Both the position numbers and the translations under genes were made by a program. Below, in pieces: positions 1 to 64,000 of a DNA stretch of 64,000 nt. Origin of the DNA: Yuukianura sp. NJ FZ-2021 (taxonomy: Eukaryota); NCBI GenBank assembly GCA_046563655.1, contig CM102287.1:1302001-1366000 (forward strand), in the 5' to 3' direction. How positions within the stretch are numbered: position 1 is the first letter of the stretch; each line of letters starts with the position of its first letter. The notes beneath the pieces are model-generated. The model was given only the letters and a program-made list of their open reading frames with translations. It made no database searches and was not told the DNA's origin.

Positions 1-681
1 CCCACAGCGGCTGGACTGTTCAGTGGACAATTTGAAAACAAAGAGAGAAGCCAGTGTTTGTTCTGTGAGAAGCAGCATCCCTCTAAAGAGTGCTTCAAGG
101 CACAGAAGATGACATTAGAAGACAGAAAGGAAGTCATCAAGAAGAAGGGTGTTTGTTTTTCGTGTTTAAAAGGCGGACATAGGGCTAATAAGTGTCGTAG
201 TACTCCTCAGTGCCTTGTCTGCGGTAAGAAGCATTTGGTTCTACTCTGCCCCCAGATCTCATCGTCATCCAAAGGTTCCAGTGATGGAAAAGACAAAGAT
301 GATGGGAAGAAAAATCAGACTGTGCTCTCAAGTCTCAACTGTACCAGCGAAGTCGTACTCCAGACGCTGATCGTGCAGTTGGAGAATCCAGTGAGCCATA
401 AGAAGAAGAACGTTCGTGTTCTACTCGACTGCGGGAGTCAGAAGTCATACATCCTAGATTGTACGGCCAAGGAGCTGGATCTGGATCAGAAGGACACCGT
501 GGTCATGAATCATTCATTGTTTGGAGGGACAAATGTCGTAGGGAATAAGCATTCAATCTACAAGGTTCTAATCGGCAGTGTTTATTCTAAGTTTTCAGTT
601 CGTCTCCTTCTCCTGGACCAGCATCAGATCTGCGGAGCAATTCCGAGAATTACGCCTGGCCCATGGATGAAGATGCTCAGA
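1..681 (+). CDS. BEL/Pao polyprotein, N-terminal part: gag zinc knuckles and aspartic protease (open from the window start, cut by the insertion)
   Basis: Frame is open from position 1. Motifs CLFCEKQHPSKEC, CFSCLKGGHRANKC, CLVCGKKHLVLLC, VVLQTL and VLLDCGSQKSYI. Removing 682-6891 rejoins it in frame as ...PWMKMLR|DRGIVLNDFDPK. Confidence 0.92.
676..681 (+). repeat. 6-bp target-site duplication, left copy (CTCAGA)
   Basis: Identical to 6886-6891 and directly abuts the TIR. Confidence 0.95.
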
Positions 682-1825
682 AGCTATACTGAGTGGTAGA
701 GAAATTGTCGTGTTTTCAAAATGGCCGCCGTCCTTATCAGCTATTGCATCTGCATAAGACGTTTTTTGCTCATGCGCAAAAAACGTTTTTTTGCGCATGA
801 CGTCATCACCCCCCCACTTCCGCACCCCCCATACCCCCCACTATATATCCCTCCCCCCTATATCCCCCCCCCCTCACGTGACCCCGCCCCACATACAAAA
901 AAAAATACAACTGAAAATTTTGGCAACAATGGAAATTTGACAACAATGTATTTTTTTGAAATTTTTAAAGTAAAAAATATTTTGAAAAAAAATATTTTTT
1001 TTTTAAATTTTAAAATTGAAAAAAAAAAATTAAATTAAAAATTCAAATTTCTAAAAAACAAAAGTTCCCCAGATTACCCCAACCCCAAATTTCAAGGTCA
1101 CGCCAATTTTTTCAAGGTCATGCGCGCCCTTTGCATTGGCATATGCATTTGTTTAAGGTCATGCGCGCCCATTTGCAATTTCATGTAAATTGTTCAAGGT
1201 CATTTCAATTTTTTTCAACGTCAGGAGAGCATTTTGAAATTACAAAGTCCCGGGAACCCTTTGCTGGGATCCCGGGACAAAGATCAAGTATGGTGCATGG
1301 GCGGTACATTCGGCTGGTCAGAGGATTAGTGGGGTGCCACTCGGCCACTGCCAAAACAGACCGCAAACCACTTCCGGTTTGCCTGCCAAAGCAAACCGCA
1401 AACCACTTCCGGTCAACTTGCCCGTGCACATGCACGTACAAATCCACTTGAATTTTCACTTGGTTTGCAAAACAACGTCAAGGTCAAAGGTCAAACCGAG
1501 TGACGCGTCAGTGCTAGACGCGTCACAATAGGTCTAATAGACTTGTCACTACGCTCGGGTGCGTGGCTAGCCGCCGGACTCTTGAGCCAATCAGCCTTGA
1601 GCATTTCAAAAGTGGGCGTGGCTCGAGGAAATGGAGACATTTGATTGGTCGAGACTTGCCGCTACACTGGGGGGTGTGGCCAACTCTGGCCAATGTGCGT
1701 TTACCATTTCAAAAAGGGGAGTGGCCTCAGAAAATGGAGACATTTGATTGGTCGACAACACGCGAGCGCACAATATAGTATTGCCATTTCCTGCTTAAAC
1801 TCAAACAAGTCGCCCGGGCGGACTG
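682..1825 (+). repeat. Left terminal inverted repeat (~1.14 kb)
   Basis: Reverse complement of 5713-6885. Near-continuous match to about 1757, a short divergent block, then a match to 1825 (cctgcttaaactca...gtcgcccgggcggactg). Mirrored ORFs in the track (1563+/5997-, 1459-/6101+) confirm it. Confidence 0.95.
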
Positions 1826-1948
1826 TTTATACACAAAATGGTCATGCTTACTTGTCGGTGGTTACATTGCGACTGTCCCATCTCCACCCCTTGCCACGCG
1901 ACCCCTGCAGTTTTTGCAGTTTTTTACGGTGACGTCATCGGCTGTGCC

Positions 1949-1985
1949 TATATAAGGCCGTGACGTTGCCACAAGCGGCTCAGTG
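1949..1985 (+). promoter_or_regulatory. TATA box (TATATAAG) and TCAGT initiator upstream of the minor capsid gene
   Basis: TATATAA at 1949 and TCAGT at 1980, about 31 bp apart, which is canonical spacing. TGACGTCA lies at 1930-1937. Confidence 0.65.
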
Positions 1986-2076
1986 TTTCACTAGCTTCTG
2001 CATCGGTAACATTACCTTCTCCTACAAAAGTTTAAGTGAAAGTGTTAATTTGTTATTGTTCAAATCGTCGTCAGCA

Positions 2077-3147
2077 ATGGCCGTCGTTGTTAAACCCAGT
2101 TCGCGATACATTATCGTGGATAGTGCTTTAAACAGCAGGTTTTACCCAGAAAATAAACCAAACGAGTTTCGTGCCAATTTGGATCCTGTGCTTGATGGCT
2201 GGAAGCAACCACTGGAGGTTGCCATTTCTGGAATGCACTACACTCCAGCACCCAAAACCCAACGTAACATTTTTGGCCACAGTGAGGGTGACAATGTCAT
2301 AAACGTAACCGAGCACTTGGAGGCGACGGTTACAATCTCAAAAATCGATGGAATAATAAAGTTTTTCGGTCATGTCAACAAGGAATTGAAAAAATTTGAC
2401 CGAAAAATTGTCATATCATACACAAACAAGGTCTTTTCACTTACCAACGACGAAAAGGACCACGTGGTTACCATGACGGCCGAGTATGCTCGAGCCTTTG
2501 GCTTTGATACCAACACGTTCCCAAATGGAGTGACGCATGGCCATGAATATTCCGAAGCTGTTTTTGACGCAATTGATCCAACAATTAACATGACGCTCCA
2601 CATTTTCCAAGACAAGGGCAACTTGGCAACCGTGGTGGAACCAAAAGAAAAGACGGTGGAAGGCCTGATTCAGGCCATGAACGCCGCCTTGGCTCCATTT
2701 CAAATTACATTCAAGTACTCTGAGGATGAGGCTGTACTCAAATACACCCGAGAATCTACACCCAATTACATTACGACCCTCTCGCCACTTTTGGACAAAA
2801 TATTTGGACTGCCAATGGGAGCCGCATTCAAGGGATTTAGCCAAACGAATCCAGCCAAGGCCGAAATTGATCTCGAAGTGACGTCAAAACATCTCCTTGT
2901 CGTGTGCGATCTTGCGGAATATACCCAGTTTGGAGACAAGGTGCTGCCGTTGATTGGAATATTCCCACAAGGCGATCAGGATGGCAAACCAGTCGACTTG
3001 AAAGTCAATGTACCGCGTTATTTTGCGGTAAAAGGACAGTCGATGATCAATTCCATTTACGTTCAACTTTTGGACGAAAACCTGGCACCAATTCCTGAAG
3101 CACACAGCGCAACCCAACTTGTTCTTCACGTCAGAAAAGCCGCCTAA
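2077..3147 (+). CDS. Polinton/adintovirus-like minor capsid protein (penton), ~356 aa from ATG 2077
   Basis: N-terminus YIIVDSALNSRFYPENKPNEFRANL...LEVAISGMHY and C-terminus HLLVVCDLAEYTQFGDKVLPLI...PRYFAV...INSIYVQLLDENLAPIP...LVLHVRK match the Polinton minor capsid pattern as recalled. The track's GTG start at 1960 lies upstream of the Inr. Confidence 0.8.
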   Translation: MAVVVKPSSRYIIVDSALNSRFYPENKPNEFRANLDPVLDGWKQPLEVAISGMHYTPAPKTQRNIFGHSEGDNVINVTEHLEATVTISKIDGIIKFFGHVNKELKKFDRKIVISYTNKVFSLTNDEKDHVVTMTAEYARAFGFDTNTFPNGVTHGHEYSEAVFDAIDPTINMTLHIFQDKGNLATVVEPKEKTVEGLIQAMNAALAPFQITFKYSEDEAVLKYTRESTPNYITTLSPLLDKIFGLPMGAAFKGFSQTNPAKAEIDLEVTSKHLLVVCDLAEYTQFGDKVLPLIGIFPQGDQDGKPVDLKVNVPRYFAVKGQSMINSIYVQLLDENLAPIPEAHSATQLVLHVRKAA

Positions 3148-3164
3148 ATTCTTCAAAAATCAGT

Positions 3165-3199
3165 TATAAAAGGTCACAAAAGGCAAAATCTGATCAGTT
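3165..3199 (+). promoter_or_regulatory. TATA box (TATAAAAG) and TCAGTT initiator for the small basic ORF
   Basis: TATAAAA at 3165 and TCAGTT at 3194, 29 bp apart. Confidence 0.65.
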
Positions 3200-3334
3200 G
3201 ACGTCTGACTTTCGACCAAGCAACACGAAAACAGTGCAAAAACAGTGTAAAATTTACACCAAAACCCTTAAAAACGTCGTGAGTATCAGCTTTGTGCTCG
3301 TTAAAGCAACATCTCGTGCGTTCTTTGTGTGAAA

Positions 3335-3742
3335 ATGGAACTTGGCGAACCAGAAAACTCTGATTTTAGCAACAATAGTGGCAGTTTGACTCCAGAAAAT
3401 GGCGAAAACAAGTGCGACAATGCAAGTTTAGCCACAAAAACGATATCATCAACTGCTATTGCTCAAAAAATGTCCGCGGAATTGCCCAAAAAGAGGGCAA
3501 GAAAGCGCTCACAGCCCAAAAAAGTGTCAGATTTGAAGCAAAATTTACCCAAAAATGGGTCCAGCAGTACAGATTCAGACGAAAATCTTTGCAACAATTG
3601 CAGAAAAATGCAAATTTCTAAAGACAATAGCAGAAAACCAGAGAAATCTGCCAAAAGTGGGCGAAAAAGGCGTAAAATTGTTGCAAAATTGCAAAATTTG
3701 GCGCAAAAGGCTGTAAAAGGGAGCCTATTTCAGAACAATTAG
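3335..3742 (+). CDS. Small Lys/Arg/Ser-rich protein (135 aa) of unknown function, with NLS-like basic clusters
   Basis: AAAATGG start context downstream of a TATA/Inr pair. Contains PKKRARKRSQPKK and GRKRRK. Lies between the two capsid genes. Confidence 0.55.
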   Translation: MELGEPENSDFSNNSGSLTPENGENKCDNASLATKTISSTAIAQKMSAELPKKRARKRSQPKKVSDLKQNLPKNGSSSTDSDENLCNNCRKMQISKDNSRKPEKSAKSGRKRRKIVAKLQNLAQKAVKGSLFQNN

Positions 3743-3887
3743 TCAGTCTGCGTTTGCATTTCGACGAGTAAACACGTGTCTAGTGCTCAGTGCTACCCCA
3801 AAATTTACACGTTAACCCTTGAAAATAGTGCCCAGTCGTCATTTGGAAACCGTCAGAGCAACATCTTGTGCGTGTTTTTGTGCTAAA

Positions 3888-5200
3888 ATGGAGGTTAATG
3901 TGCCAGTGAATTCGAAATTGGTCACCTCAAGTGCCAAATTCGACTTGTTTCAAAGCCAACCACGGATGTGTCGTTCATTTTGGGCAATTATCTAGTAGTG
4001 AAACCCTTTTCACCAGCGACAGACCCTAATCCAATCTACTTTCGAGTGGAACAGCCAGCGCATGGTTACTTGGACCTGTCCGATTCTTTTTTAAAACTAG
4101 TGTTTTCAATTAAAAAAAGTGATGGAACTCCACTCACCGATGCAGACCAAATTGCGCCTGAAAATTTATTTTTTCATGCGTTCATTGAGGATTTCAAAGT
4201 TTTGGTCAACAATTGCCAAGTAGTTGCTCAAGGATACCGAGCATACTCGTATGAAGCCTGGATGCTCACTCAACTCTTTAACGGCATTGGAACCAAATGC
4301 AGCACATTGTCAAAAGTGGGTTATTATGCCGGAGATGTCATGGACACCTACGACGACACAAACCCGAGTTACAAGGCGCGATTAAACTTGGCAAAAAATA
4401 GTCAAACGTTTGAAATGATTGGGCGCCCGTTTGTCGGCCTATTTACGACCAAAAAGTTATTCCCGCACAACACTCAATTCTATTTTGAAATTAAAAAGAG
4501 CGATGCATCCTTTTGCTTGCGAGGACCGGCCACTACCACCAAATACAAAATTACAGTGGAATCGGCCGAGTATTATATTCGCCAAGTGAATCCCAGCGAA
4601 AAAATAGTGACTCAGATCCGGCAAGGGTTTGCAAAAAACAAAGTGGCCAACTATTCATACGATCAGGCCCACATGCGTTTAGAATATGTGTCGAAAAATC
4701 TCAGTTCGGTTGACTTAACAAATGCCTACCACAGTACTATGCACCCAAAACTTCTTTTAGTTGGCATTTTGGAACTAGAAGTTTACGAAGGGAAAAAAGT
4801 TGAAAAGTCACCATTCAACTTTAAACCCCACGGTGTTAGCCGTCTGTTGCTAAAATTTGAGCAAAAGCCCTTGGTCTATCAAGAAATGATTTTCAAAGAC
4901 AAAAATTACATGCTTGCCTATCACAATTTGTGCAAGTTGGTTTCTCGTCAGACTGAAGGAAATGACATTTCCTACGACAAGTTTGTAAACGGAAATGCAA
5001 TCTTTGCATTTGACGTCCAGGATTTGTGGACTGACGGATACAATGCGACCAGATCTGGACAATACGGATTGGAAATTGATTTTGAAACCCCGACGACAAA
5101 GGATTTGGTGATTCTCATCGTCGGAATCGAAGACGAAACTTTACAAATTGATGGAAATAGAATTACTGGACTTGCATCCAACAAAAAAATATTCTTTTAA
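3888..5200 (+). CDS. Polinton/adintovirus-like major capsid protein (double jelly-roll, hexon-like), ~437 aa with a 1-nt frameshift near 3960
   Basis: Motifs FDLF..PT, GYLDLSDSFLKL, APENLFFHAF..F.V.VN, YSYEAW, SPFNFKP and GNAIFAFDV fit the Polinton MCP (PY) pattern as recalled. The N-terminus MEVNVP...KFDLFQSQP from ATG 3888 is in a different frame from ORF 3968-5200. Confidence 0.85.
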
Positions 5201-5273
5201 AAATAACTTTATTTTTAACCTTCATTAGCCCTGTCTCAACTCTTTTTTGTTGTATACTTTTCAAAATTTGAAA

Positions 5274-5415
5274 AATAAACTAATCTCCTCATTGAAAAAA
5301 AACATGATGTCTTTTATAAATAAAAGTAGAAAAAAATGAAAAAAAAAAAACAAAACAAAAAAAAAAACAGAAATTAAAAAAAAAACGAAAAAAAGGACAA
5401 AAAAGAAACCAAAAA
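5274..5415 (+). other. Putative polyadenylation signals (AATAAA at about 5274 and 5318) and an A-rich tract after the major capsid gene
   Basis: Direct motif reading. Confidence 0.45.
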
Positions 5416-5712
5416 CTGCATTCATGTTTTTGGTTTTCCATCAAGTTGTTGGTGTTGGCACAAATTGCCGATTATGTTTTATACGGTTATTCAAAGTCAG
5501 GTTCATGCCGTACGTTTTTCTGATAAGACGTTTCCGTTATTTAATTCAACATAGTTGTGTAAGCGTAAGCTTGCGGGCATACCAGTGACAAACGCCAAGC
5601 CTGCGTTTGTATTGTTCCGTAAATGCGTGAGCTACATAAAAATTATTTGGAGGCAGATTGAATCGAACTCACGGCCCCTACCATAAGATGTAATCGAAAT
5701 GGACGCTATGAC

Positions 5713-6885
5713 CAGTCCGCCCGGGCGACTTGTCTGAGTTTAAGCAGGAAATGACAACACTATGGCTTGAGGGCGGGCCCAATGTGTGGCAATGGCAAGT
5801 TTTGTCGACCAATCAAATGTCTCCATTTTCTGAGGCCACTCCCCTTTTTGAAATGGTAAACGCACATTGGCCAGAGTTGGCCACACCCCCCAGTGTAGCG
5901 GCAAGTCTCGACCAATCAAATGTCTCCATTTCCTCGAGCCACGCCCACTTTTGAAATGCTCAAGGCTGATTGGCTCAAGAGTCCGGCGGCTAGCCACGCA
6001 CCCGAGCGTAGTGACAAGTCTATTAGACCTATTGTGACGCGTCTAGCACTGACGCGTCACTCGGTTTGACCTTTGACCTTGACGTTGTTTTGCAAACCAA
6101 GTGAAAATTCAAGTGGATTTGTACGTGCATGTGCACGGGCAAGTTGACCGGAAGTGGTTTGCGGTTTGCTTTGGCAGGCTAACCGGAAGTGGTTTGCGGT
6201 TTGTTTTGGCAGTGGCCGAGTGGCACCCCACTAATCCTCTGACCAGCCGAATGTACCGCCCATGCACCATACTTGATCTTCTTGGTCCCGGGATCCCAGA
6301 AAAGGGCTCCCGGGACATTTCAATTTCAAAATGCTCGCTTGACTTTGAAAAAAAATTGAAATGACCTTGAACAATTTACATGAAATTGCAAATGGGCGCG
6401 CATGACCTGACGCAAATTCATATGCCAATGCAAAGGGCACGCGCGACCTTGAAAAATTCGGCGTGACCTAGAAATTTGGGGTTGGGGTAATCTGGGGAAC
6501 TTTTGTTTTTTAGAAATTTGAATTTTTAATTTATTTTTTTTTTAATTTTAAAATTTTAAAAAAAAATATTTTTTCTCAAAATATTTTTCACTTTAAAAAT
6601 TTCAACAAATACATTGTTGTCAAATTTCCATTGCCAAAATTTTCATTGTTGTATTTTTTTTTTATGGGGGGCGGGGCCACGTGGGGGGGGGTGGATATAG
6701 GGGGGGGAGGGATATAGAGTGGGGTGGGGGGTGGGGGGTGCGGAAGTGGGGGGGGGGGGTGATGACGTCATGCGCAAAAAAACGTTTTTGCGCATGAGCA
6801 AAAAACGTCTTATGCAGATGCAATTGCTGATAAGGACGGCGGCCATTTTGAAAACACGACAATTTCTCTACCACTCAGTATAGCT
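5713..6885 (-). repeat. Right terminal inverted repeat (~1.17 kb)
   Basis: Reverse complement of 682-1825. Confidence 0.95.
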
Positions 6886-6891
6886 CTCAGA
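6886..6891 (+). repeat. 6-bp target-site duplication, right copy (CTCAGA)
   Basis: Identical to 676-681. Confidence 0.95.
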
Positions 6892-9800
6892 GATAGAGGA
6901 ATTGTGTTGAACGACTTTGACCCGAAGAATCCCGTCGAAATTGAAGTTTTGTTGGGTGCAGACACCATTGGACAATTTCTGACTGGGAAGATCTTTCGTC
7001 TTAAGAACGGGCTGACGGCTACAGAGACAAGATTGGGTTGGACGGTCATGGGAGCTACAGGAAGACAGAGCAATTCTGAAGACGTAGCCATGACTGTGGT
7101 TTCCATGACTATCGCTAGTTCGACAGTCGCCCAGCTTTGGTCTTTGGATGTCCTTGGAATTCGTGACCCCGTGGAGAAGAAGACGCAAGAAGACCGGGAG
7201 AGAGAGGCCATTGAAAATTTCCAGAAGACAGTTACTACAGATCCTGAGGGAAGATACACTGTCTCTCTACCTTGGATCAATGGCTCTCAATCTCTTCCTA
7301 CAAATCGTGCAGTGGCTCAGAAGCGGTTGGAAAACACCACCAGGAAGTTAGTGTCTCTGAATCGGTTCTCAGATTATGACAAAGTGTTTCAGGAATGGGA
7401 ATCAGAGGGCATAATTTCAGTGGTAGAGGACTTAGGTGACAGTCAGAGTGTTCCGTGTCATTATGTTCCTCATCGCGCCGTCTTCAAGGCCAGCTTAACT
7501 ACTCCAGTGCGTCCAGTGTTTGACGCTTCCTGCAAGGTCGGGAGGAATCCGTCACTTAATGAGTACTTAGAGAAAGGACCGAATCTGCTTGAACTTCTTC
7601 CTTCAATTTTACTTCGTTTCCGGATGGGGAAGATTGGTGTGACAGCAGATATCCGTAAGGCCTTTCTAATGATCAATGTGAAAGAAAGTGATCGTGATTT
7701 CCTGCGATTCTTATGGTGGGAGGACAAGGAACGACAAAAAGTGAAAGTGTTTCGGCACAACCGAGTCGTTTTTGGGATGAACTGTAGTCCATTCCTTCTA
7801 GGAGCAGTCGTCTTCCACCATTTGAACCAGCATCGGTGTGAAAATCCCGAGGTCAAACTCTTTGACCCCTTAGGACTTTGGACTCCAGTGGTCACTTTAC
7901 CGAAAGTACTTCTTCAGCAAGCATGGAACGAGAACAAGACTTGGGATGAGGAAGTATCTACAGAAATGAAGACAGAATTCCTCAGTTGGTCCAAGGAATT
8001 CGCAGAAGTCAGTGACAAAGTTCAACTACCTCGAGACTGTACCAGTGGAACAACCAGAGACAACCGAAAGATCCAAATTCATGTGTTTGGCGATGCAAGT
8101 AAGAAGGCTTACGCAACAGTGGTGTTTCTTCGCATTCAAACTCAAGACGGTGTCAAAATCCGATTTATTCAAGCGAAATCAAGAGTAGCACCACTGAAAC
8201 CAACCACAATCCCCAGATTGGAGCTTCTTTCGTGTTGCATTTCAGCCAGACTGGTGACAGCAATTAAGTCAGCATTAGGCCTCGAAGACGACGTTCGGAC
8301 TTTCCTTTGGACGGATTCCAGCACGGCCCTGTCGTGGATTCGCCGAAGTGACGAGTGGGGAACGTTCGTGGGGAATAGGGTCAAGGAGATCCTGAAGCTG
8401 ACAAAAGTCGAAGACTGGAACCACATTCCGGGTTTGGAAAATCCGGCAGATCTGCCATCCAGGGGGACTTCTCCGACCAGGTTCGTGTTGTCGCGATGGT
8501 GGGAGGGACCTGATTGGTTGAAATTGGAAAAGGAGATGTGGCCCAGATCAGAATCATCGGTGGACGAAGATGCAGTCAATCAGGAGCGTAAGAAGAGTAT
8601 CGCGACACTCACGAACATAACGACTCCTGCGCCTGTCTCGTCACCATGGTATGTCACCAAGTACTCGTTTCATCAGACTCTTCGTGTTTTTGCTTACGTC
8701 ATCCGGTTTGTGAGTCTTTTGAAGAAGGAATCCAGAGAGAAGTCCGAGGTTCCTACCATCACAGAACTGGAAGAGGCAGAACGAAGACTGATCATGATCA
8801 TTCAAGAGGAATCTTTTCCCATGGACAAAAGTGTCATTCAGGGTTTGAGAGTGCAAGTGGACTCAGATGGACTACTAAAAGTGAAAACCAAAGTGACTAA
8901 TCGAGTTGACACAGACACTTTTAGGAAACCAATTTTACTTCCACATTCTCATCCCATTGTCAATCTCATCATCCGGGACACTCACATCTTCAACGCACAC
9001 GGAGGAGCACAGCTGATGATGGCCAAGTTAAGAGAAAAGTACTGGATCATCCAGGGAAGAAGGGCCATCAAGAAAGTCATAACCAAGTGCATCGTGTGTA
9101 AGAGGTTTGATGGTAAGACTGTTGAAGTTGTGGCTAGTGCTCTACCGGAACCGAGGGTAAGGGAGGCCAGTGCCTTTGAAGTGACTGGAGTGGATCTGGC
9201 TGGCCCCTTAACTCTAAAGAACAGGAAGAAAGCATACATTGTCATGTTTACTTGTGCAGTGTTTCGGTGTGTTCATCTGGAGGTGACCGAATCATTGTCT
9301 ACTGATGACTTTCTTCTCTCATTTATCAGATTCTGCAAAAGGAAACAACGGCCATCGATCGTCTACTCCGACAACGGAACGAACTTCGTCGGAGCAGTGA
9401 ATCTGTTTAAGGAGATCGACTGGGACCTTGTTCAAGAGAAGACGCAGAAACAGAAAATCAAATGGATCTTCAATCCACCTTCCGCACCGTGGTGGGGCGG
9501 ATGGTGGGAGAGGCTCATCAAGAGCACCAAGGATCTTCTCCGTAGAATGCTTGGATTCCAGAAGTTGACTTACGTTCAATTGGAAACAGCCTTGTGCGAA
9601 GTGGAAGCTGCGGTGAACCACAGACCATTGACGTACGTCACAGAAGATCAAGATGACTTTGTACCTTTGACCCCGGCCATGTTCATCCATAATCTTCCGA
9701 ATTGCGAAGTGCCGGAGGCTCAACTGATCATACCGAATACCCTTGGACAAGAAAAGAAGTGGCTGGACCAGTTACTGCAGGAAGTGAAACAGCGTTTTCG

Positions 9801-10236
9801 TTCTGAGTACTTGGGTCAGTTAGTCCAACGGGGCAAGGAACAGAAGACCAGGACTTTCCGGATTGGAGAAATCGTGCTCATCGAAGTGGACAATAAGAAG
9901 CGGATTTTCTGGCCAATGGGGAGGATTCTGGAGCTGCTTCCTGGGAAGGATGGAGAAATTCGGGTAGCCAGATTGAAGACGAAGAATGGAGAGCTGCTAC
10001 GTCCCATCCAACGACTCGTGCCATTGGAATTGAGACATGACGAGATACCGGAGCCACCAGTCAAGACAGCCGAGAGTTCCAACGTCATCGACAACCAATC
10101 TGCAGCGGAAAGTGACAGCGACACTTACTGCGAGTGTCTGCCGTGCCAAGACGAAGACGAGGTCACCACTGCAGAACCAGAACAGACTACAAGAAGCGGA
10201 CGGACCATTCGGAAACCGATTCGCTATGGTATTTGA
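6892..10236 (+). pseudogene. BEL/Pao pol: end of protease, RT with internal deletion, RNase H, integrase (HHCC, DDE core) and C-terminal DUF5641-like region
   Basis: Motifs IEVLLGAD, ETRLGW, GRYTVSLPW, HRAVFK, FDAS, DASKKAY, H...HGG...CIVC, GVDLAGP, YSDNGTNF, APWWGGWWERLI and WPMGRI...PGKDG.IR...RPIQRLVPL. It is separated from gag by the insertion and lacks YxDD. Confidence 0.92.
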
Positions 10237-10446
10237 AGTCATCGTTTTAGATAAGTGTTAATTTTAAGGATTGATTTCAGTTTTAATTTCATTTAGAGTT
10301 TAAGTTTTTGTTTTCATTGATTCATTTTTAGGTTAAGTGTTTTAGTTATTTTTTAACTTAAGGCACTTTCCCCTTTGTTTTTGGTGCTAAGCCATAACGT
10401 GTTATTTTAATTTTTATTTTGTGACTTTCCCTTTCGTTAGCACTGA

Positions 10447-10466
10447 AAGGCAAAGGTGGGAGTAAA
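10447..10466 (+). other. Polypurine tract of the BEL element
   Basis: Purine-rich aaggcaaaggtgggagtaaa immediately before the LTR's TGT. Confidence 0.75.
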
Positions 10467-10965
10467 TGTAGGATAAGTTGGGTTATTTCTATTTTTTGTT
10501 AAGACTAACGTTAACTTCCCGCCCTACAAAAACGAAAGGTCAGATTTTCATGAAACTTGGTGGACTTATAGGTTTAAGTGTATAGTATATCCCCTATAAG
10601 TTATAGCTTTCCGACAAGTCGGGTTTGTAAGTAGTGGGTGGAGATAGGGTGCGACGATAGCGTCCGCGTCTGGCCTTCGGCTATTCTGTCTTTTCTCCTC
10701 TCCCTCTGTTGTTGTGTTCCCATAAGCATAAGCATAGGAATAAGTATAAAAAAAAAGACTAGATTCAGACTTTGAAGAGACAACACGTATCTTAAGTTTT
10801 CTAAGTTGTCATTAATTGGATTTAATTGGTAAATACTAATAAAACGAACATCGACAACAGCCCAATCGATCAGTCCATTTAGCAGCGTTTGAGAGCCGGC
10901 CAAGTTACAGAACTCCCTTTGATATAACGTAATCTACGGGTAGTTGGTTAGCGCTATATTCTACA
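10467..10965 (+). repeat. BEL LTR (499 bp), shared as 3' LTR of unit 1 and 5' LTR of unit 2
   Basis: Inverted ends TGTAGGATA...TATTCTACA. Preceded by a PPT and followed by a PBS. Its 3' 209 bp recur at 14647-14863. Confidence 0.88.
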
Positions 10966-10969
10966 TTTG

Positions 10970-10982
10970 TGGTGACCCTCGG
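10970..10982 (+). promoter_or_regulatory. Putative primer-binding site (TGGTGACCCTCGG)
   Basis: TGG-starting motif 4 nt after the LTR's terminal CA and upstream of a gag start. The cognate tRNA was not determined. Confidence 0.6.
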
Positions 10983-11177
10983 AGTAAACTTGGAGTTGTT
11001 GGATCCACGCAGCCTTGGAGGATCGTTCTGGAAGGATCACTGGACATCACTTATAAACAACAGTATACGTAGAGGCGACCACTGCCGGAGTGTGGTTAAG
11101 CAAGGTGATTGTCGCTCCAGTGACGATTGTTAGTATTCTTACTAATTTTGGTATTTTCTTGAATCTTGTTTTGAGAC

Positions 11178-11627
11178 ATGGAGAGAGAGCACGAGAGAGC
11201 CAAGAGAGCACGAGACATGAAAAGACTGGATGTTGCGGATCTTACTGCAAATTTAGAATCCGAACTCCAGAGGGAATCGATTTCCGAAGATGACGTCATC
11301 GCTGCAGTGTCAATGCTAGATGACGCAATGAACTCGTTGGTGGATCTGAATGAACAAGTGGAGACTTTTCTTTTGGATGATGAGTCGACTTCGACCGAGA
11401 TGTTGGATACGGAGCGTCGTGCCAACAATGACATCAAAAGAAGAGCCACTTTGATGAAGATTAAGGCAGAACGGACACTGCATCCGCCAGTCAAGTCACA
11501 GAATCGTTCGTCAAATGATGATGGTGCATCGTCCACCAGCCGACACAGAAAGATGAAGTTACCGAAGACAGAGTTACGGAAGTACTCTGGAGAACTGGTC
11601 GACTGGATTGGATGGTGGTCACAATTC
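11178..11627 (+). pseudogene. N-terminus of a second BEL gag, truncated at the start of the DUF1759-like domain
   Basis: Coiled-coil-like N-terminus, then MKLPKTELRKYSGELVDWIGWWSQF (BEL gag LPKxxLxxFxG...W..FW..F motif), then an abrupt switch to AT-rich LINE sequence. Confidence 0.85.
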
Positions 11628-14600
11628 AATTGTTCTTGATCGTATTTATGTAAGTGCCCAGCTTATTAGCAACGTTAAATTTGTAGACATTTTACCGTCA
11701 TTTTCCGATCATAAAATGATTTGTACCAAATTTAATTTTCTACACCAAAATTCTTTTCGAATCTGGAAATTTCCTAATTACATATTAAGTGATGACTACC
11801 TCATCGCCCAAATTAAACAACTACTAAATGATTTTTTAAATTTGAATGTGAAGACGTTCACTTCTTATGAACTTTTAAAGTGGAAATTAAAGAAATGCGC
11901 AATTTCTTTTTTAAACTACAAACATTTCGTAAAAATTTCAAATTATAATGAGATGAAGTTTCTAATGAAAAACAATCATAACAAACTCTTTAACCTTATA
12001 ACAGATAACGAACGTTTCGAAGATAAATTTGAATATACTCCAAAGAAAATATTTAACGTTAACTGTGAAGTTTCTGTTGATTCGGTGTTCAAAACTTATT
12101 CTGATGAAACTAAAGCGAAATTATTTTTTGACTTCTTTTCAGCAAAATTTAAAACCGAAAATGTTCAAACCAACGTAAATGACAACTTTTTCAAACTTTT
12201 ACCAAAATTGAATGATGACCAAATCGATTATATATCTCAAGACATTTCCTCTGAGGAAATCAAAATTGCCATTTCCCAACTAAAAAATGATACCTGTCCT
12301 GGTCTTGATGGGATTTCAAGTGAATTGATTAAAACATTCACACCGGAATTTACTAAAATATTTCAATGGTTATGGAGCGAATGCATAATTCGCGATGAAA
12401 TGCCTGACTCTCTTAAATGTGGAGTCGTTACACTGATTTATAAAAAAGACAATCCCACTGATCTCTCCAATTGGAGACCAATTATTATGTCAAATTCCGA
12501 TTATAAAGTTTTCTCTACGATTTTTAAAAATAGAATTTCAAAATATCTTGATTATTTGATTTCTCCTGCTCAAACCTGCAATGTTCCGAGAAGGAATATT
12601 TTCCAGAATTTAAAATTTTTGATTGAAAATATTAATGATAAAAACAATGGCGCAATTCTTGCAATTGATCAAGAATCTGCATTTGATAATATAAACCACG
12701 ATTATTTATTTTCAATTTTAAAGTATTATGGATTCCCCCAGAGCTTTGTCAACTCAATAAAGATACTTTACAAAAACAGTTTTGTCCATGTAAACTATGG
12801 GGATGGCTTAACGAAAAAAATTAGAATTGGCAAAGGCGTAAAACAAGGTGATCCGATTGCGTCTTCTTTGTATATTCTTTGCTTTGAACCTTTGGTTCGA
12901 AACCTATCCGAAAAGTTAATTAAAATTGCACCAAGTCCTTTCCTAAATTATCCCAACTCGAACATTAGTGCTTATGCTGATGATACAACTATTTTTATAT
13001 CAGTACTTAGCCAATTTGATGTTGTCGTGAAAGAATTTGAAACGTATGGAAAATTTTCCGGTGGAAAAATTAAAGATTCCAAAACTGAAGTTCTATTTCT
13101 TGGTAATTGGAAATTGTTAAACATACAAAGGAACTTTAAAAAAGTAAAACAAATTAAAATCCTGGGTGTTGTTTTTGGTGAAAATTTGGAAAATAATTGG
13201 GACTCTTTGATAACAAAAATAAAGTTAAAAATTGAGACATTTAAATTAAAGTACCCGAATTGTAGCCTTTTCTTAAAATCTAAAATCTTAAATTTGTTTG
13301 TTCTCCCAATTACCAGTTTCCTTTTAAAAGTCCTGAAACCTACTGAGAATTTTGTCAAAAATCTTGAAGATATTGTTTCTGATTACATCTGGGAAAGAAA
13401 AAGAAATTGGATTAAAAAACCTTTCATTTATTTACCGAAGTCCTTTGGTGGACTTGGGGTTAAACACCCCAAAGTTCAGAGTTATATATTTCAAATTCGA
13501 CATTTAATAGATTCAACTCAAATCACTGATAATCATTATTATTTGAAAGAATCTAAGAAGGATGCCTTTAAAATCTTGTTTGAAAACTCGTATCGAGACG
13601 ACTACTTTTCTGAACTTTGTACAGTGATTCATAAAATCAAATTAAACTTCGAAGAAATACCAAAAATCTTTCTAAGTAGAATTTGTATACAAAACAGATC
13701 GATTTTTCCGAGACAATTTAAAATACTTGAATCCTTTGGAATCAAGTCTATTGATAATGTTTCCACAATTAAGGATTTGACTATTCCTATTTTTCGCAAA
13801 CGAACATTTGAATCTGAAATTAAAACATTTGAAGAAGATTTAAAGTATTTTAAACAGAACTTATCAAAAAAATGTGAAAAAGTAAAGTTGAAAGCGGTGA
13901 ACCCAGTGTTTGAAGTTTATGTTTCGTTCAGCAACACAAACGAATATCTAACAACGTTCTTCTCACTATTTCAATACGAGAAATTTTCAATAACTGACAA
14001 ACAAAAATTAAAATCGAAGAAGTGGGAAAGACTAAAAAATGAGTTACTTCCTGTCCATATCAAATCTCTAATTTGGAGATTTTGGCATAATGCCATTATT
14101 TCTTTTGACATCGCCAAAAATATGGGTTTAATATCGGATGGTTGTTGCCCATACTGCCACCAATCCAAGACTACGTGTTTACACTTAGTCTTGTGCAAGT
14201 CAACGAAACAATTGTGGGAATATGTTCATTCATTATTGCAAAAATGAAATTCAAAGGATCAGATATACGATAAGACGTTTGGTTGTAAGAACGATTTCGC
14301 GAATTATCTTATTTTTTGTGCAATAAGTATTCTATACAATAGATTTATTTATAATATTAATTCTGGTAAAACAGATTTTGATATTTTAGGTAAATATAAG
14401 CAATTCTTATTCCAAGAAATTTATTTAAGTTTCCATAGTTATAAAAGTAGAAATGATTTAGCAGCATTTAGAACACTTTGGTCTGAAGCAAAATTTATCG
14501 AAGTTAATCATAATACTGTTGAGATTAAGCTATAAAAATTTTAATTTAATTTACTCTAATAATCAAATTAATGTATCTTAAGTAAATCCAACCATATTTC

Positions 14601-14646
14601 CAAAATTCTGAATTTAATAAATCACTCTTGAATTGAAAAAAAAAAA
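11628..14646 (+). mobile_element. 5'-truncated non-LTR retrotransposon (L1/Tx1-like LINE) with poly(A) tail
   Basis: Starts at the C-terminal end of the APE domain (LDRIYVS...SDH). Has an RT and a C-terminal Cys motif, AATAAA at 14616 and A11 at 14636-14646. The 5' junction is approximate to a few bases. Confidence 0.88.
11635..14535 (+). pseudogene. LINE ORF2 (end of APE, RT, zinc-binding C-terminus) with an in-frame TGA at 14245-14247
   Basis: Motifs PGLDGI, LIYKK, NWRPI, DYKVF, IDQESAFDNINH, GVKQGDPIASSLY, AYADDT, KILGV, GGLG and CPYC...HLVLC. The same frame stays open for 95 further codons after the TGA, to TAA at 14535. Confidence 0.88.
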
Positions 14647-14863
14647 GACAAGATTCAGACTTTGAAGAGACGACACGTATCTTAAGTTTTCTAAGTTGTC
14701 ATTAATTGGATTTAATTGGTAAATACTAATAAACTAGTAAAACGAACATCGACAACAGCCCAATCGATCAGTCCATTCAGCAGCGTTTGAGAGCCGGCCA
14801 AGTTACAGAACTCCCATTGATATAACGTAATCGACGGGTAGTTGGTTAGCGCTATATTCTACA
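14647..14863 (+). repeat. 3' portion of a second BEL LTR, ending in ...TATTCTACA
   Basis: Matches 10757-10965 with about 5 substitutions and one 8-bp insertion. Confidence 0.92.
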
Positions 14864-17800
14864 ACTACGTTTCCCAGAAACCGCTCACATGTAGACAAAC
14901 AATAGGGTTTTTTGGAAATCAACAGGTTTGCCCGGTTACAAATTAGAGCAGTAGTAGAATAACTTGTTGTCTATAAAGGCTTATAATCTGGACACAATGC
15001 TAATTACCTCTGTACACGCTCATCTTTTAAAGCAACAGTTTGATAAATTTCAAAACTTCGTTTCCCAGAACCGCTCACATGTAGACAAACAATAGGGCTT
15101 TTGGAAATCAACAGGTTTGCCCGGTTACAAATTAGAGCAGTAGTAGAATAACTTGCTGTCTATAAAGGCTTATAATCTGGACACAATGCTAATAACCTCT
15201 GTACAAGCTCATTTTTTAAAGCAGCAGTTTGGCAAATTTCAAAACTTCGTTTCTGAGAAACCGCTCACATGTAGCAAACAATGGTTTTTTTGGGAATCAA
15301 CAGGTTTGCTCGGTTACAAATTAGAGCATTAGTAGAATAACTTGTTGTCTATAAAGGCTTATAATCTGGACACAATGCTAATTACCTCTGTACAAGCTCA
15401 TTTTTTAAAGCAGCAGTTTGGCAAATTTCAAAACTTCGTTTCTGAGAAACCGCTCACATGTAGCAAACAATGGTTTTTTGGGAATCAACAGGTTTGCTCG
15501 GTTACAAATTAGAGCATTAGTAGAATAACTTGTTGTCTATAAAGGCTTATAATCTGGACACAATGCTAATTACCTCTGTACACGCTCATTTTTTAAAGCA
15601 GCAGTTTGGTAATTTTCAAAACTTCGTTTCTGAGAAACCGCTCACATGTATGCAAACAATGGGGTTTTTTGGAAATCAACAGGTTAGCATGGTTACAAAT
15701 TAGAGCAGTAGTAGAATAACTTGTTGTCTATAAAGGCTTATAATCAGGACACAATGCTAATTACCTCTGTACACGCTCATCTTTTAAAGCAACAGTTTGA
15801 TAAATTTCAAAACTTCGTTTCCCAGAACCGCTCACATGTAGACAAACAATAGGGTTTTTTGGAAATCAACAGGTTTGCCCGGTTACAAATTAGAGCAGTA
15901 GTAGAATAACTTGTTGTCTATAAAGGCTTATAATCTGGACACAATGCTAATTACCTCTGTACAAGCTCATTTTTTAAAGCAGCAGTTTGGCAAATTTCAA
16001 AACTTCGTTTCTGAGAAACCGCTCACATGTAGCAAACAATGGTTTTTTTGGGAATCAACATGTTTGCTCGGTTACAAATTAGAGCATTAGTAGAATAACT
16101 TGTTGTCTATAAAGGCTAATAATCTGGACACAATGCTAATTACCTCTGTACAAGCTCATTTTTTAAAGCAGCAGTTTGGCAAATTTCAAAACTTCGTTTC
16201 TGAGAAACCGCTCACATGTATGCAAACAATGGGGTTCTTGGAAATCAACAGGTTTGCCCGGTTACAAATTAGAGCAGTAGTAGAATAACTTGTTGTCTAT
16301 AAAGGCTTATAATCTGGACACAATGCTAATTACCTCTGTACACGCTCATCTTTTAAAGCAACAGTTTGATAAATTTCAAAACTTCGTTTCCCAGAAACCG
16401 CTCACATGTAGACAAACAATAGGGTTTTTTGGAAATCAACAGGTTTGCCCGGTTACAAATTAGAGCAGTAGTAGAATAACTTGTTGTCTATAAAGGCTTA
16501 TAATCTGGACACAATGCTAATTACCTCTGTACACGCTCATCTTTTAAAGCAGCAGTTTGGCAAATTTCAAAACTTCGTTTCTGAGAAACCGCTCACATGT
16601 AGACAAACAATAGGGTTTTTTGGAAATCAACAGGTTTGCCCGGTTACAAATTAGAGCAGTAGTAGAATAACTTGTTGTCTATAAAGGCTTATAATCTGGA
16701 CACAATGCTAATTACCTCTGTACAAGCTCATTTTTTAAAGCAGCAGTTTGGCAAATTTCAAAACTTCGTTTCTGAGAAACCGCTCACATGTAGCAAACAA
16801 TGGTTTTTGGAAATCAACAGGTTTGCTCGGTTACAAATTAGAGCATTAGTAGAATAACTTGTTGTCTATAAAGGCTTATAATCTGGACACAATGCTAATT
16901 ACCTCTGTACAAGCTCATTTTTTAAAGCAGCAGTTTGGCAAATTTCAAAACTTCGTTTCTGAGAAACCGCTCACATGTAGCAAACAATGGTTTTTTTTGG
17001 GAATCAACAGGTTTGCTCGGTTACAAATTAGAGCATTAGTAGAATAACTTGTTGTCTATAAAGGCTTATAATCTGGACACAATGCTAATTACCTCTGTAC
17101 ACGCTCATTTTTTAAAGCAGCAGTTTGGTAAATTTCAAAACTTCGTTTCTGAGAAACCGCTCACATGTATGCAAACAATTGGGTTTTTTGGAAATCAACA
17201 GGTTTGCCCGGTTACAAATTAGAGCATTAGTAGAATAACTTGTTGTCTATAAAGGCTTATAATCTGGACACAATGCTAATTACCTCTGTACACGCTCATT
17301 TTTTGAGGCACCAGTTTGATAAATTTCAAAACTTTGTTTCTGAGAAACCGCTCACATGTAGACAAACAATGGGTTTCTTGGAAATCAACAGGTTTGCCCG
17401 GTTACAAATTAGAGCAGTAGTAGAATAACTTGTTGTCTATAAAGGCATATAATCTGGAGAGAATGCTAATTACCTCTGTACAAGCTCATTTTTTAAAGCA
17501 GCAGTTTGATAAATTTCAAAACTTCGTTTCTGAGAAACCGCTCACATGTAGCAAACAATGTTTTTTTTGGAAATCAACAGGTTTGCTCGGTTACAAATTA
17601 GAGCATTAGTAGAATAACTTGTTGTCTATAAAGGCTTATAATCTGGACACAATGCTAATTACCTCTGTACACGCTCATTTTTTAAAGCAGCAGTTTGGTA
17701 AATTTCAAAACTTCGTTTCTGAGAAACCGCTCACATGTATGCAAACAATGGGGTTTTTTGGAAATCAACAGGTTTGCCCGGTTACAAATTAGAGCATTAG

Positions 17801-20800
17801 TAGAATAACTTGTTGTCTATAAAGGCTTATAATCTGGACACAATGCTAATTACCTCTGTACATGCTCATCTTTTAAAGCAGCAGTTTGGTAAATTTCAAA
17901 ACTTTGTTTCTGAGAAACCGCTCACATGTAGACAAACAATGGGTTTCTTGGAAATCAACAGGTTTGCCCGGTTACAAATTAGAGCAGTAGTAGAATAACT
18001 TGTTGTCTATAAAGGCTTATAATCTGGACACAATGCTAATTACCTCTGTACAAGCTCATTTTTTAAAGCAGCAGTTTGGCAAATTTCAAAACTTCGTTTC
18101 TGAGAAACCGCTCACATGTAGCAAACAATGGTTTTTTTGGAAATCAACAGGTTTGCCCGGTTACAAATTAGAGCATTAGTAGAATAACTTGTTGTCTATA
18201 AAGGCTTATAATCTGGACACAATGCTAATTACCTCTGTACAAGCTCATTTTTTAAAGCAGCAGTTTGGCAAATTTCAAAACTTCGTTTCTGAGAAACCGC
18301 TCACATGTATGCAAACAATGGGGTTTTTGGAAATCAACAGGTTTGCCCGGTTACAAATTAGAGCATTAGTAGAATAACTTGTTGTCTATAAAGGCTTATA
18401 ATCTGGACACAATGCTAATTACCTCTGTACATGCTCATCTTTTAAAGCAGCAGTTTGATAAATTTCAAAACTTTGTTTCTGAGAAACCGCTCACATGTAG
18501 ACAAACAATAGGGTTTTTGGAAATCATCAGGTTTGCCCGGTTACAAATTAGAGCATTAGTAGAATAACTTGTTGTCTATAAAGGCTTATAATCTGGACAC
18601 AATGCTAATTACCTCTGTACATGCTCATCTTTTAAAGCAGCAGTTTGGTAAATTTCAAAACTTTGTTTCTGAGAAACCGCTCACATGTAGACAAACAATG
18701 GGTTTCTTGGAAATCAACAGGTTTGCCCGGTTACAAATTAGAGCATTAGTAGAATAACTTGTTGTCTATAAAGGCTTATAATCTGGACACAATGCTAATT
18801 ACCTCTGTACAAGCTCATTTTTTAAAGCAGCAGTTTGGCAAATTTCAAAACTTCGTTTCTGAGAAACCGCTCACATGTAGCAAACAATGGGGTTTTTTTG
18901 GAAATCAACAGGTTTGCTCGGTTACAAATTAGAGCATTAGTAGAATAACTTGTTGTCTATAAAGGCTTATAATCTGGACACAATGCTAATTACCTCTGTA
19001 CAAGCTCATTTTTTAAAGCAGCAGTTTGGCAAATTTCAAAACTTCGTTTCTGAGAAACCGCTCACATGTAGCAAACAATGGTTTTTTTGGAAATCAACAG
19101 GTTTGCCCGGTTACAAATTAGAGCATTAGTAGAATAACTTGTTGTCTATAAAGGCTTATAATCTGGACACAATGCTAATTACCTCTGTACAAGCTCATTT
19201 TTTAAAGCAGCAGTTTGGCAAATTTCAAAACTTCGTTTCTGAGAAACCGCTCACATGTATGCAAACAATGGGGTTTTTTGGAAATCAACAGGGTTGCCCG
19301 GTTACAAATTAGAGCAGTAGTAGAATAACTTGTTGTCTATAAAGGCTTATAATCTGGACACAATGCTAATTACCTCTGTACAAGCTCATTTTTTAAAGCA
19401 GCAGTTTGGTAAATTTCAAAACTTCGTTTCTGAGAAACCGCTCACATGTAGCAAACAATGGTTTTTTTTTGGAAATCAACAGGTTTGCCCGGTTACAAAT
19501 TAGAGCATTAGTAGAATAACTTGTTGTCTATAAAGGCTTATAATCTGGACACAATGCTAATTACCTCTGTACACGCTCATTTTTTAAAGCAGCAGTTTGG
19601 TAAATTTCAAAACTTCGTTTCTGAGAAACCGCTCACATGTAGACAAACAATAGGGTTTTTTGGAAATCAACAGGTTTGCCCGGTTACAAATTAGAGCATT
19701 AGTAGAATAACTTGTTGTCTATAAAGGCTTATAATCTGGACACAATGCTAATTACCTCTGTACAAGCTCATTTTTTAAAGCAGCAGTTTGGTAAATTTCA
19801 AAACTTCGTTTCTGAGAAACCGCTCACATGTAGCAAACAATGGGGTTTTTTGGGAAATCAACAGGTTTGCCCGGTTACAAATTAGAGCATTAGTAGAATA
19901 ACTTGTTGTCTATAAAGGCTTATAATCTGGACACAATGCTAATTACCTCTGTACAAGCTCATTTTTTAAAGCAGCAGTTTGGCAAATTTCAAAACTTCGT
20001 TTCTGAGAAACCGCTCACATGTAGCAAACAATGTTTTTTTTGGAAATCAACAGGTTTGCCCGGTTACAAATTAGAGCATTAGTAGAATAACTTGTTGTCT
20101 ATAAAGGCTTATAATCTGGACACAATGCTAATTACCTCTGTACAAGCTCATTTTTTAAAGCAGCAGTTTGGTAAATTTCAAAACTTCGTTTCTGAGAAAC
20201 CGCTCACATGTATGCAAACAATGGGGTTTTTTGGAAATCAACAGGTTTGCCCGGTTACAAATTAGAGCATTAGTAGAATAACTTGTTGTCTATAAAGGCT
20301 TATAATCTGGACACAATGCTAATTACCTCTGTACACGCTCATTTTTTAAAGCAGCAGTTTGGTAAATTTCAAAACTTCGTTTCTGAGAAACCGCTCACAT
20401 GTAGCAAACAATGGGGTTTTTGGAAATCAACAGGTTTGCCCGGTTACAAATTAGAGCATTAGTAGAATAACTTGTTGTCTATAAAGGCTTATAATCTGGA
20501 CACAATGCTAATTACCTCTGTACAAGCTCATTTTTTAAAGCAGCAGTTTGGCAAATTTCAAAACTTCGTTTCTGAGAAACCGCTCACATGTAGCAAACAA
20601 TGGTTTTTTGGAAATCAACAGGTTTGCCCGGTTACAAATTAGAGCATTAGTAGAATAACTTGTTGTCTATAAAGGCTTATAATCTGGACACAATGCTAAT
20701 TACCTCTGTACAAGCTCATTTTTTAAAGCAGCAGTTTGGCAAATTTCAAAACTTCGTTTCTGAGAAACCGCTCACATGTATGCAAACAATGGTTTTTTTG

Positions 20801-23800
20801 GAAATCAACAGGTTTGCTCGGTTACAAATTAGAGCATTAGTAGAATAACTTGTTGTCTATAAAGGCTTATAATCTGGACACAATGCTAATTACCTCTGTA
20901 CAAGCTCATTTTTTAAAGCAGCAGTTTGGTAAATTTCAAAACTTCGTTTCTGAGAAACCGCTCACATGTATGCAAACAATGGGGTTTTTTGGAAATCAAC
21001 AGGTTTGCCCGGTTACAAATTAGAGCATTAGTAGAATAACTTGTTGTCTATAAAGGCTTATAATCTGGACACAATGCTAATTACCTCTGTACAAGCTCAT
21101 TTTTTAAAGCAGCAGTTTGGTAATTTCAAAACTTTGTTTCTGAGAAACCGCTCACGTGTTGACAAACAATAGGTTTTTTTTGGAAATCAACAGGTTTGCC
21201 CGGTTACAAATTAGAGCATTAGTAGAATAACTTGTTGTCTATAAAGGCTTATAATCTGGACACAATGCTAATTACCTCTGTACACGCTCATTTTTTAAAG
21301 CAGCAGTTTGGTAAATTTCAAAACTTCGTTTCTGAGAAACCGCTCACATGTAGCAAACAATGGGGTTTTTTGGAAATCAACAGGTTTGCCCGGTTACAAA
21401 TTAGAGCATTAGTAGAATAACTTGTTGTCTATAAAGGCTTATAATCTGGACACAATGCTAATTACCTCTGTACAAGCTCATTTTTTAAAGCAGCAGTTTG
21501 GCAAATTTCAAAACTTCGTTTCTGAGAAACCGCTCACATGTAGCAAACAATGGTTTTTTTTGGGAAATCAACAGGTTTGCCCGGTTACAAATTAGAGCAT
21601 TAGTAGAATAACTTGTTGTCTATAAAGGCTTATAATCTGGACACAATGCTAATTACCTCTGTACAAGCTCATTTTTTAAAGCAGCAGTTTGGCAAATTTC
21701 AAAACTTCGTTTCTGAGAAACCGCTCACATGTAGCAAACAATGGTTTTTTTTGGAAATCAACAGGTTTGCCCGGTTACAAATTAGAGCATTAGTAGAATA
21801 ACTTGTTGTCTATAAAGGCTTATAATCTGGACACAATGCTAATTACCTCTGTACAAGCTCATTTTTTAAAGCAGCAGTTTGGTAAATTTCAAAACTTCGT
21901 TTCTGAGAAACCGCTCACATGTATGCAAACAATGGGGTTTTTTGGAAATCAACAGGTTTGCCCGGTTACAAATTAGAGCATTAGTAGAATAACTTGTTGT
22001 CTATAAAGGCTTATAATCTGGACACAATGCTAATTACCTCTGTACAAGCTCATTTTTTAAAGCAGCAGTTTGGCAAATTTCAAAACTTCGTTTCTGAGAA
22101 ACCGCTCACATGTATGCAAACAATGGGGTTTTTTGGAAATCAACAGGTTTGCCCGGTTACAAATTAGAGCATTAGTAGAATAACTTGTTGTCTATAAAGG
22201 CTTATAATCTGGACACAATGCTAATTACCTCTGTACAAGCTCATTTTTTAAAGCAGCAGTTTGGTAAATTTCAAAACTTCGTTTCTGAGAAACCGCTCAC
22301 ATGTATGCAAACAATAGGTTTTTTTGGAAATCAACAGGTTTGCCCGGTTACAAATTAGAGCATTAGTAGAATAACTTGTTGTCTATAAAGGCTTATAATC
22401 TGGACACAATGCTAATTACCTCTGTACAAGCTCATTTTTTAAAGCAGCAGTTTGGTAAATTTCAAAACTTCGTTTCTGAGAAACCGCTCACATGTGACAA
22501 ACAATAGGGTTTTTTGGAAATCAACAGGTTTGCCCGGTTACAAATTAGAGCATTAGTAGAATAACTTGTTGTCTATAAAGGCTTATAATCTGGACACAAT
22601 GCTAATTACCTCTGTACAAGCTCATTTTTTAAAGCAGCAGTTTGGCAAATTTCAAAACTTCGTTTCTGAGAAACCGCTCACATGTAGACAAACAATAGGG
22701 TTTTTTTGGAAATCAACAGGTTTGCCCGGTTACAAATTAGAGCATTAGTAGAATAACTTGTTGTCTATAAAGGCTTATAATCTGGACACAATGCTAATTA
22801 CCTCTGTACAAGCTCATTTTTTAAAGCAGCAGTTTGGCAAATTTCAAAACTTCGTTTCTGAGAAACCGCTCACATGTAGCAAACAATGGGTTTTTGGAAA
22901 TCAACAGGTTTGCCCGGTTACAAATTAGAGCATTAGTAGAATAACTTGTTGTCTATAAAGGCTTATAATCTGGACACAATGCTAATTACCTCTGTACAAG
23001 CTCATTTTTTAAAGCAGCAGTTTGGTAAATTTCAAAACTTCGTTTCTGAGAAACCGCTCACATGTATGCAAACAATGGGGTTTTTGGAAATCAACAGGTT
23101 TGCCCGGTTACAAATTAGAGCATTAGTAGAATAACTTGTTGTCTATAAAGGCTTATAATCTGGACACAATGCTAATTACCTCTGTACAAGCTCATTTTTT
23201 AAAGCAGCAGTTTGGTAAATTTCAAAACTTCGTTTCTGAGAAACCGCTCACATGTATGCAAACAATGGGGTTTTTTGGAAATCAACAGGTTTGCCCGGTT
23301 ACAAATTAGAGCATTAGTAGAATAACTTGTTGTCTATAAAGGCTTATAATCTGGACACAATGCTAATTACCTCTGTACAAGCTCATTTTTTAAAGCAGCA
23401 GTTTGGTAAATTTCAAAACTTCGTTTCTGAGAAACCGCTCACATGTAGCAAACAATGGGTTTTTGGAAATCAACAGGTTTGCCCGGTTACAAATTAGAGC
23501 ATTAGTAGAATAACTTGTTGTCTATAAAGGCTTATAATCTGGACACAATGCTAATTACCTCTGTACAAGCTCATTTTTTAAAGCAGCAGTTTGGTAAATT
23601 TCAAAACTTCGTTTCTGAGAAACCGCTCACATGTAGCAAACAATGGTTTTTTTGGGAATCAACAGGTTTGCCCGGTTACAAATTAGAGCATTAGTAGAAT
23701 AACTTGTTGTCTATAAAGGCTTATAATCTGGACACAATGCTAATTACCTCTGTACAAGCTCATTTTTTAAAGCAGCAGTTTGGAAAATTTCAAAACTTCG

Positions 23801-26800
23801 TTTTTGAGAAACCGCTCACATGTTGACAAACAATTGGGTTTTTTGGAAATCAGCAGGTTTGCCCGGTTACAAATTAGAGCATTAGTAGAATAACTTGTTG
23901 TCTATAAAGGCTTATAATCTGGACACAATGCTAATTACCTCTGTACAAGCTCATTTTTTAAAGCAGCAGTTTGGCAAATTTCAAAACTTCGTTTCTGAGA
24001 AACCGCTCACATGTAGCAAACAATAGGGTTTTTTTGGAAATCAACAGGTTTGCCCGGTTACAAATTAGAGCATTAGTAGAATAACTTGTTGTCTATAAAG
24101 GCTTATAATCTGGACACAATGCTAATTACCTCTGTACAAGCTCATTTTTTAAAGCAGCAGTTTGGCAAATTTCAAAACTTCGTTTCTGAGAAACCGCTCA
24201 CATGTAGCAAACAATGGTTTTTTTTGGGAAATCAACAGGTTTGCCCGGTTACAAATTAGAGCATTAGTAGAACAACTTGTTGTCTATAAAGGCTTATAAT
24301 CTGGACACAATGCTAATTACCTCTGTACAAGCTCATTTTTCAAAGCAGCAGTTTGGTAAATTTCAAAACTTCGTTTCTGAGAAACCGCTCACATGTATGC
24401 AAACAATGGGGTTTTTTGGAAATCAACAGGTTTGCCCGGTTACAAATTAGAGCATTAGTAGAATAACTTGTTGTCTATAAAGGCTTATAATCTGGACACA
24501 ATGCTAATTACCTCTGTACAAGCTCATTTTTTAAAGCAGCAGTTTGGTAAATTTCAAAACTTCGTTTCTGAGAAACCGCTCACATGTAGCAAACAATGGG
24601 GTTTTTTGGAAATCAACAGGTTTGCCCGGTTACAAATTAGAGCATTAGTAGAATAACTTGTTGTCTATAAAGGCTTATAATCTGGACACAATGCTAATTA
24701 CCTCTGTACAAGCTCATTTTTTAAAGCAGCAGTTTGGTAAATTTCAAAACTTCGTTTCTGAGAAACCGCTCACATGTAGCAAACAATGGTTTTTTTGGAA
24801 ATCAACAGGTTTGCCCGGTTACAAATTAGAGCATTAGTAGAATAACTTGTTGTCTATAAAGGCTTATAATCTGGACACAATGCTAATTACCTCTGTACAA
24901 GCTCATTTTTTAAAGCAGCAGTTTGGCAAATTTCAAAACTTCGTTTCTGAGAAACCGCTCACATGTAGCAAACAATGGTTTTTGGAAATCAACAGGTTTG
25001 CCCGGTTACAAATTAGAGCATTAGTAGAATAACTTGTTGTCTATAAAGGCTTATAATCTGGACACAATGCTAATTACCTCTGTACACGCTCATTTTTTAA
25101 AGCAGCAGTTTGGTAAATTTCAAAACTTCGTTTCTGAGAAACCGCTCACATGTATGCAAACAATGGGGTTTTTGGAAATCAACAGGTTTGCCCGGTTACA
25201 AATTAGAGCATTAGTAGAATAACTTGTTGTCTATAAAGGCTTATAATCTGGACACAATGCTAATTACCTCTGTACAAGCTCATTTTTTAAAGCAGCAGTT
25301 TGGCAAATTTCAAAACTTCGTTTCTGAGAAACCGCTCACATGTAGCAAACAATGGTTTTTGGAAATCAACAGGTTTGCCCGGTTACAAATTAGAGCATTA
25401 GTAGAATAACTTGTTGTCTATAAAGGCTTATAATCTGGACACAATGCTAATTACCTCTGTACAAGCTCATTTTTTAAAGCAGCAGTTTGGCAAATTTCAA
25501 AACTTCGTTTCTGAGAAACCGCTCACATGTAGCAAACAATGGTTTTTTTTGGAAATCAACAGGTTTGCCCGGTTACAAATTAGAGCATTAGTAGAATAAC
25601 TTGTTGTCTATAAAGGCTTATAATCTGGACACAATGCTAATTACCTCTGTACAAGCTCATTTTTTAAAGCAGCAGTTTGGTAATTTTCAAAACTTCGTTT
25701 CTGAGAAACCGCTCACATGTTGACAAACAATGGGGTTTTTTGGAAATCAACAGGTTTGCCCGGTTACAAATTAGAGCATTAGTAGAATAACTTGTTGTCT
25801 ATAAAGGCTTATAATCTGGACACAATGCTAATTACCTCTGTACAAGCTCATTTTTTAAAGCAGCAGTTTGGTAAATTTCAAAACTTCGTTTCTGAGAAAC
25901 CGCTCACATGTAGCAAACAATGGGTTTTTTGGAAATCAACAGGTTTGCCCGGTTACAAATTAGAGCATTAGTAGAATAACTTGTTGTCTATAAAGGCTTA
26001 TAATCTGGACACAATGCTAATTACCTCTGTACAAGCTCATTTTTTAAAGCAGCAGTTTGGCAAATTTCAAAACTTCGTTTCTGAGAAACCGCTCACATGT
26101 TGACAAACAATGGGTTTTTTTGGAAATCAACAGGTTTGCCCGGTTACAAATTAGAGCATTAGTAGAATAACTTGTTGTCTATAAAGGCTTATAATCTGGA
26201 CACAATGCTAATTACCTCTGTACAAGCTCATTTTTTAAAGCAGCAGTTTGGCAAATTTCAAAACTTCGTTTCTGAGAAACCGCTCACATGTAGCAAACAA
26301 TGGTTTTTTTGGAAATCAACAGGTTTGCCCGGTTACAAATTAGAGCATTAGTAGAATAACTTGTTGTCTATAAAGGCTTATAATCTGGACACAATGCTAA
26401 TTACCTCTGTACAAGCTCATTTTTTAAAGCAGCAGTTTGGCAAATTTCAAAACTTCGTTTCTGAGAAACCGCTCACATGTAGCAAACAATGGTTTTTTTG
26501 GAAATCAACAGGTTTGCCCGGTTACAAATTAGAGCATTAGTAGAATAACTTGTTGTCTATAAAGGCTTATAATCTGGACACAATGCTAATTACCTCTGTA
26601 CAAGCTCATTTTTTAAAGCAGCAGTTTGGTAAATTTCAAAACTTCGTTTCTGAGAAACCGCTCACATGTATGCAAACAATGGTTTTTTTGGAAATCAACA
26701 GGTTTGCCCGGTTACAAATTAGAGCATTGGTAGAATAACTTGTTGTCTATAAAGGCTTATAATCTGGACACAATGCTAATTACCTCTGTACAAGCTCATT

Positions 26801-29800
26801 TTTTAAAGCAGCAGTTTGGTAAATTTCAAAACTTCGTTTCTGAGAAACCGCTCACATGTATGCAAACAATGGGGTTTTTTGGAAATCAACAGGTTTGCCC
26901 GGTTACAAATTAGAGCATTAGTAGAATAACTTGTTGTCTATAAAGGCTTATAATCTGGACACAATGCTAATTACCTCTGTACAAGCTCATTTTTTAAAGC
27001 AGCAGTTTGGCAAATTTCAAAACTTCGTTTCTGAGAAACCGCTCACATGTAGCAAACAATGGTTTTTTGGAAATCAACAGGTTTGCCCGGTTACAAATTA
27101 GAGCATTAGTAGAATAACTTGTTGTCTATAAAGGCTTATAATCTGGACACAATGCTAATTACCTCTGTACAAGCTCATTTTTTAAAGCAGCAGTTTGGCA
27201 AATTTCAAAACTTCGTTTCTGAGAAACCGCTCACATGTAGCAAACAATGGGGTTTTTTGGAAATCAACAGGTTTGCCCGGTTACAAATTAGAGCATTAGT
27301 AGAATAACTTGTTGTCTATAAAGGCTTATAATCTGGACACAATGCTAATTACCTCTGTACAAGCTCATTTTTTAAAGCAGCAGTTTGGTAAATTTCAAAA
27401 CTTCGTTTCTGAGAAACCGCTCACATGTAGCAAACAATTTGGTTTTTTGGAAATCAACAGGTTTGCCCGGTTACAAATTAGAGCATTAGTAGAATAACTT
27501 GTTGTCTATAAAGGCTTATAATCTGGACACAATGCTAATTACCTCTGTACAAGCTCATTTTTTAAAGCAGCAGTTTGGTAAATTTCAAAACTTCGTTTCT
27601 GAGAAACCGCTCACGTGTTGACAAACAATAGGTTTTTTTTTGGAAATCAACAGGTTTGCCCGGTTACAAATTAGAGCATTAGTAGAATAACTTGTTGTCT
27701 ATAAAGGCTTATAATCTGGACACAATGCTAATTACCTCTGTACAAGCTCATTTTTTAAAGCAGCAGTTTGTCAAATTTCAAAACTTCGTTTCTGAGAAAC
27801 CGCTCACATGTAGCAAACAATGGTTTTTTTTTTTTGGAAATCAACAGGTTTGCCCGGTTACAAATTAGAGCATTAGTAGAATAACTTGTTGTCTATAAAG
27901 GCTTATAATCTGGACACAATGCTAATTACCTCTGTACAAGCTCATTTTTTAAAGCAGCAGTTTGGCAAATTTCAAAACTTCGTTTCTGAGAAACCGCTCA
28001 CATGTAGCAAACAATGGTTTTTGGAAATCAACAGGTTTGCCCGGTTACAAATTAGAGCATTAGTAGAATAACTTGTTGTCTATAAAGGCTTATAATCTGG
28101 ACACAATGCTAATTACCTCTGTACAAGCTCATTTTTTAAAGCAGCAGTTTGGTAAATTTCAAAACTTCGTTTCTGAGAAACCGCTCACATGTATGCAAAC
28201 AATGGGGTTTTTTGGAAATCAACAGGTTTGCCCGGTTACAAATTAGAGCATTAGTAGAATAACTTGTTGTCTATAAAGGCTTATAATCTGGACACAATGC
28301 TAATTACCTCTGTACAAGCTCATTTTTTAAAGCAGCAGTTTGGTAAATTTCAAAACTTCGTTTCTGAGAAACCGCTCACATGTATGCAAACAATGGGGTT
28401 TTTGGAAATCAACAGGTTTGCCCGGTTACAAATTAGAGCATTAGTAGAATAACTTGTTGTCTATAAAGGCTTATAATCTGGACACAATGCTAATTACCTC
28501 TGTACAAGCTCATTTTTTAAAGCAGCAGTTTGGCAAATTTCAAAACTTCGTTTCTGAGAAACCGCTCACATGTAGCAAACAATGGTTTTTTTTGGAAATC
28601 AACAGGTTTGCCCGGTTACAAATTAGAGCATTAGTAGAATAACTTGTTGTCTATAAAGGCTTATAATCTGGACACAATGCTAATTACCTCTGTACAAGCT
28701 CATTTTTTAAAGCAGCAGTTTGGTAAATTTCAAAACTTCGTTTCTGAGAAACCGCTCACATGTAGCAAACAATGGTTTTTTTTGAAATCAACAGGTTTGC
28801 CCGGTTACAAATTAGAGCATTAGTAGAATAACTTGTTGTCTATAAAGGCTTATAATCTGGACACAATGCTAATTACCTCTGTACAAGCTCATTTTTTAAA
28901 GCAGCAGTTTGGTAAATTTCAAAACTTCGTTTCTGAGAAACCGCTCACATGTATGCAAACAATGGGGTTTTTGGAAATCAACAGGTTTGCCCGGTTACAA
29001 ATTAGAGCATTAGTAGAATAACTTGTTGTCTATAAAGGCTTATAATCTGGACACAATGCTAATTACCTCTGTACAAGCTCATTTTTTAAAGCAGCAGTTT
29101 GTCAAATTTCAAAACTTCGTTTCTGAGAAACCGCTCACATGTAGCAAACAATGGTTTTTTTTTTTTTGGAAATCAACAGGTTTGCCCGGTTACAAATTAG
29201 AGCATTAGTAGAATAACTTGTTGTCTATAAAGGCTTATAATCTGGACACAATGCTAATTACCTCTGTACAAGCTCATTTTTTAAAGCAGCAGTTTGGCAA
29301 ATTTCAAAACTTCGTTTCTGAGAAACCGCTCACATGTATGCAAACAATGGGTTTTTTTTGGAAATCAACAGGTTTGCCCGGTTACAAATTAGAGCATTAG
29401 TAGAATAACTTGTTGTCTATAAAGGCTTATAATCTGGACACAATGCTAATTACCTCTGTACAAGCTCATTTTTTAAAGCAGCAGTTTGGTAAATTTCAAA
29501 ACTTCGTTTCTGAGAAACCGCTCACATGTAGCAAACAATGGGTTTTTTGGAAATCAACAGGTTTGCCCGGTTACAAATTAGAGCATTAGTAGAATAACTT
29601 GTTGTCTATAAAGGCTTATAATCTGGACACAATGCTAATTACCTCTGTACAAGCTCATTTTTTAAAGCAGCAGTTTGGTAAATTTCAAAACTTCGTTTCT
29701 GAGAAACCGCTCACATGTAGCAAACAATGGTTTTTGGAAATCATCAGGTTTGCCCGGTTACAAATTAGAGCATTAGTAGAATAACTTGTTGTCTATAAAG

Positions 29801-32800
29801 GCTTATAATCTGGACACAATGCTAATTACCTCTGTACAAGCTCATTTTTTAAAGCAGCAGTTTGGTAAATTTCAAAACTTCGTTTCTGAGAAACCGCTCA
29901 CATGTAGCAAACAATGGTTTTGGAAATCAACAGGTTTGCCCGGTTACAAATTAGAGCATTAGTAGAATAACTTGTTGTCTATAAAGGCTTATAATCTGGA
30001 CACAATGCTAATTACCTCTGTACAAGCTCATTTTTTAAAGCAGCAGTTTGGTAATTTTCAAAACTTCGTTTCTGAGAAACCGCTCACATGTAGCAAACAA
30101 TGGTTTTTGGAAATCAACAGGTTTGCCCGGTTACAAATTAGAGCATTAGTAGAATAACTTGTTGTCTATAAAGGCTTATAATCTGGACACAATGCTAATT
30201 ACCTCTGTACAAGCTCATTTTTTAAAGCAGCAGTTTGGTAAATTTCAAAACTTCGTTTCTGAGAAACCGCTCACATGTAGCAAACAATGGTTTTTGGAAA
30301 TCAACAGGTTTGCCCGGTTACAAATTAGAGCATTAGTAGAATAACTTGTTGTCTATAAAGGCTTATAATCTGGACACAATGCTAATTACCTCTGTACAAG
30401 CTCATTTTTTAAAGCAGCAGTTTGGTAAATTTCAAAACTTCGTTTCTGAGAAACCGCTCACATGTATGCAAACAATGGGGTTTTTTGGAAATCAACAGGT
30501 TTGCCCGGTTACAAATTAGAGCATTAGTAGAATAACTTGTTGTCTATAAAGGCTTATAATCTGGACACAATGCTAATTACCTCTGTACAAGCTCATTTTT
30601 TAAAGCAGCAGTTTGTCAAATTTCAAAACTTCGTTTCTGAGAAACCGCTCACATGTAGCAAACAATGGTTTTTGGAAATCAACAGGTTTGCCCGGTTACA
30701 AATTAGAGCATTAGTAGAATAACTTGTTGTCTATAAAGGCTTATAATCTGGACACAATGCTAATTACCTCTGTACAAGCTCATTTTTTAAAGCAGCAGTT
30801 TGGTAAATTTCAAAACTTCGTTTCTGAGAAACCGCTCACATGTAGCAAACAATGGGGTTTTTGGAAATCAACAGGTTTGCCCGGTTACAAATTAGAGCAT
30901 TAGTAGAATAACTTGTTGTCTATAAAGGCTTATAATCTGGACACAATGCTAATTACCTCTGTACAAGCTCATTTTTTAAAGCAGCAGTTTGGCAAATTTC
31001 AAAACTTCGTTTCTGAGAAACCGCTCACATGTAGCAAACAATGGTTTTTTTTGGAAATCAACAGGTTTGCCCGGTTACAAATTAGAGCATTAGTAGAATA
31101 ACTTGTTGTCTATAAAGGCTTATAATCTGGACACAATGCTAATTACCTCTGTACAAGCTCATTTTTTAAAGCAGCAGTTTGGCAAATTTCAAAACTTCGT
31201 TTCTGAGAAACCGCTCACATGTAGCAAACAATGGGGTTTTTTGGAAATCAACAGGTTTGCCCGGTTACAAATTAGAGCATTAGTAGAATAACTTGTTGTC
31301 TATAAAGGCTTATAATCTGGACACAATGCTAATTACCTCTGTACAAGCTCATTTTTTAAAGCAGCAGTTTGGTAAATTTCAAAACTTCGTTTCTGAGAAA
31401 CCGCTCACATGTAGCAAACAATGGGGTTTTTGGAAATCAACAGGTTTGCCCGGTTACAAATTAGAGCATTAGTAGAATAACTTGTTGTCTATAAAGGCTT
31501 ATAATCTGGACACAATGCTAATTACCTCTGTACAAGCTCATTTTTTAAAGCAGCAGTTTGGTAAATTTCAAAACTTCGTTTCTGAGAAACCGCTCACATG
31601 TAGCAAACAATGGTTTTTGGAAATCAACAGGTTTGCCCGGTTACAAATTAGAGCATTAGTAGAATAACTTGTTGTCTATAAAGGCTTATAATCTGGACAC
31701 AATGCTAATTACCTCTGTACAAGCTCATTTTTTAAAGCAGCAGTTTGGCAAATTTCAAAACTTCGTTTCTGAGAAACCGCTCACATGTAGCAAACAATGG
31801 GGTTTTTTGGAAATCAACAGGTTTGCCCGGTTACAAATTAGAGCATTAGTAGAATAACTTGTTGTCTATAAAGGCTTATAATCTGGACACAATGCTAATT
31901 ACCTCTGTACAAGCTCATTTTTTAAAGCAGCAGTTTGGCAAATTTCAAAACTTCGTTTCTGAGAAACCGCTCACATGTAGCAAACAATGGTTTTTGGAAA
32001 TCAACAGGTTTGCCCGGTTACAAATTAGAGCATTAGTAGAATAACTTGTTGTCTATAAAGGCTTATAATCTGGACACAATGCTAATTACCTCTGTACAAG
32101 CTCATTTTTTAAAGCAGCAGTTTGGTAATTTTCAAAACTTCGTTTCTGAGAAACCGCTCACATGTAGCAAACAATGGGGTTTTTTGGAAATCAACAGGTT
32201 TGCCCGGTTACAAATTAGAGCATTAGTAGAATAACTTGTTGTCTATAAAGGCTTATAATCTGGACACAATGCTAATTACCTCTGTACAAGCTCATTTTTT
32301 AAAGCAGCAGTTTGGTAAATTTCAAAACTTCGTTTCTGAGAAACCGCTCACATGTAGCAAACAATGGGGTTTTTTGGAAATCAACAGGTTTGCCCGGTTA
32401 CAAATTAGAGCATTAGTAGAATAACTTGTTGTCTATAAAGGCTTATAATCTGGACACAATGCTAATTACCTCTGTACAAGCTCATTTTTTAAAGCAGCAG
32501 TTTGGTAAATTTCAAAACTTCGTTTCTGAGAAACCGCTCACATGTATGCAAACAATGGGGTTTTTTGGAAATCAACAGGTTTGCCCGGTTACAAATTAGA
32601 GCATTAGTAGAATAACTTGTTGTCTATAAAGGCTTATAATCTGGACACAATGCTAATTACCTCTGTACAAGCTCATTTTTTAAAGCAGCAGTTTGGTAAA
32701 TTTCAAAACTTCGTTTCTGAGAAACCGCTCACATGTAGCAAACAATGGGGTTTTTGGAAATCAACAGGTTTGCCCGGTTACAAATTAGAGCATTAGTAGA

Positions 32801-35800
32801 ATAACTTGTTGTCTATAAAGGCTTATAATCTGGACACAATGCTAATTACCTCTGTACAAGCTCATTTTTTAAAGCAGCAGTTTGGTAATTTTCAAAACTT
32901 CGTTTCTGAGAAACCGCTCACATGTATGCAAACAATGGGTTTTTTTTTGGAAATCAACAGGTTTGCCCGGTTACAAATTAGAGCATTAGTAGAATAACTT
33001 GTTGTCTATAAAGGCTTATAATCTGGACACAATGCTAATTACCTCTGTACAAGCTCATTTTTTAAAGCAGCAGTTTGGTCAAATTTCAAAACTTCGTTTC
33101 TGAGAAACCGCTCACATGTAGCAAACAATGGTTTTTTTTGGAAATCAACAGGTTTGCCCGGTTACAAATTAGAGCATTAGTAGAATAACTTGTTGTCTAT
33201 AAAGGCTTATAATCTGGACACAATGCTAATTACCTCTGTACAAGCTCATTTTTTAAAGCAGCAGTTTGGTAATTTTCAAAACTTCGTTTCTGAGAAACCG
33301 CTCACATGTATGCAAACAATGGGGTTTTTGGAAATCAACAGGTTTGCCCGGTTACAAATTAGAGCATTAGTAGAATAACTTGTTGTCTATAAAGGCTTAT
33401 AATCTGGACACAATGCTAATTACCTCTGTACAAGCTCATTTTTTAAAGCAGCAGTTTGGCAAATTTCAAAACTTCGTTTCTGAGAAACCGCTCACATGTA
33501 GCAAACAATGGGTTTTTTGGAAATCAACAGGTTTGCCCGGTTACAAATTAGAGCATTAGTAGAATAACTTGTTGTCTATAAAGGCTTATAATCTGGACAC
33601 AATGCTAATTACCTCTGTACAAGCTCATTTTTTAAAGCAGCAGTTTGGTAAATTTCAAAACTTCGTTTCTGAGAAACCGCTCACATGTATGCAAACAATG
33701 GTTTTTTGGAAATCAACAGGTTTGCCCGGTTACAAATTAGAGCATTAGTAGAATAACTTGTTGTCTATAAAGGCTTATAATCTGGACACAATGCTAATTA
33801 CCTCTGTACAAGCTCATTTTTTAAAGCAGCAGTTTGGCAAATTTCAAAACTTCGTTTCTGAGAAACCGCTCACATGTAGCAAACAATGGTTTTTTTTGGA
33901 AATCAACAGGTTTGCCCGGTTACAAATTAGAGCATTAGTAGAATAACTTGTTGTCTATAAAGGCTTATAATCTGGACACAATGCTAATTACCTCTGTACA
34001 AGCTCATTTTTTAAAGCAGCAGTTTGGTAAATTTCAAAACTTTGTTTCTGAGAAACCGCTCACATGTAGCAAACAATTTGGTTTTTTGGAAATCAACAGG
34101 TTTGCCCGGTTACAAATTAGAGCATTAGTAGAATAACTTGTTGTCTATAAAGGCTTATAATCTGGACACAATGCTAATTACCTCTGTACAAGCTCATTTT
34201 TTAAAGCAGCAGTTTGGTAAATTTCAAAACTTCGTTTCTGAGAAACCGCTCACATGTATGCAAACAATGGGTTTTTTTTGGAAATCAACAGGTTTGCCCG
34301 GTTACAAATTAGAGCATTAGTAGAATAACTTGTTGTCTATAAAGGCTTATATTCAGGACACAATGCTAATTACCTCTGTACACGCTCATCTTTTAAAGCA
34401 ACAGTTTGGTAAATTTCAAAACTTCGTTTCTGAGAAACCGCTCACATGTAGCAAACAATGGGTTTTTGGAAATCAACAGGTTTGCCCGGTTACAAATTAG
34501 AGCATTAGTAGAATAACTTGTGGTCTATAAAGGCTTATAATCTGGACACAATGCTAATTACCTCTGTACAAGCTCATTTTTTAAAGCAGCAGTTTGGTCA
34601 AATTTCAAAACTTCGTTTCTGAGAAACCGCTCACATGTAGCAAACAATGGGTTTTTTGGAAATCAACAGGTTTGCCCGGTTACAAATTAGAGCATTAGTA
34701 GAATAACTTGTTGTCTATAAAGGCTTATAATCTGGACACAATGCTAATTACCTCTGTACAAGCTCATTTTTTAAAGCAGCAGTTTGTCAAATTTCAAAAC
34801 TTCGTTTCTGAGAAACCGCTCACATGTAGCAAACAATGGTTTTTTTTTTTTGGAAATCAACAGGTTTGCCCGGTTACAAATTAGAGCATTAGTAGAATAA
34901 CTTGTTGTCTATAAAGGCTTATAATCTGGACACAATGCTAATTACCTCTGTACAAGCTCATTTTTTAAAGCAGCAGTTTGGTAATTTTCAAAACTTCGTT
35001 TCTGAGAAACCGCTCACATGTATGCAAACAATGGGGTTTTTTGGAAATCAACAGGTTTGCCCGGTTACAAATTAGAGCATTAGTAGAATAACTTGTTGTC
35101 TATAAAGGCTTATAATCTGGACACAATGCTAATTACCTCTGTACAAGCTCATTTTTTAAAGCAGCAGTTTGGCAAATTTCAAAACTTCGTTTCTGAGAAA
35201 CCGCTCACATGTAGCAAACAATGGTTTTTGGAAATCAACAGGTTTGCCCGGTTACAAATTAGAGCATTAGTAGAATAACTTGTTGTCTATAAAGGCTTAT
35301 AATCTGGACACAATGCTAATTACCTCTGTACAAGCTCATTTTTTAAAGCAGCAGTTTGGTAATTTCAAAACTTCGTTTCTGAGAAACCGCTCACATGTAG
35401 CAAACAATGGTTTTTTGGAAATCAACAGGTTTGCCCGGTTACAAATTAGAGCATTAGTAGAATAACTTGTTGTCTATAAAGGCTTATAATCTGGACACAA
35501 TGCTAATTACCTCTGTACAAGCTCATTTTTTAAAGCAGCAGTTTGGTAAATTTCAAAACTTCGTTTCTGAGAAACCGCTCACATGTATGCAAACAATGGG
35601 GTTTTTTGGAAATCAACAGGTTTGCCCGGTTACAAATTAGAGCATTAGTAGAATAACTTGTTGTCTATAAAGGCTTATAATCTGGACACAATGCTAATTA
35701 CCTCTGTACAAGCTCATTTTTTAAAGCAGCAGTTTGGTCAAATTTCAAAACTTCGTTTCTGAGAAACCGCTCACATGTAGCAAACAATGGTTTTTGGAAA

Positions 35801-38800
35801 TCAACAGGCTTGCCCGGTTACAAATTATAGCATTAGTAGAATAACTTGTTGTCTATAAAGGCTTATAATCTGGACACAATGCTAATTACCTCTGTACAAG
35901 CTCATTTTTTAAAGCAGCAGTTTGGTAAATTTCAAAACTTCGTTTCTGAGAAACCGCTCACATGTATGCAAACAATGGGGTTTTTGGAAATCAACAGGTT
36001 TGCCCGGTTACAAATTAGAGCATTAGTAGAATAACTTGTTGTCTATAAAGGCTTATAATCTGGACACAATGCTAATTACCTCTGTACAAGCTCATTTTTT
36101 AAAGCAGCAGTTTGGCAAATTTCAAAACTTCGTTTCTGAGAAACCGCTCACATGTAGCAAACAATGGGGTTTTTTGGAAATCAACAGGTTTGCCCGGTTA
36201 CAAATTAGAGCATTAGTAGAATAACTTGTTGTCTATAAAGGCTTATAATCTGGACACAATGCTAATTACCTCTGTACAAGCTCATTTTTTAAAGCAGCAG
36301 TTTGGTAAATTTCAAAACTTCGTTTCTGAGAAACCGCTCACATGTATGCAAACAATGGGGTTTTTGGAAATCAACAGGTTTGCATGGTTACAAATTAGAG
36401 CATCAGTAGAATAACTTGTTGTCTATAAAGGCTTATAATCTGGACACAAAGCTAATTACCTGTGTACACGCCCATCTTCTAAGGCAGCAGTATGATAAAT
36501 TTCAAAACTTCGTTTCTGAGAAACCGCTCACATGTTGACAAACAATAGGTTTTTTTTTGAAATCAACAGATTTGCCCGGTTACAAATTAGAGCATTAGTA
36601 GAATAACTTGTTGTCTATAAAGGCTTATAATCTGGACACAATGCTAATTACCTCTGTACAAGCTCATCTTCTAAAGCAGCAGTATAATAAATTTCAAAAC
36701 TTCGTTTCTGAGAAACCGCTCACATGTTGACAAACAATTTGGTTTTTTGGAAATCAACAGGTTTGCCCGGTTACAAATTAGAGCATTAGTAGAATAACTT
36801 GTTGTCTATAAAGGCTTATAATCTGGACACAATGCTAATTACCTCTGTACAAGCTCATTTTTTAAAGCAGCAGTTTGGTAAATTTCAAAACTTCGTTTCT
36901 GAGAAACCGCTCACATGTTGACAAACAATAGGTTTTTTTTTTTGAAATCAACAGATTTGCCCGGTTACAAATTAGAGCATTAGTAGAATAACTTGTTGTC
37001 TATAAAGGCTTATAATCTGGACACAATGCTAATTACCTGTGTACATGCTAATCTTTTAAAGCAGCAGTTTGGTCAAATTTCAAAACTTCGTTTCTGAGAA
37101 ACCGCTCACATGTAGCAAACAATGGTTTTTGGAAATCAACAGGTTTGCCCGGTTACAAATTAGAGCATTAGTAGAATAACTTGTTGTCTATAAAGGCTTA
37201 TAATCTGGACACAATGCTAATTACCTCTGTACAAGCTCATTTTTTAAAGCAGCAGTTTGGCAAATTTCAAAACTTCGTTTCTGAGAAACCGCTCACATGT
37301 AGCAAACAATGGGGTTTTTGGAAATCAACAGGTTTGCCCGGTTACAAATTAGAGCATTAGTAGAATAACTTGTTGTCTATAAAGGCTTATAATCTGGACA
37401 CAATGCTAATTACCTCTGTACAAGCTCATTTTTTAAAGCAGCAGTTTGGCAAATTTCAAAACTTCGTTTCTGAGAAACCGCTCACATGTAGCAAACAATG
37501 GTTTTTGGAAATCAACAGGTTTGCCCGGTTACAAATTAGAGCATTAGTAGAATAACTTGTTGTCTATAAAGGCTTATAATCTGGACACAATGCTAATTAC
37601 CTCTGTACAAGCTCATTTTTTAAAGCAGCAGTTTGGTAAATTTCAAAACTTCGTTTCTGAGAAACCGCTCACATGTAGCAAACAATGGTTTTTTTGGAAA
37701 TCAACAGGTTTGCCCGGTTACAAATTAGAGCATTAGTAGAATAACTTGTTGTCTATAAAGGCTTATAATCTGGACACAATGCTAATTACCTCTGTACACG
37801 CTCATCTTCTAAAGCAGCAGTTTGGTAAATTTCAAAACTTCGTTTCTGAGAAACCGCTCACATGTTGACAAACAATAGGGTTTTTTGGAAATCAACAGGT
37901 TTGCCCGGTTACAAATTAGAGCATTAGTAGAATAACTTGTTGTCTATAAAGGCTTATAATCTGGACACAATGCTAATTACCTCTGTACACGCTCATTTTT
38001 TAAAGCAGCAGTTTGGTAAATTTCAAAACTTCGTTTCTGAGAAACCGCTCACATGTAGCAAACAATGGGGTTTTGGAAATCAACAGGTTTGCCCGGTTAC
38101 AAATTAGAGCATTAGTAGAATAACTTGTTGTCTATAAAGGCTTATAATCTGGACACAATGCTAATTACCTCTGTACAAGCTCATTTTTTAAAGCAGCAGT
38201 TTGGCAAATTTCAAAACTTCGTTTCTGAGAAACCGCTCACATGTAGCAAACAATGGTTTTTTTTGGAAATCAACAGGTTTGCCCGGTTACAAATTAGAGC
38301 ATTAGTAGAATAACTTGTTGTCTATAAAGGCTTATAATCTGGACACAATGCTAATTACCTCTGTACAAGCTCATTTTTTAAAGCAGCAGTTTGGTAAATT
38401 TCAAAACTTCGTTTCTGAGAAACCGCTCACATGTATGCAAACAATGGGGTTTTTTGGAAATCAACAGGTTTGCCCGGTTACAAATTAGAGCATTAGTAGA
38501 ATAACTTGTTGTCTATAAAGGCTTATAATCTGGACACAATGCTAATTACCTCTGTACAAGCTCATTTTTTAAAGCAGCAGTTTGGCAAATTTCAAAACTT
38601 CGTTTCTGAGAAACCGCTCACATGTAGCAAACAATGGTTTTTTTTTTTTTGGAAATCAACAGGTTTGACTGGTTACAAATTAGAGCATTAGTAGAATAAC
38701 TTGTTGTCTATAAAGGCTTATAATCTGGACACAATGCTAATTACCTCTGTACAAGCTCATTTTTTAAAGCAGCAGTTTGGTAATTTTCAAAACTTCGTTT

Positions 38801-41800
38801 CTGAGAAACCGCTCACATGTAGCAAACAATGTTTTTTTTGGAAATCAACAGGTTTGCCCGGTTACAAATTAGAGCATTAGTAGAATAACTTGTTGTCTAT
38901 AAAGGCTTATAATCTGGACACAATGCTAATTACCTCTGTACAAGCTCATTTTTTAAAGCAGCAGTTTGGTAAATTTCAAAACTTCGTTTCTGAGAAACCG
39001 CTCACATGTATGCAAACAATGGGGTTTTTTGGAAATCAACAGGTTTGCCCGGTTACAAATTAGAGCATTAGTAGAATAACTTGTTGTCTATAAAGGCTTA
39101 TAATCTGGACACAATGCTAATTACCTCTGTACAAGCTCATTTTTTAAAGCAGCAGTTTGGCAAATTTCAAAACTTCGTTTCTGAGAAACCGCTCACATGT
39201 AGCAAACAATGGGTTTTTGGAAATCAACAGGTTTGCCCGGTTACAAATTAGAGCATTAGTAGAATAACTTGTTGTCTATAAAGGCTTATAATCTGGACAC
39301 AATGCTAATTACCTCTGTACAAGCTCATTTTTTAAAGCAGCAGTTTGGCAAATTTCAAAACTTCGTTTCTGAGAAACCGCTCACATGTAGCAAACAATGG
39401 TTTTTTTTTAGAAATCAACAGGTTTGACTGGTTACAAATTAGAGCATTAGTAGAATAACTTGTTGTCTATAAAGGCTTATAATCTGGACACAATGCTAAT
39501 TACCTCTGTACAAGCTCATTTTTTAAAGCAGCAGTTTGGTAATTTTCAAAACTTCGTTTCTGAGAAACCGCTCACATGTATGCAAACAATGGTTTTTGGA
39601 AATCAACAGGTTTGCCCGGTTACAAATTAGAGCATTAGTAGAATAACTTGTTGTCTATAAAGGCTTATAATCTGGACACAATGCTAATTACCTCTGTACA
39701 AGCTCATTTTTTAAAGCAGCAGTTTGGCAAATTTCAAAACTTCGTTTCTGAGAAACCGCTCACATGTAGCAAACAATGGTTTTTTTGGAAATCAACAGGT
39801 TTGCCCGGTTACAAATTAGAGCATTAGTAGAATAACTTGTTGTCTATAAAGGCTTATAATCTGGACACAATGCTAATTACCTCTGTACAAGCTCATTTTT
39901 TAAAGCAGCAGTTTGGTCAAATTTCAAAACTTCGTTTCTGAGAAACCGCTCACATGTAGCAAACAATGGTTTTTGGAAATCAACAGGTTTGCCGGGTTAC
40001 AAATTAGAGCATTAGTAGAATAACTTGTTGTCTATAAAGGCTTATAATCTGGACACAATGCTAATTACCTCTGTACAAGCTCATTTTTTAAAGCAGCAGT
40101 TTGGTAATTTTCAAAACTTCGTTTCTGAGAAACCGCTCACATGTAGACAAACAATGGGGTTTTTTGGAAATCAACAGGTTTGCCCGGTTACAAATTAGAG
40201 CATTAGTAGAATAACTTGTTGTCTATAAAGGCTTATAATCTGGACACAATGCTAATTACCTCTGTACACGCTCATTTTTTAAAGCAGCAGTTTGGTAAAT
40301 TTCAAAACTTCGTTTCTGAGAAACCGCTCACATGTAGCAAACAATAGGGTTTTTTGGAAATCAACAGGTTTGCCCGGTTACAAATTAGAGCATTAGTAGA
40401 ATAACTTGTTGTCTATAAAGGCTTATAATCTGGACACAATGCTAATTACCTCTGTACAAGCTCATTTTTTAAAGCAGCAGTTTGGCAAATTTCAAAACTT
40501 CGTTTCTGAGAAACCGCTCACATGTAGCAAACAATGGTTTTTGGAAATCAACAGGTTTGCCCGGTTACAAATTAGAGCATTAGTAGAATAACTTGTTGTC
40601 TATAAAGGCTTATAATCTGGACACAATGCTAATTACCTCTGTACAAGCTCATTTTTTAAAGCAGCAGTTTGGCAAATTTCAAAACTTCGTTTCTGAGAAA
40701 CCGCTCACATGTAGCAAACAATTTGGTTTTTTGGAAATCAACAGGTTTGCCCGGTTACAAATTAGAGCATTAGTAGAATAACTTGTTGTCTATAAAGGCT
40801 TATAATCTGGACACAATGCTAATTACCTCTGTACAAGCTCATTTTTTAAAGCAGCAGTTTGGTAATTTTCAAAACTTCGTTTCTGAGAAACCGCTCACAT
40901 GTATGCAAACAATGGGGTTTTTTGGAAATCAACAGGTTTGCCCGGTTACAAATTAGAGCATTAGTAGAATAACTTGTTGTCTATAAAGGCTTATAATCTG
41001 GACACAATGCTAATTACCTCTGTACAAGCTCATTTTTTAAAGCAGCAGTTTGGTAAATTTCAAAACTTCGTTTCTGAGAAACCGCTCACATGTAGAAAAC
41101 AATGGGGTTTTTTGGAAATCAACAGGTTTGCCCGGTTACAAATTAGAGCATTAGTAGAATAACTTGTTGTCTATAAAGGCTTATAATCTGGACACAATGC
41201 TAATTACCTCTGTACAAGCTCATTTTTTAAAGCAGCAGTTTGGCAAATTTCAAAACTTCGTTTCTGAGAAACCGCTCACATGTAGCAAACAATGGGGTTT
41301 TTTGGAAATCAACAGGTTTGCCCGGTTACAAATTAGAGCATTAGTAGAATAACTTGTTGTCTATAAAGGCTTATAATCTGGACACAATGCTAATTACCTC
41401 TGTACAAGCTCATTTTTTAAAGCAGCAGTTTGGCAAATTTCAAAACTTCGTTTCTGAGAAACCGCTCACATGTAGCAAACAATGGTTTTGGAAATCAACA
41501 GGTTTGCCCGGTTACAAATTAGAGCATTAGTAGAATAACTTGTTGTCTATAAAGGCTTATAATCTGGACACAATGCTAATTACCTCTGTACAAGCTCATT
41601 TTTTAAAGCAGCAGTTTGGTAAATTTCAAAACTTCGTTTCTGAGAAACCGCTCACATGCTGACAAACAATGGGTTTCTTGGAAATCAACAGGTTTGCCCG
41701 GTTACAAATTAGAGCATTAGTAGAATAACTTGTTGTCTATAAAGGCTTATAATCTGGACACAATGCTAATTACCTCTGTACAAGCTCATTTTTTAAAGCA

Positions 41801-44800
41801 GCAGTTTGGTAAATTTCAAAACTTCGTTTCTGAGAAACCGCTCACATGTATGCAAACAATGGTTTTTTTTTTGGAAATCAACATGTTTGCCCGGTTACAA
41901 ATTAGAGCATTAGTAGAATAACTTGTTGTCTATAAAGGCTTATAATCTGGACACAATGCTAATTACCTCTGTACAAGCTCATTTTTTAAAGCAGCAGTTT
42001 GGTCAAATTTCAAAACTTCGTTTCTGAGAAACCGCTCACATGTAGCAAACAATGGTTTTTGGAAATCAACAGGTTTGCCCGGTTACAAATTAGAGCATTA
42101 GTAGAATAACTTGTTGTCTATAAAGGCTTATAATCTGGACACAATGCTAATTACCTCTGTACAAGCTCATTTTTTAAAGCAGCAGTTTGGCAAATTTCAA
42201 AACTTCGTTTCTGAGAAACCGCTCACATGTAGCAAACAATGGTTTTGGAAATCATCAGGTTTGCCCGGTTACAAATTAGAGCATTAGTAGAATAACTTGT
42301 TGTCTATAAAGGCTTATAATCTGGACACAATGCTAATTACCTCTGTACAAGCTCATTTTTTAAAGCAGCAGTTTGGTAAATTTCAAAACTTCGTTTCTGA
42401 GAAACCGCTCACATGTATGCAAACAATGGGTTTTTTTTTGGAAATCAACAGGTTTGCCCGGTTACAAATTAGAGCATTAGTAGAATAACTTGTTGTCTAT
42501 AAAGGCTTATAATCTGGACACAATGCTAATTACCTCTGTACAAGCTCATTTTTTAAAGCAGCAGTTTGGCAAATTTCAAAACTTCGTTTCTGAGAAACCG
42601 CTCACATGTAGCAAACAATGGTTTTTGGAAATCAACAGGTTTGCCCGGTTACAAATTAGAGCATTAGTAGAATAACTTGTTGTCTATAAAGGCTTATAAT
42701 CTGGACACAATGCTAATTACCTCTGTACAAGCTCATTTTTTAAAGCAGCAGTTTGGTAAATTTCAAAACTTCGTTTCTGAGAAACCGCTCACATGTATGC
42801 AAACAATTTGGTTTTTTGGAAATCAACAGGTTTGCCCGGTTACAAATTAGAGCATTAGTAGAATAACTTGTTGTCTATAAAGGCTTATAATCTGGACACA
42901 ATGCTAATTACCTCTGTACAAGCTCATTTTTTAAAGCAGCAGTTTGGTAAATTTCAAAACTTCGTTTCTGAGAAACCGCTCACATGTATGCAAACAATGG
43001 GGTTTTTTGGAAATCAACAGGGTTGCCCGGTTACAAATTAGAGCAGTAGTAGAATAACTTGTTGTCTATAAAGGCTTATAATCTGGACACAATGCTAATT
43101 ACCTCTGTACAAGCTCATTTTTTAAAGCAGCAGTTTGGCAAATTTCAAAACTTCGTTTCTGAGAAACCGCTCACATGTAGCAAACAATGGTTTTGGAAAT
43201 CAACAGGTTTGCCCGGTTACAAATTAGAGCATTAGTAGAATAACTTGTTGTCTATAAAGGCTTATAATCTGGACACAATGCTAATTACCTCTGTACAAGC
43301 TCATTTTTTAAAGCAGCAGTTTGGCAAATTTCAAAACTTCGTTTCTGAGAAACCGCTCACATGTAGCAAACAATGGTTTTTGGAAATCAACAGGTTTGCC
43401 CGGTTACAAATTAGAGCATTAGTAGAATAACTTGTTGTCTATAAAGGCTTATAATCTGGACACAATGCTAATTACCTCTGTACAAGCTCATTTTTTAAAG
43501 CAGCAGTTTGGTCAAATTTCAAAACTTCGTTTCTGAGAAACCGCTCACATGTAGCAAACAATGGTTTTTGGAAATCAACAGGTTTGCCCGGTTACAAATT
43601 AGAGCATTAGTAGAATAACTTGTTGTCTATAAAGGCTTATAATCTGGACACAATGCTAATTACCTCTGTACAAGCTCATTTTTTAAAGCAGCAGTTTGGC
43701 AAATTTCAAAACTTCGTTTCTGAGAAACCGCTCACATGTATGCAAACAATGGGGTTTTTTGGAAATCAACAGGTTTGCCCGGTTACAAATTAGAGCATTA
43801 GTAGAATAACTTGTTGTCTATAAAGGCTTATAATCTGGACACAATGCTAATTACCTCTGTACAAGCTCATTTTTTAAAGCAGCAGTTTGGCAAATTTCAA
43901 AACTTCGTTTCTGAGAAACCGCTCACATGTAGCAAACAATGGTTTTTTGGAAATCAACAGGTTTGCCCGGTTACAAATTAGAGCATTAGTAGAATAACTT
44001 GTTGTCTATAAAGGCTTATAATCTGGACACAATGCTAATTACCTCTGTACAAGCTCATTTTTTAAAGCAGCAGTTTGGTAATTTTCAAAACTTCGTTTCT
44101 GAGAAACCGCTCACATGTATGCAAACAATGGGGTTTTTTGGAAATCAACAGGTTTGCCCGGTTACAAATTAGAGCATTAGTAGAATAACTTGTTGTCTAT
44201 AAAGGCTTATAATCTGGACACAATGCTAATTACCTCTGTACAAGCTCATTTTTTAAAGCAGCAGTTTGGCAAATTTCAAAACTTCGTTTCTGAGAAACCG
44301 CTCACATGTAGCAAACAATGGTTTTTGGAAATCAACAGGTTTGCCCGGTTACAAATTAGAGCATTAGTAGAATAACTTGTTGTCTATAAAGGCTTATAAT
44401 CTGGACACAATGCTAATTACCTCTGTACAAGCTCATTTTTTAAAGCAGCAGTTTGGTAAATTTCAAAACTTCGTTTCTGAGAAACCGCTCACATGTATGC
44501 AAACAATGGTTTTTTGGAAATCAACAGGTTTGCCCGGTTACAAATTAGAGCATTAGTAGAATAACTTGTTGTCTATAAAGGCTTATAATCTGGACACAAT
44601 GCTAATTACCTCTGTACATGCTCATCTTTTAAAGCAGCAGTTTGGTAAATTTCAAAACTTTGTTTCTGAGAAACCGCTCACATGTAGCAAACAATGGTTT
44701 TTGAAAATCAACAGGTTTGCCCGGTTACAAATTAGAGCATTAGTAGAATAACTTGTTGTCTATAAAGGCTTATAATCTGGACACAATGCTAATTACCTCT

Positions 44801-47800
44801 GTACAAGCTCATTTTTTAAAGCAGCAGTTTGGTAAATTTCAAAACTTCGTTTCTGAGAAACCGCTCACATGTATGCAAACAATAGGTTTTTTTTGGAAAT
44901 CAACAGGTTTGCCCGGTTACAAATTAGAGCATTAGTAGAATAACTTGTTGTCTATAAAGGCTTATAATCTGGACACAATGCTAATTACCTCTGTACAAGC
45001 TCATTTTTTAAAGCAGCAGTTTGGTAAATTTCAAAACTTCGTTTCTGAGAAACCGCTCACATGTATGCAAACAATGGTTTTTTTTTTTTGGAAATCAACA
45101 GGTTTGCCCGGTTACAAATTAGAGCATTAGTAGAATAACTTGTTGTCTATAAAGGCTTATAATCTGGACACAATGCTAATTACCTCTGTACAAGCTCATT
45201 TTTTAAAGCAGCAGTTTGGTAAATTTCAAAACTTCGTTTCTGAGAAACCGCTCACATGTATGCAAACAATGGGTTTTTTTTTGGAAATCAACAGGTTTGC
45301 CCGGTTACAAATTAGAGCATTAGTAGAATAACTTGTTGTCTATAAAGGCTTATAATCTGGACACAATGCTAATTACCTCTGTACAAGCTCATTTTTTAAA
45401 GCAGCAGTTTGGTAAATTTCAAAACTTTGTTTCTGAGAAACCGCTCACATGTGGACAAACAATGAGGTTTTTTGGAAATCAACAGGTTTGCCCGGTTACA
45501 AATTAGAGCATTAGTAGAATAACTTGTTGTCTATAAAGGCTTATAATCTGGACACAATGCTAATTACCTCTGTACAAGCTCATTTTTTAAAGCAGCAGTT
45601 TGGTAAATTTCAAAACTTCGTTTCTGAGAAACCGCTCACATGTATGCAAACAATGGGTTTTTTTTGGAAATCAGCAGGTTTGCCCGGTTACAAATTAGAG
45701 CATTAGTAGAATAACTTGTTGTCTATAAAGGCTTATAATCTGGACACAATGCTAATTACCTCTGTACAAGCTCATTTTTTAAAGCAGCAGTTTGGTAAAT
45801 TTCAAAACTTCGTTTCTGAGAAACCGCTCACATGTAGCAAACAATGGGGTTTTTTGGAAATCAACAGGTTTGCCCGGTTACAAATTAGAGCATTAGTAGA
45901 ATAACTTGTTGTCTATAAAGGCTTATAATCTGGACACAATGCTAATTACCTCTGTACAAGCTCATTTTTTAAAGCAGCAGTTTGGCAAATTTCAAAACTT
46001 CGTTTCTGAGAAACCGCTCACATGTAGCAAACAATGGTTTTTTGGAAATCATCAGGTTTGCCCGGTTACAAATTAGAGCATTAGTAGAATAACTTGTTGT
46101 CTATAAAGGCTTATAATCTGGACACAATGCTAATTACCTCTGTACACGCTCATTTTTTAAAGCAGCAGTTTGGTAAATTTCAAAACTTCGTTTCTGAGAA
46201 ACCGCTCACATGTATGCAAACAATGGTTTTTTTTGGAAATCAACAGGTTTGCCCGGTTACAAATTAGAGCATTAGTAGAATAACTTGTTGTCTATAAAGG
46301 CTTATAATCTGGACACAATGCTAATTACCTCTGTACACGCTCATTTTTTAAAGCAGCAGTTTGGTAAATTTCAAAACTTCGTTTCTGAGAAACCGCTCAC
46401 ATGTATGCAAACAATGGGGTTTTTTGGAAATCAACAGGTTTGCCCGGTTACAAATTAGAGCATTAGTAGAATAACTTGTTGTCTATAAAGGCTTATAATC
46501 TGGACACAATGCTAATTACCTCTGTACAAGCTCATTTTTTAAAGCAGCAGTTTGGTAAATTTCAAAACTTCGTTTCTGAGAAACCGCTCACATGTTGACA
46601 AACAATTGGGTTTTTTGGAAATCAACAGGTTTGCCCGGTTACAAATTAGAGCATTAGTAGAATAACTTGTTGTCTATAAAGGCTTATAATCTGGACACAA
46701 TGCTAATTACCTCTGTACACGCTCATTTTTTAAAGCAGCAGTTTGGTAAATTTCAAAACTTCGTTTCTGAGAAACCGCTCACATGTATGCAAACAATGGG
46801 GTTTTTTGGAAATCAACAGGTTTGCCCGGTTACAAATTAGAGCATTAGTAGAATAACTTGTTGTCTATAAAGGCTTATAATCTGGACACAATGCTAATTA
46901 CCTCTGTACAAGCTCATTTTTTAAAGCAGCAGTTTGGTAAATTTCAAAACTTTGTTTCTGAGAAACCGCTCACATGTAGCAAACAATGGTTTTTGGAAAC
47001 CATCAGGTTTGCCCGGTTACAAATTAGAGCATTAGTAGAATAACTTGTTGTCTATAAAGGCTTATAATCTGGACACAATGCTAATTACCTCTGTACAAGC
47101 TCATCTTTTAAAGCAGCAGTTTGGTAAATTTCAAAACTTCGTTTCTGAGAAACCGCTCACATGTAGCAAACAATGGGTTTTTTGGAAATCAACAGGTTTG
47201 CCCGGTTACAAATTAGAGCATTAGTAGAATAACTTGTTGTCTATAAAGGCTTATAATCTGGACACAATGCTAATTACCTCTGTACAAGCTCATTTTTTAA
47301 AGCAGCAGTTTGGTAAATTTCAAAACTTTGTTTCTGAGAAACCGCTCACATGCTGACAAACAATAGGTTTTTTTGAAAATCAACAGGTTTGCCCGGTTAC
47401 AAATTAGAGCATTAGTAGAATAACTTGTTGTCTATAAAGGCTTATAATCTGGACACAATGCTAATTACCTCTGTACAAGCTCATTTTTTAAAGCAGCAGT
47501 TTGGCAAATTTCAAAACTTCGTTTCTGAGAAACCGCTCACATGTAGCAAACAATGGGGTTTTTGGAAATCAACAGGTTTGCCCGGTTACAAATTAGAGCA
47601 TTAGTAGAATAACTTGTTGTCTATAAAGGCTTATAATCTGGACACAATGCTAATTACCTCTGTACAAGCTCATTTTTTAAAGCAGCAGTTTGGTAAATTT
47701 CAAAACTTCGTTTCTGAGAAACCGCTCACATGTATGCAAACAATGGGGTTTTGGAAATCAACAGGTTTGCCCGGTTACAAATTAGAGCATTAGTAGAATA

Positions 47801-50800
47801 ACTTGTTGTCTATAAAGGCTTATAATCTGGACACAATGCTAATTACCTCTGTACAAGCTCATTTTTTAAAGCAGCAGTTTGGTAAATTTCAAAACTTCGT
47901 TTCTGAGAAACCGCTCACATGTAGCAAACAATGGTTTTGGAAATCAACAGGTTTGCCCGGTTACAAATTAGAGCATTAGTAGAATAACTTGTTGTCTATA
48001 AAGGCTTATAATCTGGACACAATGCTAATTACCTCTGTACAAGCTCATTTTTTAAAGCAGCAGTTTGGCAAATTTCAAAACTTCGTTTCTGAGAAACCGC
48101 TCACATGTAGCAAACAATGGTTTTTTTGGAAATCAACAGGTTTGCCCGGTTACAAATTAGAGCATTAGTAGAATAACTTGTTGTCTATAAAGGCTTATAA
48201 TCTGGACACAATGCTAATTACCTCTGTACAAGCTCATTTTTTAAAGCAGCAGTTTGGTAATTTTCAAAACTTCGTTTCTGAGAAACCGCTCACATGTATG
48301 CAAACAATGGGGTTTTTTGGAAATCAACAGGTTAGCATGGTTACAAATTAGAGCATTAGTAGAATAACTTGTTGTCTATAAAGGCTTATAATCTGGACAC
48401 AATGCTAATTACCTCTGTACACGCTCATTTTTTAAAGCAGCAGTTTGGTAAATTTCAAAACTTCGTTTCTGAGAAACCGCTCACATGTAGCAAACAATGG
48501 TTTTTTTTGGAAATCAACAGGTTTGCCCGGTTACAAATTAGAGCATTAGTAGAATAACTTGTTGTCTATAAAGGCTTATAATCTGGACACAATGCTAATT
48601 ACCTCTGTACAAGCTCATTTTTTAAAGCAGCAGTTTGGTAATTTTCAAAACTTCGTTTCTGAGAAACCGCTCACATGTATGCAAACAATGGTTTTGGAAA
48701 TCAACAGGTTTGCCCGGTTACAAATTAGAGCATTAGTAGAATAACTTGTTGTCTATAAAGGCTTATAATCTGGACACAATGCTAATTACCTCTGTACAAG
48801 CTCATTTTTTAAAGCAGCAGTTTGGTAAATTTCAAAACTTCGTTTCTGAGAAACCGCTCACATGTATGCAAACAATGGGTTTTTTTTGGAAATCAACAGG
48901 TTTGCCCGGTTACAAATTAGAGCATTAGTAGAATAACTTGTTGTCTATAAAGGCTTATAATCTGGACACAATGCTAATTACCTCTGTACAAGCTCATTTT
49001 TTAAAGCAGCAGTTTGGTAAATTTCAAAACTTCGTTTCTGAGAAACCGCTCACATGTAGCAAACAATGGTTTTTGGAAATCATCAGGTTTGCTCGCTTAC
49101 AAATTAGAGCATTAGTAGAATAACTTGTTGTCTATAAAGGCTTATAATCTGGACACAATGCTAATTACCTCTGTACAAGCTCATTTTTTAAAGCAGCAGT
49201 TTGGTAATTTTCAAAACTTCGTTTCTGAGAAACCGCTCACATGTATGCAAACAATGGGGTTTTGGAAATCAACAGGTTTGACTGGTTACAAATTAGAGCA
49301 TTAGTAGAATAACTTGTTGTCTATAAAGGCTTATAATCTGGACACAATGCTAATTACCTCTGTACAAGCTCATTTTTTAAAGCAGCAGTTTGGTAATTTT
49401 CAAAACTTCGTTTCTGAGAAACCGCTCACATGTATGCAAACAATGGGGTTTTGGAAATCAACAGGTTTGCCCGGTTACAAATTAGAGCATTAGTAGAATA
49501 ACTTGTTGTCTATAAAGGCTTATAATCTGGACACAATGCTAATTACCTCTGTACAAGCTCATTTTTTAAAGCAGCAGTTTGGTAAATTTCAAAACTTCGT
49601 TTCTGAGAAACCGCTCACATGTATGCAAACAATGGGGTTTTTGGAAATCAACAGGTTTGCCCGGTTACAAATTAGAGCATTAGTAGAATAACTTGTTGTC
49701 TATAAAGGCTTATAATCTGGACACAATGCTAATTACCTCTGTACACGCTCATTTTTTAAAGCAGCAGTATGGTAAATTTCAAAACTTCGTTTCTGAGAAA
49801 CCGCTCACATGTATGCAAACAATGGGTTCTTTTGGAAATCAACAGGTTTGCCCGGTTACAAATTAGAGCATTAGTAGAATAACTTGTTGTCTATAAAGGC
49901 TTATAATCTGGACACAATGCTAATTACCTCTGTACAAGCTCATTTTTTAAAGCAGCAGTTTGGTAAATTTCAAAACTTCGTTTCTGAGAAACCGCTCACA
50001 TGTATGCAAACAATGGGGTTTTTTGGAAATCAACAGGTTTGCCCGGTTACAAATTAGAGCATTAGTAGAATAACTTGTTGTCTATAAAGGCTTATAATCT
50101 GGACACAATGCTAATTACCTCTGTACAAGCTCATTTTTTAAAGCAGCAGTTTGGTAATTTTCAAAACTTCGTTTCTGAGAAACCGCTCACATGTATGCAA
50201 ACAATGGGGTTTTTTGGAAATCAACAGGTTTGCCCGGTTACAAATTAGAGCATTAGTAGAATAACTTGTTGTCTATAAAGGCTTATAATCTGGACACAAT
50301 GCTAATTACCTCTGTACACGCTCATTTTTTAAAGCAGCAGTTTGGTAAATTTCAAAACTTCGTTTCTGAGAAACCGCTCACATGTAGCAAACAATGGGGT
50401 TTTTTGGAAATCAACAGGTTTGCCCGGTTACAAATTAGAGCATTAGTAGAATAACTTGTTGTCTATAAAGGCTTATAATCTGGACACAATGCTAATTACC
50501 TCTGTACAAGCTCATTTTTTAAAGCAGCAGTTTGGTAATTTTCAAAACTTCGTTTCTGAGAAACCGCTCACATGTATGCAAACAATGGGGTTTTTTGGAA
50601 ATCAACAGGTTAGCATGGTTACAAATTAGAGCATTAGTAGAATAACTTGTTGTCTATAAAGGCTTATAATCTGGACACAATGCTAATTACCTCTGTACAA
50701 GCTCATTTTTTAAAGCAGCAGTTTGGCAAATTTCAAAACTTCGTTTCTGAGAAACCGCTCACATGTAGCAAACAATGTTTTTTTTGGAAATCAACAGGTT

Positions 50801-53800
50801 TGCCCGGTTACAAATTAGAGCATTAGTAGAATAACTTGTTGTCTATAAAGGCTTATAATCTGGACACAATGCTAATTACCTCTGTACAAGCTCATTTTTT
50901 AAAGCAGCAGTTTGGTAAATTTCAAAACTTCGTTTCTGAGAAACCGCTCACATGTAGCAAACAATGGGGTTTTTTGGAAATCAACAGGTTTGCCCGGTTA
51001 CAAATTAGAGCATTAGTAGAATAACTTGTTGTCTATAAAGGCTTATAATCTGGACACAATGCTAATTACCTCTGTACACGCTCATTTTTTAAAGCAGCAG
51101 TTTGGTAAATTTCAAAACTTCGTTTCTGAGAAACCGCTCACATGTATGCAAACAATGGGGTTTTTTGGAAATCAACAGGTTTGCCCGGTTACAAATTAGA
51201 GCATTAGTAGAATAACTTGTTGTCTATAAAGGCTTATAATCTGGACACAATGCTAATTACCTCTGTACAAGCTCATTTTTTAAAGCAGCAGTTTGGTAAA
51301 TTTCAAAACTTCGTTTCTGAGAAACCGCTCACATGTATGCAAACAATGGGTTTTTTTGGAAATCAACAGGTTTGCCCGGTTACAAATTAGAGCATTAGTA
51401 GAATAACTTGTTGTCTATAAAGGCTTATAATCTGGACACAATGCTAATTACCTCTGTACAAGCTCATTTTTTAAAGCAGCAGTTTGGTAAATTTCAAAAC
51501 TTCGTTTCTGAGAAACCGCTCACATGTATGCAAACAATGGGGTTTTTGGAAATCAACAGGTTTGCCCGGTTACAAATTAGAGCATTAGTAGAATAACTTG
51601 TTGTCTATAAAGGCTTATAATCTGGACACAATGCTAATTACCTCTGTACAAGCTCATTTTTTAAAGCAGCAGTTTGGTAAATTTCAAAACTTCGTTTCTG
51701 AGAAACCGCTCACATGTATGCAAACAATGGTTTTGGAAATCAACAGGTTTGCCCGGTTACAAATTAGAGCATTAGTAGAATAACTTGTTGTCTATAAAGG
51801 CTTATAATCTGGACACAATGCTAATTACCTCTGTACAAGCTCATTTTTTAAAGCAGCAGTTTGGTAATTTTCAAAACTTCGTTTCTGAGAAACCGCTCAC
51901 ATGTATGCAAACAATGGTTTTTGGAAATCATCAGGTTTGCCCGGTTACAAATTAGAGCATTAGTAGAATAACTTGTTGTCTATAAAGGCTTATAATCTGG
52001 ACACAATGCTAATTACCTCTGTACACGCTCATTTTTTAAAGCAGCAGTTTGGTAAATTTCAAAACTTCGTTTCTGAGAAACCGCTCACATGTATGCAAAC
52101 AATGGGGTTTTTTGGAAATCAACAGGTTTGCCCGGTTACAAATTAGAGCATTAGTAGAATAACTTGTTGTCTATAAAGGCTTATAATCTGGACACAATGC
52201 TAATTACCTCTGTACAAGCTCATTTTTTAAAGCAGCAGTTTGGTAAATTTCAAAACTTCGTTTCTGAGAAACCGCTCACATGTATGCAAACAATGGGGTT
52301 TTTGGAAATCAACAGGTTTGCCCGGTTACAAATTAGAGCATTAGTAGAATAACTTGTTGTCTATAAAGGCTTATAATCTGGACACAATGCTAATTACCTC
52401 TGTACAAGCTCATTTTTTAAAGCAGCAGTTTGGTAAATTTCAAAACTTCGTTTCTGAGAAACCGCTCACATGTATGCAAACAATGGGGTTTTTTGGAAAT
52501 CAACAGGTTTGCCCGGTTACAAATTAGAGCATTAGTAGAATAACTTGTTGTCTATAAAGGCTTATAATCTGGACACAATGCTAATTACCTCTGTACAAGC
52601 TCATTTTTTAAAGCAGCAGTTTGGCAAATTTCAAAACTTCGTTTCTGAGAAACCGCTCACATGTAGCAAACAATGGTTTTGGAAATCAACAGGTTTGCCC
52701 GGTTACAAATTAGAGCATTAGTAGAATAACTTGTTGTCTATAAAGGCTTATAATCTGGACACAATGCTAATTACCTCTGTACAAGCTCATTTTTTAAAGC
52801 AGCAGTTTGGCAAATTTCAAAACTTCGTTTCTGAGAAACCGCTCACATGTAGCAAACAATGGTTTTTTTTTTGGAAATCAACAGGTTTGCTCGGTTACAA
52901 ATTAGAGCATTAGTAGAATAACTTGTTGTCTATAAAGGCTTATAATCTGGACACAATGCTAATTACCTCTGTACAAGCTCATTTTTTAAAGCAGCAGTTT
53001 GGTAAATTTCAAAACTTCGTTTCTGAGAAACCGCTCACATGTATGCAAACAATGGGGTTTTGGAAATCAACAGGTTTGCCCGGTTACAAATTAGAGCATT
53101 AGTAGAATAACTTGTTGTCTATAAAGGCTTATAATCTGGACACAATGCTAATTACCTCTGTACAAGCTCATTTTTTAAAGCAGCAGTTTGGTAAATTTCA
53201 AAACTTCGTTTCTGAGAAACCGCTCACATGTAGCAAACAATGGGGTTTTGGAAATCAACAGATTTGCCCGGTTACAAATTAGAGCATTAGTAGAATAACT
53301 TGTTGTCTATAAAGGCTTATAATCTGGACACAATGCTAATTACCTCTGTACACGCTCATTTTTTAAAGCAGCAGTTTGGTAAATTTCAAAACTTCGTTTC
53401 TGAGAAACCGCTCACATGTATGCAAACAATGGGTTTTTTTGGAAATCAACAGGTTTGCCCGGTTACAAATTAGAGCATTAGTAGAATAACTTGTTGTCTA
53501 TAAAGGCTTATAATCTGGACACAATGCTAATTACCTCTGTACAAGCTCATTTTTTAAAGCAGCAGTTTGGTAAATTTCAAAACTTCGTTTCTGAGAAACC
53601 GCTCACATGTAGCAAACAATGGTTTTTTGGAAATCAACAGGTTTGCCCGGTTACAAATTAGAGCATTAGTAGAATAACTTGTTGTCTATAAAGGCTTATA
53701 ATCTGGACACAATGCTAATTACCTCTGTACAAGCTCATTTTTTAAAGCAGCAGTTTGGTAAATTTCAAAACTTCGTTTCTGAGAAACCGCTCACATGTAT

Positions 53801-56800
53801 GCAAACAATGGTTTTGGAAATCAACAGGTTTGCCCGGTTACAAATTAGAGCATTAGTAGAATAACTTGTTGTCTATAAAGGCTTATAATCTGGACACAAT
53901 GCTAATTACCTCTGTACAAGCTCATTTTTTAAAGCAGCAGTTTGGTAATTTTCAAAACTTCGTTTCTGAGAAACCGCTCACATGTAGCAAACAATGGGGT
54001 TTTTTGGAAATCAACAGGTTTGCCCGGTTACAAATTAGAGCATTAGTAGAATAACTTGTTGTCTATAAAGGCTTATAATCTGGACACAATGCTAATTACC
54101 TCTGTACAAGCTCATTTTTTAAAGCAGCAGTTTGGTAAATTTCAAAACTTCGTTTCTGAGAAACCGCTCACATGCTGACAAACAATGGGGTTTTTTGGAA
54201 ATCAACAGGTTTGCCCGGTTACAAATTAGAGCATTAGTAGAATAACTTGTTGTCTATAAAGGCTTATAATCTGGACACAATGCTAATTACCTCTGTACAA
54301 GCTCATTTTTTAAAGCAGCAGTTTGGTAAATTTCAAAACTTCGTTTCTGAGAAACCGCTCACATGTATGCAAACAATGGGGTTTTTGGAAATCAACAGGT
54401 TTGCCCGGTTACAAATTAGAGCATTAGTAGAATAACTTGTTGTCTATAAAGGCTTATAATCTGGACACAATGCTAATTACCTCTGTACAAGCTCATTTTT
54501 TAAAGCAGCAGTTTGGCAAATTTCAAAACTTCGTTTCTGAGAAACCGCTCACATGTAGCAAACAATGGTTTTTTTTTGGAAATCAACGGGTTTGCCCGGT
54601 TACAAATTAGAGCATTAGTAGAATAACTTGTTGTCTATAAAGGCTTATAATCTGGACACAATGCTAATTACCTCTGTACACGCTCATTTTTTAAAGCTGC
54701 AGTTTGGCAAATTTCAAAACTTCGTTTCTGAGAAACCGCTCACATGTATGCAAACAATGGGTTTTTTTGGAAATCAACAGGTTTGCCCAGTTACAAATTA
54801 GAGCATTAGTAGAATAACTTGTTGTCTATAAAGGCTTATAATCTGGACACAATGCTAATTACCTCTGTACAAGCTCATTTTTTAAAGCAGCAGTTTGGTA
54901 AATTTCAAAACTTCGTTTCTGAGAAACCGCTCACATGTATGCAAACAATGGGGTTTTTTGGAAATCAACAGGTTTGCCCGGTTACAAATTAGAGCATTAG
55001 TAGAATAACTTGTTGTCTATAAAGGCTTATAATCTGGACACAATGCTAATTACCTCTGTACACGCTCATTTTTTAAAGCAGCAGTTTGGTAAATTTCAAA
55101 ACTTCGTTTCTGAGAAACCGCTCACATGTATGCAAACAATGGGGTTTTTTGGAAATCAACAGGTTTGCCCGGTTACAAATTAGAGCATTAGTAGAATAAC
55201 TTGTTGTCTATAAAGGCTTATAATCTGGACACAATGCTAATTACCTCTGTACAAGCTCATTTTTTAAAGCAGCAGTTTGGTAAATTTCAAAACTTCGTTT
55301 CTGAGAAACCGCTCACATGTATGCAAACAATGGGGTTTTTTGGAAATCAACAGGGTTGCCCGGTTACAAATTAGAGCAGTAGTAGAATAACTTGTTGTCT
55401 ATAAAGGCTTATAATCTGGACACAATGCTAATTACCTCTGTACAAGCTCATTTTTTAAAGCAGCAGTTTGGTAAATTTCAAAACTTCGTTTCTGAGAAAC
55501 CGCTCACATGTATGCAAACAATGGGTTTTTGGAAATCAACAGGTTTGCCCGGTTACAAATTAGAGCATTAGTAGAATAACTTGTTGTCTATAAAGGCTTA
55601 TAATCTGGACACAATGCTAATTACCTCTGTACAAGCTCATTTTTTAAAGCAGCAGTTTGGTAAATTTCAAAACTTCGTTTCTGAGAAACCGCTCACATGT
55701 AGCAAACAATGGGTTTTTTTGGAAATCAACAGGTTTGCCCGGTTACAAATTAGAGCATTAGTAGAATAACTTGTTGTCTATAAAGGCTTATAATCTGGAC
55801 ACAATGCTAATTACCTCTGTACACGCTCATTTTTTAAAGCAGCAGTTTGGTAAATTTCAAAACTTCGTTTCTGAGAAACCGCTCACATGTATGCAAACAA
55901 TGGGGTTTTTTGGAAATCAACAGGTTTGCCCGGTTACAAATTAGAGCATTAGTAGAATAACTTGTTGTCTATAAAGGCTTATAATCTGGACACAATGCTA
56001 ATTACCTCTGTACAAGCTCATTTTTTAAAGCAGCAGTTTGGCAAATTTCAAAACTTCGTTTCTGAGAAACCGCTCACATGTAGCAAACAATGGGGTTTTT
56101 GGAAATCAACAGGTTTGCCCGGTTACAAATTAGAGCATTAGTAGAATAACTTGTTGTCTATAAAGGCTTATAATCTGGACACAATGCTAATTACCTCTGT
56201 ACAAGCTCATTTTTTAAAGCAGCAGTTTGGTAAATTTCAAAACTTCGTTTCTGAGAAACCGCTCACATGTATGCAAACAATGGGGTTTTTTGGAAATCAA
56301 CAGGTTAGCATGGTTACAAATTAGAGCATTAGTAGAATAACTTGTTGTCTATAAAGGCTTATAATCTGGACACAATGCTAATTACCTCTGTACAAGCTCA
56401 TTTTTTAAAGCAGCAGTTTGGTAAATTTCAAAACTTCGTTTCTGAGAAACCGCTCACATGTATGCAAACAATGGTTTTTTGGAAATCAACAGGTTTGCCC
56501 GGTTACAAATTAGAGCATTAGTAGAATAACTTGTTGTCTATAAAGGCTTATAATCTGGACACAATGCTAATTACCTCTGTACAAGCTCATATTTTAAAGC
56601 AGCAGTTTGGTAAATTTCAAAACTTCGTTTCTGAGAAACCGCTCACATGTAGCAAACAATGGGGTTTTGGAAATCAACAGGTTTGCCCGGTTACAAATTA
56701 GAGCATTAGTAGAATAACTTGTTGTCTATAAAGGCTTATAATCTGGACACAATGCTAATTACCTCTGTACAAGCTCATTTTTTAAAGCAGCAGTTTGGTA

Positions 56801-59800
56801 AATTTCAAAACTTCGTTTCTGAGAAACCGCTCACATGTAGCAAACAATGGGGTTTTTGGAAATCAACAGGTTTGCCCGGTTACAAATTAGAGCATTAGTA
56901 GAATAACTTGTTGTCTATAAAGGCTTATAATCTGGACACAATGCTAATTACCTCTGTACAAGCTCATTTTTTAAAGCAGCAGTTTGGTAAATTTCAAAAC
57001 TTCGTTTCTGAGAAACCGCTCACGTGTTGACAAACAATAGGTTTTTTGGAAATCAACAGGTTTGCCCGGTTACAAATTAGAGCATTAGTAGAATAACTTG
57101 TTGTCTATAAAGGCTTATAATCTGGACACAATGCTAATTACCTCTGTACAAGCTCATTTTTTAAAGCAGCAGTTTGGCAAATTTCAAAACTTCGTTTCTG
57201 AGAAACCGCTCACATGTATGCAAACAATGGGGTTTTTTGGAAATCAACAGGTTTGCCCGGTTACAAATTAGAGCATTAGTAGAATAACTTGTTGTCTATA
57301 AAGGCTTATAATCTGGACACAATGCTAATTACCTCTGTACAAGCTCATTTTTTAAAGCAGCAGTTTGGTAAATTTCAAAACTTCGTTTCTGAGAAACCGC
57401 TCACATGTATGCAAACAATGGGGTTTTTGGAAATCAACAGGGTTGCCCGGTTACAAATTAGAGCAGTAGTAGAATAACTTGTTGTCTATAAAGGCTTATA
57501 ATCTGGACACAATGCTAATTACCTCTGTACAAGCTCATTTTTTAAAGCAGCAGTTTGGTAAATTTCAAAACTTCGTTTCTGAGAAACCGCTCACATGTAT
57601 GCAAACAATGGTTTTTTGGAAATCAACAGGTTTGCCCGGTTACAAATTAGAGCATTAGTAGAATAACTTGTTGTCTATAAAGGCTTATAATCTGGACACA
57701 ATGCTAATTACCTCTGTACACGCTCATTTTTTAAAGCAGCAGTTTGGTAAATTTCAAAACTTCGTTTCTGAGAAACCGCTCACATGTATGCAAACAATGG
57801 TTTTTTTGGAAATCAACAGGTTTGCCCGGTTACAAATTAGAGCATTAGTAGAATAACTTGTTGTCTATAAAGGCTTATAATCTGGACACAATGCTAATTA
57901 CCTCTGTACAAGCTCATTTTTTAAAGCAGCAGTTTGGCAAATTTCAAAACTTCGTTTCTGAGAAACCGCTCACATGTATGCAAACAATGGTTTTTTTTTT
58001 TGGAAATCAACAGGTTTGCCCGGTTACAAATTAGAGCATTAGTAGAATAACTTGTTGTCTATAAAGGCTTATAATCTGGACACAATGCTAATTACCTCTG
58101 TACAAGCTCATTTTTTAAAGCAGCAGTTTGGTAAATTTCAAAACTTCGTTTCTGAGAAACCGCTCACATGTATGCAAACAATGGGGTTTTTGGAAATCAA
58201 CAGGTTTGCATGGTTACAAATTAGAGCATTAGTAGAATAACTTGTTGTCTATAAAGGCTTATAATCTGGACACAATGCTAATTACCTCTGTACAAGCTCA
58301 TTTTTTAAAGCAGCAGTTTGGTAAATTTCAAAACTTCGTTTCTGAGAAACCGCTCACATGTATGCAAACAATGGGGTTTTTTGGAAATCAACAGGTTTGC
58401 CCGGTTACAAATTAGAGCATTAGTAGAATAACTTGTTGTCTATAAAGGCTTATAATCTGGACACAATGCTAATTACCTCTGTACACGCTCATTTTTTAAA
58501 GCAGCAGTTTGGTAAATTTCAAAACTTCGTTTCTGAGAAACCGCTCACATGTATGCAAACAATGGGGTTTTTTGGAAATCAACAGGTTAGCATGGTTACA
58601 AATTAGAGCATTAGTAGAATAACTTGTTGTCTATAAAGGCTTATAATCTGGACACAATGCTAATTACCTCTGTACAAGCTCATTTTTTAAAGCAGCAGTT
58701 TGGCAAATTTCAAAACTTCGTTTCTGAGAAACCGCTCACATGTAGCAAACAATGGTTTTGGAAATCAACAGGTTTGCCCGGTTACAAATTAGAGCATTAG
58801 TAGAATAACTTGTTGTCTATAAAGGCTTATAATCTGGACACAATGCTAATTACCTCTGTACACGCTCATTTTTTAAAGCAGCAGTTTGGTAAATTTCAAA
58901 ACTTCGTTTCTGAGAAACCGCTCACATGTATGCAAACAATGGGTTTTTTTTGGAAATCAACAGGTTTGCCCGGTTACAAATTAGAGCATTAGTAGAATAA
59001 CTTGTTGTCTATAAAGGCTTATAATCTGGACACAATGCTAATTACCTCTGTACAAGCTCATTTTTTAAAGCAGCAGTTTGGAAATTTTCAAAACTTCGTT
59101 TCTGAGAAACCGCTCACATGTATGCAAACAATGGTTTTGGAAATCATCAGGTTTGCCCGGTTACAAATTAGAGCATTAGTAGAATAACTTGTTGTCTATA
59201 AAGGCTTATAATCTGGACACAATGCTAATTACCTCTGTACAAGCTCATTTTTTAAAGCAGCAGTTTGGTAAATTTCAAAACTTCGTTTCTGAGAAACCGC
59301 TCACATGTATGCAAACAATGGGTTTTTTTTGGAAATCAACAGGTTAGCATGGTTACAAATTAGAGCAGTAGTAGAATAACTTGTTGTCTATAAAGGCTTA
59401 TAATCTGGACACAATGCTAATTACCTCTGTACACGCTCATTTTTTAAAGCAGCAGTTTGGTAAATTTCAAAACTTCGTTTCTGAGAAACCGCTCACATGT
59501 ATGCAAACAATGGGGTTTTTTGGAAATCAACAGGTTTGCCCGGTTACAAATTAGAGCATTAGTAGAATAACTTGTTGTCTATAAAGGCTTATAATCTGGA
59601 CACAATGCTAATTACCTCTGTACACGCTCATTTTTTAAAGCAGCAGTTTGGTAAATTTCAAAACTTCGTTTCTGAGAAACCGCTCACATGTATGCAAACA
59701 ATGGGGTTTTTTGGAAATCAACAGGTTTGCCCGGTTACAAATTAGAGCATTAGTAGAATAACTTGTTGTCTATAAAGGCTTATAATCTGGACACAATGCT

Positions 59801-62800
59801 AATTACCTCTGTACAAGCTCATTTTTTAAAGCAGCAGTTTGGTAATTTTCAAAACTTCGTTTCTGAGAAACCGCTCACATGTATGCAAACAATGGGGTTT
59901 TTTGGAAATCAACAGGTTTGCCCGGTTACAAATTAGAGCATTAGTAGAATAACTTGTTGTCTATAAAGGCTTATAATCTGGACACAATGCTAATTACCTC
60001 TGTACAAGCTCATTTTTTAAAGCAGCAGTTTGGCAAATTTCAAAACTTCGTTTCTGAGAAACCGCTCACATGTAGCAAACAATGGTTTTTTTTGGAAATC
60101 AACAGGTTTGCTCGGTTACAAATTAGAGCATTAGTAGAATAACTTGTTGTCTATAAAGGCTTATAATCTGGACACAATGCTAATTACCTCTGTACAAGCT
60201 CATTTTTTAAAGCAGCAGTTTGGCAAATTTCAAAACTTCGTTTCTGAGAAACCGCTCACATGTATGCAAACAATGGGGTTTTTTGGAAATCAACAGGTTA
60301 GCATGGTTACAAATTAGAGCATTAGTAGAATAACTTGTTGTCTATAAAGGCTTATAATCTGGACACAATGCTAATTACCTCTGTACACGCTCATTTTTTA
60401 AAGCAGCAGTTTGGTAAATTTCAAAACTTCGTTTCTGAGAAACCGCTCACATGTATGCAAACAATGGGGTTTTTGGAAATCAACAGGTTTGCCCGGTTAC
60501 AAATTAGAGCATTAGTAGAATAACTTGTTGTCTATAAAGGCTTATAATCTGGACACAATGCTAATTACCTCTGTACACGCTCATTTTTTAAAGCAGCAGT
60601 TTGGTAAATTTCAAAACTTCGTTTCTGAGAAACCGCTCACATGTATGCAAACAATGGGGTTTTTTGGAAATCAACAGGTTTGCCCGGTTACAAATTAGAG
60701 CATTAGTAGAATAACTTGTTGTCTATAAAGGCTTATAATCTGGACACAATGCTAATTACCTCTGTACACGCTCATTTTTTAAAGCAGCAGTTTGGTAAAT
60801 TTCAAAACTTCGTTTCTGAGAAACCGCTCACATGTATGCAAACAATGGGTTTTTTGGAAATCAACAGGTTTGCCCGGTTACAAATTAGAGCATTAGTAGA
60901 ATAACTTGTTGTCTATAAAGGCTTATAATCTGGACACAATGCTAATTACCTCTGTACAAGCTCATTTTTTAAAGCAGCAGTTTGGTAAATTTCAAAACTT
61001 CGTTTCTGAGAAACCGCTCACATGTATGCAAACAATGGGTTTTTTTGGAAATCAACAGGTTTGCCCGGTTACAAATTAGAGCATTAGTAGAATAACTTGT
61101 TGTCTATAAAGGCTTATAATCTGGACACAATGCTAATTACCTCTGTACACGCTCATTTTTTAAAGCAGCAGTTTGGTAAATTTCAAAACTTCGTTTCTGA
61201 GAAACCGCTCACATGTATGCAAACAATGGGGTTTTTTGGAAATCAACAGGTTAGCATGGTTACAAATTAGAGCAGTAGTAGAATAACTTGTTGTCTATAA
61301 AGGCTTATAATCTGGACACAATGCTAATTACCTCTGTACAAGCTCATTTTTTAAAGCAGCAGTTTGGTAAATTTCAAAACTTCGTTTCTGAGAAACCGCT
61401 CACATGTTGACAAACAATTGGGTTTTTTGGAAATCAACAGGTTTGCCCGGTTACAAATTAGAGCATTAGTAGAATAACTTGTTGTCTATAAAGGCTTATA
61501 ATCTGGACACAATGCTAATTACCTCTGTACAAGCTCATTTTTTAAAGCAGCAGTTTGGCAAATTTCAAAACTTCGTTTCTGAGAAACCGCTCACATGTAT
61601 GCAAACAATGGTTTTTTGGAAATCAACAGGTTTGCCCGGTTACAAATTAGAGCATTAGTAGAATAACTTGTTGTCTATAAAGGCTTATAATCTGGACACA
61701 ATGCTAATTACCTCTGTACAAGCTCATGTTTTAAAGCAGCAGTTTGGTAAATTTCAAAACTTGGTTTCTGAGAAACCGCTCACGTTTTTTGGAAATCAAC
61801 AGGTTTGCCCGGTTACAAATTAGAGCATTAGTAGAATAACTTGTTGTCTATAAAGGCTTATAATCTGGACACAAAACTAATTACCTCTGTACAAGCTCAT
61901 TTTTTAAAGCAGCAGTTTGGTAAATTTCAAAACTTCGTTTCTGAGAAACCGCTCACATGTAGCAAACAATGGTTTTTTTTGGGAATCAACAGGTTTGCTC
62001 GGTTACAAATTAGAGCATTAGTAGAATAACTTGTTGTCTATAAAGGCTTATAATCTGGACACAATGCTAATTACCTCTGTACAAGCTCATTTTTTAAAGC
62101 AGCAGTTTGGCAAATTTCAAAACTTCGTTTCTGAGAAACCGCTCACATGTTGACAAACAATGGGTTTTTTTTTTGAAATCAACAGATTTGCCCGGTTACA
62201 AATTAGAGCATTAGTAGAATAACTTGTTGTCTATAAAGGCTTATAATCTGGACACAATGCTAATTACCTCTGTACACGCTCATTTTTTAAAGCAGCAGTT
62301 TGGTAAATTTCAAAACTTCGTTTCTGAGAAACCGCTCACATGTATGCAAACAATGGGGTTTTTTGGAAATCAACAGGTTTGCCCGGTTACAAATTAGAGC
62401 ATTAGTAGAATAACTTGTTGTCTATAAAGGCTTATAATCTGGACACAATGCTAATTACCTCTGTACACGCTCATTTTTTAAAGCAGCAGTTTGGTAAATT
62501 TCAAAACTTCGTTTCTGAGAAACCGCTCACATGTAGCAAACAATGGTTTTTTTTTTTTTGGAAATCAACAGGTTTGCCCGGTTACAAATTAGAGCATTAG
62601 TAGAATAACTTGTTGTCTATAAAGGCTTATAATCTGGACACAATGCTAATTACCTCTGTACAAGCTCATTTTTTAAAGCAGCAGTTTGGTAAATTTCAAA
62701 ACTTCGTTTCTGAGAAACCGCTCACATGTATGCAAACAATGGGTTTTTTGGAAATCAACAGGTTAGCATGGTTACAAATTAGAGCATTAGTAGAATAACT

Positions 62801-64000
62801 TGTTGTCTATAAAGGCTTATAATCTGGACACAATGCTAATTACCTCTGTACAAGCTCATTTTTTAAAGCAGCAGTTTGGTAAATTTCAAAACTTTGTTTC
62901 TGAGAAACCGCTCACATGCTGACAAACAATGGGTTTCTTGGAAATCAACAGGTTTGCCCGGTTACAAATTAGAGCATTAGTAGAATAACTTGTTGTCTAT
63001 AAAGGCTTATAATCTGGACACAATGCTAATTACCTCTGTACATGCTCATCTTTTAAAGCAGCAGTTTGGTAAATTTCAAAACTTTGTTTCTGAGAAACCG
63101 CTCACATGTTGACAAACAATAGGTTTTTTTGGAAATCATCAGGCTTGCCCGGTTACAAATTATAGCATTAGTAGAATAACTTGTTGTCTATAAAGGCTTA
63201 TAATCTGGACACAATGCTAATTACCTCTGTACAAGCTCATTTTTTAAAGCAGCAGTTTGGCAAATTTCAAAACTTCGTTTCTGAGAAACCGCTCACATGT
63301 AGCAAACAATGGTTTTTTTTTGGAAATCAACAGGTTTGCCCGGTTACAAATTAGAGCATTAGTAGAATAACTTGTTGTCTATAAAGGCTTATAATCTGGA
63401 CACAATGCTAATTACCTCTGTACACGCTCATTTTTTAAAGCAGCAGTTTGGTAAATTTCAAAACTTCGTTTCTGAGAAACCGCTCACATGTATGCAAACA
63501 ATGGTTTTTTTTGGAAATCAACAGGTTTGCCCGGTTACAAATTAGAGCATTAGTAGAATAACTTGTTGTCTATAAAGGCTTATAATCTGGACACAATGCT
63601 AATTACCTCTGTACAAGCTCATTTTTTAAAGCAGCAGTTTGGTAAATTTCAAAACTTCGTTTCTGAGAAACCGCTCACATGTATGCAAACAATGGGTTTT
63701 TTTGGAAATCAACAGGTTTGCTCGGTTACAAATTAGAGCATTAGTAGAATAACTTGTTGTCTATAAAGGCTTATAATCTGGACACAATGCTAATTACCTC
63801 TGTACACGCTCATTTTTTAAAGCAGCAGTTTGGTAAATTTCAAAACTTCGTTTCTGAGAAACCGCTCACATGTATGCAAACAATGGGGTTTTTTGGAAAT
63901 CAACAGGTTTGCCCGGTTACAAATTAGAGCATTAGTAGAATAACTTGTTGTCTATAAAGGCTTATAATCTGGACACAATGCTAATTACCTCTGTACACGC
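14864..64000. repeat. Tandem satellite array, ~190-bp monomer, about 258 head-to-tail copies, continuing past the window end
   Basis: Monomer reads ttgttgtctataaaggcttataatctggacacaatgctaattacctctgtacaagctcattttttaaagcagcagtttgg(c/t)aaatttcaaaacttcgtttctgagaaaccgctcacatgta(t)gcaaacaatgg(g)n(t)nggaaatcaacaggtttgcccggttacaaattagagcattagtagaataac. Period is about 186-195 bp, and no other insertion is seen. Confidence 0.99.

Follow-up and report, generated by a model that had tools for sequence, protein, structure and literature searches.

How does a mobile element come to carry the genes of a virus shell and none of the enzymes that would copy or insert it? The question is raised by a 64-kb stretch of DNA (the window), in which positions 682–6885 form a discrete 6.2-kb insertion that interrupts a BEL/Pao retrotransposon within its protease region. 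In our view the element probably derives from a Polinton/Maverick (adintovirus-like) but is non-autonomous and mobilized in trans, having kept its terminal inverted repeats (TIRs) and only a trio of virion-shell genes.

The insertion and its host site

The features of the element and its immediate surroundings are as follows, with window coordinates, strand where applicable, and the basis of each assignment.

1–681, plus strand: host BEL/Pao upstream of the insertion, with gag zinc knuckles and the beginning of the aspartyl protease (open reading frame; weak Pfam matches)
676–681: left target-site duplication (TSD), CTCAGA (direct reading; empty-site joint with six letters common)
682–1831, plus strand: left TIR, starting 5'-AG (inverted-repeat search, blastn, global alignment)
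1539–1755, plus strand: two tandem subrepeats of about 103–114 nt inside the TIR (blastn self-match, 73.7% over 114 columns)
1930–1955, plus strand: TGACGTCA (1930) and TATATAA (1949), candidate core promoter of ORF1 (motif reading)
2077–3147, plus strand: ORF1, predicted penton (vertex) protein, single jelly-roll with insertion domain, 356 aa (fold matches)
3244–3334, plus strand: upstream block, first copy, ahead of ORF2 (alignment to the ORF3 block)
3335–3742, plus strand: ORF2, small basic protein, 135 aa (composition)
3795–3887, plus strand: upstream block, second copy, ahead of ORF3 (alignment to the ORF2 block)
3888–5200, plus strand: ORF3, predicted double jelly-roll major capsid protein (MCP) gene, broken here (fold matches; reading frames)
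5201–5706, plus strand: A-rich 3' spacer (GC 0.32) with AATAAA at 5274 and 5319 and no gene remnant (composition, motifs)
5707–6885, minus strand: right TIR, ending CT-3' (inverted-repeat search, blastn, global alignment)
6886–6891: right TSD, CTCAGA (direct reading; empty-site joint)
6892–10236, plus strand: host BEL/Pao pol, in-frame continuation with Peptidase_A17, reverse transcriptase, integrase zinc finger, and DUF5641 (Pfam)

The two TIR arms are 1150 and 1179 nt long, with termini AGCT... and ...AGCT. By blastn, element positions 1–1150 match window positions 6885–5707 at 92.3% identity over 1188 columns, and when aligned globally the arms agree in 1087 columns, with 64 mismatches and 45 gap columns; the 13 inverted pairs found in the element include 682–791/6776–6885 (110 nt, 96%) and 1280–1761/5799–6280 (482 nt, 99%). 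Each of the two tandem subrepeats contains CCAAT/ATTGG boxes and has its mirror image at 5805–6021. Besides such boxes, the left arm holds a C-rich low-complexity zone, an A/T-rich zone, and repeated CCGGAAGTGG-type words, which are present there as the complement. The outer 100 alignment columns (98 matches) and columns 601–1100 are near-identical, but the low-complexity columns 101–600 are not. This unevenness is not explained by simple decay after insertion, and it counts against the preferred reading.

The element begins with AGCTATACTGAGTGG... and ends with ...CCACTCAGTATAGCT, that is 5'-AG...CT-3', and is flanked by a perfect 6-bp duplication, CTCAGA. An earlier note on this DNA had described intact AG...CT ends, TIRs of about 1.15 kb, and a perfect 6-bp TSD, all of which the alignments and direct reading confirm. 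Long TIRs, ends, and 6-bp duplication are of Polinton/Maverick type. According to excerpts of PMC8097293, vertebrate Mavericks likewise have 6-bp duplications and AG-type/CT-type end motifs; the (AG)3 or (AGT)2 forms of these motifs are absent from the element, which has just the first AG and the last CT.

The host frames meet exactly at the insertion. In the upstream frame (1–699) a codon ends at 681, and in the downstream stop-to-stop frame (6766–10236) a codon starts at 6892, so removal of 682–6891 restores the host reading frame. The site is also found empty: a joint from 675 to 6886, skipping 6210 bases and with six letters common to both sides, occurs in one contig each of sequencing runs X1, X3, and X4, thus in three of four runs from two studies, and its lack in run X2 reflects absence of cover only. 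The claim that excision restores the BEL frame is borne out by the codon arithmetic. The host aspartyl protease matches Pfam weakly (0.0053 and 0.018), and the downstream frame matches Peptidase_A17 (7.9e-40), DUF5641, and Integrase_H2C2. The integrase domains near the element thus belong to the BEL/Pao host and not to the element itself, of which blastn self-comparison found no second copy within the 64-kb window.

The TSD and the empty site fit equally well a history in which a full-length Polinton/Maverick inserted here and then lost its enzyme genes by deletion at the locus, so that the 6.2-kb form never moved. Three points speak for such decay in place: repeats are heaped up at the locus, next to at least 49 kb of satellite array; a frameshift already disrupts the capsid gene (see below); and degradation is reported for most vertebrate Mavericks (PMC8097293, in excerpt). 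It would, however, need deletions on both sides of the gene trio that spared the TIRs and all three genes and left no scraps, and together with the junction evidence given below this leads us to consider it improbable.

Virion genes and absent enzymes

Between the TIRs lie three co-oriented, intronless genes. The fold predicted for the ORF1 protein matches penton proteins and that of the ORF3 protein matches double jelly-roll MCPs, with mavirus and Sputnik among the best structural matches of both; the ORF1 model also matches adomavirus LO5 models (7.2e-9 and 1.0e-8) and adintovirus proteins. On the strength of these models, ORF1 is predicted to be a penton and ORF3 a hexon-like double jelly-roll MCP. 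The element thus has both hallmarks of a Polinton/Maverick virion module, a double jelly-roll MCP and a penton gene one gene away from it. The ORF2 product is small and basic (pI 10.0, 20.7% K+R) with a C-terminal motif K-x-x-K-G-S-x-F, and is a candidate core or DNA-condensing protein. The earlier assignment of the three ORFs as penton-like, small basic, and hexon-like thus agrees with the fold matches of ORF1 and ORF3 and the composition of ORF2.

Sequence comparison finds these proteins far from named families. A full HMMER search gave 84 clusters of ORF1 relatives and a word-based protein search none, and the clusters of 20 relatives carry 'hypothetical protein' at most, with no informative name or accession. 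Neither Pfam nor PHROGs yielded a family above cut-off for any of the three ORFs, and a PrgX_C_TPR match (0.0038–0.0064) was rejected as lying under the family cut-off. The adomavirus hexon has been reported to match PF21738 (PMC13696692, in excerpt). Pfam gave no match to this family, at E up to 10, for the ORF3 protein and three close relatives, and its match to another ORF3 relative, P0005 (E 0.019, 14.6 bits), falls under the cut-off of 27; via the ORF3 relative P0001 we were pointed to PF21738 in 15–24% of the members of the nearest ESM Atlas clusters. A PDB sequence search with the MCP alignment returned a sole match at E 1.9, which we take as chance, and a viral contig collection contained no relative of the MCP alignment and none of the penton relative P0031.

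The ORF3 gene is broken in the window copy. Its ATG (3888) is out of frame with the long frame 3899–5200, and the break falls within the overlap of the two, 3899–3995. The three co-oriented genes noted earlier are therefore present, but the hexon-like one is frameshifted near its 5' end, and the element cannot be called 'complete' as had been proposed. Because its capsid gene is frameshifted and a large satellite array adjoins it, the window copy is dead or dying.

The upstream signals are of two kinds. TATATAA and TGACGTCA form a TATA/CRE pair ahead of ORF1, while the blocks ahead of ORF2 and ORF3 resemble each other (71 identical of 96/98 aligned letters) and are candidates for a shared late-type promoter or leader. 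Of the suggestion that each ORF has its own core promoter, the part concerning ORF1 accords with this motif pair, but ORF2 and ORF3 share one type of block, a candidate promoter.

No other genes were found. Pfam searches at curated cut-offs, covering the three ORFs and also 14 small frames from spacers and repeats, revealed no enzyme genes or remnants in the element, in line with the earlier observation that scraps of other genes are missing. In particular, neither the protein-primed polymerase nor the rve integrase that mark a Polinton/Maverick in the strict sense was found by Pfam among the three genes between the TIRs, and the packaging ATPase and adenovirus-type protease, which are common in the group though not universal, are represented by neither an ORF nor a remnant. 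Rfam (E up to 1) and ARAGORN likewise gave no match; a resemblance by eye of the minus strand near 5640–5690 to the 3' half of a tRNA was discarded, as neither program supported it.

As the element lacks every such enzyme gene, replication and integration would have been supplied in trans, as the earlier note had reasoned. In the reading that we prefer, the TIRs would contain both the origin from which protein-primed synthesis starts and the ends recognized by the integrase, and the enzymes of an autonomous relative in the same cell would have copied and inserted the element. The 6-bp duplication would then stem from helper-driven insertion into the BEL/Pao copy. Both the existence of this helper and the movement of the 6.2-kb unit as such are what we infer. 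Retention of the capsid genes would be an accident of the short form's origin, as in a defective genome, rather than a proven function. Several observations count against this reading. A helper with polymerase or integrase was not seen within the 64-kb window. Furthermore, in vertebrate Mavericks the integrase gene comes first, followed by minor capsid, PW, major capsid, and protease (PMC8097293, in excerpt); a parent with this order therefore requires two separate deletions, one on the integrase side and one removing the protease and the whole replication module, which is less casual than a single accident.

The absence of any defining Polinton enzyme could also point to a different origin, in which a block of viral capsid genes was picked up by a cut-and-paste transposon from some other superfamily, much as Pack-type elements pick up genes of their hosts. 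Duplications of 6 bp can be made by other superfamilies too. Nevertheless, kilobase-long TIRs, AG...CT ends, a 6-bp TSD, and a penton/small-gene/MCP block in Maverick order are together the Polinton/Maverick combination, and no transposase remnant was found in the element, so that we hold such a capture to be very improbable.

Related copies and a possible capsid-only lineage

The source organism (organism A) contains many diverged contigs of parts of the element. From run X1, 628 contigs were aligned, of which 199 are at least 99% identical, 210 are 95–99%, 176 are 90–95%, and 43 are below 90% identical, although contig counts and word depths do not give copy numbers of the element. All 30 depth bins of the element are covered in X1, X2, and X3, and none of the contigs listed spans the whole 6.2-kb layout, which counts against the preferred reading, in which that layout moved as a unit. 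In the break zone of ORF3, some sister contigs differ by one letter in length and are unbroken; this form accounts for all depth there in X1 and for 30.5 of 71.8 in X3, and does not appear in X2 and X4.

The inner junctions of the element recur elsewhere. A 365-nt contig of X2, about 11% diverged (40 other letters), spans 5397–5752 across the right inner junction, and in organism B the left inner junction is found, from the repeat edge to 1879; both argue against decay at this one locus. One organism B contig enters the region upstream of ORF1 at 1946 from unlike sequence, and another runs from the inner edge of the repeat through 54 letters into repeat sequence again; the capsid genes are thus not confined to this setting, which counts against the preferred reading.

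Two metagenome contigs extend the comparison. L002 carries a penton tail, a small basic ORF, and an MCP gene in the order seen in the element. L001 (3944 nt), which is unrelated, encodes an MCP 46% identical to the ORF3 protein, and its imperfect inverted repeats (3–454 versus 3365–3795, 83%) enclose only a basic ORF and the MCP gene, with no penton remnant. A small basic ORF occupies the position of ORF2 in both. Judged from sequence, penton, basic ORF, and MCP thus appear to form a conserved module, with all three in L002 and the last two in L001. As a second small inverted-repeat unit elsewhere, L001 again speaks against decay in place. L001 lacks defined ends, and nested or rearranged copies could account for its inverted repeats. 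Taken together, the diverged part contigs in the source organism and L001 give partial support for something more than a one-off.

These findings bear on a further possibility, namely a persistent capsid-only lineage under selection. It would consist of satellites, which provide a capsid-poor partner with capsids or compete for that partner's own, or else of the structural-gene segments of multipartite Polinton-like viruses with the same ends on their other segments. A capsid-supplying satellite and a multipartite segment had both been suggested in the earlier note. Several features would suit it: the trimming is neat around the trio, with spacers of 245 nt (left TIR to ORF1) and 506 nt (after ORF3) free of gene scraps; the upstream block of ORF2 and ORF3 is conserved and ORF1 has its TATA/CRE pair; diverged part copies are many in organism A, some with an unbroken capsid gene; and L001 has a TIR-flanked basic ORF and MCP gene, albeit no penton. 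Moreover, the losses described for Polintons run the other way: nine Polintons without an MCP gene also lack the protease and ATPase genes (PMC4028283, in excerpt). On the other hand, no partner element or segment was seen, the copy in the window has a broken gene and satellite DNA at its flank, and the uncertain ends of L001 weaken it as a counterpart. Nor is purifying selection evident, as the 16 coding differences classified (among 40 rows, with 823 further rows outside) comprise 6 synonymous and 10 non-synonymous changes. We therefore judge selection for such a role unlikely, and the broader proposal that the element and L001 represent a lasting Polinton/adintovirus-derived lineage of capsid-only TIR mini-genomes, whether satellites or split-virus segments, has similarly low odds in our view. 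The trans-mobilized defective derivative remains our preferred reading.

Significance and comparison with known systems

Our literature searches listed no paper on a capsid-only Polinton derivative, although such forms may appear in supplementary material (for example Table S1 of PMC4028283). Non-autonomous Polintons are reported to be apparently absent from the anole genome (PMC3014272, in excerpt). Polintons/Mavericks are thought to be viruses, but no particles of theirs have been observed in animals (PMC8097293, in excerpt). The element reverses the described loss pattern, has complete ends, and is accompanied by many diverged pieces in its host. It would therefore lend itself to natural tests of whether the capsid genes of Polintons work in trans and of whether Polintons can divide their functions among different DNA molecules, like satellites or multipartite viruses. 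Even as just a defective copy, it would belong to the small number of non-autonomous Polinton derivatives documented with their ends, a TSD, and an empty site.

Of the comparable systems, the Polintons/Mavericks (polintoviruses, adintoviruses) of animals share with the element long TIRs, AG...CT ends, a 6-bp TSD, and intronless, co-oriented genes with the penton one small gene away from the MCP. They measure about 15–20 kb, in contrast to 6.2 kb, and the element lacks their ATPase and protease as well as the two enzymes by which the group is defined, a protein-primed polymerase and an rve integrase (PMC5499653, in excerpt). The late module of adomaviruses and adintoviruses (LO5 penton, LO6 small core protein, LO7 hexon) has the same order and kinds of protein, although sequence similarity is not directly detectable, and adomaviruses differ from the element in being circular episomes that use other replicases. 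Virophages and Polinton-like viruses (mavirus, Sputnik, TsV-type) also place the penton gene upstream of the MCP gene, but in genomes of 14–40 kb with the ATPase, protease, and replication genes that are missing here. Internally deleted DNA transposons and defective viral genomes resemble the element in having kept their ends, lost the genes for movement, and, as it presumably does, come to depend on a helper; such derivatives usually keep no intact genes, whereas the element retains three genes with their upstream signals. Finally, capsid-less Polintons (PMC4028283, in excerpt) have, like the element, lost a whole functional module, but there it is the virion genes that are gone and the enzymes that remain, and the element is their mirror image.

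Terminal repeats and the interrupted retrotransposon

The element, a 6.2-kb insertion at window positions 682-6885, has the ends 5'-AGCTATACTGAGTGG... and ...CCACTCAGTATAGCT-3' and is bordered by the duplication CTCAGA at 676-681 and 6886-6891. A repeat search found 13 inverted repeat pairs, including 682-791/6776-6885 (110 nt, 96%), and paired 1280-1761 with 5799-6280 (482 nt, 99% identity). The blastn alignment of element positions 1-1150 to window 6885-5707 spans 1188 columns at 92.3%; aligned globally, the arms show 1087 matches, 64 mismatches, and 45 gap columns. These alignments, together with CTCAGA on both sides, bear out the intact AG...CT ends, ~1.15-kb terminal inverted repeats, and perfect 6-bp target site duplication described in an earlier note. 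The window holds no second copy of the element, which is single-copy there.

The arms match in 98 of the 100 outer columns and are almost identical in columns 601-1100; most differences fall in the low-complexity C-rich and A/T-rich columns 101-600 (window 782-1280 versus 6280-6785). Such uneven divergence is not explained by uniform decay of the inserted copy; recombination between family members or homopolymer-run errors are possible causes. At 1340-1425 and 6138-6212, paired words combine CCGGAAGTGG (or its complement) with a following TTTGCGGTTTG-like sequence, and CCAAT/ATTGG boxes are present in tandem subrepeats of the terminal repeats; judged from sequence, both look like candidate transcription-factor site arrays.

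One BEL/Pao retrotransposon makes up both flanks. Codons of its upstream frame (1-699) end at 681 and a codon of the downstream stop-to-stop frame (6766-10236), which encodes Peptidase_A17 (7.9e-40), DUF5641, and Integrase_H2C2 domains, starts at 6892; removal of 682-6891 therefore joins the host frames in frame, as had been claimed for excision. The empty site was found among contigs of four sequencing runs compared with window 1-8000 (X1 and X3, one sample of organism A; X2; and X4, organism B from another study). In each of X1, X3, and X4, a single contig runs from 675 directly to 6886, leaving out 6210 bases and sharing 6 letters, with shorter sides of 255, 33, and 255 letters, respectively; none of the X2 contigs carries the joint. 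The duplication and the empty site fit equally well with insertion of a full-length element that then decayed in place, a history that we consider quite improbable. Word depth, which does not equal copy number, is very high over the BEL/Pao host family (1-681, 6892-10236), at about 800-2600 in organism A and about 1200 in organism B; over the capsid element it is far lower in organism B, at 0-129.

The capsid genes and their relatives

The repeats enclose three genes that share one orientation.

Genes of the element
2077-3147: ORF1, penton gene, 356 aa, co-oriented with ORF2 and ORF3
3335-3742: ORF2, basic, 135 aa, pI 10.0, 20.7% K+R
ATG at 3888, long frame 3899-5200: ORF3, capsid gene, with the ATG in a different frame from the long frame

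ORF1 belongs to no Pfam or PHROG family and has no relatives by word-based search; at E ≤0.001, a full HMMER search yields 84 clusters, 37 of which reach 1e-10 or better. A structure predicted from 44 aligned sequences (pLDDT 95.2, pTM 0.84) matches the pentons of mavirus (1.2e-8) and Sputnik (3.3e-6) and the adenovirus 2 penton base (1.4e-5) in a Foldseek search of the PDB, and its best matches in BFVD are adomavirus LO5, the mavirus minor capsid protein, and adintovirus proteins. The predicted fold thus agrees with the earlier penton-like assignment.

ORF3 has a frame break inside the overlap 3899-3995. Its intact relatives are 436-437 aa long, and their first residues align with the ATG frame and the remainder with the long frame. 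A model of the unaltered 413-aa translation 3' of the break, built with 9 sequences (pLDDT 74.7, pTM 0.77), is matched by Foldseek to the major capsid proteins (MCPs) of iridovirus, mavirus, Sputnik, and PBCV-1 at 5.6e-14 to 1e-11. The hexon-like description therefore stands for the modeled fold, but not for an intact reading frame. A one-letter length difference in the break zone of sister contigs accounts for all depth there in X1 and for 30.5 of 71.8 in X3, and is absent from the X2 and X4 contigs; unbroken and broken forms of ORF3 therefore coexist. Among the coding differences listed, 6 of 16 are synonymous and 10 are not. Within ORF3, contigs of all four runs match the ~32-letter stretch 4400-4432 only, being unlike the window on both sides, where each run shows the same loose letters.

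The composition of ORF2 confirms a small, basic middle protein. A related block precedes both ORF2 and ORF3 (71 identical of 96/98 letters), TGACGTCA at 1930 and TATATAA at 1949 form a candidate promoter upstream of ORF1, and AATAAA occurs 3' of ORF3 at 5274 and 5319. No Pfam match above a cut-off was obtained for 14 small frames in the spacers and repeats, nor any Rfam or ARAGORN match for the element, in line with the reported lack of scraps of other genes.

A metagenome scan returned two contigs with related genes. L002 (1218 nt) carries the final part of a penton relative (tblastn 1.8e-9; profile 3.3e-13), a 92-aa basic ORF, and the start of an MCP relative, in that order. L001 (3944 nt, whole contig) pairs a basic ORF of 132 aa with an MCP relative of 436 aa (46% identical), with no penton remnant (best profile match E 2.4). 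The small ORFs in the corresponding place of both contigs share with ORF2 the C-terminal motif K-x-x-K-G-S-x-F. Imperfect inverted repeats flank the L001 pair (3-454 versus 3365-3795, 83%; 78-139 versus 3883-3944, 94%); the imperfect match of the arms argues against an assembly hairpin. The ends of this contig may not be the true ends of L001's unit. By eye, the expected penton place in L001 (540-1000) is A/T-rich and non-coding, and a block of ~85 nt recurs in it.

Copies in sequencing runs and genomic surroundings

Contigs on window 1-8000 numbered 628 in X1, 243 in X2, 523 in X3, and 67 in X4, counts that give no copy number. X1 contigs fall into identity classes of ≥99, 95-99, 90-95, and <90% as 199/210/176/43, and coverage extends to all 30 depth bins in X1-X3 and to 29 of 30 in X4. 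Parts of the element are therefore present in organism A as many diverged copies. No contig among those listed spans the whole layout. A 365-nt X2 contig (5397-5752, with 40 other letters) crosses the right inner junction, one organism B contig continues from the repeat's inner edge into 1826-1879 and then returns to repeat sequence, and another enters at 1946 from unlike sequence. Together with the ORF3 length variants, these contigs thus give mixed evidence on repetition of the layout.

The element lies within a pile of repeats comprising the BEL/Pao copy and two further features, the first of which is a separate element between BEL/Pao and the satellite.

Features downstream of the BEL/Pao copy
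11557-14247, + strand: reverse-transcriptase ORF, 896 aa (RVT_1 3e-32, zf-RVT 2.1e-05)
14863-63997: satellite array of 258.8 copies of a 191-bp unit (alternatively scored as 381 bp), 96% matches

The array runs to the window's end, which places the element at the border of heterochromatin-like DNA; the window has no open frames of at least 85 aa beyond 14532.

Relation to Polintons and adomaviruses

The element's structure is solid and unusual. Our literature search, which covered article listings and passages, found no capsid-only Polinton derivative; the published loss pattern is the opposite (PMC4028283), and non-autonomous Polintons are reported to be apparently absent from the anole (PMC3014272). 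The element resembles Polintons/Mavericks in its ends, duplication, and gene order, but differs from Polintons in having neither the protein-primed polymerase nor the rve integrase that they encode by definition (PMC5499653), so we do not class it as a strict-sense Polinton. We file it as a non-autonomous derivative working through Polinton ends. Most likely, the enzymes of a relative would act on its repeats, leading to replication and integration; no such helper is seen within the 64-kb window.

According to PMC8097293, the duplications of vertebrate Mavericks are perfect and 6 bp long, their ends bear AG-type/CT-type motifs, and the genes of their second module are ordered integrase, minor capsid, PW, major capsid, protease. 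If the parent had this order, the trio could have been isolated only by gene removal on both sides, which is one reason to keep alive the unlikely reading that a capsid-only lineage has been selected. For the non-autonomous derivative that we favor, a further likeness lies in adomaviruses, where the LO5 penton, LO6 small core protein, and LO7 hexon (PMC13696692) stand in the same order as the element's penton, small basic, and MCP genes.
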